This document shows, piece by piece, positions 1 through 64,000 of a stretch of 64,000 nt of DNA. Numbering within the stretch: position 1 is the stretch's first letter; every line of letters starts with the position of its first letter. This DNA comes from Escherichia phage mio. Location: the sequence record MN850631.1; one strand, 5' to 3'. A program made the translations under genes and the position numbers. Under the pieces are notes generated by a model. That model was not told the origin of the DNA. It saw only the letters and a program-made list of their open reading frames with translations, and did not search any database.

Positions 1-811
1 TTGTAGTGTAAACATGGTCGATACCATTGTCAAGAAGGTTTTCAACACCTTTAGAGAAGATACCATGTGTTACATAGAGTTCCACACGTTTTGCACCTGC
101 TTCACGTAGGTGTTTTGCTGCTTCTATGAAGGTTCGACCACCATCACAGATATCATCCAAAATCATGACGGTTTTATCTGTCAAGTCAACATCATCAAGG
201 ATTCGCATACCAGTGATTTCACCAGTCTTAAGGTTGCGTACTTTAGACATTGTGATGTATGGTTTATCCACCTCTTTAGCGGTCTCTGCAATCTTCTTAG
301 CAGCACCTGCATCTGGGGCGACTAAGTAATCAACCAGTGGGTCATTTGCATAGTGGACTGCAATTTCCTTTTGAGGAATACTCTGGAAGCAGTTAAACAG
401 GTTATCTGGTACATAACTGTGAGGGTCAACTGCACAGACTGCATCAAAACCCATTGCATTAACCTGTTGTGCAAACACTTTCAAAGCTGCTGCATCACCT
501 TTAAACATGTGACGGTCGTAACGTGCATTTGGCAAATAGTAAAAGATAGCAGTCTTCATAGCAAACTTATGAGGTACTAAATCATCAATTGCTTCTTTAG
601 CAAGTGCCACAGCAAATAATGTGTCTTTGTCATAACCCTTTACAATCATAATCACGTTGTTGATGGATGATGCAGCATAAGCAGTAAAATCAACAAACTC
701 TGGTGAAAAATGTCCACCAATCTCACCAGAAGGAAATTGGACGATGTTAAACTCTTCTTCATGAGTCCCTTTAGTTGGTGAATGAACTGTAACACGGATA
801 GATGTTTTCAT
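1..811 (-). CDS. ribose-phosphate pyrophosphokinase-like protein (PRPP synthetase / type I phosphoribosyltransferase fold), C-terminus beyond window start
   Basis: Minus-strand ORF starting at ATG 811..809 (MKTSIRVTVHSP...), open to position 1; PRPP-binding-type loop VMILDDICDGGRT and DPHS motif resembling Prs DLHA; read by eye, not in ORF track because it lacks a stop in the window. Confidence 0.55.
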   Translation of the reverse strand, partial: MKTSIRVTVHSPTKGTHEEEFNIVQFPSGEIGGHFSPEFVDFTAYAASSINNVIMIVKGYDKDTLFAVALAKEAIDDLVPHKFAMKTAIFYYLPNARYDRHMFKGDAAALKVFAQQVNAMGFDAVCAVDPHSYVPDNLFNCFQSIPQKEIAVHYANDPLVDYLVAPDAGAAKKIAETAKEVDKPYITMSKVRNLKTGEITGMRILDDVDLTDKTVMILDDICDGGRTFIEAAKHLREAGAKRVELYVTHGIFSKGVENLLDNGIDHVYTT

Positions 812-826
812 AGTTTTCTCTCTCTC

Positions 827-1105
827 TCAATCAAAAGTTACGTTTGTTACTGCCATTGCAGATTTGCATTTTACAGGGTCTACAACGTGGTAAAGTACAC
901 TACAGTTACCTGTGCTGTCTGGTACAGGTTTTACCCATTGATGCTTTATAGTTGGCTCTCCTAAGTCTTTGTAAGAACCATCCGTAAAGTTGTTTACCAT
1001 CTCAAGTGCAATTGGTTCTGGAACATGACCACGTATCATGTACATCTCACAACCATTACCACCTTCACTGACTAATGGTAAAATCTCCCACTTTTCTTTA
1101 GCCAT
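827..1105 (-). CDS. hypothetical protein
   Basis: 92-aa ORF co-oriented and tightly packed with neighbours. Confidence 0.4.
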   Translation of the reverse strand: MAKEKWEILPLVSEGGNGCEMYMIRGHVPEPIALEMVNNFTDGSYKDLGEPTIKHQWVKPVPDSTGNCSVLYHVVDPVKCKSAMAVTNVTFD

Positions 1106-1613
1106 TGTAAGTTGCCCTATAAACTATCTCGAACTTCAACAGGAGAGATATTGCCAAATCTGTATAGTTGTTGTCAAGCACATCTGGCATATTATTTTTG
1201 ATATATTTCTCTTGTTCTTCGTAGGTCATCTTAGGGGTACTTAGGAGGCTATCTCCTTGCTTCTGGTTATCAGCTTTAGTTTGGATAAACCAGTTTGCAC
1301 AGTGATGCTCACCACCCTTTGTAACAGGTTTGTGGTGGCCTAATGTAAATGTTTGCTTACCTGTATACCTGCAAAGATTGTTCAGTGTTGCAATAGTGTT
1401 CTTCACAACACACCATTCATACAGGTTATCTATTGTGTAGTGTGGGTAATAACGGACAAGTGCTCTTTCACGGTAGTTATCACGATTCCAAAGAACCATA
1501 TGATTAGAATTTGAAGGGTCGTATTGGTGGGAGTCAATGAACTCTTGACGTTCCTCAAAGCTGAGTCTTAGAACTGACATTGCAGCCGAACGTTTCAGGT
1601 TTGACAGATACAT
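1098..1613 (-). CDS. hypothetical protein
   Basis: 171-aa ORF, 8-nt overlap with downstream gene. Confidence 0.45.
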   Translation of the reverse strand: MYLSNLKRSAAMSVLRLSFEERQEFIDSHQYDPSNSNHMVLWNRDNYRERALVRYYPHYTIDNLYEWCVVKNTIATLNNLCRYTGKQTFTLGHHKPVTKGGEHHCANWFIQTKADNQKQGDSLLSTPKMTYEEQEKYIKNNMPDVLDNNYTDLAISLLLKFEIVYRATYNG

Positions 1614-1664
1614 TTTATCTCCAAAATAAAAAGGGAACCTTTACAGTTCCCTTATAGTATCTGT

Positions 1665-1985
1665 TTACTGAGCTACTTTCAAGATGCTTGTGAATGAAAT
1701 CTCACTCTCATCCATAAACTCTTTTGCTTCTCCAGTAACTTTCACAAAGTTATCTAGGCAGATAATCTTCTTATCCTTCTTGCTGTAGGTTAGCTTAACC
1801 TTTTCAATATCTTTCTTAGAGTTTTTCTCTTCATTAAAGAGCTTCACAGCTTCTTTAAATGGTAGATATGAACCGTCATCATCGCTGATAAAACCTGTGC
1901 CACAATAGTAGAAGTTGTATTCTTTAGCCATAAACTGGCACAGTACGAAAATCTGTAATTTGCGAGTGTTATAAACTTTGCTCAT
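1665..1985 (-). CDS. hypothetical protein
   Basis: 106-aa ORF in minus-strand gene train. Confidence 0.4.
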   Translation of the reverse strand: MSKVYNTRKLQIFVLCQFMAKEYNFYYCGTGFISDDDGSYLPFKEAVKLFNEEKNSKKDIEKVKLTYSKKDKKIICLDNFVKVTGEAKEFMDESEISFTSILKVAQ

Positions 1986-1987
1986 GA

Positions 1988-2245
1988 TTATTTAGCCTTC
2001 TTGTTACGTTTACGGTTACGAGCTTTCTTAGCTGCTCGTTTAATAGCTGCTGCACCAGACGGACGGTGGGCTTGTTTCTTACCACCTTTGCCACGGCCTA
2101 CATAGATACTCTTCATAATCTCATTAGCCAGCTTCTCATCCATCTTAAAGTTCTGCATAAGATGAGTCACATCAACACCAGTGAGCATACCTAATGAAGC
2201 TAGTGCTGCTTTTACTTTTGATTTAAAGCTATTCCAGATTCCCAT
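1988..2245 (-). CDS. hypothetical basic protein
   Basis: 85-aa ORF with Lys/Arg-rich C-terminus (KKARNRKRNKKAK). Confidence 0.4.
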   Translation of the reverse strand: MGIWNSFKSKVKAALASLGMLTGVDVTHLMQNFKMDEKLANEIMKSIYVGRGKGGKKQAHRPSGAAAIKRAAKKARNRKRNKKAK

Positions 2246-2368
2246 TTCGTATCTCTCTCAATCTTTTCAAAAATGTTTTAAGTCCTTCTTCAGTGACACC
2301 AACGGCTAAGTTTGTTCTGTAGAGCATTGTAAAGTGGCCTTTACCGATAACCTACTTTACAACGAGGT

Positions 2369-2854
2369 TTATTCTGCTCTCCACTGACAATCACCTTGCC
2401 ACCCATACTCTTTTCTCCAGAGGTTTTGATTATCAGAACCACGATACGGTTTAACTGTTGGTTTAGATGAATCATACTTACCATCAATCACCACGTCAAC
2501 ATATTTCATCACATCTAGGTGAATTTTTTCGTGTAACTGAAAACCTGTCCATAGCCAGATAGACTTCTCTGGGTAAACAGTTTTAATACGTTTGCATATG
2601 TTGGTAACCTCTTGAATATTTCTATCATCCAGAGGTTCTCCACCAAGTATCGACAACCCACTGACAGCATTATCACCCATTAGCTGGATGATTCCGTAGA
2701 GGTTTGCATAAGTAAATACTTTACCAGCATTAAACTTCCAAGACTCCCTGTTAAAGCAGCCTTCACAGTGATGCTTACAACCAGCTACGAAGAGGCTTAC
2801 ACGAACCCCTTCACCATTAGCTGTATCAAATGGTCGAATCTCCATGTAATTCAT
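2369..2854 (-). CDS. nrdG: anaerobic ribonucleotide reductase activating protein (radical SAM)
   Basis: 161 aa; Cys cluster CKHHCEGCFN typical of the NrdG radical-SAM site; sits near nrdD. Confidence 0.7.
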   Translation of the reverse strand: MNYMEIRPFDTANGEGVRVSLFVAGCKHHCEGCFNRESWKFNAGKVFTYANLYGIIQLMGDNAVSGLSILGGEPLDDRNIQEVTNICKRIKTVYPEKSIWLWTGFQLHEKIHLDVMKYVDVVIDGKYDSSKPTVKPYRGSDNQNLWRKEYGWQGDCQWRAE

Positions 2855-2913
2855 CTAGTTACCTCGCCAATACATATAAACGCTCTTTAAACCTTTTCTT
2901 CGAATTGTTTTAC

Positions 2914-3309
2914 TCATTCAAACACCACCTGACAGGGAACCTGTTTAGTAATAAACTCTTCGCAGTGCTCTTTAATGAAGTTTTGTAATGGCACACAGTC
3001 TTGTGCACAAGTCATTAGCATAATGTACTCTGGATTCATAATGTTTTCAAGACTGTAGAAGACAATATCGTTAGATAGTTCATGACCGTCTTCTTCAGAC
3101 CAAGTTCCAGTGACTACAGCTAATTTGTCAAGCAATTCATTAGGCAATGCTACGCCATCTTCTACAGAATCACTTAGAACATTGTCGCCGATATACAATG
3201 TGAAGGTTGTGTGGAATGTTGAGTACCTTACGTGATTCTTTTCGCAAGAGCCACACTCTGAGGCATAATCCTTAATCCACTCTAACTGTTTTTGGCTCAA
3301 CTTAATCAT
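2914..3309 (-). CDS. hypothetical protein
   Basis: 131-aa ORF between nrdG and nrdD. Confidence 0.4.
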   Translation of the reverse strand: MIKLSQKQLEWIKDYASECGSCEKNHVRYSTFHTTFTLYIGDNVLSDSVEDGVALPNELLDKLAVVTGTWSEEDGHELSNDIVFYSLENIMNPEYIMLMTCAQDCVPLQNFIKEHCEEFITKQVPCQVVFE

Positions 3310-3506
3310 AATTTCACCTTAGTCGGTAATGCACTGAATGCTATAGATAACCCTAAAAATGGTTTGAAGCATGACCATAAATCCATCTGACCATTATATG
3401 ATAAATTCCATTGTGGGTCTGAAAAACCCCATACCATAGCACTAACCCCAAAGAAGAAGATTATAGTGCGGAGTATGTATATCATCGTTTTTGATATCTT
3501 AAACAT
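3306..3506 (-). CDS. small hydrophobic protein
   Basis: 66 aa, hydrophobic core ILRTIIFFFGVSAMVWGF. Confidence 0.3.
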   Translation of the reverse strand: MFKISKTMIYILRTIIFFFGVSAMVWGFSDPQWNLSYNGQMDLWSCFKPFLGLSIAFSALPTKVKL

Positions 3507-3608
3507 TTTAACTTATCTCTCAATTCACAATAAGAGAGTCCTAAAAAGAACCCTAGTAAGACAGAACCTATGAACAACCCAATAATACTCTCTGCCATAT
3601 CTAACATC

Positions 3609-3650
3609 CAATAAAAAGGTGATGTAAGCCTACCAAGACCCACATCACCT
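3609..3650 (-). terminator. rho-independent terminator downstream of nrdD
   Basis: Inverted repeat AGGTGATGT (3617-3625) / ACATCACCT (3642-3650) with 16-nt loop; on the minus strand the stem is followed by TTTTTATT. Confidence 0.5.
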
Positions 3651-3657
3651 TGTCAAG
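3646..3657 (-). promoter_or_regulatory. conserved CACCTTGTCAAG box (minus-strand TTGACAAGGTG, -35-like)
   Basis: Same box recurs at 18907, 59637 and (opposite orientation) 21696; TTGACA followed 18 nt later by TAGGCT on the minus strand. Confidence 0.3.
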
Positions 3658-3659
3658 TT

Positions 3660-5804
3660 TTACATAGAGACTCTATCACGAATCTCAGCAATTTTTGCAT
3701 CGTTCATTCGGGATTCGCCTTTAATCTTAGTCCATCCAAGATACCCGCACACCCTGTTAATCACAGAGATATCGTGTGAATGACAAACCTCACATTCTTC
3801 AACATCAGCCTTTGGCCTGTTACCACAATGTTCACAGATTGCTAAGTCAAAGTTAAGTCCCTGATAGAAACCTTTCAACATCCCTCTTGTAATACAACTT
3901 TTAAGTGCTGTTAAGTTTTCTGGGTTAGCTACCCTGACATACTGGATTCTCCCACCTCTACAGATATGGAAGAATGGCTCTTCTAAGTCCTGCTTCTCAA
4001 ATGGTGAGATGTCTGCTGCAACATTCATATGGAAACTGTTTGTAAAGTATTCCTTATCAGAAACACCTTTGATAACACCAAACATATCTCTGAACTGTTT
4101 TAGCTGAGTTCCGCAAAGTGATTCTGCTGGAGTACCATAGACGGCGTATAAGAAGCCATCTTCATTTTTAAACTCTTCAGTTTTCATGTTGATGTATGCC
4201 AGAACATCGTATGCAAAACTACAGCTTCCAACTTCATGAAGTCGTTTACCTTCAGCAAGAACAGATAGCTCATCGAGCGCAGTAACACCAAAAGAAGCTG
4301 TGAAGGACTTCACGATATCCCAGCCAACCTTGTCAGTAGGTTTCTTAGTTCCTTTGTACAGACCACCTTGTGTGAATGCAAGAGGGTTAGAACTTGCTGG
4401 CATATTAGCAATCATTTCGTAGCGTTTCTTGTGGAAGCTGCGAATCATCTCTAGGTACTTATCAAGCTCTTTCCAGAAATCTAAACCATTCTCTTTAGAA
4501 TACTGGTAAATCATCGGTAAGTTCAAAGATACAGCACCAATATTAGCACGACCAACGTAGAACTCTTCTCCATTCTCGTTAAGATATGGGGATAAGAAAG
4601 CTCTGCAACCCATCGGTGAAATTACCTTGCCAGAACGCTCAAAAGCCTCTGCTACAGCACCATGACCAGATACGCTTAAGAAATCTGGATACATTGCTTT
4701 AGAGCAACACTCAATAGCTTTACTGTACAGGTGACCTTGACAGATATTTTCATCATGTCTCTTCTGGTCGTAGATATAAACAAGTTTAGGGAATACAACA
4801 GGTTTTTTGCTCTTACCTTGTCCATTCATACGAACATCTAGGAGAGTACTTGCAATCATGTATTGTAGTCGGTTGTCTTCATTAGACATATCTGAGTCAA
4901 GTAAACCAAATGTTAAAGTTGTGAATGCAAAATCACCACGGCTGCAAGGTACAGTATTTAGCTTCATCTCTAGTGACTGGAAGCCTTGAGTTAATTCAAT
5001 CTGTAGCTGCTCCATGACATAGTTATGGTAATGTTCTTTAGGAATACCATAAGATGCTGCTTTCTCAGCATGATAGCGTAGAGACTTCTTAGCATACGGT
5101 ACGAGTACCTTGTCAATCTCTGCTAAAGTAAAGCCACCAAATTGCTGTGCAGTTGCTGAAAGAACTACGTCACCAATAACCTGTAAGGCCGACAGTACAG
5201 ATTTTGGTTCACAATATTCGATGCCAGACATTTCAAAGCCACCTTTCAGGACTTTACCAATGTCAAACAGGCAACAGTTGATACCACCAAAAATTAGGTC
5301 TCTTAAGTCATGGATGTAGATAAACCCTTTTTCAATGTCTTCAAGTTCCTCTGGTGTTAAATGGTACTGTTTAAAGATTTCTTTAGTCAGATAACCACGA
5401 ATAATTGAACCTTTTGTAGAAATTAAACTGCTGTCAAAGTTAGCATTTTCACGGTCACCTAAGAAGAGTGTGTCTTTAGTCTTTTGGTAAAGCTCATCCC
5501 AATTTTGAGCAACCTCTTTACGGTAATTTCTGTATGTTGAGTAAGACTCATAAATCTCGTGATTAACTTCTGCCAAAGCACCCTCAACAATACTGTGAAT
5601 ATCATTTACTGAAATGAGTAAATTATTCTGCTTAGTGGATTTTACCAGAATCCTCATAAATGCTGACTCAAGAGCTTGGGTAACATCTGGTGGAAGTTCT
5701 TTATATCCAACCCTGTTAGCTGATTTAGTTACTGCTGCTAAAACTTTTTTGATATCAGGTTCTTCAAGTGAGCCGTTCTTTTTAATAATCTGTACTTTGT
5801 TCAT
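3660..5804 (-). CDS. nrdD: anaerobic ribonucleoside-triphosphate reductase (class III, glycyl radical)
   Basis: 714 aa; C-terminal Zn/Cys cluster CEHCGN...CEVCHSHD followed by glycyl-radical motif RVCGYLG. Confidence 0.85.
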   Translation of the reverse strand: MNKVQIIKKNGSLEEPDIKKVLAAVTKSANRVGYKELPPDVTQALESAFMRILVKSTKQNNLLISVNDIHSIVEGALAEVNHEIYESYSTYRNYRKEVAQNWDELYQKTKDTLFLGDRENANFDSSLISTKGSIIRGYLTKEIFKQYHLTPEELEDIEKGFIYIHDLRDLIFGGINCCLFDIGKVLKGGFEMSGIEYCEPKSVLSALQVIGDVVLSATAQQFGGFTLAEIDKVLVPYAKKSLRYHAEKAASYGIPKEHYHNYVMEQLQIELTQGFQSLEMKLNTVPCSRGDFAFTTLTFGLLDSDMSNEDNRLQYMIASTLLDVRMNGQGKSKKPVVFPKLVYIYDQKRHDENICQGHLYSKAIECCSKAMYPDFLSVSGHGAVAEAFERSGKVISPMGCRAFLSPYLNENGEEFYVGRANIGAVSLNLPMIYQYSKENGLDFWKELDKYLEMIRSFHKKRYEMIANMPASSNPLAFTQGGLYKGTKKPTDKVGWDIVKSFTASFGVTALDELSVLAEGKRLHEVGSCSFAYDVLAYINMKTEEFKNEDGFLYAVYGTPAESLCGTQLKQFRDMFGVIKGVSDKEYFTNSFHMNVAADISPFEKQDLEEPFFHICRGGRIQYVRVANPENLTALKSCITRGMLKGFYQGLNFDLAICEHCGNRPKADVEECEVCHSHDISVINRVCGYLGWTKIKGESRMNDAKIAEIRDRVSM

Positions 5805-5852
5805 TATTGCCTCTTTACATGCTAAAAAGGTCTCCGAAGAGACCCTTTCATT

Positions 5853-6059
5853 TTAAATCTTTTTAGAAAACTTTGAAAAGAGTTTTCTTAGTTTTTCAGT
5901 GATGCCTAACTGTATCTCTAAGATTTCAAAGATAACCCATAGTAACATGACTCCAAACAACAAACCTTGTTTAAAGTCAGTAAATAGGTTAGCAATAAGC
6001 ATACCAATTACAATAACTGGTGCATCAATAACCAAACCTTCCCAAAGGCGTTTAAGCAT
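5853..6059 (-). CDS. small membrane protein
   Basis: 68 aa with two hydrophobic segments. Confidence 0.35.
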   Translation of the reverse strand: MLKRLWEGLVIDAPVIVIGMLIANLFTDFKQGLLFGVMLLWVIFEILEIQLGITEKLRKLFSKFSKKI

Positions 6060-6294
6060 TATTCACCTCTGCCATAAAATTCTGTAGTGTCCCAACAGGT
6101 TTTAGGTTTTGTCCATCAGTTTTCATGATGAATGGCATCTGACGAACTGGCATCTGTGCAATGTCCATTAGTTCCGATAGCTCATAGTCCTGCCCTAACA
6201 TTCTCACAACATGGTCAATACCACGAGCTTTTGCAAAATTCTTTGCAGTCTCACACTGAGGGCATCCAGTTTTGGAGTAAATTACATAAGTCAT
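6052..6294 (-). CDS. glutaredoxin-like protein (NrdH-type)
   Basis: 80 aa; N-terminal YSKTGCPQCETAK redox CxxC motif; immediately upstream of nrdB/nrdA. Confidence 0.6.
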   Translation of the reverse strand: MTYVIYSKTGCPQCETAKNFAKARGIDHVVRMLGQDYELSELMDIAQMPVRQMPFIMKTDGQNLKPVGTLQNFMAEVNNA

Positions 6295-7427
6295 TAAGGA
6301 ACCTCTAAAAATCCACTATTCAAATCATCTACAACAGTATTCAACAGGTACGCACCGTTCTGTTGCTCCTGATTAGCATTCTGCTCTTTATCAATTTCCA
6401 TCTTCTTAATCATGTACTTCAAAGGTGGTTCTTTAGGAGCTACAAAGTCTCTTTGAATGCCAAACATGTCATACAGTGGGGCAGCATTATAGTAAACCCA
6501 CTCATGAAGAAGCTTTGTATTTAAGCCAACTACAGCACGTCCTTCGGAGAAGATATAATACGACCATTTCTCTTCACTTTCAACTACTTCATCTAGGATT
6601 ACTTTAATCTCTGGAAGAATTTGTTGAAAAGCTTTCTGCCACTCATCATCTCTTAAAGTTTCTTTTAAAACTTCAATATCAATTTTAGTGTGAAGGATTT
6701 CGTCAAGCATAATCTTCTGGACAGCTTGAGCAATACCCTGAAATTTATCTTGAGCATCAAGTGCAAAGGTACATGCAAAGGATGCCATAAAAGATATACC
6801 TTCCAGTGCAGTCACTGCAAATAGACCTTTCAGAATCACTTTATGGAAGTGTAAAGGGTCTTTGTCCAGAAGTGAGTCACGCACATAACTCAGTCGGTAG
6901 TTTATACCTTCATCCAGTAATTCTTCAAGAACACGATTCACAGTTTTTAATCGGTCTTGCACAGCAACATTCTGGTTAATCTCATCTAAGATTGTTTCAG
7001 GGTTTTTAATACATTGCCTTACAATCTCTGAGTAAGTAAGAGCATGTAGGTTTTCAATCTCAGACTGCTTCATAATTGCAGTTGCATAAATGTCATCAGA
7101 GATAAAGGGTGCAAAGGCAAATGCCAAGCTCTTAGCAACTTGAGTATCTGCTTCCCATTGCCACTTAAGAATCTCAAGCATTACACCTGACATTGATGCT
7201 GGGACACTCTCAAAATCAAGACGTGATTGTTCAAAAGGGAACTCATCTTCTGACCAGTCTTGTGCTTTTTGTTGTTTATAAAGTTCAAAGATTTTCGGGT
7301 AGTGCTTATTAAGAGAGTCAAAAGTTTTTCTCTCACCACCTAAAAAGATTGGGTGCTGGTTAATCATAGCGTGATTTCTCCTTTCTTTATCATTTCTGAG
7401 GCTTGTTTTCTGTCTAAAACTTCCCAA
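6294..7427 (-). CDS. nrdB: ribonucleotide reductase small subunit (class I beta)
   Basis: 377 aa; position next to nrdA and overall R2-like helical sequence with conserved E/H/Y-rich core. Confidence 0.75.
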   Translation of the reverse strand: MGSFRQKTSLRNDKERRNHAMINQHPIFLGGERKTFDSLNKHYPKIFELYKQQKAQDWSEDEFPFEQSRLDFESVPASMSGVMLEILKWQWEADTQVAKSLAFAFAPFISDDIYATAIMKQSEIENLHALTYSEIVRQCIKNPETILDEINQNVAVQDRLKTVNRVLEELLDEGINYRLSYVRDSLLDKDPLHFHKVILKGLFAVTALEGISFMASFACTFALDAQDKFQGIAQAVQKIMLDEILHTKIDIEVLKETLRDDEWQKAFQQILPEIKVILDEVVESEEKWSYYIFSEGRAVVGLNTKLLHEWVYYNAAPLYDMFGIQRDFVAPKEPPLKYMIKKMEIDKEQNANQEQQNGAYLLNTVVDDLNSGFLEVP

Positions 7428-7687
7428 TTTTCTTTGTTAAACATCTCATAAGGTCTTGCGTAGATTTTACCATCTGCTGTAGAGATGTAAGAGATACCAG
7501 CAACCCATGAGTCATCCTTTTGTTTTATCATCATATCTGTGCTACTCACATAGTACATCGTTTTCCGAGGCTTGTGGAGCAAGTATATAGGTCGCTCATG
7601 TTCTTCTATTAAGTCTTTCATGGTCTCTCCAAAGTTATTTTTAGAGGGTCTTTTACGACCCTCGTAGTTATTAAAACTAAACACCAC
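7364..7687 (-). CDS. hypothetical protein
   Basis: 107-aa ORF between nrdA and nrdB; true start may be an internal Met. Confidence 0.35.
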   Translation of the reverse strand: MVFSFNNYEGRKRPSKNNFGETMKDLIEEHERPIYLLHKPRKTMYYVSSTDMMIKQKDDSWVAGISYISTADGKIYARPYEMFNKENWEVLDRKQASEMIKKGEITL

Positions 7688-9911
7688 AACCCTCGCAATA
7701 AGCGTCTTGCAGTGCAGATTTACCTACACCAATGCGACTGTTAAGGTAGTACATGGTTTTCATACCTACTGAGTTGGCATAAATCATGTACTTCAAAGCT
7801 TGAGCCAATGATACCTTCTTAGACTTTGCATAGTCAACATAGAAGTCTGAAGAGATAGCTTGACCAGTGAACTTTTGAACAATTGCATAGCAATCAATCA
7901 GGTCAAAGGTGTCAATATCCCAAGCAATTTCATAGACATACTTTAACTCTTCGTAATCTGGAACAATAAACAGTACGTTACCAGTTGCAGACTTTTTAGT
8001 TAAAATAAAGTCACGAATTGGGTACAAGCCATTTGTTGTATTGGTTGCCAGTGAAGAACTCTCATTAGGCATGTAGGCTTCTAATACAGAGTTACGGATT
8101 CCGCCATTCTCTTTGATACGTTGTGCTAAGTCATCCCAATCATAACGAAGTTTTGCATCATGCTTCTCATCAATCTTCCTGTTAGCTGTCTTCGGAGGAA
8201 CCCAACCTTCAGGATACTTAGTGAACTGCATATACTCAGGTACACCACGTTCTTTAGCAAGTCTTAAAGAGGCTTCGTGTAAGTAGTAAGAGTGCATTTC
8301 AGCAAGCTCATGAAGCTTAGTCTTACCTGCTCTTGAAGAGTAGTTCACGTAGTTTTTTGCAAGGTAATGAGCCACATTTGTAAGGCCAATCCCAACAGAA
8401 CGACGCTTCTGAACATGGTTACGCATCGACGGATACGGATAATCCATAAGGTCAATAACGGAGTCAACCATTGCAAGAGCATAATAAGCAACGTCAGCGT
8501 ATTCATCTTCTGAAATTCTCCCTGCAACCAAACTAGCTAGGAAGCAAAGAGCTACCTCACCATCCTCTTTTACAGCATCATCTCTGTAAAGGTCTGTTTC
8601 TTTCTCAAAGCCGTACACTGGCAACACAATTTCCATACAAAGGTTTGACATCTTCAAAGGTTCTTTAAATGGTGTATGTGTGTTTGCATTATTTGTGAAG
8701 AATGGATACACACGGCCTGTTGCATAACGCTGCTGGATAAACAGTTTAGCAATTTCACGAGCCTTTACTCGTCTGTGCTTAACACCTGAATGTACTGCAT
8801 GACCAACTGCCATAGCAAACTCATCAGCAGATGCTGTGTAGAACATGTCATAGAGCTTTGGTGCATCCTTGTAAGAGAATAACAACCAGTCTGTATCATA
8901 TTGAACACACTGCCAGAAGTAATCATTTGTACCAAATGAGTAGTCCATCTCGTTAATACGTTTCGAAGGAACCGTTGTAGGGTGCTTCAAACGCAGTAAA
9001 TCTTCAATCTGTGGGTCTAGAGCAGTGTAGAAGTTGTTAGCTGAACCACCACGACTCTTCTGTTTGTTTGCCTCTACAGATGAACGTACAAGCTTGTAAT
9101 AAGGTAGTTTACCCATGTGCTCAATAGTATTTTGACGGATACCATCACCGATAGTGCGAGTCTCCATCAGCATACCAATACCAGCTTGCTTTGTAGTCAT
9201 ATCATAAGCTACCTTTGCAGCAATACCAAGTGACTCAGCAGTATCATTCGCCTTAATCAAGCAGCATGACGCATAACCTGATTTAGTGGCTCTTAAACCA
9301 TTCAGATAAGGCGTAGGAGCGTTAATCTTCAGGTCAGATAGATAAGTGTACAGCTTGATAACATCTTGCAGTCTACGGTGCTTTGGTTGCTTCTCAAAGG
9401 CTTTCATAGCCATACCCATAAACATAAATTGTGGTGACTCAAAAAGTCTTCCAGTTTTAATATCACGGATACCATACTTGTCTCTGAACTGTTTCAATAC
9501 TGCATAGCCGTAAGAGATATCTTTTGAGTGTACGATGTAACCTTGCAGATATTCAAGCTCTTCCTGTGAATAGTCCATCTTCTCCCAAAGTCCCGCTCTC
9601 TCCATATTTTTAACGAAGGTAACCAGCGTAGGAACCTTAGTAAAGCCTCCAAAGGCTTCTTTGTAGATAATCCCTAGAAGTAGCCGTCCAGCCATAGCTG
9701 AGTGCTCTTGAGTTTGTTTATCAACACAAACATCAATCATGGCTTGGTGCATCTCTTTTGTAGTGCAACCCTCATAGACACGTTTCAAGGCTTCCATAGT
9801 GACTTCTGACCAGATAATACCATGCTTATCTGCCCATGATGCCCACTTATTCGGTCTTTCTGGGTCAAAGCTTACTACTGTACCGTTTGATTTTTTAATT
9901 GTCTTAATCAT
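7677..9911 (-). CDS. nrdA: ribonucleotide reductase large subunit (class I alpha)
   Basis: 744 aa; C-terminal redox-shuttle cysteines (...YCEGCGV) and RNR-alpha-like core. Confidence 0.85.
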   Translation of the reverse strand: MIKTIKKSNGTVVSFDPERPNKWASWADKHGIIWSEVTMEALKRVYEGCTTKEMHQAMIDVCVDKQTQEHSAMAGRLLLGIIYKEAFGGFTKVPTLVTFVKNMERAGLWEKMDYSQEELEYLQGYIVHSKDISYGYAVLKQFRDKYGIRDIKTGRLFESPQFMFMGMAMKAFEKQPKHRRLQDVIKLYTYLSDLKINAPTPYLNGLRATKSGYASCCLIKANDTAESLGIAAKVAYDMTTKQAGIGMLMETRTIGDGIRQNTIEHMGKLPYYKLVRSSVEANKQKSRGGSANNFYTALDPQIEDLLRLKHPTTVPSKRINEMDYSFGTNDYFWQCVQYDTDWLLFSYKDAPKLYDMFYTASADEFAMAVGHAVHSGVKHRRVKAREIAKLFIQQRYATGRVYPFFTNNANTHTPFKEPLKMSNLCMEIVLPVYGFEKETDLYRDDAVKEDGEVALCFLASLVAGRISEDEYADVAYYALAMVDSVIDLMDYPYPSMRNHVQKRRSVGIGLTNVAHYLAKNYVNYSSRAGKTKLHELAEMHSYYLHEASLRLAKERGVPEYMQFTKYPEGWVPPKTANRKIDEKHDAKLRYDWDDLAQRIKENGGIRNSVLEAYMPNESSSLATNTTNGLYPIRDFILTKKSATGNVLFIVPDYEELKYVYEIAWDIDTFDLIDCYAIVQKFTGQAISSDFYVDYAKSKKVSLAQALKYMIYANSVGMKTMYYLNSRIGVGKSALQDAYCEGCGV

Positions 9912-9957
9912 TTTCGAATCCTACAGATGAAAAGAGCCTCCGAAGAGGCTCCCTAGT

Positions 9958-10296
9958 TTAAATCTTGAAAATTTGCTCATTCTGCCACATATCGTAAAAC
10001 TTATCACTTACTTTTGTGACTGAAGAAGTGTGCATACAATTCAGGGAGAACCATGATGATGTATTATCATCCATAAGTGTTTCAAGTTTTTGTGTGATAT
10101 TCACATCCATGTCTGCAACAACGTAATTACCTCGCATCTTGCAAACAATTCTTCCAAACAAGATTGCACTTCTACCTCTTCGGTCATCACAGTACATAAC
10201 TGTGTCCCCGTGCTTAACATCTTGTCCGATACTATCAACACCTAATTTAGCACCTGAGATAATGTCATCATAAGATAGCTTTTTTGCTTTAGACAC
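9958..10296 (-). CDS. hypothetical protein
   Basis: 112-aa ORF. Confidence 0.4.
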   Translation of the reverse strand: MSKAKKLSYDDIISGAKLGVDSIGQDVKHGDTVMYCDDRRGRSAILFGRIVCKMRGNYVVADMDVNITQKLETLMDDNTSSWFSLNCMHTSSVTKVSDKFYDMWQNEQIFKI

Positions 10297-10621
10297 GGTA
10301 TTTCTCCAAGTTTCTTTTTAGATATAACCAACCATAGTCAGTCCTTTCTACACCCATAAAGAGCGGAGCCATCACAACTTTACCGAAAGTATTCCTGTGT
10401 TGGCAGATTTCAAAAGAATACTCTTTCTCAATGTCAATCCCGTATTTGTACAGGACTGCTTTTAAAACTTGTTCATTATCCAGAAGTGTATCTGGAGTCT
10501 CACCATATTTTTCTAGTAACGGGTCATTCATAAACACCGTCATAGAAATATTGTAGTTTGAGAAGTGGCTCTTCTGAGCCACACCCTCTTTATTAATGTT
10601 CTGTGAATCCATTATAACCAA
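10289..10621 (-). CDS. hypothetical protein
   Basis: 110-aa ORF. Confidence 0.4.
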   Translation of the reverse strand: MVIMDSQNINKEGVAQKSHFSNYNISMTVFMNDPLLEKYGETPDTLLDNEQVLKAVLYKYGIDIEKEYSFEICQHRNTFGKVVMAPLFMGVERTDYGWLYLKRNLEKYRV

Positions 10622-11348
10622 CCCCTTTTAACCAGCACTTCAGGTTATTAGCATCATAATTCAGTTTCGGGTATGAGGTTACATGGAACTGCTCACCATC
10701 ATAGTAGACAATATCTGCAATCCATAGTCCATTCTCTTTACAGAAGTCTTTATCTGCTTTAGAGGTAATTGGATTAACTTCTACAAAACCATCTACACCC
10801 AAATCCTTTAAGCTACCTACAATACCTTTGCAGATAACGCATGTCTCAGATACTACCACAAAAAGTTCTTGGCTTTCAAGTTCTACAATGTATTCACCAA
10901 GCTGTACTTTAGGGAGATTTGATTGCTTCATAATCTTCCCATCGGCTGCACGAACAATCGCATACCACTCTTTACCATCAACTACTGACATTCTGATAAT
11001 ACACTCTTGACCAGTACGCTTTTCAATGTCTGCAAGACGTTTTAAAGCTTCTTCATAGTCATCTGTGTACTTCAGGTCATTATTATGGCAAACAGCTTTC
11101 ATAGCACCGTTATGGTCATGTTGTGACAGATAAATTAGACCGTCAAGAACATATTGCAAATCTGCCTGAGCATCCAGTGTCTCAATGGGGTCTTTCTCTT
11201 CAATTGCTTTTACAAGCTCTTTTGCTTCTTCAAGCATACACAGAGACTGGGATTTCAAAGACTCCCAATACTCATCACTGTAAGGTTGCTTTTGGGTGTT
11301 TCCGCAACGAAGATTCCAGTTTTTTACTGATTCTCTTGAGTTAAACAT
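10593..11348 (-). CDS. hypothetical protein, N-terminal region possibly MazG-like NTP pyrophosphohydrolase
   Basis: 251 aa; N-terminal acidic helical segment (LEEAKELVKAIEEKD ... DLQYVLDGLIYL) reminiscent of all-alpha NTP-PPase; weak. Confidence 0.3.
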   Translation of the reverse strand: MFNSRESVKNWNLRCGNTQKQPYSDEYWESLKSQSLCMLEEAKELVKAIEEKDPIETLDAQADLQYVLDGLIYLSQHDHNGAMKAVCHNNDLKYTDDYEEALKRLADIEKRTGQECIIRMSVVDGKEWYAIVRAADGKIMKQSNLPKVQLGEYIVELESQELFVVVSETCVICKGIVGSLKDLGVDGFVEVNPITSKADKDFCKENGLWIADIVYYDGEQFHVTSYPKLNYDANNLKCWLKGVGYNGFTEH

Positions 11349-11587
11349 TTGGACTCCTTAAAAAATCTGTTAACTTTTAGCTCTCGTGTTTCAATATATT
11401 CCAGATGCTCACGTAGCTCTTGACGTTTAAGCATTAGGTGCTGCATTTGTGATTCAACAGCTTCAACTTCTTTAATTATTGACTCTCTGGCATTTGCAAG
11501 AATGCGCTCAAGTTCTTCAATCTTGCTGTCAACTTTTGCTACATGACTCACAGCTTTACTTTTGTTAAACATTTTATTCTCTCTCAA
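11324..11587 (-). CDS. hypothetical coiled-coil protein
   Basis: 87 aa, heptad-like charged sequence. Confidence 0.35.
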   Translation of the reverse strand: MRENKMFNKSKAVSHVAKVDSKIEELERILANARESIIKEVEAVESQMQHLMLKRQELREHLEYIETRELKVNRFFKESKCLTQENQ

Positions 11588-11593
11588 TAGTTA

Positions 11594-12091
11594 TCAAGCA
11601 CAGTTTGCTTTCATTACCTTATGGATTCTTTTTTCAGCATCTTCATAAGTTTCTTTAGTGATAAACTTAATTGCTGCAATGTTGGCATTGTAGAAGAGTC
11701 TGAGCTTCGAGTCAATCCTTTTTGTCATTACATCGAACTTATGTTGAAGGTTTGCTTCACCATAAACTAGACCACCTTTTGTGTAGTAGGTCTGAATAAT
11801 GTAAAAGTCAAAAGACTCCTTTCCAAAGCTTTCAATATCTTTTTTAATATACTCAGAAGAAGTCTCATAAGTCAGCCAATCACTTTCCTTAGTGACTATC
11901 TTCTTCCGAGTCTTACCAGCAACTTTTCTTTTGGTCACACTGTTAAGCTGTTTCTTTCCGATATAGTATTGTCCAGTCTTCTTACAGTGTACTAAATAGA
12001 CAAAGCCAAAATGTTTAGTGGGGTCAACTTCCCCACATAAAGATACCCAATGACCATAGGTGGGGCAATTGCCAAATCCTTTAATCTTCAT
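11594..12091 (-). CDS. GIY-YIG family endonuclease (homing-endonuclease-like)
   Basis: 165 aa; N-terminal FGFVYLVHCKKTGQYYIGKK matches the GIY-(x10)-YIG motif. Confidence 0.6.
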   Translation of the reverse strand: MKIKGFGNCPTYGHWVSLCGEVDPTKHFGFVYLVHCKKTGQYYIGKKQLNSVTKRKVAGKTRKKIVTKESDWLTYETSSEYIKKDIESFGKESFDFYIIQTYYTKGGLVYGEANLQHKFDVMTKRIDSKLRLFYNANIAAIKFITKETYEDAEKRIHKVMKANCA

Positions 12092-13121
12092 TCATACACG
12101 GCTCCCAATTATATTTCTTGAAAGAGAAATTGTCTTTTGGATTTCTCTCTTGATAAGCTAGGAAGAAATGCTGTTCCATTAACTCTAATGGTGTTTTGGT
12201 AACAGTCTGTCCATCCCATGACACATAGGTATAAGAGTCTTTTTTAGCATAGAGTTCATAGATAGCGTCAAGGCAATCTTTGTAGGTCTCTTTACCCTCT
12301 AAAGCATTCATCACAGCTACTTTACCAGCACCTTTTAGGCCGAAGTAGTTGTCTGCGTTATCTCCAGCAACAGCCTGATAACACAAGAATTTAAAACCTA
12401 CACCAACTGTTTTTGCAGATTTTGGTTTTGATTTGATAGGACAATCCCAGATATCACCAACATTATTGTCAGCGATAAAGATTAGTGGTGACTTTTCATA
12501 AGTCATATCAATACAATAAGTCCCTTCAGCTTGTCGAAGGTCTTTGTCAATACTCATAAGAGCAGCTTTCTTACCCATCTTCTCAGCTTTAGCAATTACG
12601 ATTGAATCGGCTTCGAAGCCCCCCTTTAAGAGTTTGAACTCTGGTCTTGACAGAAGATACTCACGACAAGCAACTAAGTGTGTTGGTGTGACAGCATCTT
12701 TACGGTTACCTTGATATTGGTGCTCAAGACCTTTAATGTCTTTATGTTTATGCACACCTTTCTCTGTTAAATAACCTACCCAAGTTCTTTCTTTACCAAC
12801 AACCTTAAGCCATTCCTGAAGCACCTGTTGAGTCGCCATGATAGCTTCTTTTTCACTCTTAGCTTCTTTCCAAGTCTGTCTTTCCCATTCATCTTCATCA
12901 AATGTCAGGCCAAGTTCTTCCACAAGGATTCTCTGGTCTGCTAACCATCTTGCAGCATCTTTCGCATTATCAAATGGTTCAGATTCTTCTGCTGTGAGTT
13001 TATTGACATATTTATATTTTGCTTTCTCAACTACACAAGCACCTTTATAGGCAATACTGTCAGAGTCAATAAAAACATGTGTAACTGAATCGGGAAGTTT
13101 TGTTAATGTGTACTTCTCCAT
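12081..13121 (-). CDS. 5'-3' exonuclease / flap endonuclease (RNase H-like)
   Basis: 346 aa; N-terminal acidic PIN-like VFIDSDSIAY and H3TH-like AGDNADNYFGLKGAGKVAV (compare GDxSDNIPGVxGIG). Confidence 0.55.
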   Translation of the reverse strand: MEKYTLTKLPDSVTHVFIDSDSIAYKGACVVEKAKYKYVNKLTAEESEPFDNAKDAARWLADQRILVEELGLTFDEDEWERQTWKEAKSEKEAIMATQQVLQEWLKVVGKERTWVGYLTEKGVHKHKDIKGLEHQYQGNRKDAVTPTHLVACREYLLSRPEFKLLKGGFEADSIVIAKAEKMGKKAALMSIDKDLRQAEGTYCIDMTYEKSPLIFIADNNVGDIWDCPIKSKPKSAKTVGVGFKFLCYQAVAGDNADNYFGLKGAGKVAVMNALEGKETYKDCLDAIYELYAKKDSYTYVSWDGQTVTKTPLELMEQHFFLAYQERNPKDNFSFKKYNWEPCMNED

Positions 13122-13183
13122 TATGGCTCTCCATATGAAAAAGCCCCATACTGAGTACAGGGCTTTAAAGTAACTTTTAGAGA

Positions 13184-14041
13184 TTAGTCTTCTGTATCGA
13201 AGTCTTCATCTTCTTCGTCATCTGGGTCTGGCAAATCTTCATCATCACCATCATCAGAAGCATTCGAAGGTTTATGGTCTGTTGCATCTTCTTCAGTGAT
13301 TTCACCGTTATCTTCAACACCATCAAGACCAAGCATAGCCAGTTCATCTTCATCCAGTTCAGGTTCACCATTAGCACCGTTACCACCAGTGTAAGGTACA
13401 AGGGTATCAATGATAAACTGTTCCTGAATAGGTTTTGTCAGAACATTGTTCTCAAAAGTGTAGAAGTGAGTAGAAAGAATCACACTACCAAAAGAACCGT
13501 TACCAACTGCGATATCTGGATGAATTACGTCATAGTTCTTGTCATCTTCATGTTTATCAGATGCTTGAGCTTTGATTTTCTTCATCGGCTGCTTAACAGC
13601 TACACGCTTACCATTTACTTCTTCAATCAGCATTACAGGGAATGACTGTTTAGCTGTCCATACAGCACCATCTTTATAAGCTGCTGCACGACTTACTTTC
13701 AAGATGTAGTAAGTGTCTGCTTCAAAAGGTGGTTTACAACCAAACTTCTCTTCGAAGTCATCTGCATCAACTGCTTCAGTAGTAACTTTATCCCAGCCTT
13801 CTGGATTTTTCTTAGACTTAGTAAACTCTTTAAACAGTTTGTTACCGTCTTCTGCCAGAATTGATACGCTGTAGTTACAATCTTTTCCTGGGAATTTCTT
13901 GTCAATGGATTTACCTTTTCCCGGACGTGGTGAAGTGTTCAGGTAATAAAACCACACATCTTTCAGAAGGTAACGCAGAGTTTGACGTTCAGTACCATTG
14001 TACTTCTCTACCGGAGCTTTCATTTTAACAACTTTAGACAT
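13184..14041 (-). CDS. putative single-stranded DNA-binding protein with acidic C-terminal tail
   Basis: 285 aa; extremely acidic C-terminus (DDGDDEDLPDPDDEEDEDFDTED) as in phage SSBs; placement among replication genes. Confidence 0.4.
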   Translation of the reverse strand: MSKVVKMKAPVEKYNGTERQTLRYLLKDVWFYYLNTSPRPGKGKSIDKKFPGKDCNYSVSILAEDGNKLFKEFTKSKKNPEGWDKVTTEAVDADDFEEKFGCKPPFEADTYYILKVSRAAAYKDGAVWTAKQSFPVMLIEEVNGKRVAVKQPMKKIKAQASDKHEDDKNYDVIHPDIAVGNGSFGSVILSTHFYTFENNVLTKPIQEQFIIDTLVPYTGGNGANGEPELDEDELAMLGLDGVEDNGEITEEDATDHKPSNASDDGDDEDLPDPDDEEDEDFDTED

Positions 14042-14259
14042 TATTTAAACCTCTATCTCAATTTATGAAGAGTACCAATTCTAATTTGTTGATACTCTAT
14101 TGTCAAACATTAATTACTGGAAGTTGTGCTTATCTTTAGAAGCTGCTTTACGTGCAGTTTTTCCAGTTCTTACACGCTTCTCTTCATAGTATTTTGCTGG
14201 TTTTCCAGCAGTGGCTTTTAAGGAATCCCCAAAAACTTTTTCAAATGCTTTAGAGTGTT

Positions 14260-14553
14260 TCATGATATTCTCCGATATACTTGATATTCAAACACATTTT
14301 CTTTAATTATAAACAGCCAACTAATATTATGCTGAGGTAGTGCAATGATGACCGTAATCATGCTCTGATGGAAATCTTGTTTTGTCTCAACTTCCCCATC
14401 GCATTTCATGTGGAGCATTCTATAGAACCTATCAATCTTTGTCAAACACTCTTCCTGAAATTTATTTAAACTTTTTTCTTCAAAGAAGGGTGTGAACCCC
14501 TCTCTTTTATAACTATCACTCAGTTTCGAATGGGCAGTCATCTGCATCCTCAC
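14260..14553 (-). CDS. hypothetical protein
   Basis: 97-aa ORF. Confidence 0.3.
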   Translation of the reverse strand: MRMQMTAHSKLSDSYKREGFTPFFEEKSLNKFQEECLTKIDRFYRMLHMKCDGEVETKQDFHQSMITVIIALPQHNISWLFIIKENVFEYQVYRRIS

Positions 14554-16507
14554 TTAATACAGGTGGAATCGTTGAGCTTTGACGCTGCTCTTCAGTATAG
14601 ACTTCACCAGTCTCACGGTCAAATACTTCATCCTCATAATGTGGCAAAGAGTCATCGTAATGGTCTTCAGTTTCACCAATACCAAACTGTTGGCGAATAT
14701 TTTCTGCCGCACCATCAATGTCAACTCCACAACCAGAGGCTTTAATGAGACGTCCTGTATCTGGATTGTACCAAGTATGACCAGCAATACCCGTTGACTT
14801 ACCGTGACGACGACACTTAGTTAACTTGATTTTTGTCAAGTTTTTCTTAACAGGGTCTGGGTCAACCTTGTTACGCATTAACAGAATGTTGTTCATAGAA
14901 ATCTGGAAATACGCACCAGAGCCTTTAATATCCTCTTCAGAGATATCCCCACCTTCAGAGTTAGCCTTCTGACCACCTGCACTCTTACGAACGTGACAGA
15001 CGTTCACCTGTGCATACTGGTAGCGTTTGCAACGACGCAATAGCTCAGATAAAACTTCCTCTTCATCCGTATCTGAACGTGACAGAGCCAACGTAATAGG
15101 GTCAAGAATAATAATCTTGCAGTCTAGACTATTAACAAGATAGTCAACAAACTCCAGCAAGTTATCTTGGTCAATTGCCCCTTGATGGTCTACGATGTGG
15201 ATACGACGGCCTTTAGATAGCTCTGCGTGTGCTTCCTTCAATTCATCCCAATCACGTTCGTCATAAGGAATCTCAGAAATCTGCTTGCTCAGGTGGATTG
15301 CACAGAGCATCTCCATCAACTCTTCATAGGTATCTTCAACAGGAATTACACCAATATTGTAATCGGTATCTTTCCAAGCGGTGTAAATCATTTCACGAGT
15401 GTATGCTGATTTACCCACTGAAGATGGTGCTGCCAGAGTTGTAATCTCACCTAAACCGTAACCACCATAAGTCAGTCTGTTCAAATCTCCGAAAGATTCT
15501 GGGAAAGGAATCAATGGAATCTGACCACGATTCTTCATTGCCTCAAAACCATCTGCGAAGTTCTTGATACCAGCAGGACAGTAACGAGGTGCATTGTAGA
15601 TACGCTGCTTAAATCCTTCCAGAACTGTATCTTTCTCTTTATAGAACTTTGTCCACCACTCGTTAAGGTCTTTTACACCCTCTGGGTACTGGAATAAACG
15701 AACCTTCTCAATAGGTAGGATACCAGCAGCCTCTTTAGTAGCTTTAGCACCTGCTTCATCATTATCAAAGCACAAGTAAATCTCATCAAATGATGTAATG
15801 TACTGATAGTTATCCTTGATAGACTTGATGTTTGCACCTGATGGAACAGATACGTGACAGTAATTCTTACGACGAGACTTGTCCTTAATCGCAAGAGAAG
15901 TCATATAGATTGCTGTCGCACATTCCATCTCACCTTCCCAGATGAATAGACGGTTACCACCTTCTGGAGCAATCCATGAACCGAACATCGCCAGTTCACC
16001 TTTAATGTCTCCAACACCACCTGAGAAGTCTTTTAGCTTACCTCGTAGGTGTTCTTTTGGATGGTCTTCTGGATAGCGATGCCGTACACGGTAGCCAACA
16101 TGTTCTAGCTTACCATCTTCATTACGTTTGTAAGTTGGGTAGAAATGTGCGTCAATTTCACCGTCACTGTCAATGTCAACCTTGATACCCAAACGCTCAA
16201 GGACTTTTGCAGGAATCTTCCTGTCTTTCAAGTCCATTGCTTCTAGGTTTTCTTTTACATCGTCTAAATCCATTCCACGGAAAGTACGGTTTTTATTGTC
16301 TGAACCAGTAGAATAAGTGCTCACGATTTGTCCTTTATCAAAATCCCACTCTGGGAAACCTTTGTTACAACTAAAGCAAGTCATCGAATAAGAATCATCG
16401 TCATGATGATAGATTGAACCAGCATCTGATGAACCACAACGTGGACATGCACAATGACCAATAAACTGACCAGCCTCTTTCAACTTACGACCTTTAGACA
16501 TTAGCAC
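14516..16507 (-). CDS. DNA primase-helicase (T7 gp4-like)
   Basis: 663 aa; N-terminal zinc ribbon CACPRCGSS...CFSCNKGF; central acidic TOPRIM-like region; C-terminal DnaB-type Walker A GEITTLAAPSSVGKSAY. Confidence 0.8.
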   Translation of the reverse strand: MLMSKGRKLKEAGQFIGHCACPRCGSSDAGSIYHHDDDSYSMTCFSCNKGFPEWDFDKGQIVSTYSTGSDNKNRTFRGMDLDDVKENLEAMDLKDRKIPAKVLERLGIKVDIDSDGEIDAHFYPTYKRNEDGKLEHVGYRVRHRYPEDHPKEHLRGKLKDFSGGVGDIKGELAMFGSWIAPEGGNRLFIWEGEMECATAIYMTSLAIKDKSRRKNYCHVSVPSGANIKSIKDNYQYITSFDEIYLCFDNDEAGAKATKEAAGILPIEKVRLFQYPEGVKDLNEWWTKFYKEKDTVLEGFKQRIYNAPRYCPAGIKNFADGFEAMKNRGQIPLIPFPESFGDLNRLTYGGYGLGEITTLAAPSSVGKSAYTREMIYTAWKDTDYNIGVIPVEDTYEELMEMLCAIHLSKQISEIPYDERDWDELKEAHAELSKGRRIHIVDHQGAIDQDNLLEFVDYLVNSLDCKIIILDPITLALSRSDTDEEEVLSELLRRCKRYQYAQVNVCHVRKSAGGQKANSEGGDISEEDIKGSGAYFQISMNNILLMRNKVDPDPVKKNLTKIKLTKCRRHGKSTGIAGHTWYNPDTGRLIKASGCGVDIDGAAENIRQQFGIGETEDHYDDSLPHYEDEVFDRETGEVYTEEQRQSSTIPPVLSEDADDCPFETE

Positions 16508-16694
16508 CTCTTCGTTGTAGTTCTGCTTTTAATCCATTTTCAATCTTGTCAAGTTCATGAATTTCATCTGCAATCTCTTTCCTTCGCGATTCAACTCTCT
16601 TAAGACGTTCAATCATTACCTCATTGGAAAGAGATGAGAGTTCCACTAAACGGTGGTCAATAACTTTAAAATTGTCTTTTACTCTCATCTTCAT
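16494..16694 (-). CDS. hypothetical protein
   Basis: 66-aa ORF. Confidence 0.3.
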   Translation of the reverse strand: MKMRVKDNFKVIDHRLVELSSLSNEVMIERLKRVESRRKEIADEIHELDKIENGLKAELQRRGANV

Positions 16695-16702
16695 TCTCTC
16701 TT

Positions 16703-17446
16703 TTAAATCTTCAGGATAGCTCTTAACTTGCTCTCAAGGTCTGCAAGAGTACCATTATTATGAATAATGTCACGCTCATATTTTGTAGAAATGCCATTTT
16801 CTGAAACATGTGATGAAACTTTGTTCACATTGTCTCTTTTTACTTCAATGGTTTGGTGTGCAAATCTACTCAGCCACTCAGCTTCAGAGTCAAATCTCAA
16901 ATCACTGATTAAAACAACACCTTCTTGATTTCTAAGTGAGCACATTTCATGGAATCTAACCATTCTTTTTTCAAGGTCTTTAGACCAGAACTTGTCGCCC
17001 ATTACTTTACGGACAACTTCAGTACCCCAAATCTGTTGAATTTGTCTTGATGAGAATTTATACTTTTTGCTAAATCCCAGACGTGTCAATAGAGTCGGTT
17101 TAGCAACCTTCTTAAGCTCCATGATTAATCGTCCGGTTAATTCTGACATAAGCTTGAAGTCCATATGGTAACGTTCATCTCTGAAGGTGAACTCCATAGC
17201 TTCCGTAACTTTAAGCATCAGCTCAGGATATGATAAGTCAAAAACCTGCGGAGCCTCTTTAGTTTCACCGTACAGGTCATTCCAAGTCAAGTCAAATATC
17301 TTTGATGCAGATAGTTTAAGGTTGTCTGCAAAGGCCATTACTTCAACATTGTAGCCGTACTCATCCTCTAAGATGTTCTTCACAATAGAACATGAGGTGT
17401 CTTTTCCAGAACGTGCCTTTCCAGTAAATGCGATGATTTTACTCAT
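16703..17446 (-). CDS. deoxynucleoside monophosphate kinase-like P-loop protein
   Basis: 247 aa; N-terminal P-loop IIAFTGKARSGKDT. Confidence 0.55.
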   Translation of the reverse strand: MSKIIAFTGKARSGKDTSCSIVKNILEDEYGYNVEVMAFADNLKLSASKIFDLTWNDLYGETKEAPQVFDLSYPELMLKVTEAMEFTFRDERYHMDFKLMSELTGRLIMELKKVAKPTLLTRLGFSKKYKFSSRQIQQIWGTEVVRKVMGDKFWSKDLEKRMVRFHEMCSLRNQEGVVLISDLRFDSEAEWLSRFAHQTIEVKRDNVNKVSSHVSENGISTKYERDIIHNNGTLADLESKLRAILKI

Positions 17447-17507
17447 TTTATCTCCATTAATTACTAAAAAGCCCCCAACTAAGGAGGCTTGTAAGATTTA
17501 TAAAGAC

Positions 17508-18308
17508 TTAGTGCAGTTGGTCAGCAGACTCTTTTTCAGCCATAGTTGAGAGTTGCTTCACAAAATCATCACCGAAGTTAATGCGCAGTTTCTCTTCAAT
17601 GATTGAAGCACCAATATTCACCAAAACATCATTGATTGCTTGCATACTAACACCACCAGTCATCTCCTCGATGAACTCCATACTCACACCCATCATCTGT
17701 GACAGTTGGATTAGTGCAACGATATTCATCATTGTAGAGATAGCTGGAATCATCAGTGCAACTTTCACCTGAAGTGGTTCGATGTCAGCAACAGAGTCAT
17801 TCTCAACAGCTTCTTCCAAAGACTCTTTAGTTTGCTGGATAATCTCTTTGATTCGTGGGTTTAGCTCTTCTACACCCCAATCAAGTTTTTCATATCGTGA
17901 AAGCTTTTCTTCCATGCGCTTCTCAAGAACAGCCATAACAGCACTCGTTGATGAGATAAGCATATCAATAATGAAATCAGTGTCCTTAGTCAGCAACAGC
18001 TCCTTATCTTCATCTGACATCCTGATATAGTCATTCTTTTGCATTTCATAAAAAATGAACTCAGCAAGAGCATCAACACCAACTGCAATAGATGCTAGAG
18101 CAAGTGTAGTGTCTGTCAACATCATGTTAACCTGTTCTGCAAAAGCACCGTTATCAGACTTATCTTCAGGCAAGTTATAGCTTGCAGGCATAAACTGTTT
18201 TGTGTAGTTGTTCCCACGAAGAATCATAGCCATGCTTTCTACGGCATTGATTAAAAATGCCTCGTCAATACCCTTTTCTTCAAGCATCTTTTCTACATCA
18301 ATATTCAT
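17508..18308 (-). CDS. hypothetical protein
   Basis: 266-aa ORF. Confidence 0.4.
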   Translation of the reverse strand: MNIDVEKMLEEKGIDEAFLINAVESMAMILRGNNYTKQFMPASYNLPEDKSDNGAFAEQVNMMLTDTTLALASIAVGVDALAEFIFYEMQKNDYIRMSDEDKELLLTKDTDFIIDMLISSTSAVMAVLEKRMEEKLSRYEKLDWGVEELNPRIKEIIQQTKESLEEAVENDSVADIEPLQVKVALMIPAISTMMNIVALIQLSQMMGVSMEFIEEMTGGVSMQAINDVLVNIGASIIEEKLRINFGDDFVKQLSTMAEKESADQLH

Positions 18309-18309
18309 A

Positions 18310-18732
18310 TTATTTCTCTCTCAGTTGGTTAAGTTTCTTTCTAGAACATTTTAAGTTTTCAGATGAAGAAAAGTCAAGTGTCTTTTCAGAACGTGGATAG
18401 TAGTGCCTATCCCAAGAAGTTTCAACATCGTTAATCAGTGACGCTAGATTACACAGGTCTGTACCACTTTGCAACTTCTTTTTAAGAGAATCTAGTAAAG
18501 CAACTGTGTCTTTAGCTTTACGTCTAGCTGTAGCAACATCTTTCATATGCTCAAATACAGAGCATTTCAAGTCATCTTCATAGTTTTCAGACAACTCTAT
18601 TTCATGTTGTATATCAACCATTCTCCTGTGATGGTGAGCATATTCCCGTTGAGCAGCAATGTCAAGTTCTTCCAACTTCTGCAAAGCTCTAACAAAGTCA
18701 GCTATGTCTGGGTGAACAAACATTTTCTGCAT
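18310..18732 (-). CDS. hypothetical protein
   Basis: 140-aa ORF, first gene of the minus-strand block. Confidence 0.4.
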   Translation of the reverse strand: MQKMFVHPDIADFVRALQKLEELDIAAQREYAHHHRRMVDIQHEIELSENYEDDLKCSVFEHMKDVATARRKAKDTVALLDSLKKKLQSGTDLCNLASLINDVETSWDRHYYPRSEKTLDFSSSENLKCSRKKLNQLREK

Positions 18733-18906
18733 GTAAGCCTCTTTTAAGTAACTATTAAGTTTTAATCTTTTATCTTAACGTATTCTATACGTTATACTTT
18801 AAAGCTTTTTAAAAGCTATTAAATAATCTTTTAAGAGTTTTAAAGTATCTGTATAGTTAAACTGTTAAGTAACCTTTTAAGTAGAAACCCACTTCGCAAA
18901 GATTAA

Positions 18907-18930
18907 CACCTTGTCAAGTACATTGTCAAC
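18907..18930. promoter_or_regulatory. conserved divergent-region box CACCTTGTCAAGTACATTGTCAAC
   Basis: Nearly identical 24-nt box at 59637-59660; lies between divergently transcribed blocks; followed by TATAAT at 18939-18944. Confidence 0.4.
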
Positions 18931-18989
18931 TTGCTTTTTATAATTTTTTGCAGTAATGTATGAGGTTAATGATTTTAGAGGGAGTAAAA

Positions 18990-21689
18990 ATGGAAAACGT
19001 AGATTTTAAAAACTTACATTTGGTTGGTGATACAGAAACTGATGGTTTACTCCTTGAGTTCACTAAAGTTCACGTAATGGCCTTTGCAGACTATAAATCT
19101 GACGATGAAGAGCCACCTGTATGGGTCTTTACAGATGAGCCTATCCTCGGTCACAAGTACACTAAGTACATTAAGGGTGGCTTACGAGAAGGTATTGAGT
19201 TTGCGTTAAAGGCAAAACGTCTTTGCATCCATAATGGTCTCGGTTATGACTGGTGGGTTTTCAATCACATTGCACCTGATTTATGGAACTTTGATAATCC
19301 AAAGTGTAAACCGTGGAGTAATTTCTTTCAGGACTCTCTTATCCAGTCTCGTGTTCAGTGGATGGATAGACCAACTCCAAAGGGTTATAAAGGTGCTCAT
19401 GGCTTGGCTGCATGGGGTGCTCGTGTTGGTGTTCGTAAGCCAGAGATTGAGCATTGGGGTGTGTGGAATGCAGAAATCTTCACTCGTGTTGTAGAGGATA
19501 TCCGTATTAACGCCAAAACTAAACGGGCACTTGATAATGAGTATCTCAAGCTTAAGAAGTGTGGCATAGACACTTATGAAACCTATATGCGAGCCAAAGA
19601 GACATCTTTCTGGATGAGCCAGCAAGCTATTAATGGTTGGAAAGCTGATAAAGAGCTTATGGAGTTCCATGTAAAGGAACTTGACAAGTTGACTAATGAG
19701 CTTGCTTCAGAGGTTGAACCACATCTGCCTCCAACTATTAAGACTAAAGGTAAAGTTACTGGAGAAGAGTTTGCAAAAGCTTGGAATGAGTATGTTGAAA
19801 CATTTGGTCATGCAGATGGACTGAAGAGAATTACCAAGTACCCTAAGACAAAGTACCGTCAGCAGGTACGTAATGGTGAGATGCAGACATATGAAATCAA
19901 ACCATTTGGTAAGCCAACTACAAAGATTTTTAACATTGAAAAGAGAAATTGCTATACACCAACCAACACTGTAACTGGTGAAGAGTACAAGGAAGGCTTT
20001 GTAGCAATGAAGGATGCTCGTGCAATTTGCAATGAGTTGAACGCAAAGATTGGTAAGAAATGCAAAGACTGGAAGCCAGTAAAAACAGTCAAAACTGTGA
20101 AGTACTATAACAGTCATGTTGTTAACCACTTTGAACTTGAGTCAAGTCGCTACACAGGTTTGATTGATGCACCATATACACCAATTGAGTTCGAAGTTTC
20201 TCGTATGACTCAGGTAGCAGTTGTTAAAGACTACTTGAAATCAGTTGGTTGGATTCCAGATGACTGGAACTATAAGAAAGACTCTGATGGTCGCCCTGTC
20301 AAAGTTTGTCGTTTCAAAGACAATAAAAAGATGATTACAAAACATCCTAAGTGGCAGGAAATGGTTGAGCGGTGTGGTTTGAGCTATGTTGAACATGAAG
20401 GTGTCCAGTACATTGAGCATAACTGGTCTGTGAAGAAATACACAGATTTGCTTGAGCCTTGCTTAATCCGTACTTCACCAAAACTTACTGAATCATCTTA
20501 TGATACGATTGAAGGTGAACTTGGACAGAAGATTGCTAAGTACTACACTTTGATGCACCGACGCAGAACTATTGAGAACTCAAAGGATGATGAAAAAGGT
20601 TGGTTGAACCAGATTCGCCCTGATGGTCGCCTTAGTGCTGGCGCAATGGTGTTTGGTACTTCAACTGGACGTATGACACAATATGGTATTGTAAACGTAC
20701 CGTCTGGTGCTGCTGTCTATGGAGAACCAATGAGGGCAGTGTGGATTTGTGAGGAAGGTACTAACGTTGTCTCTGTAGATATGAACTCAGCCCAGCTAGT
20801 TCTTCTTTGTAACTTTATGGGTGATAAAGACTTCACCAAAGCGGTAACGCAAGGTAAAGAAGAGATTGAGTTTATTCGTCAAGAAGATGGACGCTATTAC
20901 TGCAAACATTTTGATGAGTACCTAAACCCAGAGATTGATAAGTACCTTCGCTATGACTCTGAGAATGACCTGTACGTTGTCTATTCAGGGACTGATGCAC
21001 ATACACTTAACAGTGTTTACTTTAGCTTGAATGATGAGCAGGATATCTTGACTTGTCGAGCTACTCAGGATGAGAATCTTCTTCATGAGATTAGCAAAGG
21101 TCGTAAGAAAGCTAAGAATGGTATCTATGCACTACTGTTCGGTGCAGGTGATGAGAAGTTTGCTAAGACGATTAAAGCTGCGACTACTCAGGAAGGTGCG
21201 CTGACTAAACAGACTTACTTTATACGTTTGCCTAAAATTAAGAAGCTGTTAGATGACTTGGAAGCTGACTACAAAGCAACTAAAAAGGCGCTTGAAGAGG
21301 TGTTTGGTAAGACTGCTGCAATCTCTAAAGGGGGTTTTGTAAAGGTTGCTGGAGCTTGGTTGTGGTGTAAATCTCCACATAAGTTATTGAATTATTTGCT
21401 CATGGGTTCGGAAAGTCAGATTCAGAACGAGGCAATTAACCTTGCTTGCCGTCGTATGATTGACGAAGGTTTGATGAAGTTGAATGGTCGCAAACCAGCT
21501 ATAGGTGCTCGTTTATTGTGCTCCTATCACGACGAGACGAGTTGGGAATGCCCAGAAAGTATGACGGCAGAGGTGAAGGCTGTCACTGATTGGTATTACG
21601 GGCAAGCTTCTAAGAACTTAGGTCTTAAGAAAGAAACACTTGTTACAGGTACTGGTAAGGTTGGCAAAAGCTGGTATGAGGTACACTAA
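18990..21689 (+). CDS. DNA polymerase, family A with N-terminal 3'-5' exonuclease
   Basis: ORF 18960..21689; start placed at ATG 18990 because of strong RBS GAGGGAG 8 nt upstream; Exo I motif LVGDTETDGL near N-terminus; about 900 aa. Confidence 0.8.
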   Translation: MENVDFKNLHLVGDTETDGLLLEFTKVHVMAFADYKSDDEEPPVWVFTDEPILGHKYTKYIKGGLREGIEFALKAKRLCIHNGLGYDWWVFNHIAPDLWNFDNPKCKPWSNFFQDSLIQSRVQWMDRPTPKGYKGAHGLAAWGARVGVRKPEIEHWGVWNAEIFTRVVEDIRINAKTKRALDNEYLKLKKCGIDTYETYMRAKETSFWMSQQAINGWKADKELMEFHVKELDKLTNELASEVEPHLPPTIKTKGKVTGEEFAKAWNEYVETFGHADGLKRITKYPKTKYRQQVRNGEMQTYEIKPFGKPTTKIFNIEKRNCYTPTNTVTGEEYKEGFVAMKDARAICNELNAKIGKKCKDWKPVKTVKTVKYYNSHVVNHFELESSRYTGLIDAPYTPIEFEVSRMTQVAVVKDYLKSVGWIPDDWNYKKDSDGRPVKVCRFKDNKKMITKHPKWQEMVERCGLSYVEHEGVQYIEHNWSVKKYTDLLEPCLIRTSPKLTESSYDTIEGELGQKIAKYYTLMHRRRTIENSKDDEKGWLNQIRPDGRLSAGAMVFGTSTGRMTQYGIVNVPSGAAVYGEPMRAVWICEEGTNVVSVDMNSAQLVLLCNFMGDKDFTKAVTQGKEEIEFIRQEDGRYYCKHFDEYLNPEIDKYLRYDSENDLYVVYSGTDAHTLNSVYFSLNDEQDILTCRATQDENLLHEISKGRKKAKNGIYALLFGAGDEKFAKTIKAATTQEGALTKQTYFIRLPKIKKLLDDLEADYKATKKALEEVFGKTAAISKGGFVKVAGAWLWCKSPHKLLNYLLMGSESQIQNEAINLACRRMIDEGLMKLNGRKPAIGARLLCSYHDETSWECPESMTAEVKAVTDWYYGQASKNLGLKKETLVTGTGKVGKSWYEVH

Positions 21690-21750
21690 TTAGTATTGAC
21701 AAGGTGCTCAGGGAAGAGTACCTTATACTATATCTTGTATAGGAGGTCAC

Positions 21751-21960
21751 ATGACGCTTTCGGAGATTGAAGTTCAGTTGCAATGTGCAGGTTATTCTCA
21801 AAAGGAGATTGAAGACATGCTTATTGTTATTTGCAGTGGTTATAGAGTAAACCCTGAAGCTCTGCGTATAGCAGATATCTTTATTGCTGGAGGGAAAATC
21901 GCAAAAGATAAGACAGGATATTTGAAAGGTGAGCGTGTAGACATCGAGAATTTGCTATGA
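21751..21960 (+). CDS. small hypothetical protein, paralog of 22163..22381
   Basis: 69 aa; C-terminal GKIAKDKTGYLKGERVDIENLL matches GKIARDHTGVLKGERIDILELL of the downstream gene. Confidence 0.45.
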   Translation: MTLSEIEVQLQCAGYSQKEIEDMLIVICSGYRVNPEALRIADIFIAGGKIAKDKTGYLKGERVDIENLL

Positions 21961-22166
21961 GCCACCGTGGAAGAACCCATGCAGCGATGATGAAAGGTGC
22001 TTCAAAGGAAACTATCAAGAACCGTAAGCAGAAGTTGTTTGAGAGAATGAACAGGTTAATTGACAATTCATCTCTTTCAGGTTCTGAGAAGGTTTTCTTG
22101 AAAGGTAATCTAAAAAGCATTGCACAAGAACTTGTAGATATTGAATATTGGAGACATCAAAAATGA
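21957..22166 (+). CDS. hypothetical protein
   Basis: 69-aa ORF between the two paralogs, overlapping stop/start. Confidence 0.35.
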   Translation: MSHRGRTHAAMMKGASKETIKNRKQKLFERMNRLIDNSSLSGSEKVFLKGNLKSIAQELVDIEYWRHQK

Positions 22167-22381
22167 CACTTGCAGACGTTATTCAGCAACTTCATGATAA
22201 CTGCTACACTCCAGAGTTAATTCAGGAGATGTCCATTGTAGTCATGCCTAGCAAGTTCTTAAAAGGTTTTAATCGTGAGGCTTTAAAGGTCGCGCATATC
22301 CTTATCGTTGACGGTAAGATTGCAAGAGACCATACAGGTGTTCTTAAGGGTGAACGTATTGATATCTTGGAATTGCTATGA
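22163..22381 (+). CDS. small hypothetical protein, paralog of 21751..21960
   Basis: ORF 22148..22381, start moved to ATG 22163 (RBS GGAGA upstream); shares C-terminal motif with 21751..21960. Confidence 0.45.
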   Translation: MTLADVIQQLHDNCYTPELIQEMSIVVMPSKFLKGFNREALKVAHILIVDGKIARDHTGVLKGERIDILELL

Positions 22382-22538
22382 ATAAGTTATATAGTCTCTG
22401 GGGAAGGATGGGTAAAGACTCTGACTGGAATCTGCTCAAAACAAATGTAAAAAGTAATGAGATAGCGTACTACAAAATTCATTACTACAAAACTTTCAGA
22501 GAGCTTGAGTATCGTGAACAACAGACAGGAGAAGTATT

Positions 22539-22775
22539 ATGTGGAAATCAGTAATTGTGCTTGGTGTTATTTTTCTATCTGGCTGCAACCCTTCTTATGA
22601 AGATAAAAATGCTTCTTACAGCCTCCCACCAGAGATGCAAGATTGCAGAGTATACAAGTTACATGGTGATGCTATAAGTAGGGATATTGTTGTGGTCAGA
22701 TGTCCAAACTCTCAAACAACGACATCTTACAGCTATGGCAAAAATGGACAATCACATACTACGGTTATTGAGTGA
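22539..22775 (+). CDS. putative lipoprotein
   Basis: 78 aa; signal peptide MWKSVIVLGVIFLSGC with lipobox L-S-G-C. Confidence 0.5.
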   Translation: MWKSVIVLGVIFLSGCNPSYEDKNASYSLPPEMQDCRVYKLHGDAISRDIVVVRCPNSQTTTSYSYGKNGQSHTTVIE

Positions 22776-22785
22776 GGTTTTCACG

Positions 22786-22992
22786 ATGGAAGTCCTAGTA
22801 AACTATATCTACTGTTATGATGTTATTCACTCCACTACAACCGTAGCTCAACGTAACCCAATCGTCCCACGAGAAGGTGAGTTTGTTCGCATTGATGGTT
22901 GTACTTACACTGTGGAAAGCATCATTCATAAGTTTGATGTTGCTGGCGATGTTCAAGTTATCGACGTAGAGATTGGTGGTAAGAGAAAATGA
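22786..22992 (+). CDS. hypothetical protein
   Basis: ORF 22687..22992 trimmed to internal ATG with GAGG RBS. Confidence 0.3.
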   Translation: MEVLVNYIYCYDVIHSTTTVAQRNPIVPREGEFVRIDGCTYTVESIIHKFDVAGDVQVIDVEIGGKRK

Positions 22993-23207
22993 CTGTAGAA
23001 GATAAATTTAAGAACGCAGTTCTTACAGAAGATGGTGAGCTTGAAACATTCATTCTTCGTGTTGATGGTAAGCTATTCCGGTGTCGTTGTGGGTCAAACT
23101 GTTTTCATAAACCAGATAAAAATGATTTAGAGCTTTACGCATGTAATGCTTGCAATACTTGGTATCACTCAGAGGTGAAAAATGACAACACTATACAAAC
23201 AAAATAA
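22989..23207 (+). CDS. hypothetical Cys-rich (zinc-ribbon-like) protein
   Basis: 72 aa with CRCGSNC...CNAC arrangement. Confidence 0.35.
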   Translation: MTVEDKFKNAVLTEDGELETFILRVDGKLFRCRCGSNCFHKPDKNDLELYACNACNTWYHSEVKNDNTIQTK

Positions 23208-24282
23208 AGATGGCTCTTTCAACGTCTGGTCATGTGTTGCTGTAGGTGACAAAGTTATTACAACCTACGGTAAAGAAAATGGCAAGATGATGTTTGAAGA
23301 GTATACAGCAGAACCTAAAAACATCGGTAAAAAGAATGAGCGTAACGCTGAACAGCAAGCTCTCTTTGAAGTTGCTGCTAAGTATAAAAAGCAAGTCGAC
23401 CGTAAGGGTTACGCTTACACAAAAGAGTCTGCACAGAATACTGAGAAGGTAGGTGTACAGCTTGCTCATGATGCTGCAAAGGTTAGCCATGCAAAGTATC
23501 TGAAGTTCCCTGCTGATGCTCAACCAAAACTTGATGGTGTCCGTTGTAGAATTTCAAGAGATGCTGATTCAGTCAGTTTCACAGCTTATTCTCGTGAGAA
23601 TACTGTTTACAACGTTCCAACAGAACTAATCCCAGATTTGCTTTTGTTGCTTAAATTACATCCACAAGTTGAAGACTTTGACGGAGAGATTTATGCTCAT
23701 GGTTGGGACTTAGAAGATATTGTATCTATGATTAAGAATGCTGACAATCCAGACCGTCACCTTCTTAAATTCTACTGGTATGATATCTGTGACAATTCAA
23801 AATCTTGGCCTGAGCGTCGTGAAGTTATTGATAACTCACCTATTGTCGAGCTTGGTGATACCTGTAGGGTGGTTCCTGTACAGACTATCCGTGTTAACTC
23901 TTGGGGAGAGTTTGATGAAGCTCATGATAAGTGGGTTGAAGCTAAGTTTGAAGGTGCAATGTACCGCTCAATCTCTGAAGAATCTTTCTACGAGTGTGGT
24001 CACCGTTCATACTTCTTGATTAAGCACAAGAAGATGCACACTGAAGAGTTTAAAGTAACTGGTGTAAAGACTGATAAACGTGGTCATGGTAAGTTCGTCG
24101 TAGAGACTCTTCCTAACGTCTTTGTAGATGTCTCATGGAAGACTACTCATGAGAAGAAACAGTATCTTGCTGAACACCCTGAAGAGTTTATCGGTAAACC
24201 TTTAACGGTTCAGTTCCAGAAGATGACTCGCAAGGGGTCTTTACAGTTCCCTGTCGGGCTAGTTATTAGGGATTATGAGTAA
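23182..24282 (+). CDS. ATP-dependent DNA ligase
   Basis: 366 aa; nucleotidyltransferase motif I KLDGVR (adenylylated lysine). Confidence 0.7.
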   Translation: MTTLYKQNKDGSFNVWSCVAVGDKVITTYGKENGKMMFEEYTAEPKNIGKKNERNAEQQALFEVAAKYKKQVDRKGYAYTKESAQNTEKVGVQLAHDAAKVSHAKYLKFPADAQPKLDGVRCRISRDADSVSFTAYSRENTVYNVPTELIPDLLLLLKLHPQVEDFDGEIYAHGWDLEDIVSMIKNADNPDRHLLKFYWYDICDNSKSWPERREVIDNSPIVELGDTCRVVPVQTIRVNSWGEFDEAHDKWVEAKFEGAMYRSISEESFYECGHRSYFLIKHKKMHTEEFKVTGVKTDKRGHGKFVVETLPNVFVDVSWKTTHEKKQYLAEHPEEFIGKPLTVQFQKMTRKGSLQFPVGLVIRDYE

Positions 24283-24285
24283 ACT

Positions 24286-24432
24286 ATGTTAAGTACAACC
24301 ATTCTGTTTGCATTAGTTGTCTTTGTGTTGTCTTACATCACAAGTAAACTTTTGAACACATCCTTTGCAATGGGTGTTTTGTTCACAATCTTTTGTTTTG
24401 TAACACATATAGCTATCAGGACTTTTATATAA
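24286..24432 (+). CDS. small hydrophobic protein (unlisted short ORF)
   Basis: 48-aa ORF MLSTTILFALVVFVLSYITSKLL... read by eye, below the ORF-track length cutoff. Confidence 0.25.
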   Translation: MLSTTILFALVVFVLSYITSKLLNTSFAMGVLFTIFCFVTHIAIRTFI

Positions 24433-24439
24433 AAAGTTG

Positions 24440-24467
24440 TTGACATAGAAAATTTGGTGAGTATACT
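24440..24467 (+). promoter_or_regulatory. sigma70-like promoter
   Basis: TTGACA (24440-24445), 16-nt spacer, TATACT (24462-24467); no ORF for about 230 nt downstream. Confidence 0.5.
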
Positions 24468-24625
24468 GAGCAGCATAAACCAACGGATACTCACCAGCAT
24501 CACTTAAGAGGCTTCTAAGAGGGTTTTTAAGTAATGTATCGCACAGTAAGGTGATGTGAAGTCTGGCCTTGCATGGTGTAGTCTGGTATGGAAGGATGGC
24601 AGTAGCCTTATAAAAAATCTGCCAA

Positions 24626-24668
24626 ATAAGCTATAAAATCTGTTGACAAGTCAGGTGTTATAGCTTAT
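24626..24668 (+). promoter_or_regulatory. operator-like palindrome flanking a TTGACA box
   Basis: ATAAGCTATAA (24626-24636) and its exact reverse complement TTATAGCTTAT (24658-24668) bracket TTGACA (24643-24648), just upstream of gene 24716. Confidence 0.4.
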
Positions 24669-24715
24669 TTTTATACTCAATGTAATACAAAATTTAATAT
24701 AACTTTGAGGTCATT

Positions 24716-25099
24716 ATGAAAAAGATTTTATTAGCTACTGCAATGGTTATGGCAATGAACTTACCAGTCAATGCAACAGAACTCCCAAATGTGGACTTAT
24801 CAGGTGTTCCAGAAGACACTTGCCAGATTGTGAAAGGTGTTGCTTTATCTAATGGTGAGTTACTTAAACCAATCTCTGAAGAGTCTTTGACAGAGATGAC
24901 TGATAAGGTGACTGACTACCAGTATCGTGTTCTTGCAGAGTATTTCCTACAATCTGCAAATATTAAAGAGAAACACCATGATGATATTGATGTACAGGCT
25001 ATGCTCAATCATCGTATCCAGTTTAAAGAAGATTTGATGCAAAAAGCTATGTATGGTGTTGAGTATTTCTTAGAAAACAGAAGCTGCACAGGTATTTGA
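24716..25099 (+). CDS. secreted/periplasmic hypothetical protein
   Basis: 127 aa; N-terminal signal peptide MKKILLATAMVMAMNLPVNA. Confidence 0.45.
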   Translation: MKKILLATAMVMAMNLPVNATELPNVDLSGVPEDTCQIVKGVALSNGELLKPISEESLTEMTDKVTDYQYRVLAEYFLQSANIKEKHHDDIDVQAMLNHRIQFKEDLMQKAMYGVEYFLENRSCTGI

Positions 25100-25100
25100 T

Positions 25101-25313
25101 ATGGCTCTTAAAAAGTTACATCCCAGAAGCGGTTATGGTAAGATAATTGACGATACAGACGGCTTTACAGTCTTTACAGTTATCTGTCAAGATGATTCAC
25201 AGATTGAAAAGGCTCTTGATGATTATCTTAATGATGAACGTGAAAAGGTTAGAGCTACAAACATAGACTCATTGATTGATACTCCACGCAAACGGAAGAA
25301 GAAAGATGAATGA
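25101..25313 (+). CDS. hypothetical protein
   Basis: 70-aa ORF. Confidence 0.35.
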   Translation: MALKKLHPRSGYGKIIDDTDGFTVFTVICQDDSQIEKALDDYLNDEREKVRATNIDSLIDTPRKRKKKDE

Positions 25314-25605
25314 GGTTTTTGACCCTTATGCTCCACAAGATGATTGGGAGGCTGACAGAGAGGCTGAAATGGAGAGTTATATTTGTCCAATGGATGTAGA
25401 CGAAATGAGAGACTTCGTTTCACATCGTTTTAAGAGAGAGATTAAAACCAGAGGTCTTTCTCAAGAACAAGTTGCTAAAATTTGTGGTATCTCTCAGGCT
25501 CGTGTATCTAACATAATCCACCTCACTGGTAATGTCTCTCTTGAGTATATGTTGGAAGTATGCGAAAAATTTGGTGTTAATTTTAATTTAAGGCTGGCAG
25601 ATTAA
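25306..25605 (+). CDS. helix-turn-helix DNA-binding protein
   Basis: ORF 25276..25605 trimmed to ATG 25306; HTH-like LSQEQVAKICGISQARVSNIIHL. Confidence 0.45.
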   Translation: MNEVFDPYAPQDDWEADREAEMESYICPMDVDEMRDFVSHRFKREIKTRGLSQEQVAKICGISQARVSNIIHLTGNVSLEYMLEVCEKFGVNFNLRLAD

Positions 25606-25606
25606 T

Positions 25607-25966
25607 ATGAAACGTGAAAACATTATCCACTCTGAAAACTTTGCATTAGGCTTTTATGGTGTACCTACTCACCTTGAAAAGTATTATGGTGTGAAGATTC
25701 TTTCCAATCTCATTATGGCTTACAAAGATGGTAAGATTAAGCATACTGAGAAGAAACGTGTCATGGGCTATATGGCTGTAGGCTCAGCAATCTCGAACAT
25801 CAAGCTGGAAACAACTAGTAGCCAGAGTGTGAAAGACCACTTCATCAAAGAGCTTTACCATAACCTTGATGGTGTAGATGTTCAGGCTGTTTGGTTGGAT
25901 GTTGATGGTCACAACTACACAAGCTTTGTTTTCAAAAACGATGACATTAAGTGCTTGTTCCCATAA
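25607..25966 (+). CDS. hypothetical protein
   Basis: 119-aa ORF. Confidence 0.4.
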   Translation: MKRENIIHSENFALGFYGVPTHLEKYYGVKILSNLIMAYKDGKIKHTEKKRVMGYMAVGSAISNIKLETTSSQSVKDHFIKELYHNLDGVDVQAVWLDVDGHNYTSFVFKNDDIKCLFP

Positions 25967-25979
25967 TAGGTGATTAACT

Positions 25980-26495
25980 ATGATTGATGTCTACTTACAA
26001 GATGCTCATGCAGATTTCCTTAAAGAGATGCTTAAAAAGTTTATGGCTTCACAGTATGAAAATGAAGCATCTTTTAAAATAGTTACGTGTGGTGATGAAG
26101 CTGGTTTTGTTGAGATTGAGCATGAAGGTACTGGAAAAACTGTTTGTAAGTTACCTGATAGTATGTTCTCTAAAACGTTCTTAACAAAGACTAGTATAAA
26201 TGTTAAGCTTGTACCACAGATTGAAACATACTCTGGTACAGATTACCCTAAAGGTTTCAAGTCACTGATGAAGTACTTCTTAGATGACTTTGTGAGTAAT
26301 CTTCTGAGGGAGGTAAAAGAAAGTCGTACAGTGTTAACTGTAGAGAACATGGGAGGAACTATCAGGGTCACTTCTGACTGTTTTGTTATGAGCCTCTTCG
26401 ACTTCGTTCCTAAGAACTTTGATGGTATTCTGGATGAAGAAGATGACTGTGTAGACTTTATATTGGTTCTTGAGCCAGTTTTTGAGGTTAAATAA
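25980..26495 (+). CDS. hypothetical protein
   Basis: 171-aa ORF. Confidence 0.4.
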   Translation: MIDVYLQDAHADFLKEMLKKFMASQYENEASFKIVTCGDEAGFVEIEHEGTGKTVCKLPDSMFSKTFLTKTSINVKLVPQIETYSGTDYPKGFKSLMKYFLDDFVSNLLREVKESRTVLTVENMGGTIRVTSDCFVMSLFDFVPKNFDGILDEEDDCVDFILVLEPVFEVK

Positions 26496-26756
26496 ATGAA
26501 AATTGAACACTGCTATGAGTCTGATGGAACACCTATCCGTTGTCCACATTGTGGGTGTACAGACTTACAAGGTGAGGTAAGTGAAATAGTCAACGGTCAT
26601 ATTGCTGAAGAAAGTACCCGATGCACAGGGTGTAATGAAATTATCGCTTTCTGGGCTTATGGTTCATACCAACCCTCTCCACATTTTATCTACCATCGTA
26701 GTAAAGTTGTGAAGAGTGTCATCAACTGGTTCATTAAGAAAGGGTTTACAAAATGA
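26496..26756 (+). CDS. hypothetical zinc-ribbon protein
   Basis: 86 aa; CPHCGC ... CTGC. Confidence 0.4.
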   Translation: MKIEHCYESDGTPIRCPHCGCTDLQGEVSEIVNGHIAEESTRCTGCNEIIAFWAYGSYQPSPHFIYHRSKVVKSVINWFIKKGFTK

Positions 26757-27298
26757 TTAAGCTAATATTTGCAAGTGGTGAAAATGGTGAATTTGGTACA
26801 CCGACTGGTATGCCGTGGCCTCGACATAAACAGGACATGCAAGAGTTTAAGAGACTCACTAAAGATAACTTAGTAGTAATGGGTAATGAGACTTTTAAGA
26901 CTCTGGGGAGTAAACCTTTACCAGAACGTGCAAACCTAATCTTAACAAATTCTGTACCATATTTAGGTATAGACTTTGGCAAAGATGATGTAATGTATGC
27001 TAAGGCCAGTAAAGAATCCTTTGGAGCATTTTTGAAATATCTTGATAGCTCTATTGATGAAGATGTCTTTGTAATTGGTGGTGCAGGTGTTCTTGTCAAT
27101 GCTTTGCCGTATGCTGGTGTAGTTTTCCATACAGTTTTCCATAAAGTTACTGAAGAGGCCACTGTGCATTTACCTTTTGAAAACTTCTTCGATAAACTGT
27201 ATGATAGCCGTGTATTTGCAAAGGTGCAGTCAAGACCCTCCGATGATGGTAAAGCAACCTTTGAGATTTATGTTCCACAAGTAAAAGGACACTTTTGA
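26753..27298 (+). CDS. dihydrofolate reductase
   Basis: 181 aa; N-terminal MIKLIFASGENGEFGTPTGMPWP (DHFR-type ...G.PW motif); adjacent to thymidylate synthase. Confidence 0.7.
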   Translation: MIKLIFASGENGEFGTPTGMPWPRHKQDMQEFKRLTKDNLVVMGNETFKTLGSKPLPERANLILTNSVPYLGIDFGKDDVMYAKASKESFGAFLKYLDSSIDEDVFVIGGAGVLVNALPYAGVVFHTVFHKVTEEATVHLPFENFFDKLYDSRVFAKVQSRPSDDGKATFEIYVPQVKGHF

Positions 27299-27299
27299 T

Positions 27300-28199
27300 A
27301 TGTCACAAGCTGATTTGAGTTACAAAAATATCCTGAACCATGTTTTATCCGTTGGTGAACTGCGTACTACACGAACTGGAGATGTTATCTCTGCTTTTGC
27401 TCCACCTCAGTTTCGTTTTGATATGCGAACTGGTTTCCCACTCTTAACATCTAAACAGGTGTTTACACGGCAAGTTATTGGGGAAGCTTTATGGTTCCTG
27501 AATGGTGAGAATAAACTTGGTGAACTCCGTTACCGTACTTGGGATGAAAATGACGGAGAACGCTGGACTATCTGGTCAGATGATTTTAAACGCTGGTTAA
27601 GCTCTAATTATTCTTCTGAACAAGACTGGTTAGATGACGCAGGTGGGAGAATCTACGGGGTTCAGTGGAGAAACTTTGAAGGTCATAATGGTTGTGTTGT
27701 AGACCAGTTAGAGACCTTAGTAACGAAGATGAAGGGTGATATTACAGACCGCTACATGCTTGTTAATGCTTGGAATGCAGCAGATATTGCATCCAACTCG
27801 ATGGCTTTAGCACCTTGTCATGTTCTGTTTCAGATTTATATCACTAACGAAGGTGAAGTTGACTTACAATGGTATCAGCGTTCTGTGGACACCTTTTTAG
27901 GACTTCCGTTTAACATTGCATCCTATGGTTTTATTCTGGAAGTTCTTTGCAAGATGACTGGATACACTCCACGATATTTGATAGGTGTCTTTGGAGATAC
28001 TCAGATTTATCAGAACCATATGAAGCAGGTTTATGAACTGATGAATAATGAAGAGTTTCATGCACCTACTTTTGAGATTGGTGTACCACTTAACACCCTC
28101 AGTGATTTAAAGCATCTTACTGCAAGTGATTTTGTTGGTGGCATTAACAACTACCAACATGCAGGGAAGATTGAAGCACCTTTGTCAGTAGGTAAGTAA
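27300..28199 (+). CDS. thyA: thymidylate synthase
   Basis: 299 aa; active-site region ALAPCHVLFQ and QRSVDTFLGLPFNIASY. Confidence 0.85.
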   Translation: MSQADLSYKNILNHVLSVGELRTTRTGDVISAFAPPQFRFDMRTGFPLLTSKQVFTRQVIGEALWFLNGENKLGELRYRTWDENDGERWTIWSDDFKRWLSSNYSSEQDWLDDAGGRIYGVQWRNFEGHNGCVVDQLETLVTKMKGDITDRYMLVNAWNAADIASNSMALAPCHVLFQIYITNEGEVDLQWYQRSVDTFLGLPFNIASYGFILEVLCKMTGYTPRYLIGVFGDTQIYQNHMKQVYELMNNEEFHAPTFEIGVPLNTLSDLKHLTASDFVGGINNYQHAGKIEAPLSVGK

Positions 28200-28201
28200 A
28201 A

Positions 28202-28238
28202 ACAAAAAAAGGCTCCTTTTTACGGGAGCCTTAAAATT
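28202..28238. terminator. bidirectional rho-independent terminator between convergent genes
   Basis: 8-bp stem AAGGCTCC (28209-28216) / GGAGCCTT (28225-28232), flanked by A-run on the left and TTTT on the right. Confidence 0.6.
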
Positions 28239-28610
28239 TTATTTTTCAGTATTCTTTGTGTTCTTCTCAGTAATAGCTTGGAGGGCTGATACTGATTGAG
28301 CCAGATTGTTCACACTGTCAGAGAATTTATCAAGAGTTTTCGTCAGTTTTGCATTCTCACCCTTAACATTCTCTAACTGAACTTTCTGGTTCTCCATCCC
28401 TAACTGAATAAGTCTCATGTCAGACTGTAAATCACGAATAGCTGAATAGTTACTACTTGTGTAATTATCTAGCTGCTGTAACTTTGTTTTGACAGACACT
28501 TCTTGCTTACCACTTGAAACTTGCATAGTGGTATACATCCCAATAACACTAAAAATACCAACAACAATTGCACCAATATTATTTTTAAAAGCTTCCTCTA
28601 GCCACTTCAT
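28239..28610 (-). CDS. membrane-anchored coiled-coil protein
   Basis: 123 aa; N-terminal TM (IGAIVVGIFSVIGMY) then coiled-coil. Confidence 0.4.
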   Translation of the reverse strand: MKWLEEAFKNNIGAIVVGIFSVIGMYTTMQVSSGKQEVSVKTKLQQLDNYTSSNYSAIRDLQSDMRLIQLGMENQKVQLENVKGENAKLTKTLDKFSDSVNNLAQSVSALQAITEKNTKNTEK

Positions 28611-28805
28611 TTATTTCTCCCCCTTAAAAGCTTTTTCTAAGTTATCTACGAACTCATCATCAATAGGTGTGTCTGTCTTACCCGCAAGGTATCTTGCAAG
28701 CTTAAAGAACACTTTCTCAATCATGTATTCACTCAGAAGGGATAAAATGAGTTTCCAGAAGAAGCTACCTAGATTTTTTAGAAGAATTGCTAGGATTGTA
28801 GGCAT
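28611..28805 (-). CDS. hypothetical protein
   Basis: 64-aa ORF. Confidence 0.3.
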   Translation of the reverse strand: MPTILAILLKNLGSFFWKLILSLLSEYMIEKVFFKLARYLAGKTDTPIDDEFVDNLEKAFKGEK

Positions 28806-28884
28806 TTAATCACCTCATCAGCCAAGATGGTGAGAATACCCATAGAGAATATTAACACCATCTTAACAATCAGTCAACAAGGGA

Positions 28885-31233
28885 TTAAGCAGTTCTCACC
28901 CAAGCCATTAACTTATAGAACTGGTTAGTTACACTAAATGCTGAACCAGAACCTGTACTTCCAGTGTTACCACTCACTGTATGGCTGTGAGCACCAATAC
29001 CAACACTGTGAGCATGGTTACCATTTGATGCAGCAGTACCACTTACTGAGTGTGAGTGATTCCCAGCACTACCCGTTTGTACGGTATTCCTGTTACCATC
29101 AGAATCCCAATCACCCCTTGTACCACTTGGTTGCGCACCAGTAGTATAACCATGTGTATGGGCACCTGTTGTGTTCGTTGAACCACTCACTGAGTGGGTG
29201 TGAGCACCAGTAGTGTTAGTGGTTTTTGTTCCGTAGTCAAAAGATGAAGTAGTAGCAGAAAAACTGTGTGTGTGTGATGGTAAGTTACCAACAGCTAACG
29301 TCACAGAATCTGAACCACCAGTTGTAGCAACATCTGAACCATTTGCTGCTGCAATTCTGATAGTTCTACCAACACCATTATTCAGGTACGTCCAAGTTAG
29401 ACCAGGCAGTGCTGTATTAGGGTTAACATTACTGTTAAACCACGTTACAATACCTACTGGATAGATTTTATTAAGGTCTGTAGAGTCACTTACTGCCTGT
29501 GCAATCTTCTGGTCAGTCTCAGTTTTAGTGTATGCACCGATGTCTGAAGGGGATGGTTTATCTTGGTCTGTATAGATTTTAGCCCAAGTATTCTCAAATC
29601 CATACCCATCTCTCGCTGACCTATACCAAAAACCACCATTCCTATAGTTAAATTTTAATTGAGCAGATGGTGTAGAGCTACCACCCTGATACATATGGTA
29701 GACTAGTTGTGTTGAACCACCAGATTCCCCTGTAACATTATACAGACCAGTTCTAGCAGTCCAAGCGATACCATCACCATCACCTACCTCTGTACCAGTG
29801 CCAGAAGAGTAAGCAAACATATACCTAGAGTTTGCGTCAGATTTCGTATAATATCTAGCATCTAAGTTAGACCAATCTGAAGGTTGAACCTGTCCAGTGA
29901 TTGCTAAAGTTGCATTCATTTCAAATGCTGAACCGATGGTAAGACCTTTACCTGTTTTGTAGTTAAACAGCCTTAAGTTGTTATTGTTATCAGCATCACC
30001 ATTACCAACATACCACTTAGCTGTCCCATCAGCAGATAACCCTCTAATGAACAATGTCGTTGCAGTTTTTGCTTTTAACGCAAGAGCTTCACCATCAGAG
30101 TTGATAACTTGTCGTACAGAAAATGTATTGACAACATTAGTTCTTGCAATCGTACTTAATGTTGCTGCCGGAATATATCTAGAGTCAATGTTAGTCCAAT
30201 CTGAAGGTTGAACTTGACCAGTTACAGTTAGTGTTTTATTGATATTAACACTTGTCCCTACAGTAATTTTGCCACCAGTTTTGTAGTTTTCTAGAGCTAC
30301 GTTATCACCTTCATTACTATTACCAATGTACCATCTGTTGACACCTGCGCTATCAATCGCTTTAATGTACAATGGCTGTGCAGCATTGGCATTCTGTAGC
30401 CTAATTGCCTCACCATCTTTTTTGAAAATACTTAGTTGGTTAAACGTGTTAGTGCCAGTGAAATTATTATTAGCAGCTAACTGTGCAAATCTCTGATTAG
30501 CTACTGTCTGAGTAAAGTATCTAGCATCTAAGTTGGAGAAGTCAGAAGGTTGAACTTGACCAGTAATAGCAAGGGTTTTATTAATAGCAACACTTGTGCC
30601 TAGAGTAATGGTTGAACCTTGTTCACTCTCAATTTGAACATCTCGGCTGCCTTTAATTAGGTTCCCGATAGCCCAAACTTTTTCACTACTAGCATCCCTA
30701 GCTACAACAGCAGTGTATGCCTCACTAGCACTTGCAGGGTTTCTTAGTGTTAGAATCTCCCCATTTGCTGTAATAGTCTGCTTGACGTTAAACGTGTTTG
30801 AGTTAGCCAACCTTGCATACCTTGCATCATTCTCTTCATTAGTTCTCATCCCAAGTTCATTAGGGCTTGGCTTATTCAAAGTATGGTAAACAGTTGCTGA
30901 CCTTGAAGCATCTGCAATAGTTAGTTTAAGGCCATTTGCGTTGATTTTAAAAGCCTTTAAAACATCCCCCATAGTAATCTCAGAAGAGCCTGTAGGGTCA
31001 AACACTGCCTTACCACCATAAAGTAACTTGACAATTCCTAAGTCACCAGTCATAGTGCTGCCAGCAATCTGAACAAATCTTTCAAGCTTAAAAGATGCTA
31101 AGAAGTCTTGATAGGTCATTCGACGGTCTTCATCACCCAGCATTTCAGGTCTCTTTTTAACTCTGACATGGAGAAGGTCGTCTGAACGAATTGTGTCGAT
31201 TGAGTTTAACTGACTCAATTTGTAATCTGCCAT
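28885..31233 (-). CDS. tail fibre protein with triplicated internal domain and His-rich tip
   Basis: 782 aa; three copies of ...TGQVQPSD(F/W)(S/T)N(L/I)D(A/S)RY...; C-terminal HxH-rich segment (HTHSVSG, HSHSVSG, HAHSVG) shared with the neighbouring fibre. Confidence 0.7.
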   Translation of the reverse strand: MADYKLSQLNSIDTIRSDDLLHVRVKKRPEMLGDEDRRMTYQDFLASFKLERFVQIAGSTMTGDLGIVKLLYGGKAVFDPTGSSEITMGDVLKAFKINANGLKLTIADASRSATVYHTLNKPSPNELGMRTNEENDARYARLANSNTFNVKQTITANGEILTLRNPASASEAYTAVVARDASSEKVWAIGNLIKGSRDVQIESEQGSTITLGTSVAINKTLAITGQVQPSDFSNLDARYFTQTVANQRFAQLAANNNFTGTNTFNQLSIFKKDGEAIRLQNANAAQPLYIKAIDSAGVNRWYIGNSNEGDNVALENYKTGGKITVGTSVNINKTLTVTGQVQPSDWTNIDSRYIPAATLSTIARTNVVNTFSVRQVINSDGEALALKAKTATTLFIRGLSADGTAKWYVGNGDADNNNNLRLFNYKTGKGLTIGSAFEMNATLAITGQVQPSDWSNLDARYYTKSDANSRYMFAYSSGTGTEVGDGDGIAWTARTGLYNVTGESGGSTQLVYHMYQGGSSTPSAQLKFNYRNGGFWYRSARDGYGFENTWAKIYTDQDKPSPSDIGAYTKTETDQKIAQAVSDSTDLNKIYPVGIVTWFNSNVNPNTALPGLTWTYLNNGVGRTIRIAAANGSDVATTGGSDSVTLAVGNLPSHTHSFSATTSSFDYGTKTTNTTGAHTHSVSGSTNTTGAHTHGYTTGAQPSGTRGDWDSDGNRNTVQTGSAGNHSHSVSGTAASNGNHAHSVGIGAHSHTVSGNTGSTGSGSAFSVTNQFYKLMAWVRTA
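29008..29243. repeat. tail-fibre tip repeat, copy 1 (about 90% identical to 31463-31697)
   Basis: Long runs of identical nucleotides shared with the second fibre gene. Confidence 0.7.
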
Positions 31234-31279
31234 TATAAGTTTTCCTCTTAAAAGGGGCTATAAAGCCCCTGTAAAGAAA

Positions 31280-32446
31280 TTAAGCTGTTCTCTGCCATAC
31301 ATACAGAACAAAGGATGGTTGTTCAACACTGAATGCTTGTCCAGAACCTGTAGAACCAGTTGTACCAGAATGTGAGTGCTCTGTTGTTGAAATACTCACA
31401 CTACCACTGTGAGTGTGTGAACCAATATTAGTTACATGGGTGTGTGAACCAATATTTAAAGTGTGAGCATGGTTACCATTTGATGCAGCAGTACCACTTA
31501 CTGAGTGTGAGTGATTCCCAGCACTATCCGTTTGTACGGTATTTCTGTGACCATCTCTGTCCCAATCTCCAGATGCACCTGTTGATTGATAACCAGTAAT
31601 ATAACCATGCGTATGAGCACCAGTAGTGTTCGTTGAGCCACTCACTGAGTGGGTGTGAGCACCAGTAGTGTTAGTGGTTTTAGTTCCGTAGTCAAAGCTA
31701 GAGGTTGTCTTAGTCCCATAATCAAAGGAACTAATAGACATTGTTGCTCCATGTGTGTGACCACCACCAGTGACGTATACTGAGTGAGTATGTGCAGGGA
31801 TGTTGTTAACTGTCAGTGCAGTAGTTTGCGAACCAAACGTTGAACCAACTGGCCTAGAAGCACTATCATAACCCACGAGTGCTCTTCCTTTTGAAACTAA
31901 CTCCCAAGTACCTCCACAAATTAAATATGTAGAGGGGTTTGCAGGATTCATAGAGAGATGGATAGTACCTACTGGATAAGAAGCCTGAACAGCCTTGTAC
32001 AAGTTATTTACTGCTCTTGCTGTAGCGTACTTATCTGCATCTTCATTATAAAGATTAGATGTTGTCCAGTTCTGGACATTACTCAAACCAACCTGTGCTT
32101 TAGTTGTATTGTGTGGGTTACTCTTATCATTAATATGTTGTTGAACAAGGTTATTAACCTCTTCTGAAGACATAATCTGTAGATTTGCTCTTGCCTCAGC
32201 TACATTAGTAACGTCTGATAAGTTGTTTTCAGCAACTAACTGGAGAGCATTAATAACATTATCTAAACCAATTTGTGTCTTAGTAACACCATGAGGGTTA
32301 TTTCTCAGGCTTGAGTGTGGAGCAAGTAGTTGCTCAAGAGTGCATCTCTTATCCTCAATACCCTGCTTAAGATGGAAGATATCACTAAGGTCAATTGGTA
32401 AGGCTGCTTGAGGCAAGGCACTAATTTGAATTTCACCTACTGCCAT
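31280..32446 (-). CDS. tail fibre protein 2 (shares C-terminal His-rich tip with 28885..31233)
   Basis: 388 aa; C-terminal TTGAHTHSVSGSTNTTGAHTHGY...NHSHSVSGTAASNGNHAH nearly identical to fibre 1. Confidence 0.65.
   Translation of the reverse strand: MAVGEIQISALPQAALPIDLSDIFHLKQGIEDKRCTLEQLLAPHSSLRNNPHGVTKTQIGLDNVINALQLVAENNLSDVTNVAEARANLQIMSSEEVNNLVQQHINDKSNPHNTTKAQVGLSNVQNWTTSNLYNEDADKYATARAVNNLYKAVQASYPVGTIHLSMNPANPSTYLICGGTWELVSKGRALVGYDSASRPVGSTFGSQTTALTVNNIPAHTHSVYVTGGGHTHGATMSISSFDYGTKTTSSFDYGTKTTNTTGAHTHSVSGSTNTTGAHTHGYITGYQSTGASGDWDRDGHRNTVQTDSAGNHSHSVSGTAASNGNHAHTLNIGSHTHVTNIGSHTHSGSVSISTTEHSHSGTTGSTGSGQAFSVEQPSFVLYVWQRTA
31463..31697. repeat. tail-fibre tip repeat, copy 2
   Basis: See copy 1 at 29008-29243. 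Confidence 0.7.
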
Positions 32447-32448
32447 TA

Positions 32449-40467
<8,019 letters not shown>

Positions 40468-40468
<1 letters not shown>

Positions 40469-40707
40469 TACATTTTTCCTGCTCTTCTAAGTTCGTTGTA
40501 AGCAATTTCCTCTTTATACGACCTCTGAATTTCAAGAAATTGTCTCAATGATAATAAATCAGAGAATGTCATAGCAAAGAGTTGGTCAAGTGTTTCTTTA
40601 CACCCTTCCATACCATAAATAGCAAGCACAAATTTCATCTCGTCTGCTTCTTCATAGGTTGCCTCTACAGCAGCATCAGTTAGTGGTGTCTGTAGAGTGT
40701 TACCCAT
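40468..40707 (-). CDS. putative tail assembly chaperone (small)
   Basis: 79 aa immediately upstream of tape measure. Confidence 0.35.
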
Positions 40708-40709
40708 GT

Positions 40710-41108
40710 TTACTGAGAAGTTAGGCTTTTGAAAATGCTTGCTTCGAAAAAACTTCCGAAGTTTGCCTCCAGCGCAAATGCTAAGTAATCAATAAATTCA
40801 CCGTAGTTTGCTTGGAAGTACGTATCAATATTAAGTGGGAAGTCGTCAACAGTTGCCCCTTGAAATAACAGGGTTGCCATCTCTTCAAGGTTAATTTCTT
40901 CAATTCTGTCAAAACAAGCTTCAACAAGTTCTTTAAATGGAACCGTCGGAGCTTCCTTCTTACTCTTGTCAGTCAGACTTGATAGCATCTGTGCAAAGGT
41001 TGGAACAACAATTTTACCCAACTTCATAGACATCTTAATACCGTCTCTTGCCCCAAGCAGAACGATATTTACTTTCTTACCATTAATTACTCTAAATTCT
41101 GTTTTCAT
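40710..41108 (-). CDS. putative tail assembly chaperone
   Basis: 132 aa between tube and tape measure. Confidence 0.4.
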   Translation of the reverse strand: MKTEFRVINGKKVNIVLLGARDGIKMSMKLGKIVVPTFAQMLSSLTDKSKKEAPTVPFKELVEACFDRIEEINLEEMATLLFQGATVDDFPLNIDTYFQANYGEFIDYLAFALEANFGSFFEASIFKSLTSQ

Positions 41109-41181
41109 TGTGATTCCTTAATACTTTTAAAAGAAACAAAAAAGGGGAAGACCTTTTAAAGTCTCCCCCTTATAGGATTTA

Positions 41182-41628
41182 TTAAACACTTGACGCTGGA
41201 ATTGTAGAAGTGTAGTCTAACTTCTCACAACCAAAAATCCAAGTTTTAGAGTTCTGGTCACGACCAAGTTCAATCTGTGGTAACTCCTGCAACCAAGCGT
41301 TAATACCAGTTGCCAGAACAGAGCCTGATGGGTCGTAGATTACGAAGTTAGAAGAGATATCTTCTTCAAGTTCCATATTGTCTTGTTTAGCTTGAATTGC
41401 AGAAAGCATCTGGTTAGAGAGAGAAGTCTGCATTAACTCAATCTCAATAGTACCTGTCTTGTCTGCATTTCTTGTCAGAGCAACCTGACCACCTGCACCA
41501 ACAACTGGTGTCACAAGTGGTGATGTTCTCTGTAGACGCAAGAATGAGTCTGGGGCAAAGCCTTCAATGGCAATACCATTCCAGCTACATACAACGTCTT
41601 TAGGGGAATATTGCTGATACATAGCCAT
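41182..41628 (-). CDS. putative tail tube protein
   Basis: 148 aa directly downstream of the 450-aa sheath candidate. Confidence 0.4.
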   Translation of the reverse strand: MAMYQQYSPKDVVCSWNGIAIEGFAPDSFLRLQRTSPLVTPVVGAGGQVALTRNADKTGTIEIELMQTSLSNQMLSAIQAKQDNMELEEDISSNFVIYDPSGSVLATGINAWLQELPQIELGRDQNSKTWIFGCEKLDYTSTIPASSV

Positions 41629-41643
41629 TCCAATTTACCTCTA

Positions 41644-42996
41644 TTATTCGTAAGCCACTGTACCTTTCAAGTCAACATCCAAGATAGCCCCTGCTAAGAT
41701 ACCTGCGAAGGTAACATCTTTCAGGATACGTGCTTTCTTGTCTGCTAAAGCAACTTGAGAGGCTTTAGGAACATTAACTGTGTAAGATGACAGGAAGTTT
41801 CTGTTGACTGCTCTTTGCAGAGAGGTTTCAATGACTTGACGAATACGGGTAATACCAGTATCATCATAAGTAATCTTACCACCCTTCTGGTTAATTAGCA
41901 AGTCTCTCAGAGAAGTTTTCAGGTCTGATTCTAACCAGTCAACACCACGGACGATATCAATCCATTCCCCACCAGAAGTAATCCCTCTACGAACCACTGG
42001 AACACCACCATCAAGGTCAATAAAGTTACAGTGACGTACATCTAAAGCAGACTTCTGAATACTTGTCAGAGGTCTCTGATTAGATGGTTGCAGAGAAGCT
42101 GCTACACCAGTTAGCTGAGCATTACCCCAAGCAATTGAACCTGCATCATATGGAGCACCATAAGCAATGTATGCCATCTCTGGATAATCTGCTGCTGCTG
42201 CGTGATGCCACAAGCAAACTGTACGAGTGTACATATTCTTAGCAAGCTGTGCTGGAACATCATTCGCACTGGCTAATTCTGTACCTTGCAGGGCTGTTAC
42301 ATCGGAGTTAGCCGTAAAGAAGATTTTCTTGCGAGCCTGAATCTCAGAAGCCATTGCTAAGACAAACTGTTGAGTTCTATCTTCTGCTGCAATGAAATAC
42401 CAGTCGGTAGAATAAGCTTCGATAGCTGCCAGAGCAGTTGCTGCTGTATCGGCAGTTGTACTTGCAATATATACAGTCTGTGCTGTGGTTGTTACTTTCA
42501 CAAAGTCATTATCACCAGCTTTGGTAATAATCATTGTTGCAGAGCCATTGCTACCAGTTACGTTCACAGAAACCTTATCTTTGATTGTTGGGTCAGCTTC
42601 AATCTGTGTTTTAAACTGTTGCAACACGTTTTCAGCAGTGTCTTCAGCTTGCGCTGTATACTGATATGGTTGAGAAATTCCACCGCCAGCAGCTACAGTA
42701 ATTGAGTAGTCTGTACTTTCAGCAACGGCATTAGGAATTGATACAGTGTACTGCATAGCACGTCTACCAATATAAAGCTGAGTTACTTTAGGAGTCTGAC
42801 TCCAAAGTTGTTTAGCAGCCTTATATGCAGCAGTATTCTCATCGAAATCTTCAGCAACTTCAGTTAAGGAAGTGTAACCACGTACTCTTTCTTCAAAATT
42901 ATCTGTTGAAGCTAAGAATAGTGGCAAACCAAAACCTTCTCTTGTAGTTCCTGCGGTGTTCAATGTAATATCTACATTAACAATTGGATTCCACAT
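41644..42996 (-). CDS. putative tail sheath protein
   Basis: 450 aa; position upstream of tube/chaperones/tape measure; consistent with contractile tail. Confidence 0.45.
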   Translation of the reverse strand: MWNPIVNVDITLNTAGTTREGFGLPLFLASTDNFEERVRGYTSLTEVAEDFDENTAAYKAAKQLWSQTPKVTQLYIGRRAMQYTVSIPNAVAESTDYSITVAAGGGISQPYQYTAQAEDTAENVLQQFKTQIEADPTIKDKVSVNVTGSNGSATMIITKAGDNDFVKVTTTAQTVYIASTTADTAATALAAIEAYSTDWYFIAAEDRTQQFVLAMASEIQARKKIFFTANSDVTALQGTELASANDVPAQLAKNMYTRTVCLWHHAAAADYPEMAYIAYGAPYDAGSIAWGNAQLTGVAASLQPSNQRPLTSIQKSALDVRHCNFIDLDGGVPVVRRGITSGGEWIDIVRGVDWLESDLKTSLRDLLINQKGGKITYDDTGITRIRQVIETSLQRAVNRNFLSSYTVNVPKASQVALADKKARILKDVTFAGILAGAILDVDLKGTVAYE

Positions 42997-43596
42997 TTAT
43001 TTTACCCCTTTGGAGTCTACATCTAGATGGATAGTATATTCTGGTGGCTCTTGTCCTTCTTCATAAACCAACTCACCATCAACAATGACACGCTCAATAA
43101 TACTTCCACGTTCATCCTTCAGGACTGAGTTTTTTACAAGAGTTACAACAAGAGGCGCAGAATTTTCGAAATCTGTATTGAGATAAGTATAGTCATTCGG
43201 GATAGCTCCAGTGTCTAGTACTGTAGCCCCTGTTTCTTCAAGGATTAAATCTCTGACTGAACTCATCTCTAATCGTTGTTTAAGCTCAAGCATAATACTG
43301 TGAGCACCTTTACCATTTACCGTAATCAATACAGGAATCTGAAAAGCAATTCTGTAGCAAACTACATCATCCTCAACAAACTTATCAAGAACCCAACCAT
43401 AAGGTGTTGCAGCATCTTGACAATATACGGTGATAAATGGCTGGTCAGGTTTTAAACCTTTGTCATTTGAGTTATCAGAAGGGTAAGCTCTAATTACGTT
43501 TGGTCTATTATTTTTATCACGAGCTAATCTGTGACCAATAACATCCACTAAGGTTCTAACTAGACCTTTTTCAAGTTCTGCTGTTTCTAACTGCAT
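42997..43596 (-). CDS. hypothetical neck/tail-completion protein
   Basis: 199 aa. Confidence 0.3.
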   Translation of the reverse strand: MQLETAELEKGLVRTLVDVIGHRLARDKNNRPNVIRAYPSDNSNDKGLKPDQPFITVYCQDAATPYGWVLDKFVEDDVVCYRIAFQIPVLITVNGKGAHSIMLELKQRLEMSSVRDLILEETGATVLDTGAIPNDYTYLNTDFENSAPLVVTLVKNSVLKDERGSIIERVIVDGELVYEEGQEPPEYTIHLDVDSKGVK

Positions 43597-43972
43597 TCAT
43601 TTTATCCCTTCTAATAATGATATATTCATAATGGGACGTATGGGCTAATTGCTGTGACCAATCCATCGTCATAAATACTTCATACTCATGACCATCAATC
43701 ATAACAATATCAGACTCATTCCACTCTACATCATCTGAAGTTCTAAGTTTATATGTGGTATACAGGATTCTTGTATCGGTAAGCCTGATACCTTCCGGTA
43801 AAGCAATCTGTGTACCATTCTTTACAGAACCTTTGATATATGGCTGGATATTACCTTTGCAGTTAACCTCTACAATATCTTGTGAAGCTACCCAATCACC
43901 ATCATCATTATAATAACCGTCTTCAGAGACTTTACGCTTTACTACAAAGCTGTGTCTGTTTAAGAGTCTCAT
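43571..43972 (-). CDS. hypothetical neck protein
   Basis: 133 aa. Confidence 0.3.
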   Translation of the reverse strand: MRLLNRHSFVVKRKVSEDGYYNDDGDWVASQDIVEVNCKGNIQPYIKGSVKNGTQIALPEGIRLTDTRILYTTYKLRTSDDVEWNESDIVMIDGHEYEVFMTMDWSQQLAHTSHYEYIIIRRDKMNAVRNSRT

Positions 43973-44451
43973 TTCTTAATACCCTTCTTAGTAGAAATTT
44001 TATAAGCAAGGTTATCTCTTAAGTCACCTGTCTCAACAAGAGGTGCGTTAAAGCCTTTTTTCTTGACTGTGGAAGGTGCGTTAGGAGGGAGGATAGCAGA
44101 ATTACCAAAGCCCCTTTTAATTGCCTTTTGAGCATTCTTTGCAAATGCTTCTAAGGTATCTGAAGGGTCTGTGTTGAGACTGCTAAGTTGCTTATATAGA
44201 TTCTTCTTAGTCTGCTCTAACAAGGTCTGTTTGGTTAGCATCATAGTGATTTCAAACAACCTACGATATACTTTACCAGAAGCTGAAGGAACCCCAATAA
44301 CTTCTTGTAAATACATTAAAGCAGGATAAGAAAAACCAGAGCTATGTTGACCTTGTTCTTGAAAATACCCAACTTGAGCATTAGCCGTTTGCAAGTTCTT
44401 CATAGCCCCGACTAATTTTGCTCTAGCGGGGTGAATAACCCTTTTAACCAT
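43969..44451 (-). CDS. hypothetical head-tail joining protein
   Basis: 160 aa. Confidence 0.3.
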   Translation of the reverse strand: MVKRVIHPARAKLVGAMKNLQTANAQVGYFQEQGQHSSGFSYPALMYLQEVIGVPSASGKVYRRLFEITMMLTKQTLLEQTKKNLYKQLSSLNTDPSDTLEAFAKNAQKAIKRGFGNSAILPPNAPSTVKKKGFNAPLVETGDLRDNLAYKISTKKGIKK

Positions 44452-44900
44452 TATTCATCTCGCTCGATAATAAATACGCCATTAACACGGTTGCAGTAAT
44501 CTCTACCTTCGTATTTGGCAGCATCACCATATTCTGTGTATTTCTTGACAGAGCAAGGATTCTGACGACGCATATCAATATCGCACTGATTAATACCACC
44601 TGCATAGGGTAGTCCTGAAACAGAGCTTTTAACAAGGTCGTCATAAACAGCTTTCAGAGATTTGAATCTGGAAGAGTTACGTAAATAAACACCACCAACC
44701 TTCTCATCTCCCATCTTGGCTACTTGAAAGAGTAAATATTTAAGAGCTTTGATGGCTGCTTTCTTTTCATCCTTTCCAGATTCCAGATAGAACCACTCTA
44801 GCACAGACTGTTCAATAAGAATTTCATCATTATTAGTGTCTGTGCAGAGGATTCTTACTCTATCAAGAGGGTTATTGGCTGGGTCGCCTGTATAACACAT
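44451..44900 (-). CDS. hypothetical head-completion protein
   Basis: 149 aa. Confidence 0.3.
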   Translation of the reverse strand: MCYTGDPANNPLDRVRILCTDTNNDEILIEQSVLEWFYLESGKDEKKAAIKALKYLLFQVAKMGDEKVGGVYLRNSSRFKSLKAVYDDLVKSSVSGLPYAGGINQCDIDMRRQNPCSVKKYTEYGDAAKYEGRDYCNRVNGVFIIERDE

Positions 44901-44920
44901 TCATAACCCTCCTAAGTTTA

Positions 44921-46027
44921 TTAGCCACCTTGAGCGTCAGCGCGAACATCTACCAGCAACTGAGGACGAGTGCAGTATGGCAGCATGTAAGAGTGAGCTT
45001 CGAAGTCAATACCTTCGTCACGGTCTTTTTCGTATTCGAATACGTACAGTTCCTGACCAAGTGTATTTGCGTAACCCATCTTAGGACATGGACCATATGC
45101 AACTTCGAAGATGTTGTTAGCTTCACCCAGCATAGATACGTTAGGGAAAGCATGACCAACACCAACAGTGTCTGCTACACTATCAATGCTCACCAGAGTG
45201 TGAACCTTACCACGCTTGTCTTTGAACTTACCGTTGTACTGGACAAACTTAACACCGCCGTAGTAGAAAGTGTTCATATGAGCCTGAACGCCGTCAGTAC
45301 CACCAGTTCTCAGAGAACCAGTAATCTGTTGCCAAGCCAGTGGAGTCTGCTGTGCAAGGTAAGCATCACGAATCTTAGGATGCTTAACCAGTTTGCTGAA
45401 GAATACACGGTCAACAACTACGTGAATTTCTTCACCGTTGATTACAGTGCCAGTCTTAGCTTCGTCTTCCATGTGCATACGCAGTTCTTCAATAGAAGCG
45501 TCAATGTCAGCATTAGGGTTGTCAAGGTCGAAGTAAATAGTCTTCTTCTCAACGTCGAACTGCTTGTACAGGTCAGCATACAGAGTACCACGAGCATCAA
45601 CAACTTTACCCTTCAGAGCTTGCATGAACAGGAACTCACGAGTAATATCGAACTTGGTACGAATCTTCATCAGCTTCTTAGCACGTACTACCGCTTCAGT
45701 AGTCAGTTCATTTGCAGTTCCTGGCTGACGTACACCCTGAATCTCATCAGGAGTAATGCTTTCAACTTCTTTGAAGTACATCATTGGGAAGCTGATTTGA
45801 CGAACACGCTCAGGTGCGCTAGTCTCTGCTTTACGGCTATCACGGTCTACCGCATCAAGCAAGCTAACATCCCAATCAGTCAAGTCCATAAGGAAAGTGG
45901 TTTGGGTGATTGGTGCTGAACGGAACAGACCTAAGTTGGAAATATACCCATAAGTATTTGGGATAGACTGGACTTCACCAGTCAGGTCAGCAAGGAAAAA
46001 TCTGCTTTTTTCAGAATTAGTCAACAT
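44921..46027 (-). CDS. major capsid protein
   Basis: 368 aa; immediately downstream of protease-scaffold and small decoration-like ORF; strong RBS. Confidence 0.55.
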   Translation of the reverse strand: MLTNSEKSRFFLADLTGEVQSIPNTYGYISNLGLFRSAPITQTTFLMDLTDWDVSLLDAVDRDSRKAETSAPERVRQISFPMMYFKEVESITPDEIQGVRQPGTANELTTEAVVRAKKLMKIRTKFDITREFLFMQALKGKVVDARGTLYADLYKQFDVEKKTIYFDLDNPNADIDASIEELRMHMEDEAKTGTVINGEEIHVVVDRVFFSKLVKHPKIRDAYLAQQTPLAWQQITGSLRTGGTDGVQAHMNTFYYGGVKFVQYNGKFKDKRGKVHTLVSIDSVADTVGVGHAFPNVSMLGEANNIFEVAYGPCPKMGYANTLGQELYVFEYEKDRDEGIDFEAHSYMLPYCTRPQLLVDVRADAQGG

Positions 46028-46060
46028 TGTAAAATTCTCCAGAATGTCTTATTATTGTTA

Positions 46061-46438
46061 TTACAGGCCAGTTGGTACGAAATCAATACCTTTGGCAGCC
46101 AGAGCTTTCTTGACTTCAGTAGCATCAACGCTTGATTCAAGAGTAAGCATGTCTTTCAGTTCTGCGTCGCGGTAAATACCAACAACTTTCAACTGACCAT
46201 GATAAGACAGTTGCAGGTCTGCGTAGAAATTAACGATACATACAGAGTCTGCTTGGGCTTCTTCTCCAGCTTGTACCTTAGTACCGTCTGCTTTCAGAAC
46301 TTCACCTACACGATATTCTGTAGATGCCTGTGGGGTGTACTCTTTACGAGAGTGGCCTGTTGGGGTAACCTGTTCCCAAAGAATGATATCATTCAGAGGT
46401 TCTCTTTTACCTAACTTAGTAAAACCTTGATATGCCAT
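46061..46438 (-). CDS. hypothetical head protein (decoration-like)
   Basis: 125 aa between protease and capsid genes. Confidence 0.35.
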   Translation of the reverse strand: MAYQGFTKLGKREPLNDIILWEQVTPTGHSRKEYTPQASTEYRVGEVLKADGTKVQAGEEAQADSVCIVNFYADLQLSYHGQLKVVGIYRDAELKDMLTLESSVDATEVKKALAAKGIDFVPTGL

Positions 46439-46449
46439 TATTGTGTTCC

Positions 46450-47796
46450 TTATTTGATAAGAGATTTTAGAGCATTCTGGAGAGCCAGTTTGCGTTGTTC
46501 AGCGGTGTCTTCGGAAGCATTCTTAGCTGGTTCTTTTTCTTCTTCAACCAAATCAGCTTCGCCGTCATTACCCACCTCTTCCATAGCGTTGGAATGTTCA
46601 AGAACAGCACCAGCAGTTTCTTTCAGCTTGGTAATTTCTGATTCTTTTTCTTCCATTGCAGAAGCATGGGACGCGATAGTTTCATTAAGTTTCTGGTTAG
46701 CACCTTCCATAGCATTCATAAACAGAACACTCAGAGGGTTATCAAGACCAGCACCTAAAATAGTCGTTGCAGCTTCTTTTGCATCAAATCCAAAAGCTTC
46801 AGCAGAAGCAGAAATCTTATTAGTCAAATCTGACAAAGCAGCTTCCTGTTCTTTAGCTTTCATTTGAGCAACCTGAAGACGCAAAGCTTCTAGTTCTTGC
46901 TTTTCTTGTTCAGTCATTTCTTCACCTGAATTGTTAACGTTTAAACTTACAGGAGCCTCTTCAGAACCTTGTAAGTAATTTAAGAAATCATCTTGAGACA
47001 TGATTGAGTTAATTAAACCAAGTTCAAGAGCTTCCTGAGCAGAATAAACATTCGCCTCAGTATTCTTTACAGCTTCTTCAGAGAGATTACGAGATTCGGC
47101 TACAAAACCTGTAAAGGTTGCGTATGTATCATTAATTCTCTTTTGAAGTCTTTCTTTGCTTTCTTCTGAAAGTGCTTGGAATGGTGAACCCATACCTTTA
47201 AACTCACCAGCTTTGATGACGTTAATTGTCACGCCATTCTTTTCAAATGCTTTAGTTAATTCCTGATGAACCATAATTACACCAATAGAACCAACATCTG
47301 CATCTGGTGATGCAATAATTTCTTCAGCAGAAGATGCAAGAGCATATGCAGCGGAACAAGCGAACTCATCTACATAAGCAATAATTTTCTTTTGGCCTCT
47401 TGAAGCCATAATGTGACGTGCTAATTCAAAGCAACCTGAAGCTTCACCACCACCAGAATCGATGTGCAGAACAATAGTCTTGATTGACTCATCTGCTAAA
47501 GCTTCGTCAAAGCCTCTACGCAAACCTTCATAAGAGCTTAATCCACCTGTACACATTGCATCAATGAATGTCATACGATGGGTTAAACCACCCATAATAG
47601 GGATAATAGCAATGTCATCTTTCACTTTTAAAAGACTTCTTGCTTCACCTTTGGGTTTATCAAAGTTTACTGCTGCTTGGACATCACCCAGCAATCTGTT
47701 ATTCACATAAGTTGCTGCTGAGTGAGCTAATGATTCAGTGGCTAGTAAAGGTTGGTTGAATAATCTATCAGCAAGTCTGAAGATATTCGAACTCAT
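46450..47796 (-). CDS. prohead protease (ClpP/S49-like) fused to scaffold-like coiled-coil
   Basis: 448 aa; N-terminal half has S49/ClpP-like segment TIVLHIDSGGGEASGCFELARHIMA; C-terminal half is a charged coiled-coil. Confidence 0.6.
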   Translation of the reverse strand: MSSNIFRLADRLFNQPLLATESLAHSAATYVNNRLLGDVQAAVNFDKPKGEARSLLKVKDDIAIIPIMGGLTHRMTFIDAMCTGGLSSYEGLRRGFDEALADESIKTIVLHIDSGGGEASGCFELARHIMASRGQKKIIAYVDEFACSAAYALASSAEEIIASPDADVGSIGVIMVHQELTKAFEKNGVTINVIKAGEFKGMGSPFQALSEESKERLQKRINDTYATFTGFVAESRNLSEEAVKNTEANVYSAQEALELGLINSIMSQDDFLNYLQGSEEAPVSLNVNNSGEEMTEQEKQELEALRLQVAQMKAKEQEAALSDLTNKISASAEAFGFDAKEAATTILGAGLDNPLSVLFMNAMEGANQKLNETIASHASAMEEKESEITKLKETAGAVLEHSNAMEEVGNDGEADLVEEEKEPAKNASEDTAEQRKLALQNALKSLIK

Positions 47797-47807
47797 TTTT
47801 ACTCACC

Positions 47808-48140
47808 CTATTTGTTTAAATCTACAGAGACTGAAGAGATAACATAGATACCTTCTTCAGCAAAGAATTGAGGTTTGCTAAGAGCACCAGTTGCCACGCA
47901 TTTATCGTTAGCATCCCACAAGCTATAGTGTGAGACCGTTGCAGAAGCTGGAACAGTAATATTAACTGTGTCTTCTGAGGCAATTAAGCCATTATCCGGT
48001 TCAGAAAAATAAATAGCCACTGGCTGAGTAACCTTATTTGCTGTAGGGTCTGCCGTTGGGTCTACATTGTGTAAAATAATAGTCGTTGGGGTTAGCGTGG
48101 CGAGGATTTTATTCTTACCATCAATAGTTAATGTTCCCAT
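47808..48140 (-). CDS. hypothetical protein
   Basis: 110 aa. Confidence 0.3.
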   Translation of the reverse strand: MGTLTIDGKNKILATLTPTTIILHNVDPTADPTANKVTQPVAIYFSEPDNGLIASEDTVNITVPASATVSHYSLWDANDKCVATGALSKPQFFAEEGIYVISSVSVDLNK

Positions 48141-48640
48141 TAATTAAACCTTACTTTTTGTTTAAGGACTGTTGAATGGTTACCAGATTCATCTACCACA
48201 TTTACAATCATATCATAAACTTTACCTTTGACAAGTACTTTGTAATCATTTTGTGAAAAAATGTACTCAAGTCTGTTTGTTTCTTTATTAACTGTCATTG
48301 GAGATTGAAATGCAGTGTCGAGGGTAATGAAAGCGGCTTCAATGCTATTAACATTGATACGTTTATTCTCGCAGTTATATAACTTTACACCCAAAAGGCA
48401 TGAACTGTCAAATGGAATTTTAACAATTTCACTACAATTTCCTGAAATAAACGGTTTTCCACTCATTGGAGCATCAAGTAACCTGCAAATAGTGAAAACG
48501 TTAGAGGCTCCACCATCACTTACATAACCTGAAAGGCTGACCCTTGAGCCAGCCTCTACAGATAACTTATCAGTAATGATAAGAACACCTCTATACGAAT
48601 GCACTCGCGTAGCATTTGAAATAGAGATAACTTCAGCCAT
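48140..48640 (-). CDS. hypothetical protein
   Basis: 166 aa. Confidence 0.3.
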   Translation of the reverse strand: MAEVISISNATRVHSYRGVLIITDKLSVEAGSRVSLSGYVSDGGASNVFTICRLLDAPMSGKPFISGNCSEIVKIPFDSSCLLGVKLYNCENKRINVNSIEAAFITLDTAFQSPMTVNKETNRLEYIFSQNDYKVLVKGKVYDMIVNVVDESGNHSTVLKQKVRFN

Positions 48641-50115
48641 TATTTATTTGCCTTATTTGCTGTGCTTGGGTCTTTCGCTGAAGGTGTCTTTGCAGTACCT
48701 TCTCCAGCGGTCTTATAACCATCTCCTGAACGGCTTTGGCTATTTGGAGAAAGCTTTTCAGATACTGGTTGAGACTCATCAGCAGGAGGAAGACCGATAT
48801 GCTCTCTAAGCTTGTTAGATAGCTCTTTGTCAACTTCCAAAGCACCTACTGCAACAGTCTTCTGGATATAAGAACCAATTGCTTCAAGGTCTGGAGTTTC
48901 GATATCATCATATGTGATTTGTACATGTTCTTCATCGTCCCACATATTAAGAGCATAAGTCTGTGCAACTAAATCACGGTTAATTACGTTCTTAATTTGC
49001 TTCAGCAGGATATCTACCGACATCGCTAGTAAGCTTGTCTTAGAATCTGCAAGAGAGAATGAACCGTATTTTGACTGACCCATAGCAAGAACATCTGACA
49101 TAAATGCCATCATAATCTGCTTGGAATATCTGTCAATAATAGAACCTGTATCGTATGCTTTAGCACCCTGTCTAGAAACTAATGAGAACTCAAAAATATC
49201 CTCTTTAGTATCTGGGTCGATATATCTAGGCCAGATTAAACCTGCTCTGTCATTAGCAATCATATCGTTAACAACAGTTTTGCAGTATTGTACGAAAGCT
49301 TTCTTTTCAGGTTCTGCATTTTCATCCAGATAATCTGGTGGTAAACCAATCTTTGGCATACCTACCAAGTCTCTTGAAACACCAACAGCTTCATACTCTT
49401 CAATCTGTACTTTATATTTCCACGGTACATAAGCATTAAGTAATGGTGAACGACCTTCTGGGTTTCCATATTCATCGTCATACTTAAACAGCATGAATTT
49501 AGCTCGTGGAAGTTTTCTTGTCAGTGGTCTTTCTCCGAGATTAATTGCTCCAGCAATATGTGAAACATTTCTCAGATTCTGTCTAACACCAGTAACTTTT
49601 CTAAAGTCTTCGTCAAAATACCACTTATCAAGTGTTGATTGGTTTCTGATTGGCAATTTAGCCCATCCGATTAAACCATCATCGAATTTCGATTGGTACT
49701 TTCCTTTCTTACCCTGACGCTTCTTATAAACTTTTTCGTTAACACAGAATCCATAAGTGCAGAATGACATTACAGAGTTAATAAAATCTGCCCAATCATG
49801 CTCCATGTCATCCATTAAAGAATTAAAGAAGTCTGCTCTTTCAAGCATTTTAGGGTCTTGCTCTTTTCCCTTTGGAGGTACAAATCTCCAGTTGACTTTT
49901 CTGACAAACATCTTAATAATATTTACAGATGCTGCTACAGCAGGGTCACGCATCATTAATTGGAAAGTTTTAATACTTTCAGGGAACCTTAGTGCCTGAC
50001 GAGGTTCTTCATAGATTCTTCCATTCTTAACCTTCAGACCCAAAGAACCTACTTCACCCATTCTAAATGGTGGTAAGCTTTCTTGTGTTTCTGTAATATC
50101 TGCCATTCTTCTCAC
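48640..50115 (-). CDS. portal protein
   Basis: 491 aa; located directly downstream of large terminase. Confidence 0.5.
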   Translation of the reverse strand: MRRMADITETQESLPPFRMGEVGSLGLKVKNGRIYEEPRQALRFPESIKTFQLMMRDPAVAASVNIIKMFVRKVNWRFVPPKGKEQDPKMLERADFFNSLMDDMEHDWADFINSVMSFCTYGFCVNEKVYKKRQGKKGKYQSKFDDGLIGWAKLPIRNQSTLDKWYFDEDFRKVTGVRQNLRNVSHIAGAINLGERPLTRKLPRAKFMLFKYDDEYGNPEGRSPLLNAYVPWKYKVQIEEYEAVGVSRDLVGMPKIGLPPDYLDENAEPEKKAFVQYCKTVVNDMIANDRAGLIWPRYIDPDTKEDIFEFSLVSRQGAKAYDTGSIIDRYSKQIMMAFMSDVLAMGQSKYGSFSLADSKTSLLAMSVDILLKQIKNVINRDLVAQTYALNMWDDEEHVQITYDDIETPDLEAIGSYIQKTVAVGALEVDKELSNKLREHIGLPPADESQPVSEKLSPNSQSRSGDGYKTAGEGTAKTPSAKDPSTANKANK

Positions 50116-50122
50116 CTAGCTA

Positions 50123-51739
50123 TCAACGTCTAAGCCCCTCATATGGGTTTCCTCTCACTAAGTCTGTGTGAGCACCCATTGATGGTGGCTTGAATAATTT
50201 AACTTCGTTAAGACTGTTGAAAGCATCACTGGTAGCATCCACTTGGTCATCTTTAGTTTTGCCATCACCACAAAAGCCTTCAAGCTCTTGGAAATAAGCT
50301 TCGTTCCAACTACCTCTCAAAACTTTTACAAGTCCAGCTTCAGAAGCAGCAGAAAACCCCGCAAATCGGGTAACTTTATCTTTATTGGTTGGTTTAGCTC
50401 TTGCACGATAGCCTTTCTCGGCAAGTTTCCTGATGAGGGATGTTGCGTAGGATTTACCAGCAGCGCCTGGGTCTTGAGGGATAAAAATACCAGTTCGCTT
50501 ACCGTCACTTTCAGCAGTCAAATTAATTTGTGTTTCGACTCCAGAGGGTCTATCTCTAAATCTTACTACATCAATGATATAATAGCAACCGTCTTTTTTA
50601 GATTTACCCATCTTAACACCTGCTGTCCAGTCTGGATTAGGGTTAATTTCAGATGGTAAAGTTGCTGCTAAGTCCCATGCTCTAACATCAAATACATCCT
50701 CTGGGAGTGAATCAACAATTTCACACCATTGTCTTTGCCAATAGTTTGAACCTTCTGCACGTGCCTTCCAGTTACCGAAACGAAGTCTTGCAACGTTTAC
50801 AGGGGTGTTGTTTTCCAACTTACCACGGTACTTGGGTTCTAAGAAGTCAAGAATTGGGTTATCATCAATCGTACCAGAGATGAAGGTGTATGTTTGAGGA
50901 ATCTCAAGAGGGAACATTTCAAGAATCTTATCTCTCTCCCAATCAGAAACCATCACACCATCATTCATTACATACCAACGAATACGACCACACTTTTCAG
51001 GGTCTGGATAACCTTCTTCATCTAAGAATGGTTCTACCCAATCATAAATAAAGTGGTCTCTGTCTGGGTTCATGGAAATCTTCATATATGAATCACCTTC
51101 AGCCCCAGAACGTAGACGGGTTTGTAGGTATGAAATCTGTGAAGCAGAGAAGTGTGTACCTTCGTCAAAGTAAATAGCTGAGTATTCAATACCCTGATGA
51201 CCTTCAGCGTGCTTTTCAAGTTCTAGATAGGTGAACTTGATAGTCGCCCCAGAAGGGAATGTGATAGTCATTTTCTGCTCGTGAGGAATCCCACCAAACT
51301 TACCAAATAGTTTCTTTGCAGCAGGCCATAAACCACCTTGTAACTGTGTTGTGTTTCGACGGAAATACACAGCATTATAGTTAGGGTCTTCAATAAATCT
51401 TAAAGAGTCCATTAACAATGCAGCAGTCTTACCAGCACCAGCAGCACCACCATAGAGAACCAAGTCAGCATTAGTGTTTAAAAAGACCTCTTGAGAACCC
51501 GGCTGAGGGGCTACATAGTTCTTATCAGTCATCAACTTAAAGATAAGGCGAACTTGGTCTGGTGTGTATCTTAATAAAGTCAGAATTTGAGTTGGAAGGA
51601 ATTTAGAGGGGTCTTTACCGAATGATTTGATAATTTCTTTTACTTCATCAGAAAGCCCCAACTCTCCAGCTAGGACTTTCCTAACATCTTCCACTCGCTT
51701 CTGCTTAACAGCATTTAAGTCCATTAAGCGCCTCCGCAA
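50123..51739 (-). CDS. terminase large subunit
   Basis: 538 aa; Walker A LYGGAAGAGKTAALL and Walker B-like AIYFDEGTH; C-terminal acidic nuclease-like region. Confidence 0.7.
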   Translation of the reverse strand: MRRRLMDLNAVKQKRVEDVRKVLAGELGLSDEVKEIIKSFGKDPSKFLPTQILTLLRYTPDQVRLIFKLMTDKNYVAPQPGSQEVFLNTNADLVLYGGAAGAGKTAALLMDSLRFIEDPNYNAVYFRRNTTQLQGGLWPAAKKLFGKFGGIPHEQKMTITFPSGATIKFTYLELEKHAEGHQGIEYSAIYFDEGTHFSASQISYLQTRLRSGAEGDSYMKISMNPDRDHFIYDWVEPFLDEEGYPDPEKCGRIRWYVMNDGVMVSDWERDKILEMFPLEIPQTYTFISGTIDDNPILDFLEPKYRGKLENNTPVNVARLRFGNWKARAEGSNYWQRQWCEIVDSLPEDVFDVRAWDLAATLPSEINPNPDWTAGVKMGKSKKDGCYYIIDVVRFRDRPSGVETQINLTAESDGKRTGIFIPQDPGAAGKSYATSLIRKLAEKGYRARAKPTNKDKVTRFAGFSAASEAGLVKVLRGSWNEAYFQELEGFCGDGKTKDDQVDATSDAFNSLNEVKLFKPPSMGAHTDLVRGNPYEGLRR

Positions 51740-51745
51740 ATAGAA

Positions 51746-51946
51746 TTATTCAGAGTCTGTCGCAGTCTCTTCTTTCTTAACTTCGAACTTTGCATCAACA
51801 GCATCAAGAAGTGCATCCATAGATGCTTCTTTAATATCAATACCTGTTGCTACAGATAATCTATCTGCGATTGCCATGATAGTATTCTGCATAAACTCTA
51901 ACTTCTTGTTAGCTTCATAAAGTTCTTTATAAACGGTCTCGCTCAT
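51746..51946 (-). CDS. hypothetical small protein
   Basis: 66 aa upstream of terminase, RBS GGAG. Confidence 0.35.
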   Translation of the reverse strand: MSETVYKELYEANKKLEFMQNTIMAIADRLSVATGIDIKEASMDALLDAVDAKFEVKKEETATDSE

Positions 51947-51982
51947 TATGTTTTCTCCAAATAACTAACCATGTTTCTCCTT

Positions 51983-52006
51983 AAAAAAGACGGCACGGAG
52001 ACCGTC
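51983..52006 (-). terminator. rho-independent terminator at the distal end of the tRNA array
   Basis: Minus-strand GACGG-TCTCCGTG-CCGTC followed by TTTTTT (plus-strand A-run 51983-51988); nested inside a 10-bp inverted repeat GTTTCTCCTT/AAGGAGAAAC. Confidence 0.5.
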
Positions 52007-52168
52007 AAGGAGAAACCACAATGTACGTCAGAGACATACTGTATAAGTCTTCCTATAAAGTATAGCTCTGTAAAAAAGCCCTGTCTAAAAATACTCTTCG
52101 GTAGCGAAAGGAAGAATACTTATAGCAGGGCATTATTATTATTTTAATTGAGAGAGAGTAAAATAAAT

Positions 52169-52244
52169 TGGAGAATCCGAAGGGACTCGAACCCTTATAA
52201 ACCTGTTTTGCAGACAGGCACATATCCATTTCTGTCACGGATTC
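52169..52244 (-). tRNA. tRNA-Cys (anticodon GCA)
   Basis: 76 nt, hand-folded cloverleaf; acceptor GAATCCG/CGGATTC, anticodon loop CTGCAAA, T-arm GGGTTCGAGTCCC, encoded CCA. Confidence 0.7.
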
Positions 52245-52248
52245 AAAT

Positions 52249-52341
52249 TGGAGGAAGATACCAGACTTGAACTGGTACACCGATTTCTCAGCTACTGGCA
52301 GTTTAGCAAACTGCTCCCTTACCTTTTAGGGTTAATCTTCC
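52249..52341 (-). tRNA. tRNA-Ser (anticodon GCU), type II
   Basis: 93 nt; acceptor GGAAGAT/ATCTTCC, anticodon loop TTGCTAA, long variable arm, encoded CCA. Confidence 0.6.
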
Positions 52342-52342
52342 A

Positions 52343-53077
52343 TTATTTCTGTAATGCGCTCTTCATTTCTGGTGTTGCAATAGTATCAATCACACCAGTT
52401 TTACAAGCATCATCAAACCAGTCTGGTAAGATACCTGCTAAGAACCCATTGATATTCGTTTTAAGGTACTCTGCAATAAGGGCAGCTTCTTCTTCAATCA
52501 TCTGCACAACTTCATCTGCATAAGCTGTAATCTTTGAGATACCTTCATTAATCTTACTAACAGCCTGATTAGCTAAATCAGAAACAGTATCAAGACCCTT
52601 ATCAATAGCGTCTTGTAAGTCACTTAACACACCATTAACACTATCTAGTGTGCTGTTAATCATGTCAATAGCTTTTTGACCATATTCTGTAGCAACACCC
52701 ATAATACCACTGAATGGTGTACAACCAACTTGTTCTCCTGCTGCACCCATAACATTGGAATAACCCTTTGCTACCTGCATACGTGATGAAAACTCATCAA
52801 TAGATTTTTGACCATAGTCTGTTAGGGTCTTAGTAGTTGCTGTAGTGCTTGTCAGACTTGTTGTAAAGCTGTTTAGAAGGACTGTTGTAAGTCCAGCAGC
52901 AACAAGTTTCTCCTGCATTGTAGGGTCTGTTACAGAGCTAATAGAGCTTACAAGTGATGTAGAGGCAGCTACGGTTCCACCGAGAACTGCTGCACCAGTA
53001 ATAAGTGGGTTAGAAAACCCTTTACCGGTTTTTAAGAGATTAAAAATCTCCTTACCTTGTTCTGTCATCTCTTTCAT
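52343..53077 (-). CDS. hypothetical protein embedded in the tRNA array
   Basis: ORF 52343..53140 trimmed to internal ATG 53077 because the upstream part overlaps tRNA-Phe; Thr/Ser/Ala-rich. Confidence 0.35.
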   Translation of the reverse strand: MKEMTEQGKEIFNLLKTGKGFSNPLITGAAVLGGTVAASTSLVSSISSVTDPTMQEKLVAAGLTTVLLNSFTTSLTSTTATTKTLTDYGQKSIDEFSSRMQVAKGYSNVMGAAGEQVGCTPFSGIMGVATEYGQKAIDMINSTLDSVNGVLSDLQDAIDKGLDTVSDLANQAVSKINEGISKITAYADEVVQMIEEEAALIAEYLKTNINGFLAGILPDWFDDACKTGVIDTIATPEMKSALQK

Positions 53078-53093
53078 TAAGCACCTTTGAAAT

Positions 53094-53169
53094 TGGTAGT
53101 CCAGTGGGATTTGAACCCTCTTCTCATGTTTTTCAGACACGCGCTTTAACCATATAAGCTACTTGGACT
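53094..53169 (-). tRNA. tRNA-Phe (anticodon GAA)
   Basis: 76 nt; anticodon stem CGTGT/ACATG, loop CTGAAAA; T-loop GGTTCAAATCC; CCA encoded. Confidence 0.6.
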
Positions 53170-53175
53170 ATAAAT

Positions 53176-53251
53176 TGGGGTGACCTACGGGAGTCGAACC
53201 CGTATAGACCATGTTCACAGCATGGGTCATTGCCATTTATGATAAGGCCAC
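53176..53251 (-). tRNA. tRNA-His (anticodon GUG)
   Basis: 76 nt; anticodon stem CCATG/CATGG, loop CTGTGAA; T-loop GGTTCGACTCC; CCA encoded. Confidence 0.7.
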
Positions 53252-53282
53252 ATTTAAGGACTCTCGTAAGAACCCTTAGAAG

Positions 53283-53358
53283 TGGCAGCGGCATAAGGAT
53301 TTGAACCTTAATAGGACAGCTTCAGAGACTGCTGCATTGCCAGTTATGCTATACCGCT
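53283..53358 (-). tRNA. tRNA-Gln (anticodon CUG)
   Basis: 76 nt; D-stem GCAT/ATGC, anticodon loop CTCTGAA, T-stem TAAGG/CCTTA; CCA encoded. Confidence 0.55.
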
Positions 53359-53363
53359 AAATT

Positions 53364-53434
53364 TGGTACTCCATATCGGATTCGAACCGATACATAACAC
53401 AGATTTTAAGTCTGGCCTCTCTGCCAATTGGAGT
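53364..53434 (-). tRNA. tRNA, anticodon UAA (Leu-type anticodon on a short class-I scaffold)
   Basis: 71 nt; T-arm ATCGG-TTCGAAT-CCGAT, anticodon loop CTTAAAA, no long variable arm, A at discriminator; atypical. Confidence 0.4.
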
Positions 53435-53444
53435 AATGGAGCAT

Positions 53445-53519
53445 TGGCGGGGGATGTTGGAATTGAACCAACTTCTTCGATTTCAAAGACCGAGGTTTTA
53501 ACCTTGTAAACTAATCCCC
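53445..53519 (-). tRNA. tRNA-Gln (anticodon UUG)
   Basis: 75 nt; anticodon stem TCGGT/ATCGA, loop CTTTGAA; T-arm GTTGG-TTCAATT-CCAAC; acceptor has two mismatches. Confidence 0.5.
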
Positions 53520-53528
53520 TTTAAATCT

Positions 53529-54086
53529 TTACTTTCTCAGTGGATGAATAAAGAATGCCAACATAACTCTTTCCCTTGAGAATGCTCTTTCTTCTGGGAC
53601 AACACTTTTTAGTTTCCATCCAACATAAATTCTCCAGTAAAACTGTTTACCAAAGACTTTAATTGATGGGATAAAAGCGAATAATCCCCAAGCATTACTG
53701 TTCCACATTAGGAGATAACCAGTCTGATTATCTTCAGGGTCAGAACTTACGTTGATATTACCTTTCCACTTAGTAACATCTTTTACATCTCTTCCTAACA
53801 CATGGTAAGAGAAGTTATAAGCTTTGTTTCTCCAGAGCCATCCAACTCTCTGCAAATAGACACCCAGCTTACCAATCTTTCTAATCTTAGCCCATCTTTT
53901 AACGTGGCCTTCGTCACCATCAATCGGGTTGTCGTAGGTTTCCATCCATCTGAATCCAAAAGGTAGGTGTCCTTTCTTCTCACTGTAGAATGGAACTACG
54001 AAAGGTGCTAAGATGACTGCTAGGGTTGCTGCAAATGGCTCTAGTAAAGCTAGGAAAATCCATGAAGCATACTTCAAATATCTCAT
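53529..54086 (-). CDS. hypothetical membrane protein embedded in the tRNA array
   Basis: 185 aa; N-terminal hydrophobic segment WIFLALLEPFAATLAVILAPFVVPF, Trp/Lys/Arg-rich remainder. Confidence 0.35.
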   Translation of the reverse strand: MRYLKYASWIFLALLEPFAATLAVILAPFVVPFYSEKKGHLPFGFRWMETYDNPIDGDEGHVKRWAKIRKIGKLGVYLQRVGWLWRNKAYNFSYHVLGRDVKDVTKWKGNINVSSDPEDNQTGYLLMWNSNAWGLFAFIPSIKVFGKQFYWRIYVGWKLKSVVPEERAFSRERVMLAFFIHPLRK

Positions 54087-54105
54087 CTAAATAGCCTCTT
54101 AAAAT

Positions 54106-54183
54106 TGGTGTTCCAAGACGGATTCGAACCGTCACTAATACAAGGTTTGAGCTTGCATCCTCTGCCAATTGGGATACTGGAAC
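54106..54183 (-). tRNA. tRNA, anticodon CAA (Leu-type anticodon on class-I scaffold)
   Basis: 78 nt; T-arm GACGG-TTCGAAT-CCGTC, anticodon loop CTCAAAC with extended stem; short variable region; atypical. Confidence 0.4.
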
Positions 54184-54184
54184 A

Positions 54185-54259
54185 TGGTACTCACTAAAGG
54201 ACTTGAACCTTTTTCTTCATCTTGTAAGGGTGATGTTTTACCATATAAACTAAGCGAGT
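54185..54259 (-). tRNA. tRNA-Val (anticodon UAC)
   Basis: 75 nt; D-stem GTTT/AAAC, anticodon loop CTTACAA, T-arm AAAGG-TTCAAGT-CCTTT; CCA encoded. Confidence 0.65.
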
Positions 54260-54354
54260 GTGAAAGAGGTCTGAAGTTGTGCCGCTAACTCAACTCCGTG
54301 GAATTTGTTACGGTCTTCAGTTGACACAAGCGGTCTTTCACTTGACCTCTGAAT

Positions 54355-54431
54355 TGGTGCTGCTCACAGGACTCGAACCTGCATTTCCATCCTTACAAGG
54401 GATGTGTAATAGCCAATTATACGAAAGCAGC
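54355..54431 (-). tRNA. tRNA-Thr (anticodon UGU)
   Basis: 77 nt; anticodon stem CATCC/GGATG, loop CTTGTAA; T-loop GGTTCGAGTCC; CCA encoded. Confidence 0.65.
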
Positions 54432-54438
54432 ATTAATT

Positions 54439-54513
54439 TGGAGCATCCAGAGGGAATCGAACCCTCAACCTCAGTTTGGAAGACTGTAATTTTCCCGTTT
54501 AAACTATGGATGC
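54439..54513 (-). tRNA. tRNA-Gly (anticodon UCC)
   Basis: 75 nt; anticodon stem CAGT/ACTG, loop CTTCCAA; T-arm GAGGG-TTCGATT-CCCTC; CCA encoded. Confidence 0.65.
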
Positions 54514-54519
54514 ACTAAT

Positions 54520-54595
54520 TGGTGGAGAAGCAGGGAATTGAACCCTGTACTTAAGTTTGCAAAACTTATGTTTTAACCATGTAAACTACATCCCC
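54520..54595 (-). tRNA. tRNA-Ala (anticodon UGC)
   Basis: 76 nt; anticodon loop TTTGCAA; G3-U70 wobble in acceptor stem (classic Ala identity element); CCA encoded. Confidence 0.65.
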
Positions 54596-54601
54596 GATAT
54601 C

Positions 54602-54677
54602 TGGTACAGGTGGAGGGAATTGAACCCATCGTCTTACTGATTAAGAGTCAGCCGCATAACCATTTTGCTACACCTGC
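54602..54677 (-). tRNA. tRNA-Lys (anticodon CUU)
   Basis: 76 nt; anticodon loop CTCTTAA; near-duplicate scaffold of the UUU Lys tRNA at 56281-56356; CCA encoded. Confidence 0.55.
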
Positions 54678-54684
54678 ATTAATT

Positions 54685-54762
54685 TGGTAGGAGACAAGGG
54701 ATTCGAACCCTCAAACATCTCGTTCTAAGCGAGATAGGTTTACCAATTACCATCAATCTCCC
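54685..54762 (-). tRNA. tRNA, anticodon UAG (Leu-type anticodon on class-I scaffold)
   Basis: 78 nt; anticodon stem TCTCG/CGAGA, loop CTTAGAA; T-loop GGTTCGAATCC; atypical D region. Confidence 0.4.
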
Positions 54763-54843
54763 ATTAAATCTTTTTAGAGAACTTCTAAGAACCTAAGCAA
54801 CAAGGTTCCACAACAAGCTGTAATAACCTTAGAAGCCCTCTAA

Positions 54844-54864
54844 AAAGACCTAAAAAAGGTCTTT
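54844..54864 (-). terminator. terminator-like hairpin inside the tRNA array
   Basis: AAGACC-(T)6A-GGTCTT hairpin; U-run follows on the minus strand; weak. Confidence 0.3.
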
Positions 54865-55018
54865 GCATAGTCTTGTTTAATCCGGTGACTAGAACCTTTG
54901 GAGAGCTTGATATTATCTCTTCTCCGTGACACCTACTAGGTGCTTTATTAGTGTGTACGACAACACACGAGGGATACCAAAGCAACATCCTAATGAAGCT
55001 TGGCTTTAAATCTTATTA

Positions 55019-55108
55019 GGCGGTAAGTAAAGGAGTCGAACCCTCACCGTATCTCTACAGTGGCAACAGTTTTCAAGACTGTTTGGCTGCCATTAGCCGC
55101 TACCTACC
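55019..55108 (-). tRNA. tRNA-Ser (anticodon UGA), type II
   Basis: About 88 nt; anticodon stem ACAGT/ACTGT, loop CTTGAAA; long variable arm; 3' CCA not encoded (CCT). Confidence 0.55.
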
Positions 55109-55121
55109 CCTAATAAGACTT

Positions 55122-55204
55122 TGGCATGGGACGGAGGAGTTGAACCCCTTTGAAACGGTTTTGGAGGCCGTTGCTCATGCCTTAGAGTCTTAACATCGTC
55201 CCAC
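55122..55204 (-). tRNA. tRNA-Trp-like (anticodon CCA), atypical 83 nt
   Basis: Acceptor GTGGGAC/GTCCCAT, anticodon loop CTCCAAA, T-loop GGGTTCAACTCC; enlarged D region. Confidence 0.4.
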
Positions 55205-55341
55205 ACTATAATTCGAAGCTTACCGTATTATCTCAACACTGTAAAGCCCCTTCTCAGATTATTTACATGTTCTGGAAAACATGAGATACAGACCACCTCC
55301 CTACAGGAAGACCCGCTTAGGTCGTCTAAGTAATCTGCTAA

Positions 55342-55689
55342 CTAATACTTTGCATGTCTTACCCTATGGCAATTTGAACATAGCAAAACACATTTGTCAA
55401 GTTCATCTTTTAGCTCTTGAGAGAACTTAAGGCTTTTCCTATGACCAATGTTAAAATCTTTATCTGAAGGATTCAAATGATGGAAGTCATACACTGCTGG
55501 ATGATACTTTTTACCACAATCATGACAAACCCCACCTTTGTACTCAATAGCTGAGAGTTTAAGTGCTCTTTGTCTTTCTATGGTTTGCTCATTAACACAC
55601 TTTTTACAGTATGAATGAGTTCTTCTACCATCTTTCATGTAGAAATCATTTTCATCCTTGCTAAGTTTGCACCTAATACAAGTTTTCAT
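55342..55689 (-). CDS. HNH homing endonuclease
   Basis: ORF 55342..55740 trimmed to ATG 55689 (upstream part overlaps a tRNA); CxxC ... HHLNP ... CSNCHRVRH HNH/zinc motif. Confidence 0.6.
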   Translation of the reverse strand: MKTCIRCKLSKDENDFYMKDGRRTHSYCKKCVNEQTIERQRALKLSAIEYKGGVCHDCGKKYHPAVYDFHHLNPSDKDFNIGHRKSLKFSQELKDELDKCVLLCSNCHRVRHAKY

Positions 55690-55703
55690 GATTTCTCCAA
55701 AAT

Positions 55704-55785
55704 TGGTCGAGGCGGCAGGACTCGAACCCGCATACTCCACTTACTCGGTTAACGGCGGTTTAGAAGACCGCTGAGATACGCCCCG
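55704..55785 (-). tRNA. tRNA-Arg-like (anticodon-type loop CTTCTAA = UCU), structurally anomalous
   Basis: 82 nt; T-arm GCGGG-TTCGAGT-CCTGC and acceptor CGGGGCG/CGCCTCG, but the UCU hairpin sits where the D-arm should be, followed by 23 unassigned nt. Confidence 0.35.
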
Positions 55786-56078
55786 TAATTATCTTTAAAG
55801 ACTCTCTTAGAAAGCCCTTAAAGATGCCCACCTTATTAATCATACCGTGGGCTAGTACGCCAAATTCTTTGATGAGGGATTGGAAGACCTCACTGGTGTT
55901 TAGCCTATCAAGCTACTGCCAGAAAAACATTGTCGTTTGCATTTATTTTAAATTTGCAAAATAGACGCTACGCAACGAAAACTATTCAGAATATGTACAA
56001 CAAATTTCCCCACATTGTGTTACGTCTAACGCTCATGTATTGGTGTTTGAATTATACATATTATGAAGTATTTTAGTT

Positions 56079-56107
56079 ACTATAAAGTGGTCACATCTCA
56101 ATGTCAA
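56079..56107 (-). promoter_or_regulatory. sigma70-like promoter driving minus-strand transcription into the tRNA array
   Basis: Minus-strand TTGACA (rc of 56102-56107), 17-nt spacer, TATAGT (rc of 56079-56084). Confidence 0.5.
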
Positions 56108-56122
56108 CAACTTTATTGAAAT

Positions 56123-56198
56123 TGGTACTGGTAGGTGGAATCGAACCACCGATATTCCCTTATCAGGGGAGTGTTATAACCTTCTTAACTATACCAGC
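56123..56198 (-). tRNA. tRNA-Ile (anticodon GAU)
   Basis: 76 nt; anticodon loop CTGATAA, T-arm GGTGG-TTCGATT-CCACC; CCA encoded. Confidence 0.65.
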
Positions 56199-56199
56199 T

Positions 56200-56276
56200 T
56201 GGAGGTTCAGATGGGAATCGAACCCACATTCATAGGGCTTATGAAACCCCTGCATTACCTTATCTGCGACTGAACC
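56200..56276 (-). tRNA. tRNA-Met (anticodon CAU; three G-C pairs in anticodon stem, initiator-like)
   Basis: 77 nt; anticodon stem GGGGT/GCCCT with loop TTCATAA; T-loop GGGTTCGATTCCC; CCA encoded. Confidence 0.55.
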
Positions 56277-56280
56277 ATAT

Positions 56281-56356
56281 TGGTAGAAGTGGAGGGATTC
56301 GAACCCATCGCCTGTCAGATTAAAAGTCTGCCGCATCACCATTCTGCTACACTTCC
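56281..56356 (-). tRNA. tRNA-Lys (anticodon UUU)
   Basis: 76 nt; anticodon loop CTTTTAA; scaffold nearly identical to the CUU Lys tRNA at 54602-54677. Confidence 0.6.
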
Positions 56357-56361
56357 ATTAA

Positions 56362-56504
56362 ATTATCTTTGTAGATAAGCTACCCAGACTTGCTTAAGGT
56401 CTGTAGCGATGTGCATTGTTGGGTTTAAATCTAGAATTTACCCTTTCACCCTTTGTGGTCGCATACTCACAGGTAAGCTTAATAACTTATCTACAAAGAT
56501 AATT
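56362..56504 (-). ncRNA. structured element with 19-bp perfect terminal inverted repeat (candidate ncRNA or mobile-element remnant)
   Basis: AATTATCTTTGTAGATAAG (56362-56380) and its exact reverse complement CTTATCTACAAAGATAATT (56486-56504) enclose about 105 nt with internal hairpins; no T-loop; strand unknown. Confidence 0.35.
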
Positions 56505-56505
56505 A

Positions 56506-56636
56506 CCAGACCGTTGTTTATCATCTTAAGTGCTACCATTACACCAACTCGACCTCTGCCGAGTGAAGGAATCGAACCTTCGCCTTTTCTTTACCGAGAA
56601 ATAGATTGTTTAAGCTTTGCTGTAAACGGTCTTCTG
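56506..56636 (-). ncRNA. circularly permuted tRNA-like element (candidate Y-RNA-like ncRNA or permuted tRNA gene)
   Basis: In minus-strand sense: variable-arm hairpin TTTCT-CGGTA-AGAAA, T-arm GAAGG-TTCGATT-CCTTC, acceptor-like hairpin ACTCGGC-AGAG-GTCGAGT, D-arm-like GTG-TAATGGTAG-CAC, then TTAAGAT pairing back to ATCT and an 8-bp outer helix AGACCGTT/AACGGTCT. Confidence 0.45.
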
Positions 56637-56810
56637 TAAATTTGTTGAGCCAGACCAAGTTTTAAATTTTTCAAAATTAAATTGGCTTGAAATTTTAAGT
56701 AACTTGCTGTATTTGGTCTTCTGCTCCTTTAAAGAATACTCGTAAGAACTCTTTAAGGGAGGGGCTAAATAGCCCTCTCAAAACATCATTTTGAAATACT
56801 TATTATAATT

Positions 56811-56888
56811 TGGCGGTTACGAAGGGACTCGAACCCTCATCATCTCCCGTGACAGGGGAGTATTTTAACCATATTAAACTACATAACC
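56811..56888 (-). tRNA. tRNA-Asp (anticodon GUC)
   Basis: 78 nt; anticodon stem CTCCC/GGGAG, loop CTGTCAC; T-loop GGGTTCGAGTCCC; CCA encoded. Confidence 0.65.
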
Positions 56889-56894
56889 TTCATT

Positions 56895-56982
56895 TGGTGT
56901 GCCGTGTAGGAGTCGAACCTACCGAGTCTCAATGACAAGGGATTTACAGTCCCCACCGCTACCATCTACGGGATAACGACAC
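56895..56982 (-). tRNA. tRNA-Tyr (anticodon GUA), type II
   Basis: 88 nt; anticodon loop CTGTAAA, long variable arm, T-arm GTAGG-TTCGACT-CCTAC; CCA encoded. Confidence 0.6.
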
Positions 56983-56991
56983 ATTTAAATT

Positions 56992-57068
56992 TGGCGGTTA
57001 GTCAGGGATTCGAACCCTGTGCCATTCGCTTAACAGGCGACCGCACATACCTTATGTGCTTCCTAACC
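56992..57068 (-). tRNA. tRNA-Asn (anticodon GUU)
   Basis: 77 nt; D-stem GCAC/GTGC, anticodon loop CTGTTAA, T-loop GGGTTCGAATCCC; CCA encoded. Confidence 0.65.
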
Positions 57069-57145
57069 TTAATACATTGCCAGACCGTGTTTTTTCTTTT
57101 ATCCGCAAAAAGTAGTTTGTTGCTGCATACAGTCTTCTGCAAAAT

Positions 57146-57222
57146 TGGAGGCGGGTGCAGGAGTCGAACCTGCCGATACCATGCTAATGAGACATGTGAG
57201 ACGCCCTTTCTCTATACCCGCA
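57146..57222 (-). tRNA. tRNA with CAU anticodon (Met or Ile2-type)
   Basis: 77 nt; anticodon stem CATGT/GCATG, loop CTCATTA; 1:72 mismatch in acceptor; T-arm GCAGG-TTCGACT-CCTGC. Confidence 0.5.
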
Positions 57223-57313
57223 ATTCTTAATGACCAGACCAAATCTCTTCTTTGTCCGATTTACCTTCAGATGAATAAGATTAAGTTTGCTGTAATTGGT
57301 CTTCTGTCAAAAC

Positions 57314-57391
57314 TGGCGTTCCAGAAGGGATTTGAACCCTCAGATATCCACTTTGAAAGAGTGGTGACTTTACCATTTTGTCTACTGGAAC
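57314..57391 (-). tRNA. tRNA-Glu (anticodon UUC)
   Basis: 78 nt; anticodon stem CCACT/AGTGG, loop CTTTCAA; T-loop GGGTTCAAATCCC; CCA encoded. Confidence 0.65.
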
Positions 57392-57398
57392 ATTAATT

Positions 57399-57476
57399 TG
57401 GTCTCTGTTGGAGGACTTGAACCTCCGGCCTTACCGCCCCAAACGGAACGCTCTACCAAGCTGAGCTAAACAGAGA
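57399..57476 (-). tRNA. tRNA-Pro (anticodon UGG)
   Basis: About 78 nt; canonical D-arm AGCTCAGCTTGGTAGAGC, anticodon loop TTTGGGG, T-arm GGAGG-TTCAAGT-CCTCC; CCA encoded. Confidence 0.7.
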
Positions 57477-57593
57477 TAAACTTTTCAAACTCTATGTAAC
57501 CACTTTAACATTATTTTTTAGTGATTGTCAAGAACTTTTTTAAAATATTTTTCAGTATCTTAGAAAAGCTCTCATTTCGTTTCTATGTAGAAC

Positions 57594-57622
57594 ATATTAA
57601 AGGGTATTAAACACATTGTCAA
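57594..57622 (-). promoter_or_regulatory. sigma70-like promoter at the head of the tRNA array
   Basis: Minus-strand TTGACA (rc of 57617-57622), 17-nt spacer, TAATAT (rc of 57594-57599); overlaps a 7-bp hairpin GGGTATT/AATACCC just downstream of the Rsr-like gene stop. Confidence 0.5.
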
Positions 57623-57640
57623 TACCCTTTTTAAAACTTT

Positions 57641-59056
57641 TTACCAGATATAACGGTCAATCATTACTGCTTTGAGCATTACGCTGATTGGGTCAAACTT
57701 CTCACCACCAAGCAGAGCTTTTAAAGTGGCTGGAGAGAAACCAGATACCATTGCTACACCGTTATCCTTAACAGACACTTCGCAAGTCCCATTACGGTTT
57801 GCTAAGTACCAGAATACCAGTTGTGGCATCTCATATCCAGATTTTTTGTACTTACTCTGAATTGCTTCAAAGTTTGTACGACCATTAGCTCCATCAACCT
57901 GATTGAACTCCATATCAGAGAAGATGATAAGCTTACTTGGCATATCTTTCTGAGTCAAGTTGTTTCTTTTACCTACCTCAAGAATGCGGTCAAAAGCTGC
58001 TTGTAAGTTAGTTGAGCCATATTCAACGTGTCGCATCACCTGACGATGACGGTTTTGTAAATCACCACTCAGTTCGATGAAGTGAGGGTTTGTTGAATAA
58101 ACCATTAACTCGTTCTTAAAGCAACCTGTATTGCGTTCTGCTACATACAATGCAAGTGATACACCAATATCAAGAGCAGTAATTGAACCAAAATTCACCC
58201 AAGACATTGAGCTTGAGACATCAGTCATACACAAGATGTTTTCACCCTCTGCCATCCAGTTTGGTAGTGCTTTCCACTGCTCATTAGCAACATCTGCATT
58301 ACCATGCTTAACAGATTTAATCACATCGTATGGGTAAACAGCACCAGCGTTAATCTTAGACTCACCCTTTGAGAGTGATTCGATGTAAGCTTTGTAACGT
58401 TCTCCATCTTTACGGTTAAAGAGCTTTTGGTAACGTGCAGCAGCGAGTGAAGGAATCTTGCTGTAGTCAATCTTACCAAACTCATTAGCAGAGATTTTTT
58501 GCTCAACCGTATCAGACAGTGCAGATAACAGTGTGCGGTACTCTTTCTCGCTTAAGTTTGCAAACTTACAGAAACGTTTTACAAACTGTTTGTGGCGTGG
58601 TTTTACTCGTGGCAGCCACTTAGCTGCTAAACCTGCTGTTGCAGGGTCTAGCAATGCTGCTTCTAAATGCTTGAAGGCATCTGTCTCAAAACGAGTACCT
58701 ACGAAGATTTTGAAGTCATCAAAACGACCAAGTTCTGCAATCTTATCCATAATGCGAAGAACCTGTGTAGGCTCTAAAACTTTATCTTCAATTGCTTGAA
58801 GCAAGACAGTTCTGAAGGCTTTACGCTCACCCATACCTTCTCGTACATCTCGCATATGCAGTAAAATACGAACTGCGACATCAACATCCTCACGCAAAGC
58901 TTTGTAGAACAGGTCTGGTAAGATTTCTACATTGCTACGGCTTGAACCAGCAGCTTTGTAAAAGTCTACAAGAGCAGACATTGATGAAGTATGGTTTACA
59001 GCACCATTTTCAGTTCGACCTGCATGAAGGTGCGCATGTTTAAATAATTCGCTCAT
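57641..59056 (-). CDS. Ro60/Rsr-like protein (TROVE-like N-terminal region + von Willebrand factor A domain)
   Basis: 471 aa; C-terminal vWA with MIDAS-type CMTDVSSSMSW plus IIFSDMEF, SKYKKS and GFSPATLKAL, which parallel segments I recall from the Ro60 vWA domain (DVSASM, IVFTDNE, REYRKK, GFDTGALDV); N-terminal 260 aa helical; memory-based comparison only. Confidence 0.5.
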   Translation of the reverse strand: MSELFKHAHLHAGRTENGAVNHTSSMSALVDFYKAAGSSRSNVEILPDLFYKALREDVDVAVRILLHMRDVREGMGERKAFRTVLLQAIEDKVLEPTQVLRIMDKIAELGRFDDFKIFVGTRFETDAFKHLEAALLDPATAGLAAKWLPRVKPRHKQFVKRFCKFANLSEKEYRTLLSALSDTVEQKISANEFGKIDYSKIPSLAAARYQKLFNRKDGERYKAYIESLSKGESKINAGAVYPYDVIKSVKHGNADVANEQWKALPNWMAEGENILCMTDVSSSMSWVNFGSITALDIGVSLALYVAERNTGCFKNELMVYSTNPHFIELSGDLQNRHRQVMRHVEYGSTNLQAAFDRILEVGKRNNLTQKDMPSKLIIFSDMEFNQVDGANGRTNFEAIQSKYKKSGYEMPQLVFWYLANRNGTCEVSVKDNGVAMVSGFSPATLKALLGGEKFDPISVMLKAVMIDRYIW

Positions 59057-59137
59057 ATTTTACTCTCTTCTCTCATCTGTTGTTTGATGTGACAGACTTT
59101 AGAGCAACTTTGTAGAGTCTGTCAACATCTTTTAAAA

Positions 59138-59509
59138 TTATTTTTTGAGAGTCGCTACAGCAGAGAACGTTGGTTTGTTATCTGTCTGAGACTGACCACC
59201 ATTATCAGGTGTCTTCTTAGTGTCTGATGCAATCGCTTTCATCTCACCTGCTGAGTGAGTCATGATAGTTTTACCAGCTTCCATCATCGACTTCAGGTTT
59301 ACATCGTCAGTCGTCAAACCGAACTCTGCAAGCTTAGCAGCGTCCCTTGTAACAACCGCTTCAAACAACTTTGCAGCAAACTCAGCAGAATTATCAATGG
59401 TCAGTTGAGCTTTTACGAGTGAACTTTTGTTACGAGAGCCTTTTGGTCTTCCAGATGGGTTTCCAGACTGGCCTTTTTTAAACTGGCCTTTGTTTGTTCT
59501 GTTTTTCAT
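59138..59509 (-). CDS. hypothetical protein with basic N-terminus
   Basis: 123 aa; N-terminal KKGQSGNPSGRPKGSRNK. Confidence 0.35.
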   Translation of the reverse strand: MKNRTNKGQFKKGQSGNPSGRPKGSRNKSSLVKAQLTIDNSAEFAAKLFEAVVTRDAAKLAEFGLTTDDVNLKSMMEAGKTIMTHSAGEMKAIASDTKKTPDNGGQSQTDNKPTFSAVATLKK

Positions 59510-59636
59510 TGGTATGCCTCTTATAAGACCTCTTAAAAGGCTTTTAAGATAAAAGATAGATATCCAGAAAGATATCTGTTTAAATAGCCTTTTTAGAGGA
59601 ACCTTTTAAGTTATCTTCTAAGTATTTATAAGCCTA

Positions 59637-59660
59637 CACCTTGTCAAGTACCTTGTCAAC
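59637..59660. promoter_or_regulatory. conserved divergent-region box CACCTTGTCAAGTACCTTGTCAAC
   Basis: 23/24 identical to the box at 18907-18930; followed by plus-strand TTGACT (59685-59690) + 17 nt + TACCAT. Confidence 0.4.
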
Positions 59661-59901
59661 AACTTTTTTAACTTGCAATAGTTCTTGACTTGTTGTATGG
59701 ATTACTGTACCATCTTACTTAAAGCTGTAGGTCTGCCTTGTTCTACAAAGGAGACTTAATGAGAAAATCAAATAAACCGAAGAAAGGTAAGAATACCAAT
59801 CACTGTAAGGAATCAAAAAGGGTAGAGTTAATCTACTATTCATCCTCTGAAATTGGTCTGTACCTGTTCTTTCAAAATTACAGAAGACAAGAGGATTATC
59901 T

Positions 59902-60135
59902 ATGTGTAGTTCCCAATTAGAAATCGCAGATATTATAGATTTATATCAAACTGCAAAGAGTCATGGCTATATAACCTCAATTGGAAAGAATAGTCACTAT
60001 GATGCTTTGACTGGAATGTATTTCAGGGCAATGGCTCAATCTAGTGAACAACACTTAATGGTTTCTTCCAGTGAGTTTACTTCGTTTCTCTATTGCAGCA
60101 AAATTATAAACCGCAGGAGAACTGAAAAATGTTAA
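59902..60135 (+). CDS. hypothetical protein
   Basis: 77-aa ORF. Confidence 0.35.
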   Translation: MCSSQLEIADIIDLYQTAKSHGYITSIGKNSHYDALTGMYFRAMAQSSEQHLMVSSSEFTSFLYCSKIINRRRTEKC

Positions 60136-60719
60136 CAGTAAGTTTTAATTACAATAGTGATGGCTCTGTGTCAATTAATTCACCGTATGCAAATGACCTA
60201 TTGAAAGAATTAGTTAATCAGTGTGATAGAGGTCTTCACTATGTTCCAAATTCTTTTAAACAAAAGACTATTGCTAATAACTTGATGCGTGTAACAGTGA
60301 CGACATCGAATCCAAATTATGATATTGATAGTGGAAGTCCTTACTCTTTAGTGGCTCTTGGAGAACTAAATCAATTTAAGCTTGTATGCCACGACTCAGA
60401 AACATTTCTTAAGGTATTTTCCAGCCTTATCCATAATAATAAGTACAGCTACGTTGATGGTAGTGTAAACTTCTATCCAGCAAACTATACATGCCTATTA
60501 ATTGATAATATGGGAAGTGGCAAGCTTGAGCCTACAGAAATTTCATTTGATGTGAACTCTAGTCCAGACGCAGAAACAAGTAAGAACTTTGATATGAGTT
60601 ACGCATTGTCACTCAGTAAGAAATCCGAGTTCATTGATTATGTCAATGGATTTGGTTTTAAGTTTGATGAGAGTATGAATCTCAAAAAACTTAAGAACCT
60701 ACTTAAGACCAAAGCTTAA
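60129..60719 (+). CDS. hypothetical protein
   Basis: 196-aa ORF. Confidence 0.4.
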   Translation: MLTVSFNYNSDGSVSINSPYANDLLKELVNQCDRGLHYVPNSFKQKTIANNLMRVTVTTSNPNYDIDSGSPYSLVALGELNQFKLVCHDSETFLKVFSSLIHNNKYSYVDGSVNFYPANYTCLLIDNMGSGKLEPTEISFDVNSSPDAETSKNFDMSYALSLSKKSEFIDYVNGFGFKFDESMNLKKLKNLLKTKA

Positions 60720-60910
60720 GTGTGAATAGGGGCTGATGCCCCTTTAATTATTTATAAGTACACCCCATAAGGTAAAATTGTAAAAGACTTTATTGCTCCC
60801 ACAACTACACATCAATTCCGTGAAAATAGTGAAGTGCGTCATTGTTGGTGATGTGTCCCACTACATAAAGTTTATTTGAGATTAAACGCACATTTAGAGG
60901 ATAAAAAGAA

Positions 60911-61795
60911 ATGATTAAAGCAAAGACTTACCCAGACTTCAAAGAGTTTGTGAAGGGCTTCATTGCAAACGTAAAAGCTGGTAAGAGATATGATTTTAGA
61001 ACATATCAAGAGGCTATTTTACCACTCACCTATAGTTCGTATTGGCCTGAAGCTGATATTGCAGAAGTTGAGGAGTTTGACTACAAACCAGACTACAAAG
61101 TTCCATTTAGTGATGATTTGCTTTACAGCGTTGGTGCTCAAATGAGAACTTCTGACTTCTTCATGGACTTACAATATGCAATTATCAATGGTAAAGACGT
61201 TGACACAGTGTATTGTGAATGGTTGGCAAGAGTTAAGCCGTTCTCAATGTTGAATGCTAAGCTGAAGGATGCTATTAAGCCACCAGCAATTACTCAGCAA
61301 CCAACAGGCCAAACAGTCAATGAGGGTGGCACACTTACTTTAAGTGTTCTAGCAACTAACGCCACTGGATATCAGTGGAAGAAGGATGGTGAGGACATCC
61401 ACAGTGCCACTTCTGCAACTTACACAAAACAATCCGTAGCACCTTCTGACGCTGGTTCATACACTTGTGTTGTATCTGGAGAGGGTGGAACAAGTGTCAC
61501 CTCAGATGCAGCAACGGTTACTGTTAACGCACTGCCTGTGATTACACAGCAACCTTCTAGCCAGACCATTAATGAAGGTGGAAACATCAGTCTATCAGTG
61601 ACTGCAACAGGTGCAACAGGTTATCAGTGGAAGAAGGGTGAAGAAGTCATCCCAGACGCAACTGCTGCAACTTACACCAAAGAAGGTGCAACCGCTGCTG
61701 ATGCAGGAAGCTACACCTGTGTAGTGACTGGCGCAGGTGGCTCTGTAACATCTAATGCGGCAACAGTTACAGTTAACCCAGCAGAGGAGGCATAA
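60911..61795 (+). CDS. protein with two tandem Ig-like (Big/I-set-type) domains
   Basis: 294 aa; two about 90-aa repeats ITQQP(T/S)(G/S)QT(V/I)NEGG...ATGYQWKK...A(T/S)YTK...DAGSYTCVV...AATVTVN. Confidence 0.45.
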   Translation: MIKAKTYPDFKEFVKGFIANVKAGKRYDFRTYQEAILPLTYSSYWPEADIAEVEEFDYKPDYKVPFSDDLLYSVGAQMRTSDFFMDLQYAIINGKDVDTVYCEWLARVKPFSMLNAKLKDAIKPPAITQQPTGQTVNEGGTLTLSVLATNATGYQWKKDGEDIHSATSATYTKQSVAPSDAGSYTCVVSGEGGTSVTSDAATVTVNALPVITQQPSSQTINEGGNISLSVTATGATGYQWKKGEEVIPDATAATYTKEGATAADAGSYTCVVTGAGGSVTSNAATVTVNPAEEA

Positions 61796-62259
61796 TGCAA
61801 CTCTCAAGAAAAGGTTTAGAAGCTATTAAGTTCTTTGAAGGTCTTAAGCTGGAGGCTTACGAAGATTCTGCCGGAATCCCAACAATCGGGTATGGTACAA
61901 TCCGTATTGACGGGAAACCTGTTAAGATGGGTATGAAAATCACGGCTGAACAAGCTGAACAGTATCTTCTCGCAGATATTGAAAAGTTCGTTGCAGCAGT
62001 GAACAAATCCATCAAGGTTCCAACTTCTCAGAACGAGTTTGATGCACTTGTAAGTGAAACATACAACATTGGCATCACAGCTATGCAGGATTCTACATTT
62101 ATCAAGCGACATAATGCTGGTGACAAGGTAGGTTGTGCAGAAGCTATGCAGTGGTGGAACAAGGTTACAGTCAAAGGTAAGAAGGTCACTTCAAACGGCC
62201 TGAAAAACAGACGTAGAATGGAAGCTGACATTTATCTTGACAGTGTATATCCAAAGTAA
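61795..62259 (+). CDS. endolysin, T4-lysozyme-like (GH24) muramidase
   Basis: 154 aa; N-terminal LEAIKFFEGLKLEAYEDSAGIPTIGYGT matching the catalytic E...D...T region of phage lysozymes. Confidence 0.65.
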   Translation: MQLSRKGLEAIKFFEGLKLEAYEDSAGIPTIGYGTIRIDGKPVKMGMKITAEQAEQYLLADIEKFVAAVNKSIKVPTSQNEFDALVSETYNIGITAMQDSTFIKRHNAGDKVGCAEAMQWWNKVTVKGKKVTSNGLKNRRRMEADIYLDSVYPK

Positions 62260-62309
62260 TATCTTCATAGGCTCCTTCGGGAGCCTTTTTATTTTCTAAG
62301 GAGAAAACT

Positions 62310-62708
62310 ATGAAGCTTTGGGCTAGTGACTTTGGAACTTTTAAGTACACTCGTGATGGTTCAATGGTGAGGATTATTGGCAGCCAGATTGTAGTAAGGG
62401 GCGATGAGGTTTGTACAAAGTTCACTGTAGAGTTAGCTGAACTATCACCTATTACCCGTGCTAAGAATGGGTTTTTCAGGTTCGAGACTTACAAAGTCGA
62501 TGAGTACGGTCGGTTCAACCCTCTTGGAGAGAGTGGATTAGATATTATTTCTGAACACCCATTGACAGCAGAGCAATTGTCAGGTTATTATAAAACTCTA
62601 CTTGAAAGAGAGTTAGCAACCCACGAGTGTGAAGCAAAATATCACATAGAGCGTTGTGAGACACTCAAAGAAAAGATAAAACTAGCAGAGAGAGGTTTTT
62701 ATGAATAA
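62310..62708 (+). CDS. hypothetical protein
   Basis: 132-aa ORF. Confidence 0.35.
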   Translation: MKLWASDFGTFKYTRDGSMVRIIGSQIVVRGDEVCTKFTVELAELSPITRAKNGFFRFETYKVDEYGRFNPLGESGLDIISEHPLTAEQLSGYYKTLLERELATHECEAKYHIERCETLKEKIKLAERGFYE

Positions 62709-63096
62709 TATCAATCAGATTAAAGTTAAAGTCGATGTTAGCCGTTACAGTGGAGACGAAGAATTAGACCTGCGAGACGCGATTCTCTATGAGAAGAATG
62801 GTAATCTGCATTTACATTTTGAAGGCACAAACACATATCTCCATAGATGCCGAGATGATGTAGATGGTTGTCCTGTTTTTGCTTGGTATAATTTAGAGTT
62901 TCCACTTTATGCAATCCACTACCCAGATGGTGGAGAAGACTGGACAACTCAATCAATCTTTGATGAACTTAACGGTGTTCCGGTTGAGCAAGAAGAGCAA
63001 GAGCCTGTTGAACTGACCTTCACCTTCGTCAAAGAAGAAACGGTTGGTGATTTGTCAGTAACTGAAGCTATTCAGGTAACACAGGTCATTCGCTAA
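62701..63096 (+). CDS. hypothetical protein
   Basis: 131-aa ORF. Confidence 0.35.
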   Translation: MNNINQIKVKVDVSRYSGDEELDLRDAILYEKNGNLHLHFEGTNTYLHRCRDDVDGCPVFAWYNLEFPLYAIHYPDGGEDWTTQSIFDELNGVPVEQEEQEPVELTFTFVKEETVGDLSVTEAIQVTQVIR

Positions 63097-63389
63097 TGAG
63101 TAAAGTACAGGTTATTTTTCCTATTTGTGACTTCTCACTAGAGCGTGAACTTGACCTGTACGAAGAAATTACTGACGAAATCATCTGGTCTGTTGTAGAA
63201 GAGGCTATCAAGAAACTGTATGGTGGCCTCTTAAATCCATCAAGTAAAAAGCTCAACACTAAACAAGTAGCTGATACGTACACTTCATACGATGCCTACA
63301 ACAAACCTTTTGAGAATACCTGTTTTGACCTTATGGTAGGTAATAACAAAGTCAACTATTTCTTCGTCAGAGAGTTTAACGATGAGTAA
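63096..63389 (+). CDS. hypothetical protein
   Basis: 97-aa ORF. Confidence 0.35.
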   Translation: MSKVQVIFPICDFSLERELDLYEEITDEIIWSVVEEAIKKLYGGLLNPSSKKLNTKQVADTYTSYDAYNKPFENTCFDLMVGNNKVNYFFVREFNDE

Positions 63390-63726
63390 GCTCCATGTCA
63401 CAGTGTACAAAAACTTCTCAGACATCAAAGAGTCTTTAACCAATAAGCTTGATATGCAACGGAAAAGACTCTTTTTAATGTATGACATAGACAACTACAA
63501 CCATCCTAAAGAGTTTAACTACAAAGATGGTACAAAAGTTGTTGAATTTGAAGATTCTGTGACGGTGTATGTCAAATATGACTTACCAGCAAAGTATATA
63601 GGGATGTTAGAGTATTACATATTCAAACATACTGGTATGCGTGGTGAATCTGTTAAGATATCTTCTATAGAAGTTTTTGAGAAACCTAACACACAACTTA
63701 AAAAGTATTTAATGAGGAAACTGTAA
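63382..63726 (+). CDS. hypothetical protein
   Basis: 114-aa ORF. Confidence 0.35.
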   Translation: MSKLHVTVYKNFSDIKESLTNKLDMQRKRLFLMYDIDNYNHPKEFNYKDGTKVVEFEDSVTVYVKYDLPAKYIGMLEYYIFKHTGMRGESVKISSIEVFEKPNTQLKKYLMRKL

Positions 63727-64000
63727 TGTCCGAAGAGCAACAGGATTTCATTCCACAAGTTACACTTGTACAACACTTTGGGAATATTGAAGGGTGTGTA
63801 GCACTTTTTCAACCAAGCATCAACTCTCCTGCAAAAGTTTGCAAGCTGACTATGAATGTTAACAACATCAGTGTTTGCCTTGTTGATGAAGTTCAATATT
63901 TCAAGTTTAATGACAGAGAGGTTGATGCTGCTCTATTGAAGTACCGAGCAAGCCTCGAAAAAGACATCGACCACAAAGAACTTGTAACACTGTTTGGTGA
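63726..64000 (+). CDS. hypothetical protein, 3' end beyond window
   Basis: ATG at 63726 (MSEEQQDFIPQ...) open to the end of the window. Confidence 0.3.
   Translation, partial: MSEEQQDFIPQVTLVQHFGNIEGCVALFQPSINSPAKVCKLTMNVNNISVCLVDEVQYFKFNDREVDAALLKYRASLEKDIDHKELVTLFG

What the first reader, a model, noticed from the sequence alone, without database searches (positions are those of the whole stretch)
56503..57313. Recurrent GGTCTTCTG box and partner CAGACC(A/G) half-sites in the spacers between tRNAs
Plus-strand spacers repeatedly carry ...TTGCTGTA(N3-4)GGTCTTCTG... (56624-56635, 56711-56722, 57129-57138, 57296-57306; variant at 54312-54321) and an upstream partly complementary CAGACC(A/G) segment (56506-56515, 56650-56657, 57234-57241, 57078-57086), so each spacer can fold into a hairpin closing at the same box. 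The box also occurs inverted inside the Arg-like tRNA. This looks like a conserved processing or recognition signal rather than chance.
Basis: seen in the sequence. Interest (0 to 1): 0.5.

Follow-up and report, generated by a model that had tools for sequence, protein, structure and literature searches.

The report
Phage Y-RNA-like genes between tRNAs
The repeated "boxes" between the tRNA genes of this Felix O1-like phage are the two halves of the closing stem of four small non-coding RNA genes that resemble bacterial Y RNAs. They most likely bind the Ro60-like protein encoded just upstream, which gives that counter-defence protein candidate RNA partners.

Summary
All tRNAs are on the minus strand, where the boxes read 5'-CAGAAGAC(C/U)NNN-U(A/G)CAGCAA ... 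GGUCUGG-3'. Four such units occur, against 0.2 expected. Each has a 4-bp outer stem, an AGA/G internal loop, a 7-8-bp inner stem and a CAGCAA box. Both stems covary.

Unit A (56503-56639) also holds a tRNA-like module in the order V hairpin, T arm, capped acceptor stem, D arm. This is the architecture of bacterial YrlA Y RNAs.

The gene just upstream on the same strand (57641-59056) is annotated only as DUF2828/DUF7788. Its predicted fold matches Ro60 over its full length. It is the ortholog of Bas63 gp130.

Covariance models find the same RNA beside DUF2828 genes in 44 of 75 distant phage contigs. Every hit is on the gene strand, most are within 500 nt of the gene, and many have no tRNA nearby. 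A model built only from distant loci hits unit A at E=6e-11.

So the boxes are probably the protein-binding helix of phage Y-like RNAs, not tRNA-processing signals. Binding and expression are inferred, not shown. I rate it a new variant of a known kind.

The parts
57231..57309 (-). Unit D, a short Y-like RNA (79 nt) between tRNA-Glu and tRNA-Met. Layout: UGAC-AGA-AGACCAA-UUACAGCAA...UUGGUCU-G-GUCA.
   Evidence: Same basal fold as the other units in the minimum-free-energy structure. R1 covariance-model hit at 59.4 bits, E=1.3e-9. Coordinates checked.
57077..57142 (-). Unit C, a short Y-like RNA (66 nt) between tRNA-Met and tRNA-Asn. Layout: UUGC-AGA-AGACUGU-AUGCAGCAA...ACGGUCU-G-GCAA, with a U-G wobble in the inner stem.
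   Evidence: R1 hit at 61.8 bits, E=3.6e-10.
56647..56726 (-). Unit B, a short Y-like RNA (80 nt) in the long tRNA-Asp to tRNA-Lys spacer. Layout: GAGC-AGA-AGACCAA-AUACAGCAA...UUGGUCU-G-GCUC.
   Evidence: R1 hit at 65.4 bits, E=5.7e-11.
56503..56639 (-). Unit A, a YrlA-like RNA (137 nt). It has the same basal stem and CAGCAA box, enclosing a V hairpin, T arm, capped acceptor-like stem and D arm.
   Evidence: Fold. RNAalifold on 9 relatives. R2, a model built only from distant phage loci, hits 56501-56641 at 58.3 bits, E=6.3e-11, over the full model length.
56565..56581 (-). T-arm mimic of unit A, GAAGG-UUCGAUU-CCUUC.
   Evidence: Partial Rfam tRNA match at 56565-56585. Invariant in relatives.
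56547..56564 (-). Capped acceptor-stem mimic ('AS') of unit A, ACUCGGC-AGAG-GUCGAGU.
   Evidence: The sequence differs completely among relatives but the pairing is kept: ACACGU/GCGUGU in SUSP1 and Sf13, ACCCUUC/GAAGGGU in Moogle and Mordin. Three pairs show compensatory changes on both sides.
56529..56545 (-). D-arm mimic of unit A, GGUGU-AAUGGUA-GCACU. The loop contains a GG.
56586..56601 (-). V (variable-arm-like) hairpin of unit A, UUUCU-CGGUAA-AGAAA.
   Evidence: By my reading of the Moogle sequence, it can form UUUCA-GGGUA-UGAGA at this position; the RNAalifold alignment does not align or pair it that way.
57641..59056 (-). 471-aa Ro60-like protein gene (DUF2828 + DUF7788/vWA). It is the proposed protein partner and the ortholog of Bas63 gp130.
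   Evidence: Pfam. PHROG 850 'RNA-binding protein'. AlphaFold2 model with pLDDT 88. The top 12 Foldseek PDB hits are all Ro60/TROVE, E about 1e-8, TM 0.45-0.66. The same gene sits at the same place in Bas63.
57502..57622 (-). Two sigma-70-like promoters (TTGACA-17-TAATAT and TTGACA-18-TAAAGT) between the Ro60-like gene and tRNA-Pro. They would drive the tRNA/Y-like RNA array.
   Evidence: Consensus scan only; the number of promoter-like sites in the region is not above the shuffle expectation. Sequence.
56811..57475 (-). The tRNA genes that flank units C and D: Pro, Glu, Met, Asn, Tyr, Asp. Their maturation would free the units as discrete RNAs. Units start 3-4 nt after one tRNA and end about 8 nt before the next.
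   Evidence: tRNA calls. Spacer sequences. The release step is inferred.

Best explanation
The boxes are the 5' strand (CAGAAGACC, read on the minus strand) and the 3' strand (GGUCUGG) of the basal helix of four small non-coding RNA genes interleaved with the phage's tRNA genes.

Each RNA has paired 5' and 3' ends that form a 4-bp outer stem, an asymmetric internal loop (AGA opposite a single G) and a 7-8-bp inner stem. A single-stranded UNCAGCAA box follows the inner stem. Three units (B, C, D) carry only a small hairpin inside. Unit A carries a tRNA-like module (V hairpin, T arm, capped acceptor stem, D arm), as bacterial YrlA Y RNAs do.

I propose the following:
- The units are transcribed with the tRNAs from the promoters just downstream of the Ro60-like gene.
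- They are released when RNase P and the 3'-end tRNA maturation enzymes cut out the neighbouring tRNAs.
- They are bound through the bulged helix and CAGCAA box by the phage's Ro60-like protein. The resulting Ro60/Y-RNA-type particle would then gate the protein's ring or tether it to a host effector such as an exoribonuclease, or mimic tRNA.

Shown here: the elements exist, have a conserved and covarying structure, and are genomically coupled to the Ro60-like gene across very distant phages.

Inferred: transcription, processing, binding and downstream function.
For: 1. The motif is non-random and strand-specific.
2. All four units share the same basal fold. On 25 diverse units, 91% of cells are paired against 62% in shuffles, 10 of 11 pairs change on both sides, and the covariation score is 0.756 against 0.229, reached by 0 of 500 shuffles. 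Register-slid controls give 23-48% paired.
3. Unit A has the order V, T arm, capped acceptor, D arm. Its acceptor stem keeps pairing through complete sequence turnover. This is how Chen et al. 2014 describe YrlA (PMC4201824).
4. The adjacent gene has a Ro60 fold. The best 12 PDB matches are all Ro60/TROVE, and the only two profile hits in the PDB are Ro60. The residues of the metal-binding site (MIDAS, DxSxS) of the vWA domain are invariant.
5. Model R1 (short units) gives 64 hits at E<=0.1 in 1.33 Mb searched on both strands. All 64 are on the strand of the DUF2828 gene, and 39 of them are not seed sequences.
6. Model R2, built only from distant loci, finds unit A at E=6e-11. tRNA-junction background scores are at most 35 bits.
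7. Of 75 loci with a protein only 39-48% identical, 44 carry a hit. The nearest hit is within 500 nt of the gene in 28 of those 44.
8. Several distant members are matched by Rfam YrlA with significant scores that fall below Rfam's curated cut-off: 38.9, 38.0, 36.7 and 34.8 bits, E from 5e-5 to 7e-4.
9. Precedent: the Thermus phage phiLo Ro60 binds two phage-encoded stem-bulge-stem Y-like RNAs encoded next to its gene (PMC12135203).
10. The PhageMaP preprint reports that Bas63 gp130 is Ro60-like in structure and counters the ppl defence. It guessed that Y RNAs hide among the tRNA genes (PMC11482910).
Against: - There is no expression, end-mapping or binding data.
- Rfam YrlA does not match unit A even at E<=10.
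- The 5' motif is CAGAAG, not the published GNCGAA(N)G. The CAGCAA box has no counterpart in described Y RNAs.
- The protein does not match Pfam TROVE. Sequence-level similarity to Ro60 is not significant (E=0.4), so the Ro60 relationship rests on fold.
- The distant seed sequences for R1 were picked with a descriptor that required pairing, so their pair counts are partly circular. The strand bias, the shuffle controls and the non-seed hits are not.
- 31 of 75 distant loci had no model hit.
Confidence: 0.75

Rival explanations
1. tRNA-processing or punctuation signals. The hairpins would be cleavage or recognition sites, for example for RNase III or RNase E, that help separate tRNAs in the polycistronic precursor. 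They would have no function of their own.
For: In this window all four units lie between tRNA genes. In distant phages 25 of 58 hits lie within 300 nt of a tRNA.
Against: Most tRNAs in the same cluster are separated by only 1-9 nt and need no such element. In 12 distant loci with hits there is no tRNA in the whole fetched stretch, and 22 of 58 hits have no tRNA within 2 kb. The element tracks the DUF2828 gene instead. A processing hairpin does not explain a conserved tRNA-like module or the invariant single-stranded CAGCAA box.
Confidence: 0.06
2. Real structured RNAs linked to the locus, but not ligands of the Ro60-like protein. Examples would be regulatory small RNAs, tRNA-mimic decoys for host tRNA-targeting nucleases, or ligands of another conserved neighbour such as the DUF5681 protein upstream.
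For: Structure and conservation are shown, but binding is not. The tRNA-like domain could serve as a decoy on its own. The basal motif differs from published Ro60-binding motifs.
Against: Co-location with the DUF2828 gene itself persists down to 39% protein identity and across changing gene neighbourhoods. The Ro60 fold plus a YrlA-type RNA next door is the known partner arrangement. In some phages a mini version sits in the gene's own 5' leader, as expected for a ligand of that protein.
Confidence: 0.14
3. Decaying tRNA pseudogenes or a small mobile repeat (MITE-like or homing-endonuclease-associated) that has spread in the tRNA cluster and has no RNA function.
For: There are multiple copies per genome with inverted-repeat-like ends. 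HNH endonuclease genes are present in the cluster. Unit A contains tRNA-derived arms.
Against: All 64 model hits are on the gene strand. Substitutions are compensatory in both stems. The units keep their positions relative to flanking genes across Felixounavirus, Suspvirus and Mooglevirus. The single-stranded box is invariant (C, G and C in 64 of 64 hits). I saw no target-site duplications at the unit ends (read).
Confidence: 0.03

Closest known systems
YrlA / YrlB, the bacterial Y RNAs encoded next to Ro60 (Rsr), e.g. in Salmonella and mycobacteriophages (Chen et al. 2014, PMC4201824; Rfam RF02553)
   Same: They are encoded beside a Ro60-type gene. The 5' and 3' ends pair into a bulged stem with a purine-rich GAA-type motif on the 5' strand. 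YrlA has a V hairpin, T arm, capped acceptor stem and D arm in that order, and the acceptor stem is conserved in pairing but not in sequence. A shorter partner RNA (YrlB) lacks the tRNA-like module. Distant relatives of the window's units get significant Rfam YrlA scores.
   Different: The window's unit A gets no Rfam YrlA hit, and relatives stay far below the curated cut-off of 69 bits. The motif is C-AGA-AG rather than GNCGAA(N)G. The invariant UNCAGCAA box is not part of YrlA. The partner protein is a DUF2828/DUF7788 protein that Pfam does not recognise as TROVE. There are four RNAs, scattered inside a tRNA array rather than placed in an rsr operon.
Thermus phage phiLo Ro60 with its phage-encoded Yrl1 and Yrl2 RNAs (PMC12135203; PDB 9KOP, 9L5Y)
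   Same: A phage-encoded Ro60-like ring protein with several stem-bulge-stem Y-like RNAs encoded next to it. The phiLo protein is among the top structural matches of the window's protein. The authors propose that it recruits host PNPase as an anti-defence strategy.
   Different: phiLo's protein was identified as a Ro60 homolog by database search, and its RNAs carry the CGAA motif. No tRNA array is involved. Sequence identity to the window's protein is about 15%.
Bas63 (Escherichia phage JohannRWettstein) gp130 in the PhageMaP preprint (PMC11482910)
   Same: It is the same gene at the same position (bas63_0130). The preprint reports it as structurally Ro60-like and as a counter to the ppl defence system. 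The authors suggested that Y RNAs might exist in the adjacent tRNA region.
   Different: They proposed that some annotated tRNA genes might be the Y RNAs and identified no RNA. Here the candidates are the unannotated inter-tRNA spacers, not the tRNAs.
Deinococcus radiodurans Yrn1
   Same: A Ro60-bound RNA with a T-arm mimic and partial tRNA likeness. One distant family member (L039 9726-9838) has the alternative arrangement D arm, anticodon-like arm, T arm enclosed by the basal stem. This recalls the different orientation reported for Yrn1.
   Different: No sequence relationship was shown, and the module order differs from that of the window's unit A.
Stable 'species 1 and 2' RNAs in the phage T4 tRNA gene cluster (recalled from memory, not tested)
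   Same: Small stable RNAs of unknown function that are co-transcribed and co-processed with phage tRNAs.
   Different: As far as I know T4 has no Ro60-like gene. No sequence or structure comparison was made here.

Membership tests
Y RNA (functional class: small RNA partner of a Ro60 protein) | Encoded next to, or co-occurring with, a Ro60-type protein gene | tested here: met
   The units lie 330-1140 nt downstream of a gene with a Ro60 fold, on the same strand. The same coupling holds in 44 of 75 distant loci, with the nearest hit within 500 nt of the gene in 28 of them.
Y RNA (functional class: small RNA partner of a Ro60 protein) | About 80-130 nt, with 5' and 3' ends paired into a long stem that carries a conserved bulge, plus an internal loop or module | tested here: met
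   The units are 66-137 nt. All have an outer stem, an AGA/G loop and an inner stem.
Y RNA (functional class: small RNA partner of a Ro60 protein) | Physically bound by the Ro60 protein | not testable with these tools
   This needs immunoprecipitation or gel-shift assays with the 471-aa protein.
YrlA (Rfam RF02553) | Scores at or above the Rfam curated cut-off (69 bits) | tested here: not met
   No YrlA hit on the window at E<=10 or E<=1. Distant family members score 28.7-38.9 bits.
YrlA (Rfam RF02553) | tRNA-like module in the order V hairpin, T arm, capped acceptor stem, D arm, with the acceptor stem conserved only in pairing | tested here: met
   Met for unit A (definition). Units B, C and D lack the module and resemble the shorter YrlB type.
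YrlA (Rfam RF02553) | GNCGAA(N0-1)G motif near the 5' end | tested here: not met
   The window has C-AGA-AGAC. The family consensus is A-A-G with G invariant. Only the Vibrio phage phi-pp2 member reads CCGAAG.
YrlA (Rfam RF02553) | Carries tRNA-type modifications and is a substrate of tRNA enzymes (TruB, DusA, RNase P) | not testable with these tools
   Biochemical.
Ro60 / TROVE protein (the proposed partner) | Matches Pfam TROVE or shows significant sequence similarity to Ro60 | tested here: not met
   Pfam gives only DUF2828 and DUF7788. The single-sequence search gave no Ro60 match. The profile search's only two PDB hits are Ro60, but at E=0.42 and 0.77.
Ro60 / TROVE protein (the proposed partner) | Helical-repeat ring followed by a von Willebrand A domain with a MIDAS motif | tested here: met
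   Model pLDDT 88, pTM 0.88. Full-length Foldseek matches to Xenopus, human, Deinococcus and phiLo Ro60. D279, S281, S283, T349 and D381 are invariant in 37 homologs.
tRNA spacer processing signal | Occurs only in association with tRNA genes | tested here: not met
   12 loci with hits have no tRNA in the stretch, and 22 of 58 hits are more than 2 kb from any tRNA.
Circularly permuted tRNA gene (red-alga type) | A complete tRNA, including an anticodon arm, once the ends are joined; a bulge-helix-bulge splice motif at the junction | tested here: not met
   Unit A has no anticodon arm. The basal stem takes its place and has a 3x1 internal loop, not a bulge-helix-bulge (and the sequence).

The most novel reading that the evidence does not exclude
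DUF2828/DUF7788 proteins are a very large, unrecognised branch of Ro60 in phages. The search found more than 2000 cluster representatives and more than 594 IMG/VR loci. This branch has its own class of Y RNAs, defined by an AAG-bulged helix and a UNCAGCAA box.

In tRNA-rich phages these RNAs are embedded in the tRNA array, so that host tRNA-maturation enzymes produce them. The resulting particle would be the active form of a counter-defence factor (Bas63 gp130 against ppl), with the tRNA-mimic unit acting as tether or decoy. Mini-copies of the RNA in the gene's own 5' leader, ending at the ribosome-binding site, would give autoregulation by molecular mimicry.
Probability: 0.45. Interest if true: 0.75.

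Novelty: new variant of a known kind. Interest (0 to 1): 0.6.

Why it matters
- **Scope of Ro60/Y RNA in phages.** Ro60/Y-RNA particles are known from animals, some bacteria and a few phages, and their function in microbes is still poorly understood. Here a common, well-studied phage group (Felix O1-like, about 250 sequenced genomes with these units) and many unrelated environmental phages turn out to carry a Ro60-fold protein hidden behind DUF names.
- **A new RNA family.** A matching family of Y-like RNAs accompanies this protein. These RNAs are absent from Rfam and from the GenBank records examined.
- **A testable system.** The Bas63 ortholog already has a genetic phenotype: it counters the ppl defence. 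Naming the candidate RNA partners, with exact coordinates and a defined motif, makes the mechanism directly testable in a tractable E. coli phage.
- **Annotation.** Long 'spacers' in phage tRNA arrays can be genes in their own right.

Tried and rejected
1. **Permuted tRNA gene with a bulge-helix-bulge splice site.** Unit A's T arm, capped acceptor and D arm first suggested this. I rejected it because there is no anticodon arm and the loop is 3x1, not a bulge-helix-bulge.
2. **Kink-turn.** The AGA bulge is not followed by tandem G-A pairs (read from the sequence).
3. **Promoter or MotA-box reading.** TTGACA and TTTACA overlap the 5' box in units D and A, but there is no usable -10 element and no conservation of the hexamer in units B and C.
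4. **Direct Rfam identification.** No family matched the four units. The weak Dictyostelium Class I RNA hits (E 0.75-9.7) are simple stem matches.
5. **Existing annotation.** The 'tRNA pseudogene' and 'tRNA-OTHER' features in related records are the tRNA-Tyr gene, not the units. The units are unannotated, or covered by spurious small ORFs.
6. **Extra spacer in relatives.** The 69-nt Tyr-to-Asn spacer in Felix O1 and Bas63 is not a fifth unit.
7. **Unit in the window gene's own leader.** None is present.
8. **Loose descriptor.** A loose structural descriptor was too noisy, about 7 hits per shuffled window. I replaced it with a stricter one, which gave 62 hits on the gene strand, 10 on the opposite strand and 1-2 in shuffles, and then with covariance models.
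9. **Literature.** Searches for DUF2828 in phages, Felix O1 transcriptomes and TROVE/vWA phage papers found nothing describing these RNAs. The held library does not cover subscription journals.
10. **Defence-system models.** PADLOC models do not match the protein.
Full report
**What the window is.** The region is 98% identical to Felix O1-like phages (Felixounavirus, Ounavirinae). ARAGORN finds 24 tRNA genes between 52169 and 57475, all on the minus strand. The finding therefore has to be read as its reverse complement. Most tRNA-tRNA spacers here are only 1-9 nt long.

**Checking the observation.** The 9-mer alone is barely enriched. The composite AGAAGACYNNNTRCAGCAA occurs four times against 0.21 expected. 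The paired pattern CAGAAGAC...GGTCTGG occurs three times against 0.00 expected. All copies are on the minus strand within the tRNA cluster.

On the minus strand each unit reads: outer stem (UGAC/GUCA, UUGC/GCAA, GAGC/GCUC, UUAC/GUAA), then AGA, then inner stem AGAC(C/U)NN(N), then U(A/G)CAGCAA, then a variable interior, then NN(N)GGUCU, then G, then the outer stem. Minimum-free-energy folds of all four close in exactly this way. The 'variant' at 54312 and the box 'inside the Arg-like tRNA' are not members.

**Unit A contains a tRNA mimic.** Inside the basal stem, unit A (56503-56639) has four modules:
- a small hairpin;
- a perfect T arm, GAAGG-UUCGAUU-CCUUC;
- a 7-bp stem capped by a tetraloop, ACUCGGC-AGAG-GUCGAGU;
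- a D arm with a GG in its loop.

In relatives the T and D arms are unchanged, but the capped stem is entirely different in sequence and still pairs: ACACGU/GCGUGU in SUSP1 and Sf13, ACCCUUC/GAAGGGU in Moogle and Mordin. This matches the description of bacterial YrlA Y RNAs. That description is a Ro60-binding stem formed by the two ends, then V, T, an acceptor-like stem-loop 'not conserved in primary sequence', then D (Chen et al. 2014, PMC4201824).

**The neighbouring gene.** Immediately upstream on the same strand lies a 471-aa ORF (57641-59056).
- Pfam sees only DUF2828 and DUF7788. PHROGs calls its family 'RNA-binding protein'.
- An AlphaFold2 model built from 37 homologs is confident (pLDDT 88, pTM 0.88).
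- Its 12 best PDB matches are all full-length Ro60/TROVE structures: Xenopus, human, Deinococcus Rsr and Thermus phage phiLo (E about 1e-8, TM 0.45-0.66). After those come only isolated vWA domains.
- The metal-binding-site (MIDAS) residues of the vWA domain are invariant in the family.
- Sequence-level similarity to Ro60 is not significant, although Ro60 gives the only two profile hits in the PDB.
- The gene is the positional ortholog of bas63_0130. [quoted passage not shown]

**Does the RNA follow the protein?** I fetched loci around homologs of the protein: other Ounavirinae, a Yersinia phage and an unnamed contig with 53-63% identical proteins, Vibrio phage phi-pp2 and 80 IMG/VR contigs, 75 of which have a protein only 39-48% identical.

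- The Yersinia phage has units with a changed but still paired helix: UGC-ACA-GGACUGU UUACAGCAA ... ACAGUCC-A-GCA.
- phi-pp2 has a YrlA-like unit whose bulge reads CCGAAG, the canonical bacterial motif, followed by UUCAGCAA.
- A strict structural descriptor gave 62 hits on the gene strand, 10 on the opposite strand and 1-2 per strand in shuffles.
- Model R1, built from 25 short units, found 64 matches at E<=0.1 in 1.33 Mb searched on both strands. All 64 lie on the strand of the DUF2828 gene, and 39 are not seed sequences. In the window it hits only units B, C and D.
- Model R2, built only from 14 long forms from distant loci with no Felix O1-group (Felixounavirus, Suspvirus, Mooglevirus) sequence, hits the window's unit A over its full length at 58.3 bits, E=6.3e-11. 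It hits the orthologous units of Felix O1, Moogle, SUSP1 and Sf13 at 55-61 bits. Junctions between adjacent tRNAs score at most 35 bits.
- Across the 75 distant loci, 44 have a hit. In 28 of these the nearest hit is within 500 nt of the gene.
- Of the 58 hits checked, 22 have no tRNA within 2 kb, and 12 loci have no tRNA at all.

The element therefore belongs with the protein, not with tRNAs.

**Link to known Y RNAs.** Rfam's YrlA model (RF02553) does not match the window. It does match several distant family members with significant scores that fall below the curated cut-off:
- L077 at 38.9 and 28.7 bits;
- L079 at 36.7 bits;
- L031 at 38.0 and 34.8 bits.

The alignment shows that the match comes from the T, acceptor and D modules, not from the basal stem.

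The family consensus from the 64 R1 hits is as follows. On the 5' strand, A (57/64), A (58/64), G (64/64). In the box, U (62/64), N, then C (64), A (60), G (64), C (64), A (63), A (62). On the 3' strand, C (61/64), U (54/64), G (61/64). The bulged helix with a GAA-type motif parallels the Ro60-binding helix of Y RNAs. The CAGCAA box is specific to this family.

**Structural support.** On the 25 short units, 91% of cells pair against 62% in shuffles. Ten of 11 pairs show changes on both sides, and register-slid controls fall to 23-48%. On the 14 long forms, the basal stem, T arm and D arm give 91% pairing and a covariation score of 0.80 against 0.24.

One caveat applies. The distant seed sequences were chosen with a descriptor that required pairing of the basal stem, so those pair counts are partly circular. 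The strand bias, the non-seed hits and the cross-family R2 hit are not.

**Proposed mechanism.** Two TTGACA promoters lie between the Ro60-like gene and the first tRNA. The units start 3-4 nt after one tRNA and end about 8 nt before the next, so normal tRNA maturation would release them with paired ends. This step is inferred.

I propose that the Ro60-like protein binds the bulged helix and CAGCAA box. This follows the example of Xenopus Ro60 with Y RNA, bacterial Rsr with YrlA, and phiLo Ro60 with Yrl1 and Yrl2. The last of these also assembles with host PNPase (PMC12135203). Binding, the role of the tRNA-like domain and the connection to the ppl phenotype are all untested.

**Novelty.** No paper in the searchable library describes these RNAs. 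The GenBank records examined leave them unannotated. The concept of a Ro60 gene with adjacent Y RNAs, including in phages, is known, and a preprint anticipated Y RNAs in this region. What is new is the identification of the actual elements, their distinct motif, their placement inside a tRNA array, and their coupling to a large DUF-annotated protein family. I therefore class it as a new variant of a known kind.

Noticed in passing
window 56357-56500 (-), between unit A and tRNA-Lys(UUU): A roughly 140-nt element closed by a 20-bp stem with three inner hairpins. It is very stable (-42.9 kcal/mol, z = -4.9, 0 of 200 shuffles fold as well). The homolog in L008 (9750-9895) has compensatory changes: CAGAC...GUCUG becomes CAGUC...GACUG, and the long stem is also altered. 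No Rfam match and no R1 or R2 hit. It is probably another unannotated structured RNA.
   Followed up: partly
window 55704-55785 (-): A tRNA-Arg(UCU)-like gene with an encoded CCA, a 7-bp acceptor stem, an anticodon arm, an extra variable hairpin and a T arm. It has no D arm: only 7 nt lie between the acceptor and anticodon stems. ARAGORN does not call it, and Rfam gives only a weak tmRNA-end match. Relatives have a normal, unrelated-looking tRNA-Arg(UCU) at this slot (fold). An HNH endonuclease ORF follows directly.
   Followed up: partly
L019 1757-1800 and L030 9943-9990; also L009 about 7960-8000: In some distant phages a miniature copy of the element (44-48 nt, UAA-AGAAUU...CAGCAA...AAUUCU-G) sits in the 5' leader of the DUF2828 gene itself. 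Its 3' end runs into GGAGG/GAAGG, 6-10 nt before the start codon. This suggests translational autoregulation by mimicry of the partner RNA. The window's own gene has no such leader element.
   Followed up: partly
It is a stable 95-nt hairpin (-29.3 kcal/mol, z = -2.7) containing CAAC-UGA-AGACCGU...ACGG-A-GUUG. That loosely echoes the outer stem, bulge and inner stem layout but lacks CAGCAA, and neither model matches it. A spacer of similar length (94-99 nt) lies at this position in relatives. Its function is unknown.
   Followed up: partly
L007 11901-11982 and L008 9972-10049: A different conserved spacer element of about 80 nt, containing CUGCGCGGCUGGAAACACCCACUCAA, lies between tRNAs in two Felix O1-related phages. 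It is absent from the window, where the Lys to Met spacer is 4 nt.
   Followed up: no
window 53252-53282, 55786-55830 and 56727-56790 (-): Short hairpins of the type CUUUAAAG/AAGGGUUCUUACGAGAGUCCUU recur in several other spacers of the tRNA cluster. They form a second repeat family, not analysed.
   Followed up: no
L039 9726-9838: One family member encloses a non-permuted partial tRNA (D arm, anticodon-like arm, T arm) within the same basal stem and CAGCAA box. The basal stem therefore replaces the acceptor stem rather than the anticodon stem. This suggests that these RNAs captured tRNA modules more than once.
   Followed up: no
L087 13297-13441; L031 8605-9054: Other non-coding RNAs occur in the distant DUF2828 phage contigs: a Polynucleobacter-1 RNA match (83 bits) and a tmRNA (75 bits).
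   Followed up: no

What the first reader, a model, noticed from the sequence alone, without database searches (positions are those of the whole stretch)
56506..56636. Circularly permuted tRNA-like element: candidate Y-RNA-like partner for the Rsr-like protein (or a permuted tRNA gene)
Read on the minus strand, all cloverleaf parts are present but in permuted order: variable-arm hairpin, T-arm GAAGG-TTCGATT-CCTTC, then the acceptor 3' strand ACTCGGC joined by a 4-nt loop AGAG to the matching acceptor 5' strand GTCGAGT, then a D-arm-like GTG-TAATGGTAG-CAC. The anticodon helix has no anticodon loop; it opens into an internal loop and an 8-bp outer helix AGACCGTT/AACGGTCT. A capped acceptor stem plus an anticodon stem replaced by a terminal helix is the topology I recall for YrlA-class bacterial Y RNAs, and the element lies about 1 kb downstream of the Rsr-like gene in the same transcription direction.
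Basis: partly seen in the sequence, partly recalled or inferred. Interest (0 to 1): 0.85.

Follow-up and report, generated by a model that had tools for sequence, protein, structure and literature searches.

The report
Phage tRNA-mimic Y RNA, new variant
An unannotated gap in a Felix-O1-like phage's tRNA cluster encodes a tRNA-shaped non-coding RNA plus three shorter sister RNAs, which look like the missing RNA partners of the phage's Ro60-like protein, a protein that a 2024 preprint reports to counter a bacterial defence system.

Summary
On the minus strand, 56503-56639 folds into a terminal bulged stem carrying a variable hairpin, a T arm, a 7-bp loop-capped acceptor stem and a D arm. The element is conserved and almost never annotated in about 245 Ounavirinae genomes. 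The acceptor stem covaries across three genera.

The upstream 471-aa protein is DUF2828/DUF7788 in Pfam but has a Ro60 fold. It is the orthologue of Bas63 gp130.

- The window holds four modules sharing CAGAAGAC-N4-WDCAGCAA. Only this one carries the tRNA-like insert.
- "Helix + UUACAGCAA" modules sit next to DUF2828 genes, on the gene strand, in phages of Proteobacteria, Firmicutes, Actinobacteria and Campylobacter.
- A covariance model built only from non-Ounavirinae members recovers the window element (84 bits, E 2e-16). It also recovers genuine YrlA RNAs beside true Ro60 genes.

The element is not a YrlA member as defined. It has no GNCGAA(N)G motif, different T and D stem sequences, and no Rfam RF02553 hit.

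Verdict: a YrlA-like Y RNA of a new subclass, partnered with a divergent Ro60 paralogue. Binding and expression are inferred, not shown. A permuted tRNA gene or a tRNA remnant is unlikely.

The parts
56503..56639 (-). Whole tRNA-like module (M4): lower stem, bulge, basal helix, UUACAGCAA motif, V hairpin, T arm, capped acceptor, D arm, linker, and the 3' strands of both stems
   Evidence: R1 scores it 148 bits. R2, an independent model, scores it 84 bits, E 2.4e-16.
56636..56639 (-). Lower stem 5' strand UUAC. It pairs with GUAA at 56503-56506. It is followed by a 5' AGA bulge (56633-56635), opposite a single G at 56507.
   Evidence: RNAfold. The same 4-bp stem covaries among the four window modules: UGAC/GUCA, UUGC/GCAA, GAGC/GCUC, UUAC/GUAA.
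56626..56632 (-). Basal helix 5' strand AGACCGU. It pairs with ACGGUCU at 56508-56514, and reaches 8 bp with U56625-A56515.
   Evidence: Across the family, all 7 pairs change on both sides and 97.7% of cells are paired.
56617..56625 (-). UUACAGCAA motif directly 3' of the basal helix. It is the family signature and the candidate protein-recognition site. UUAC corresponds to the YUAY motif of YrlA.
   Evidence: YUAY is described in Chen 2014 (PMC4201824).
56586..56601 (-). Variable-arm hairpin UUUCU-CGGUAA-AGAAA
   Evidence: RNAfold. Mooglevirus has a different hairpin, UUUCA-GGGUA-UGAGA, at the same place (read from the alignment).
56565..56581 (-). T arm GAAGG-UUCGAUU-CCUUC
   Evidence: Partial Rfam tRNA hit on model positions 43-63. 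RNAalifold. The pairs covary across the family.
56547..56564 (-). Acceptor-like 7-bp stem closed by the loop AGAG (ACUCGGC/GUCGAGU)
   Evidence: Three pairs carry compensatory changes within Ounavirinae. The sequence is entirely different but still paired in other phages.
56530..56544 (-). D arm GUGU-AAUGGUA-GCAC, preceded by UG (56545-56546) at the tRNA 8/9 positions
   Evidence: The D loop is identical to that of S. Typhimurium YrlA.
56515..56529 (-). A-rich unpaired linker between the D arm and the 3' strand of the basal helix. It takes the place of an anticodon stem.
   Evidence: Left unpaired in the MFE, centroid and RNAalifold structures.
56647..56726 (-). Short module M3: the same stem and AUACAGCAA motif, with no tRNA-like insert, in tandem with M4
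   Evidence: Direct repeat D1. Pattern match. Fold. Conserved in Suspvirus and Mooglevirus.
57077..57142 (-). Short module M2, between tRNA-Met and tRNA-Asn
   Evidence: Present in Bas63.
57231..57309 (-). Short module M1, between tRNA-Glu and tRNA-Met
   Evidence: Present in Bas63.
57641..59056 (-). Ro60-fold protein (Pfam DUF2828 + DUF7788, with a vWA domain carrying the MIDAS motif DVSSSM). It is the orthologue of Bas63 gp130 and the presumed protein partner.
56361..56504 (-). Long hairpin directly 3' of M4: a 22-bp stem enclosing about 100 nt, including a miniature module CUAC-AGACC-UUAAGCAA-GUCU-GG-GUAG at 56380-56406. It is possibly a fifth, degenerate module.
   Evidence: Inverted repeat I1. 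Compensatory changes in Suspvirus and Mooglevirus.
57502..57622 (-). Two sigma-70-like promoter matches with perfect TTGACA -35 boxes, between the protein gene and tRNA-Pro. They are candidate promoters for the tRNA and Y-like RNA cluster.
   Evidence: These are consensus matches only, and their number in the region is not above chance.

Best explanation
The element is a non-coding RNA of the Y RNA type, built like bacterial YrlA.

Its 5' and 3' ends pair into a bulged terminal stem: a 4-bp lower stem, an AGA/G internal loop, then a 7-8 bp helix. A conserved single-stranded UUACAGCAA follows directly. I infer that this basal module is the docking site for the Ro60-fold protein encoded 1 kb upstream.

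The distal part is a tRNA mimic without an anticodon arm: a V hairpin, a T arm, a loop-capped 7-bp acceptor stem and a D arm with G18G19, able to form the tRNA elbow. By analogy with YrlA and Yrn1, I infer three possible roles for this part. It may tether the Ro60-like ring to a tRNA-binding effector such as an exoribonuclease. It may act as a bait for such a factor. It may protect the RNA from degradation.

Three shorter paralogous modules in the same tRNA cluster carry the same basal module without the tRNA mimic, in the way YrlB relates to YrlA. All are probably transcribed with the tRNAs and cut out of the precursor.

Because the acceptor stem is 7 bp long, RNase P may cleave in its loop, as happens in M. 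smegmatis YrlA.

Shown here: the structure, covariation, family-wide linkage to the gene, and the protein's fold. Inferred: expression, processing, binding and the effector.
For: - Structure and covariation.
- Four window modules share CAGAAGAC-N4-WDCAGCAA: 4 matches against 0.02 expected.
- The protein has a Ro60 fold. The AF2 model has pLDDT 88.6, and the top 12 PDB hits are all Ro60/TROVE, including Rsr and the Thermus phage Ro60.
- Gene linkage in 65 diverse DUF2828 loci. There are 56 helix+CAGCAA modules on the gene strand within 1 kb, in 41 loci (0.44 per kb). The opposite strand has 0.03 per kb and more distant sequence 0.04 per kb.
- The same tandem modules lie beside the gene in cultured phages of Listeria, Mycobacterium, Campylobacter, Staphylococcus and Enterococcus. 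They are absent near the gene in six true TROVE-Ro60 loci.
- Mycobacteriophage LilDestine has a short-long-short array beside its gene, and the long module is tRNA-like.
- Reciprocal model R2 finds the window element at 84 bits. It also finds genuine YrlAs beside true Ro60 genes at 38-61 bits.
- One DUF2828-locus module scores 38 bits on Rfam YrlA, the same range as genuine actinophage YrlAs.
- The D loop is identical to that of S. Typhimurium YrlA, and the YUAY motif is present.
- Bas63 gp130 is 97.5% identical to the window protein and sits in the same locus. The PhageMaP preprint, PMC11482910, proposed that it has Y RNA partners among the tRNAs.
- For Listeria phage CKA15, PMC12282133 reports very abundant unannotated RNAs within 2 kb upstream of an Rsr-like gene, same strand. 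DUF2828 homologues occur in related Listeria phages. That the CKA15 gene belongs to this family is inferred, not checked.
Against: - There is no expression or binding data for this element.
- The single-sequence fold is not exceptional (z = -1.68).
- The YrlA Ro-binding motif GNCGAA(N)G is absent, and Rfam YrlA gives no hit even at E<=10.
- The Levitt 15:48 pair is not maintained. It is A15 with C48 in the window and A48 in some relatives (read).
- The D arm is joined to the basal helix by a 15-nt unpaired linker, not by a stacked anticodon-like stem as in the YrlA crystal structure.
- Bas63 gp130 alone, on a plasmid or inserted into T7, restores growth on the Ppl defence strain (PMC11482910). 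That activity therefore does not need the phage RNAs.
- One natural Felixounavirus (locus L015) has lost the 3' half of the element by recombination with tRNA-Lys, so the element is dispensable in at least one lineage.
- The alignments used for pair counts were fitted to the model.
Confidence: 0.72

Rival explanations
1. It is a cis-acting punctuation or processing element of the polycistronic tRNA transcript. The tRNA-like fold would recruit RNase P or RNase Z to cut the precursor, with no trans-acting role and no link to the Ro60-like protein.
For: - It lies inside a cluster of 24 tRNAs, all on one strand.
- Its 7-bp acceptor stem is the feature that made M. smegmatis YrlA an RNase P substrate (PMC4201824).
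- No terminator-like site lies within the cluster.
- gp130 works against Ppl without the RNAs.
Against: - The modules follow the DUF2828 gene, not the tRNAs. LilDestine and Staphylococcus phage S-CoN_Ph16 have tandem modules directly after the gene with no adjacent tRNA cluster.
- Most modules lack any tRNA-like part but keep the helix plus UUACAGCAA.
- Same-strand enrichment within 1 kb of the gene is more than 10-fold.
Confidence: 0.1
2. It is a free-standing tRNA decoy. The tRNA-shaped RNA would soak up a host tRNA-targeting defence nuclease or tRNA-modifying factor on its own, and its closeness to the Ro60-like gene would be incidental or only regulatory.
For: - Phage tRNA clusters are thought to counter tRNA-cleaving defences (cited in PMC11482910).
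- An intact elbow (T loop UUCGA, D loop GG) and a 7-bp acceptor are present.
- Several relatives encode NCCA right after the acceptor 3' strand.
Against: - There is no anticodon arm, which is the usual target of anticodon nucleases.
- The conserved basal stem and motif, shared with modules that have no tRNA-like part, are left unexplained.
- The family-wide linkage to one protein family is also left unexplained.
Confidence: 0.1
3. It is a circularly permuted tRNA gene. The transcript would be circularised or rejoined and then opened at the acceptor loop, giving a functional tRNA.
For: All the arms except the anticodon arm are present in permuted order. Some relatives carry NCCA after the acceptor 3' strand.
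Against: - There is no anticodon stem-loop. The segments that would have to form it are unpaired, A-rich linkers, and they end in an 8+4 bp bulged stem.
- ARAGORN does not call it, and Rfam tRNA matches only the T arm at 14.9 bits.
- The window loop AGAG has no CCA.
- Known permuted tRNA genes depend on the bulge-helix-bulge splicing endonuclease of archaea and eukaryotes. This rests on my own knowledge and was not tested here.
- Relatives lose the acceptor stem or the whole tRNA-like part while keeping the basal module.
Confidence: 0.03
4. It is a dead remnant of two neighbouring tRNA genes (the 3' half of one and the 5' half of the next), or an artefact of an overlapping small ORF on the plus strand (56409-56639, 76 aa; annotated in Bas63 as bas63_0137/0138).
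For: - Tandem tRNAs can mimic the T-acceptor-D order (noted in PMC4201824). They do score about 20 bits with R2.
- An ORF exists on the plus strand and is annotated in some records.
Against: - The two acceptor strands are complementary to each other and covary.
- The element scores 84 bits against about 20 for real tandem tRNAs.
- It is conserved in about 245 genomes.
- The variants are 123 to 132 nt long (123, 124, 126, 127, 128, 131, 132), so the indels would break any reading frame.
- The annotated ORFs differ in length between close relatives.
Confidence: 0.03

Closest known systems
YrlA (Y RNA-like A; Rfam RF02553), the tRNA-mimic Y RNA bound by bacterial Ro60/Rsr (Chen et al. 2014, PMC4201824; crystal structure 6CU1, bioRxiv 10.1101/312249)
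   Same: - The order of parts is the same: terminal stem from the 5' and 3' ends, YUAY, V region, T arm, loop-capped acceptor stem, a two-nucleotide U-purine joint (UG here, UA in S. Typhimurium YrlA), then D arm.
- The D loop AAUGGUA is identical to that of S. Typhimurium YrlA, and the T loop is UUCGA.
- It is encoded within 4 kb of a Ro60-fold protein, on the same strand.
- It is accompanied by shorter sister RNAs, as YrlB accompanies YrlA.
- Covariance models cross-detect the two.
   Different: - There is no GNCGAA(N)G Ro-binding motif. An extended UUACAGCAA follows the basal helix instead.
- The T stem is GAAGG/CCUUC and the D stem GUGU/GCAC, not the nearly invariant GCGGG/CCCGC and GCUC/GAGC of YrlA.
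- There is no RF02553 hit at E<=10.
- There is no Levitt pair.
- A 15-nt unpaired linker replaces the anticodon-like stem that stacks on the D arm.
- The partner protein is DUF2828/DUF7788, not TROVE, by sequence.
M. smegmatis YrlA (a YrlA variant with a 7-bp acceptor stem)
   Same: [quoted passage not shown] Chen et al. link that feature to RNase P cleavage in the loop and CCA addition, which yields two base-paired halves.
   Different: Cleavage is untested here. The window loop AGAG encodes no CCA, although Mooglevirus and several other family members have NCCA at that position.
Phage Y RNA-like RNAs next to genuine Ro60: mycobacteriophage, CcrColossus and phage G YrlAs (Chen 2014), and Thermus phage phiLo Yrl1/Yrl2 (PMC12135203)
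   Same: These are phage-encoded Ro60-type proteins with adjacent, same-strand Y-like RNAs, often in or beside tRNA clusters.
   Different: Those proteins are TROVE orthologues, 32-40% identical to human Ro60, and their RNAs carry the CGAA motif. The phiLo RNAs are not described as tRNA-like in the passages read. None of the 357 phage records that matched human Ro60 is from an enterobacterial phage.
Bas63 gp130, a Ro60-like counter-defence protein (PhageMaP preprint, PMC11482910)
   Same: It is the orthologue, 97.5% identical, in the same locus directly upstream of the tRNA cluster. The authors proposed that it uses Y RNAs.
   Different: They guessed that some annotated tRNA genes are the Y RNAs and named none. 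The candidates found here are unannotated elements in the gaps between tRNAs, and in Bas63 the tRNA-like one (M4) is overlapped by opposite-strand 'hypothetical protein' calls.
Circularly permuted tRNA genes (Cyanidioschyzon merolae and some archaea)
   Same: The 3' half comes before the 5' half, with the acceptor strands joined by a short intervening sequence.
   Different: Those genes encode a complete anticodon arm and are matured into real tRNAs through a circular intermediate. This element has no anticodon arm and no such pathway is known in bacteria. This comparison rests on my own knowledge.

Membership tests
YrlA (Chen et al. 2014; Rfam RF02553) | T stem-loop with a tRNA-type T loop | tested here: met
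   GAAGG-UUCGAUU-CCUUC at 56565-56581. The Rfam tRNA model matches positions 43-63. RNAalifold predicts it.
YrlA (Chen et al. 2014; Rfam RF02553) | D stem-loop with the conserved GG, following the acceptor hairpin after a two-nucleotide joint (UA in YrlA) | tested here: met
   UG + GUGU-AAUGGUA-GCAC. The loop is identical to S. Typhimurium YrlA. Mooglevirus variants have UA at the joint.
YrlA (Chen et al. 2014; Rfam RF02553) | [quoted passage not shown] | tested here: met
   A 7-bp stem with three covarying pairs in Ounavirinae, and 93.8% paired across the family.
YrlA (Chen et al. 2014; Rfam RF02553) | Conserved YUAY at the start of the V region | tested here: met
   UUAC at 56622-56625, invariant in the 12 aligned M4 variants. 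Genuine actinophage YrlAs have GG-UUAC or GG-UUAU at the same place.
YrlA (Chen et al. 2014; Rfam RF02553) | GNCGAA(N0-1)G motif near the 5' end, the proposed Rsr-binding site | tested here: not met
   Absent from 56490-56660 and from M1-M3. It is present in Cali YrlA and its neighbour as GGCCGAGAG and GGCCGAAGG.
YrlA (Chen et al. 2014; Rfam RF02553) | Nearly invariant T and D stem sequences (GCGGG/CCCGC and GCUC/GAGC) | tested here: not met
   The window has GAAGG/CCUUC and GUGU/GCAC. The Rfam consensus is shown.
YrlA (Chen et al. 2014; Rfam RF02553) | Match to the curated covariance model RF02553 (gathering score 69 bits) | tested here: not met
   No hit at E<=10 in the 451-nt or 161-nt searches. 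Genuine phage YrlAs also fall below the gathering score, at 27-39 bits.
YrlA (Chen et al. 2014; Rfam RF02553) | Levitt-type 15:48 pair (G:C or A:U) | tested here: not met
   A15 (56539) faces C48 (56582). Position 48 is A in L007, SUSP1 and the Moogle type.
YrlA (Chen et al. 2014; Rfam RF02553) | Encoded within 4 kb of a TROVE-domain Ro60 orthologue, on the same strand | tested here: inconclusive
   The distance (1 kb) and the strand are met. The protein has a Ro60 fold, but Pfam assigns DUF2828 + DUF7788, not TROVE. A profile search of PDB sequences gives Ro60 only at E 0.34.
YrlA (Chen et al. 2014; Rfam RF02553) | Bound by Ro60/Rsr in vivo, and modified by TruB and DusA | not testable with these tools
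   This needs immunoprecipitation and modification mapping.
Y RNA in the broad sense (a Ro60-bound small RNA whose ends form a bulged stem) | The 5' and 3' ends pair into a stem interrupted by bulges, with a large distal loop or module | tested here: met
   A 4-bp lower stem, an AGA/G internal loop and a 7-8 bp helix in all four window modules. The helix covaries family-wide.
tRNA (including a permuted tRNA gene) | Anticodon stem-loop, and a free acceptor end with CCA or a site where CCA can be added | tested here: not met
   No anticodon arm appears in any fold. ARAGORN is negative and Rfam tRNA matches only in part. The acceptor is closed by AGAG.
Ro60/TROVE protein family (for the partner protein) | HEAT-repeat ring plus a vWA domain with a MIDAS motif | tested here: met
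   The AF2 model has pLDDT 88.6 and pTM 0.88. Foldseek's top 12 hits are all Ro60, TM 0.47-0.66. DVSSSM aligns with human DVSASM.
Ro60/TROVE protein family (for the partner protein) | Significant sequence match to the TROVE domain or to Ro60 orthologues | tested here: not met
   Pfam gives no TROVE hit. phmmer against PDB gives nothing. BLASTP against human Ro60 gives E 0.087 at best. None of the 357 phage records hit by human Ro60 is listed under an enterobacterial phage genus.

The most novel reading that the evidence does not exclude
DUF2828 proteins and the 'helix + UUACAGCAA' RNAs could together form a widespread, so far undescribed phage ribonucleoprotein system. DUF2828 homologues occur in at least 709 sequenced phage genomes across four bacterial phyla.

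In this reading, arrays of short adaptor RNAs and one tRNA-mimic RNA load a divergent Ro60 ring. The tRNA mimic may be opened by RNase P into a two-piece molecule with a CCA end; several members already encode NCCA in the acceptor loop. It would present a bait or tether for host tRNA-binding enzymes. The particle would then act in counter-defence or in tRNA and RNA quality control during infection.

Three observations fit this: the anti-Ppl phenotype of the Bas63 orthologue, the presence of an Rsr-like protein in Listeria phage virions, and an RtcB-like ligase 1.3 kb downstream of the DUF2828 gene in Listeria phage LP-124.
Probability: 0.3. Interest if true: 0.85.

Novelty: new variant of a known kind. 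Interest (0 to 1): 0.68.

Why it matters
Ro60 and Y RNAs are an old puzzle, and bacterial and phage systems are where their mechanism can be worked out.

- **Concrete RNA candidates.** Bas63 gp130 has a reported counter-defence phenotype in a genetically tractable E. coli phage. The preprint's authors could only guess that some tRNA genes were its RNAs. This finding names specific candidates, with coordinates.
- **A testable recognition signature.** UUACAGCAA after a covarying helix tracks the DUF2828 branch of the Ro60 fold. GNCGAA tracks the TROVE branch. That is a protein-RNA co-variation that can be tested directly.
- **Reach and annotation.** The signature extends tRNA-mimic Y RNAs to phages of enterobacteria, Listeria, Staphylococcus, Campylobacter, Enterococcus, Vibrio and mycobacteria. 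It also flags opposite-strand 'hypothetical protein' calls in Bas63, and possibly in other phage records, as likely spurious.

Tried and rejected
- **Rfam on the whole window and on the element**. Only tRNAs and a partial T-arm match came back. At first this looked as if Rfam had no YrlA family. Scanning true Ro60 loci showed that RF02553 exists and simply does not match this element.
- **Single-sequence AF2** gave a useless model, pLDDT 45. It was redone with a 44-sequence alignment.
- **Sequence searches of the protein** against PDB and NCBIfam found nothing useful.
- **BLASTN of the S. Typhimurium YrlA core** against E. coli genomes found nothing, and against phages it found only tRNA-like fragments. 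It did not locate YrlA loci.
- **A conserved anticodon-like stem** between the V region and the D arm. CUUAA/UUAAG pairs only in Felixounavirus. Alternative AU-rich pairings in other genera are no better than chance, so I do not claim this stem.
- **A generic 'CAGCAA + 7-bp helix' scan of the window** has a background of about 5.5 hits per shuffle.
- **The three abundant RNAs of Listeria phage CKA15.** I could not verify that they coincide with the three modules found in the related phage LP-124. Figures and coordinates are not held, so this stays a lead.
- The literature searches found no description of a DUF2828-associated RNA.
Full report
**Context.** The window is from a Felix-O1-like myovirus (Felixounavirus). 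Bases 56000-59100 are 97% identical to Salmonella phage SapYZU01 and UAB_Phi87, and match 300 phage records. The finding lies in a 455-nt gap between tRNA-Asp (56811-56888) and tRNA-Lys (56281-56356), inside a run of 24 minus-strand tRNA genes. A 471-aa ORF, 57641-59056(-), lies immediately upstream of the cluster.

**The observation.**
- V hairpin UUUCU-CGGUAA-AGAAA (56586-56601).
- T arm GAAGG-UUCGAUU-CCUUC (56565-56581).
- Acceptor 3' strand ACUCGGC, joined by AGAG to GUCGAGU (56547-56564).
- UG, then the D arm GUGU-AAUGGUA-GCAC (56530-56544).
- A 15-nt linker, then the outer helix AGACCGUU/AACGGUCU.

RNAfold predicts all of these and adds a 4-bp lower stem, UUAC/GUAA, separated from the outer helix by an AGA/G internal loop. 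The single-sequence energy is unremarkable (z = -1.68). ARAGORN does not call the element, and Rfam finds only a partial tRNA T-arm match of 14.9 bits.

**Conservation and covariation.**
- The element is present in about 245 Ounavirinae records at 83-99% identity. In most of the rows shown, no feature is annotated under it.
- Twelve distinct variants from Felixounavirus, Suspvirus and Mooglevirus were aligned.
- The T arm, the D arm, the basal helix and CAGAAGACCGUUUACAGCAA are nearly invariant.
- The acceptor hairpin has three unrelated sequences that all pair: ACUCGGC/GUCGAGU, ACACGU/GCGUGU around a UACG loop, and ACCCUUC/GAAGGGU.
- RNAalifold returns the four helices, with three pairs changed on both sides.
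- The variants are 123, 124, 126, 127, 128, 131 and 132 nt long. This rules out a conserved reading frame on either strand, including the plus-strand 76-aa ORF at 56409-56639.

**The protein.**
- Pfam assigns DUF2828 + DUF7788. PHROGs calls it an 'RNA-binding protein'.
- Sequence searches of PDB are negative.
- With a 44-sequence alignment, AlphaFold2 gives pLDDT 88.6 and pTM 0.88.
- Foldseek's 12 best PDB hits are all Ro60/TROVE. They include Xenopus Ro60, D. radiodurans Rsr, human Ro60 cryo-EM structures and the Thermus phage phiLo Ro60, at E 3e-8 to 1e-6 and TM 0.47-0.66. Isolated vWA domains follow.
- The MIDAS segment DVSSSM aligns with human DVSASM.
- The protein is 97.5% identical to bas63_0130 of phage JohannRWettstein (Bas63), in the same position before the tRNA cluster.
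- The PhageMaP preprint (PMC11482910) reports that gp130 resembles Ro60 structurally and counters the Ppl defence system. [quoted passage not shown]
- The same preprint shows that gp130 alone rescues T7 on the Ppl strain.

- The pattern CAGAAGAC-N4-WDCAGCAA occurs four times in the window, all on the minus strand inside the tRNA cluster, against 0.02 expected.
- Each module folds into the same base: a 4-bp lower stem that covaries between copies (UGAC/GUCA, UUGC/GCAA, GAGC/GCUC, UUAC/GUAA), an AGA/G internal loop, the helix AGACNNN/NNNGUCU, and then [UA]U[AG]CAGCAA opening an A-rich loop.
- M1 (57231-57309), M2 (57077-57142) and M3 (56647-56726) are 65-80 nt and have no tRNA-like part.
- M4, the finding, carries the V-T-acceptor-D insert in its loop.
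- A fifth, miniature copy, CUAC-AGACC-UUAAGCAA-GUCU-GG-GUAG (56380-56406), sits inside a 22-bp-stem hairpin directly downstream (56361-56504). Both covary in Suspvirus and Mooglevirus.

**The family beyond Ounavirinae.**
- The protein has more than 2000 homologues in the metagenomic protein set and matches 709 phage records.
- I fetched 65 viral loci whose proteins are 38-46% identical to the query.
- Model R1, built from the Ounavirinae alignment, found full-length tRNA-like modules there on the gene strand, with compensated helices. They include L024 5374-5510 (60.8 bits) and L067 7575-7707 (56.7 bits), with further hits in L080, L042, L030 and L025.
- R1 also found many 55-70 nt short modules directly after or before the gene.
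- A simple scan for a 7-bp helix followed by N[UA]NCAGCAA found 56 modules on the gene strand within 1 kb of the gene, in 41 of 65 loci (0.44 per kb). The opposite strand had 0.03 per kb and more distant sequence 0.04 per kb.
- In cultured phages, the modules lie beside the gene on the gene strand as follows:

| Phage | Modules beside the DUF2828 gene |
|---|---|
| Listeria LP-124 | three upstream |
| Mycobacterium LilDestine | short, tRNA-like, short, then a terminator |
| Campylobacter F357 | two upstream |
| Staphylococcus S-CoN_Ph16 | three downstream |
| Enterococcus EF5 | one upstream |

- Six loci with genuine TROVE Ro60 genes, located with human Ro60 as the tblastn query, have no such modules near the gene. 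The motif therefore follows the protein type, not the host.
- On 26 aligned members, 96.7% of cells are paired, against 38-44% when partners are slid. All 23 pairs show double-sided changes. That alignment was fitted to the model.

**Relation to YrlA.**
- Chen et al. 2014 define YrlA by a 5' GNCGAA(N)G motif, YUAY, a V region, nearly invariant T and D arms, a variable closed acceptor stem, and proximity to a TROVE gene.
- The S. Typhimurium YrlA core reads ...CUCUACA UUUGUU GCGGG-UUCGAGA-CCCGU CAGAGC-CCG-GCUCUG UA GCUC-AAUGGUA-GAGC.... It has the same order of parts and the same D loop as the window element.
- Rfam holds YrlA as RF02553. It hits genuine phage YrlAs at 27-39 bits and one DUF2828-locus module at 38 bits. 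It does not hit the window element, even in a 161-nt search at E<=10.
- R1 detects the T-acceptor-D core of genuine YrlAs.
- R2, built only from 11 non-Ounavirinae members, returns the window element as its best hit (84.0 bits, E 2.4e-16, exactly 56506-56636). It also returns genuine YrlAs beside true Ro60 genes at 38-61 bits. Tandem tRNAs score about 20 bits.
- Genuine actinophage YrlAs show GG-UUAC or GG-UUAU after their helix, and GGCCGA(A/G) further 5'.
- I conclude that the element belongs to a YrlA-like superfamily but to a distinct branch. It shares the tRNA-mimic core and YUAY. It lacks GNCGAA, the YrlA stem sequences and the Levitt pair. It has its own extended motif, UUACAGCAA, and a flexible linker in place of a stacked anticodon-like stem.

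**Mechanism (inferred).**
- The constant part of the family is the bulged terminal stem plus the single-stranded UUACAGCAA. Its strict linkage to one protein family makes it the likely docking site for the Ro60-like ring.
- The tRNA mimic is optional. It is present in one module per locus at most places, and absent in many loci. By analogy with YrlA and Yrn1, it is probably an effector-binding or protective module.
- Several relatives encode NCCA immediately after the acceptor 3' strand: Mooglevirus GCCA, L024 GCCA and CCCA, L080 GCCA, L042 ACCA, L067 GCCA. The genuine YrlA in L092 does so too.
- Sigma-70-like promoters with perfect TTGACA boxes lie before the protein gene and before tRNA-Pro. 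No terminator-like site interrupts the cluster. The modules are therefore probably processed out of the tRNA precursor.

**Caveats.**
- Nothing here shows expression or binding.
- gp130's anti-Ppl activity does not need the RNAs.
- One Felixounavirus (L015) has lost the acceptor, the D arm and the 3' strand through recombination between the element's T loop and that of tRNA-Lys(UUU).
- For Listeria phage CKA15, PMC12282133 reports an Rsr-like protein in virions and three very abundant unannotated RNAs within 2 kb upstream of its gene. I inferred from related Listeria phages that this protein is of the DUF2828 type; I did not check it.
- I could not verify that those RNAs are the modules I see in the related phage LP-124.

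**Verdict.** The element is best filed as a new variant of the YrlA/Y RNA kind, one member of a broad and apparently undescribed family of RNAs associated with DUF2828 proteins. It is neither a permuted tRNA gene nor a tRNA remnant.

Noticed in passing
window 56361-56504 (-), inner hairpin 56380-56406: A 22-bp inverted repeat encloses about 100 nt immediately 3' of the element. Its stem carries compensatory changes in Suspvirus and Mooglevirus. Inside it is a miniature copy of the module, CUAC-AGACC-UUAAGCAA-GUCU-GG-GUAG, whose helix also covaries (AGAC/GUCU to AAAC/GUUU).
   Followed up: partly
window 56724-56777 (-): Two conserved hairpins lie just upstream of module M3. One has 17-nt arms (82% complementary) around a 4-nt loop (56724-56761). 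The other is a GC-rich hairpin, GAGGGCU-AUUU-AGCCCCUC. They are nearly invariant across three genera and their function is unknown. They could be processing signals or an extension of M3's stem.
   Followed up: no
L015 8456-8620 (IMGVR_UViG_2706796742_000001): This is a natural deletion variant. The T loop of the tRNA-like element is fused to the T loop of tRNA-Lys(UUU). The fusion removes the acceptor hairpin, the D arm, the 3' basal strand, the downstream hairpin and the 5' part of tRNA-Lys. It looks like recombination between the shared GGUUCGA-UCC sequences.
   Followed up: yes
L006 and L018 (Mooglevirus); L024 5374-5510 and 5748-5882; L080 5115-5241; L042 7943-8067; L067 8435-8533; L092 1014-1070: Many family members, and at least one genuine YrlA, carry NCCA (GCCA, ACCA or CCCA) directly after the acceptor 3' strand, inside the capping loop. 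This fits an origin from tandem tRNA genes with encoded CCA. It also fits maturation into a two-piece RNA with a CCA end.
   Followed up: partly
L094 (Listeria phage LP-124) 1960-3960 and 6815-8026: Three tandem modules lie 75-340 nt upstream of the DUF2828 gene, and an RtcB-like RNA ligase lies 1.3 kb downstream. This echoes the rsr-yrlBA-rtcBA operon of Salmonella. Two strong TTGACA/TATAxT promoters precede long unannotated stretches at about 1963 and 2380. A paper on the related phage CKA15 reports very abundant unannotated RNAs in this area.
   Followed up: partly
L093 5030-5304 (Bas63 bas63_0137, bas63_0138); window + strand ORF 56409-56639: Small 'hypothetical protein' CDSs are annotated on the strand opposite the tRNA-like element (M4) and the hairpin downstream of it. 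Frame-breaking length differences between relatives suggest these calls are spurious.
   Followed up: partly
L024 3400-5900: A metagenomic phage carries an array of at least six modules upstream of its DUF2828 gene. They include forms with the full tRNA-like core, forms with T and D arms but no acceptor hairpin (4902-5013, 4315-4416), and short forms. The array looks like a graded series of insert loss.
   Followed up: partly
window 55707-55785 (-) and 53176-53251, 56895-56982, 57146-57222 (-): The two tRNA finders disagree. Rfam reports a weak tRNA (31.7 bits) at 55707-55785 that ARAGORN misses. Its position corresponds to the annotated tRNA-Arg of Bas63, and it overlaps the end of a weak HNH-like ORF (55342-55740). 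ARAGORN calls tRNA-His, tRNA-Tyr and one tRNA-Met that the Rfam gathering threshold misses.
   Followed up: no
L089 (Gordonia phage Boopy), L090 (Streptomyces phage Stigma): Genuine TROVE Ro60 genes of actinophages also sit directly beside large tRNA or tmRNA clusters. R2 finds unannotated YrlA-like elements in gaps between those tRNAs, for example L090 1933-2048 and 3139-3243. The gene layout is the same as in the window.
   Followed up: partly

What the first reader, a model, noticed from the sequence alone, without database searches (positions are those of the whole stretch)
57641..59056. Ro60/Rsr-like TROVE+vWA protein encoded at the head of the tRNA array
The 471-aa product ends in a von Willebrand A domain whose motifs (MTDVSSSMSW ... 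LMVYSTNP ... YGSTNLQ ... KLIIFSDMEF ... SKYKKSGYEMPQLV ... MVSGFSPATLKAL) line up with the C-terminal vWA of Ro60 as I remember it, and its N-terminal 260 aa is helical like a TROVE domain. Ro60/Rsr proteins bind Y RNAs, and bacterial Y RNAs are tRNA-like and encoded next to rsr. This gene is the first in a minus-strand unit that runs into 26 tRNAs and several non-tRNA structured RNAs.
Basis: partly seen in the sequence, partly recalled or inferred. Interest (0 to 1): 0.8.

Follow-up and report, generated by a model that had tools for sequence, protein, structure and literature searches.

The report
Phage Ro60-like protein with Y-like RNAs
This Felix O1-type phage gene encodes a very divergent relative of the Ro60 RNA-binding ring protein (already noted in a 2024 preprint as an anti-defence factor), and I found that it is accompanied here and in many unrelated phages by a previously undescribed family of small Y-RNA-like RNAs, one of them with a tRNA-like module.

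Summary
The ORF is real (57641-59056, minus strand, 471 aa). The window is a Felixounavirus. The protein is 97% identical to Bas63 gp130, which a 2024 preprint calls structurally Ro60-like and shows to counter the Ppl defence system.

New here is a set of four paralogous RNA elements inside the tRNA array, 330-1140 nt downstream on the same strand. Each has a basal stem followed by a conserved CAGCAA motif. Element D (56503-56639) also carries a T arm, a closed 7-bp acceptor hairpin and a D arm. That is the layout of bacterial YrlA Y RNAs.

The same RNA family lies beside DUF2828 genes in at least 61 of 75 distant phage loci, always on the gene strand. It shows strong covariation, and a blind reverse search confirmed the link.

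Protein-RNA binding is inferred, not shown. The protein-level claim is already known. The RNA partner family appears to be new.

The parts
57641..59056 (-). Gene for the 471-aa Ro60-like protein. It has an N-terminal helical domain (DUF2828, residues about 1-265) and a C-terminal vWA/MIDAS domain (DUF7788, about 274-455). It is the orthologue of Bas63 gp130.
59096..59125 (-). Sigma-70-like promoter match (TTGACA, 18-nt spacer, TAAAGT) just upstream of the gene.
   Evidence: This is a consensus match only.
59138..59509 (-). Upstream 123-aa DUF5681 ORF. It is the true first gene of the minus-strand block. It is not conserved next to DUF2828 genes in other phage lineages.
57599..57630 (-). Hairpin of 12 pairs starting 11 nt after the stop codon. 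It overlaps the -35 region of the next promoter-like site.
57502..57622 (-). Two tandem sigma-70-like promoter matches (57622-57594 and 57531-57502) between the gene and tRNA-Pro. They would drive the tRNA and Y-like RNA array independently of the gene.
   Evidence: repeat family D6
57231..57309 (-). Y-like RNA element A, short form, 79 nt. Layout: outer stem UGAC/GUCA, internal loop AGA/G, stem AGACCAA/UUGGUCU, then UUACAGCAA. It lies between tRNA-Glu and tRNA-Met.
57077..57142 (-). Y-like RNA element B, short form, 66 nt. Layout: UUGC/GCAA, AGA/G, AGACUGU/ACGGUCU, then AUGCAGCAA. It lies between tRNA-Met and tRNA-Asn.
56647..56726 (-). Y-like RNA element C, short form, 80 nt. Layout: GAGC/GCUC, AGA/G, AGACCAA/UUGGUCU, then AUACAGCAA.
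56503..56639 (-). Y-like RNA element D, long form, 137 nt. It has the same basal stem and UUACAGCAA motif, followed by a V hairpin, the T arm GAAGGUUCGAUUCCUUC, a closed 7-bp acceptor hairpin ACUCGGC-AGAG-GUCGAGU, and the D arm GGUG-UAAUGGUAG-CACU. This is the YrlA-type permuted tRNA-like layout.
   Evidence: (95 bits, E 3.8e-16)
52169..57475 (-). The tRNA array. It holds 24 ARAGORN tRNAs plus two tRNA-like sequences, interspersed with DUF7217, DUF7338 and weak-HNH ORFs. Elements A-D are embedded in it.

Best explanation
The gene encodes a highly divergent Ro60-type protein. A helical TROVE-like repeat domain is packed against a vWA domain with an intact MIDAS site. I propose that it assembles with small phage-encoded Y-like RNAs. 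Four of these (A-D) are encoded 330-1140 nt downstream, inside the tRNA array. They would be released from the tRNA precursor by the ordinary tRNA-processing nucleases. All four share a basal stem with an AGA/G internal loop and a single-stranded CAGCAA motif next to its 5' strand, which is the candidate protein-binding site. One of them (D) adds a tRNA-like elbow made of T arm, closed acceptor hairpin and D arm, as in bacterial YrlA.

By analogy with Rsr-YrlA-PNPase and with the phiLo phage Ro60-Yrl-PNPase complex, the RNP would dock onto or blunt a host RNA-decay or defence factor during infection. The one demonstrated phenotype of the orthologue is relief from the Ppl defence system.

Shown here: the fold match, the existence and covariation of the RNA family, and its two-way genomic linkage with the protein family. 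Shown by others: the anti-Ppl phenotype. Inferred: protein-RNA binding, ring closure, processing of the RNAs, and the target of the RNP.
For: Protein.
- The Foldseek top 10 hits are all Ro60 entries.
- BFVD also returns 'Ro-like RNA binding protein' and 'TROVE domain-containing protein' of phages at E 1.2e-8.
- hhalign against a TROVE/Ro60 profile gives E 1.1e-5.
- The MIDAS motif is invariant.

RNA in the window.
- Four same-strand paralogues have compensatory changes in both stems.
- Element D folds into a basal stem, V hairpin, T arm, acceptor hairpin and D arm.

RNA family.
- The covariance model R1 finds non-seed members at up to 91.8 bits. All 143 hits at E<=1 in 1.33 Mb lie on the gene strand.
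- On 24 long forms, 94.6% of cells are paired against 60.1% when shuffled and 36-46% when the partner is slid. 20 of 23 pairs show double changes.
- The 5' signature AGR-N7-C[AC]GCA[AG] occurs 124 times on the gene strand and 15 times on the opposite strand. 73 of the 124 have the 7-bp 3' complement followed by G, against 2 of 124 for control 7-mers.
- 34 of those 73 lie within 300 nt of the gene and none lies inside it.
- At least 61 of 75 distant loci carry an element.

Reverse test. Among 120 blind pattern matches in IMG/VR, a DUF2828 gene is present for 9 of 18 stem-validated matches, all on the same strand. It is present for only 1 of 102 unvalidated matches.

Link to YrlA.
- The Rfam YrlA model hits two of the elements at 39.2 and 36.7 bits. 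It gives 32.5 bits for the bona fide Bxz1 YrlA.
- R1 in turn hits the Bxz1 YrlA site.

No protein neighbour is conserved across lineages.

Genetics. Deleting g130 sensitises Bas63 to Ppl, and complementation rescues it.
Against: - There is no Pfam TROVE or vWA_Ro60 hit.
- hhalign does not cover the N-terminal 230 residues.
- The helical domain is about 90 residues shorter than in Ro60, and I could not inspect coordinates to confirm a closed ring.
- The Rfam YrlA model does not hit element D even in a 181-nt search. No element reaches YrlA's gathering score. The canonical GNCGAAN0-1G motif is replaced by CAGCAA or CCGCAA.
- gp130 alone, expressed from a plasmid or inserted into T7, rescues T7 on Ppl. 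The anti-Ppl activity therefore does not need the phage's own RNAs.
- Nothing here shows that A-D accumulate as RNAs or bind the protein.
- About 14 of 75 loci showed no element.
Confidence: 0.6

Rival explanations
1. The protein acts without any dedicated RNA partner. It would be a direct protein inhibitor of the Ppl ATPase-PHP defence protein, for example through its MIDAS site. The neighbouring RNA elements would have an unrelated role.
Against: This does not explain why a specific structured RNA family is the only near-universal neighbour of the gene. That holds across phages sharing only 39-48% protein identity, always on the same strand and often within 300 nt. A Ro60 fold could also use host RNAs in the T7 experiment.
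Confidence: 0.2
2. The stem-CAGCAA elements are cis-acting signals rather than trans-acting Y RNAs. They could be operators through which the protein autoregulates its mRNA. They could also be processing or stability determinants of the tRNA precursor, with the protein acting as a chaperone or quality-control factor for pre-tRNAs.
For: Many elements directly abut the 5' or 3' end of the gene: 18 lie within 300 nt upstream and 16 within 300 nt downstream. In Felix-type phages they sit 4-9 nt from tRNA ends. tRNAs lie within 1 kb of the gene in 18 of 75 distant loci, and all 297 tRNAs found are co-oriented with it. Cellular Ro60 is known to bind misfolded non-coding RNA precursors (PMC4201824).
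Against: Elements occur in tandem copies and up to 8 kb from the gene. Many loci with elements have no tRNA at all. The long form conserves a complete tRNA-like elbow with covariation, which a simple operator would not need.
Confidence: 0.15
3. The protein is a generic vWA protein, such as a MoxR or chelatase-type cochaperone or an assembly factor. On this view its resemblance to Ro60 is superficial.
For: There is no TROVE hit. vWA domains are common in phages and giant viruses.
Against: The match to Ro60 extends over 391 residues, including about 210 of the helical domain. It beats all isolated vWA domains by about 10 Z units. No AAA+ partner is conserved next to the gene.
Confidence: 0.03

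Closest known systems
Bas63 (Escherichia phage JohannRWettstein) gp130, PhageMaP preprint PMC11482910
   Same: It is the orthologue: 97% identity over all 471 aa. It occupies the same position after a DUF5681-type ORF and before tRNA-Pro, and has the same four RNA elements. The preprint reports it as structurally Ro60-like and as a counter to the Ppl defence system. It speculates that some annotated tRNAs are Y RNAs.
   Different: The preprint names no RNA. The candidates found here are not annotated tRNAs. They are unannotated spacers, and in public records small ORFs are annotated antisense to two of them.
Thermus phage phiLo Ro60 with Yrl1/Yrl2 (PMC12135203; PDB 9KOP, 9L5Y)
   Different: phiLo Ro60 is a canonical TROVE protein and its RNAs carry the CGAA motif. 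The protein here fails the TROVE model, and its RNAs carry CAGCAA and, in one form, a tRNA-like module.
Bacterial and mycobacteriophage Rsr/Ro60 with YrlA and YrlB (Chen et al. 2014, PMC4201824; Rfam RF02553)
   Same: The RNA is encoded within 4 kb on the same strand. Its 5' and 3' ends form a stem, with a short conserved motif on the 5' side. The tRNA-like domain runs in the order T arm, closed acceptor stem, D arm (UAGCUCA..GGUAGAGC). There are two or more RNAs per genome, and only one has the tRNA module. The 7-bp acceptor matches M. smegmatis YrlA, which RNase P cleaves.
   Different: The protein is in different Pfam families. Bxz1 gp220 hits TROVE at 9e-50 and vWA_Ro60 at 4e-54, whereas this protein hits neither. 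The RNAs score only 0-39 bits against YrlA, whose gathering score is 69. The motif differs. A long linker with a V hairpin separates the basal stem from the tRNA-like module.
Pfam DUF2828 (PF11443) / DUF7788 (PF25043); PHROG 850 'RNA-binding protein'
   Same: It is a full-length member: DUF7788 at 3e-43, DUF2828 at 2e-29 and phrog_850 at 2e-183.
   Different: These families carry no experimentally based function. The PHROG name is an annotation only.

Membership tests
Ro60 / Rsr (TROVE + vWA_Ro60) | Significant match to Pfam TROVE (PF05731) | tested here: not met
   No TROVE hit at E<=1. The positive control Bxz1 gp220 gives 9.4e-50.
Ro60 / Rsr (TROVE + vWA_Ro60) | Significant match to Pfam vWA_Ro60 (PF25045) | tested here: not met
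   The protein hits DUF7788 instead. Profile-profile comparison with a Ro60 profile nevertheless aligns residues 235-443 with Ro60 316-539 at 82% probability and E 1.1e-5.
Ro60 / Rsr (TROVE + vWA_Ro60) | Two-domain architecture: N-terminal alpha-helical repeat domain followed by a vWA domain with a MIDAS motif | tested here: met
   There are 17 helices up to residue 263, then an alpha/beta domain at 274-449. D279, S281, S283, T349 and D381 are invariant.
Ro60 / Rsr (TROVE + vWA_Ro60) | Fold match to solved Ro60 across both domains | tested here: met
Ro60 / Rsr (TROVE + vWA_Ro60) | Closed ring with a central cavity that admits single-stranded RNA ends | not testable with these tools
The helical domain is about 90 residues shorter than in Ro60.
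Ro60 / Rsr (TROVE + vWA_Ro60) | Binds Y RNA or misfolded RNA | not testable with these tools
   This needs RIP or EMSA.
Ro60 / Rsr (TROVE + vWA_Ro60) | Y-type RNA encoded nearby on the same strand | tested here: met
   Elements A-D lie 330-1140 nt downstream. The family-wide linkage is shown.
YrlA RNA (Rfam RF02553) | Reaches the Rfam gathering score (69 bits) | tested here: not met
   There is no hit on element D. The relatives L021 and L082 score 39.2 and 36.7 bits. The true Bxz1 YrlA itself scores only 32.5 bits.
YrlA RNA (Rfam RF02553) | T arm, closed acceptor stem and D arm in that order, enclosed by a stem formed by the 5' and 3' ends | tested here: met
   Covariation of all four helices on 24 sequences is.
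YrlA RNA (Rfam RF02553) | GNCGAAN0-1G motif near the 5' end | tested here: not met
   The motif is replaced by [CU]N-C[AC]GCAA at a fixed 10 nt from the start of the stem.
DUF2828/DUF7788 (Pfam), PHROG 850 | Match above the curated cut-offs | tested here: met
   148.1 and 103.3 bits against cut-offs of 27.1 and 29. phrog_850 scores 611 bits over its full length.
Anti-Ppl counter-defence protein (Bas63 gp130) | Orthology to the tested protein | tested here: met
   97% identity with the same synteny.
Anti-Ppl counter-defence protein (Bas63 gp130) | Relieves Ppl restriction | not testable with these tools
   Reported for gp130 in PMC11482910. It has not been tested for this allele.

The most novel reading that the evidence does not exclude
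DUF2828/DUF7788 proteins form a family of about 8,850 clusters at 50% identity in phages, with relatives in giant viruses. Together with a hitherto undescribed 'stem-CAGCAA' RNA family, they would constitute a second, widespread viral lineage of Ro60/Y-RNA-type ribonucleoproteins. The RNA family has short forms and tRNA-like long forms that appear to derive from a tRNA 3' end fused to the next tRNA's 5' end. In tRNA-rich phages the RNAs would be produced by the tRNA-processing machinery, and the RNP would act against host RNA-decay or defence factors such as Ppl.
Probability: 0.5. Interest if true: 0.8.

Novelty: new variant of a known kind. Interest (0 to 1): 0.66.

Why it matters
Ro60/Y-RNA particles are known from animals, about 5% of bacteria and a few phages that carry canonical TROVE proteins. 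Their function in phage infection is barely understood. If the DUF2828/DUF7788 proteins are Ro60-type RNPs with their own RNA family, the number of viral Ro-like systems grows by thousands. That would also give a large 'domain of unknown function' a concrete, testable ligand. The RNA candidate that the Bas63 study postulated but did not identify would now be pinned down. A defined genetic phenotype, relief of Ppl defence, becomes available for dissecting what a Ro-like RNP does. The work also flags unannotated RNA genes in about 250 sequenced Felixounavirus genomes, some of which are used in phage therapy and typing. In those genomes spurious antisense ORFs are currently annotated over two of the elements.

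Tried and rejected
- Sequence searches that found nothing: single-sequence phmmer against the PDB and NCBIfam.
- Literature on DUF2828 gave only incidental plant hits.
- Rfam at gathering and at E-value thresholds found no Y_RNA or YrlA in the window. The only YrlA hit (19.6 bits) straddles two ordinary tRNAs.
- The strict Felix-type pattern (AGA-AGAC...GUCU-G) finds exactly four copies per Felixounavirus and none elsewhere. It was too specific for family detection.
- A permissive regex requiring only a 7-bp complement near C[ACT]GCA had a high background: 367 on the gene strand, 266 on the opposite strand and about 255 in controls. I abandoned it for the signature-first test.
- hhalign against a single Ro60 sequence aligned only the MIDAS segment, at 55% probability. 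I repeated it with a profile.
- Clustering of neighbouring proteins found no conserved partner. There is no RtcB, RNA ligase, PNPase or AAA+ ATPase.
- I guessed accession MZ501111 for Bas63; it was the wrong phage. The first stretch of Bxz1 that I fetched missed gp220.
- Literature searches for Felixounavirus transcriptomes and for the mechanism of Ppl gave nothing usable.
- The AFDB fold library was unavailable.
- I considered that element D is a circularly permuted tRNA gene or a pair of tRNA fragments. I rejected this for three reasons: 8-25 nt and 20-40 nt linkers separate the D and T arms from the basal stem; there is no anticodon loop; and the enclosing stem and CAGCAA motif are shared with forms that lack any tRNA part.
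- I considered terminators. I rejected this because there is no U tract, the linkers are AU-rich, and covariation is strand-specific.

Full report
1. The observation.
The window is a Felixounavirus. The gene is 96-97% identical in DNA to about 190 Felix O1-like phages of Escherichia, Salmonella, Shigella and Citrobacter, and 250 phage records carry it. The surrounding 10 kb is collinear with Alf5 and Felix O1.

The annotated neighbourhood runs as follows, all on the window's minus strand: a DUF5681 ORF, this gene, a tRNA array interrupted by DUF7217, DUF7338 and HNH-type ORFs, then terminase and portal. ARAGORN finds 24 tRNAs. Rfam adds one tRNA-like hit, and there is one more tRNA-like fold.

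The gene is therefore second in the block, not first. Promoter-like TTGACA sites lie both before it and between it and tRNA-Pro.

2. What the protein is.
Pfam assigns DUF2828 (residues 172-264, 1.8e-29) and DUF7788 (275-455, 3.1e-43). It gives no TROVE or vWA_Ro60 hit. PHROG 850, named 'RNA-binding protein', matches end to end.

The family is large. More than 2,000 90%-identity clusters share words with the query, and all listed hits have the same two domains. A profile search of 1.84 billion representatives finds 8,850 proteins at E<=1e-3 and 4,075 at E<=1e-30. In 38 diverse members the MIDAS residues D279, S281, S283, T349 and D381 are invariant. So are several Arg/Gly-rich N-terminal motifs, including R69-D70-x-R72-x-G74-x-G76-E77-R78.

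An AlphaFold2 model built from that alignment is confident (pLDDT 89.4, pTM 0.88).
- Foldseek against the PDB returns only Ro60 entries in the top ten: Xenopus, human, Deinococcus Rsr and Thermus phage phiLo. Their E-values are 3.5e-8 to 5.7e-7, and isolated vWA domains start at 2.5e-3.
- BFVD adds phage proteins named 'Ro-like RNA binding protein' and 'TROVE domain-containing protein' at E 1.2e-8. It also shows close structural relatives in giant viruses.

At sequence level the family profile's only vWA-type PDB hits are Ro60, and they are not significant (E 0.66 and 1.4). A profile-profile comparison with 24 TROVE/Ro60 proteins aligns residues 235-443 with Ro60 316-539 at 82% probability and E 1.1e-5. 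That stretch covers the last TROVE helices and the whole vWA domain. The comparison does not reach the N-terminal 230 residues.

Conclusion: this is a genuine but very divergent Ro60-type protein that fails the curated TROVE model.

3. What is already known.
Bas63 gp130 (MZ501086, bas63_0130) is 97% identical and occupies the same position. The PhageMaP preprint (PMC11482910) reports several things about it:
- Deleting g130 gives minute plaques on a Ppl-expressing host, and complementation rescues them.
- gp130 alone rescues T7 on Ppl, either from a plasmid or in place of T7 gene 4.3.
- gp130 is structurally similar to Ro60 and lies upstream of the tRNAs.
- Some annotated tRNAs might be Y RNAs.

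Canonical phage Ro60 proteins with Y-like RNAs are known from mycobacteriophages (PMC4201824) and from Thermus phage phiLo (PMC12135203). I found no paper that links DUF2828 proteins to a specific RNA.

4. The RNA elements in the window.
Folding the non-tRNA spacers and looking for repeats revealed four paralogous elements on the gene strand:
- A: 57309-57231
- B: 57142-57077
- C: 56726-56647
- D: 56639-56503

Each has the same layout. An outer 4-bp stem (UGAC/GUCA, UUGC/GCAA, GAGC/GCUC, UUAC/GUAA) is followed by an internal loop of AGA on the 5' side and G on the 3' side. Then comes a 7-8-bp stem (AGACCAA/UUGGUCU, AGACUGU/ACGGUCU, AGACCGU/ACGGUCU). Immediately after its 5' strand lies a conserved (U/A)NCAGCAA. 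The differences between the copies are compensatory.

D additionally contains a V hairpin, a canonical T arm (GAAGGUUCGAUUCCUUC), a 7-bp 'acceptor' closed by a 4-nt loop, and a D arm with the GG loop. This is the order found in the tRNA-like module of bacterial YrlA. RNAfold recovers this structure unaided.

A strict pattern finds exactly these four copies in every Felixounavirus locus examined, all on the gene strand. It finds none in 1.26 Mb of other phage DNA on either strand. A and B lie 4-9 nt from flanking tRNAs. If the spacers are transcribed, ordinary tRNA end-processing would release them.

5. The RNA family beyond Felix-type phages.
I fetched 75 loci encoding DUF2828 proteins that are only 39-48% identical to this one. 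A scan for 'T arm + 7 nt + short loop + complementary 7 nt' found same-strand elements in a dozen of them. ARAGORN does not call these tRNAs. Each is enclosed by a different 6-21-bp stem and carries the same CAGCAA or CCGCAA motif after the 5' strand.

A covariance model built from 12 of them (R1) then found further full-length members at up to 91.8 bits. Several are immediately next to the gene: L011, L018, L028 and L031 upstream, L040 downstream. It also found many 50-75-nt 'short forms' directly after the gene in loci that have no tRNA at all. All 143 hits at E<=1 are on the gene strand.

On 24 long forms, 94.6% of cells pair. The figures are 60.1% after shuffling and 36-46% with slid partners. 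186 cells show double changes against 54 expected, and 20 of 23 pairs in all four helices have compensatory changes. That alignment was fitted to the model, so I also ran a test that is not circular. The 5' signature AGR-N7-C[AC]GCA[AG] occurs 124 times on the gene strand and 15 times on the other strand. 73 of the 124 have a 7-bp complement followed by G within 20-150 nt, against 2 of 124 for control 7-mers and 0 of 15 on the other strand.

Of these 73, 34 lie within 300 nt of the gene, 47 within 1 kb and none inside it. Variant stems starting with UGG add nine more loci, so at least 61 of 75 loci carry an element.

No protein neighbour is shared by more than 17 of the 76 loci. tRNAs lie within 1 kb in 18 of the 75 loci, and all 297 tRNAs found are co-oriented with the gene.

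6. Reverse and cross checks.
A blind scan of IMG/VR for AAAGGNNNNNTTCAGCAAA returned 120 matches. 18 of them have the 3' complement. 9 of those 18 have a DUF2828 gene in the short stretch held, always on the same strand and 202-2393 nt away. Only 1 of the 102 matches without the complement has one.

Rfam's YrlA model was built on RNAs of canonical Ro60 loci. It hits my elements in L021 (39.2 bits, E 4e-5) and L082 (36.7 bits, full length) as the only non-tRNA, non-intron hits in 65 kb. That is more than it gives the bona fide Bxz1 YrlA (32.5 bits). All of these are below the gathering score of 69. Conversely, R1 hits the Bxz1 YrlA site at 26.9 bits. Element D itself is not hit by YrlA.

The loops that close the acceptor hairpin often retain NCCA. 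This suggests an origin from a tRNA 3' end joined to the next tRNA's 5' end. The 7-bp acceptor is the feature that makes M. smegmatis YrlA an RNase P substrate.

7. Mechanism and its status.
Best supported: a Ro60-type protein that forms RNPs with these Y-like RNAs. By analogy with Rsr-YrlA-PNPase and phiLo Ro60-Yrl-PNPase, the RNP would engage a host RNA-decay or defence component. The known phenotype is relief of Ppl.

Shown here: the fold, the RNA structure and the genomic linkage. Shown by others: the Ppl phenotype. Inferred: binding, ring closure, RNA processing and the target.

The main counter-evidence is that gp130 alone works in T7. The RNAs are therefore not required for Ppl relief, or host RNAs can substitute.

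Three rivals remain:
- an RNA-independent, MIDAS-mediated inhibitor of Ppl;
- cis-regulatory or processing elements, with the protein as a pre-tRNA quality-control factor;

8. Verdict.
The protein-level insight is already in the literature. The identification of a conserved, covarying, strand-linked Y-like RNA family next to DUF2828/DUF7788 genes appears to be new. It turns a speculative remark in the preprint into specific, testable RNA genes: four in this window, including one YrlA-type tRNA mimic.

Noticed in passing
window 54763-54857 (-): A near-perfect hairpin of about 30 bp lies between tRNA-Ser(tga) and tRNA-Leu(tag). Its folding z-score is -4.86, and none of 200 shuffles folds as well. 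Its function is unknown; it could be a processing site or a terminator-like barrier.
   Followed up: no
window 54260-54354 (-): A 95-nt structured spacer between tRNA-Thr and tRNA-Val has z -2.7. It contains AGACCGU...ACGG like elements A-D but lacks the CAGCAA motif. It may be a decayed fifth copy or a different RNA.
   Followed up: partly
window 55109-55210 (-): A tRNA-like fold is not called by ARAGORN. It has a 10-bp acceptor-type stem, the T arm GGGGUUCAACUCCUC and an anticodon-like loop CUCCAAA (CCA would read Trp), with an aberrant D region. Rfam gives only a 23-bit tRNA-Sec match at 55128-55202.
   Followed up: partly
window 55704-55785 (-): A weak tRNA-like sequence scores 31.7 bits against Rfam tRNA. 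ARAGORN does not find it, and Bas63 annotates the equivalent as tRNA-Arg. It is overlapped by the 132-aa ORF 55342-55740, which has a marginal HNH match.
   Followed up: partly
window 56409-56639 (+); L001:10363-10686; L003:20749-21023: Public records annotate small hypothetical ORFs antisense to RNA elements C and D (Alf5_ORF044c, bas63_0137 and bas63_0138). The window has a matching 76-aa plus-strand ORF. These are probably spurious calls over RNA genes.
   Followed up: partly
window 57524-57551, 57615-57642, 59640-59679, 56100-56127, 52661-52688: The promoter-like TTGACA sites share an extended upstream box, AAAA(G/A)TTnTTGACAAT on the transcribed strand (repeat family D6). This suggests a common early-promoter class on both sides of the divergent region near 59.6 kb.
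   Followed up: no
window 52249-52341 (-): ARAGORN calls this 93-nt type-II tRNA Ser(gct). The equivalent Bas63 feature is annotated as tRNA-Arg (AGA).
   Followed up: no
L021:15696-15922: A group I intron (Rfam 71.5 bits, above the gathering score) lies about 4 kb downstream of the DUF2828 gene in an unrelated 89-kb viral contig.
   Followed up: no
BFVD matches: Close structural relatives of this protein occur in giant eukaryotic viruses: Pithovirus, Marseillevirus, Cafeteria roenbergensis virus and Mimiviridae, with TM-scores up to 0.87. The family is therefore not confined to phages. I did not examine whether those genes also have a stem-CAGCAA RNA nearby.
   Followed up: no
window 60911-61795 (+): A 294-aa ORF carries two tandem repeats that look Ig-like (..QQP.GQT.NEGG.L.LSV.ATNATGYQWKK.GE..). 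It corresponds in position to the gene annotated 'immunoglobulin-like domain protein' in Bas63.
   Followed up: no
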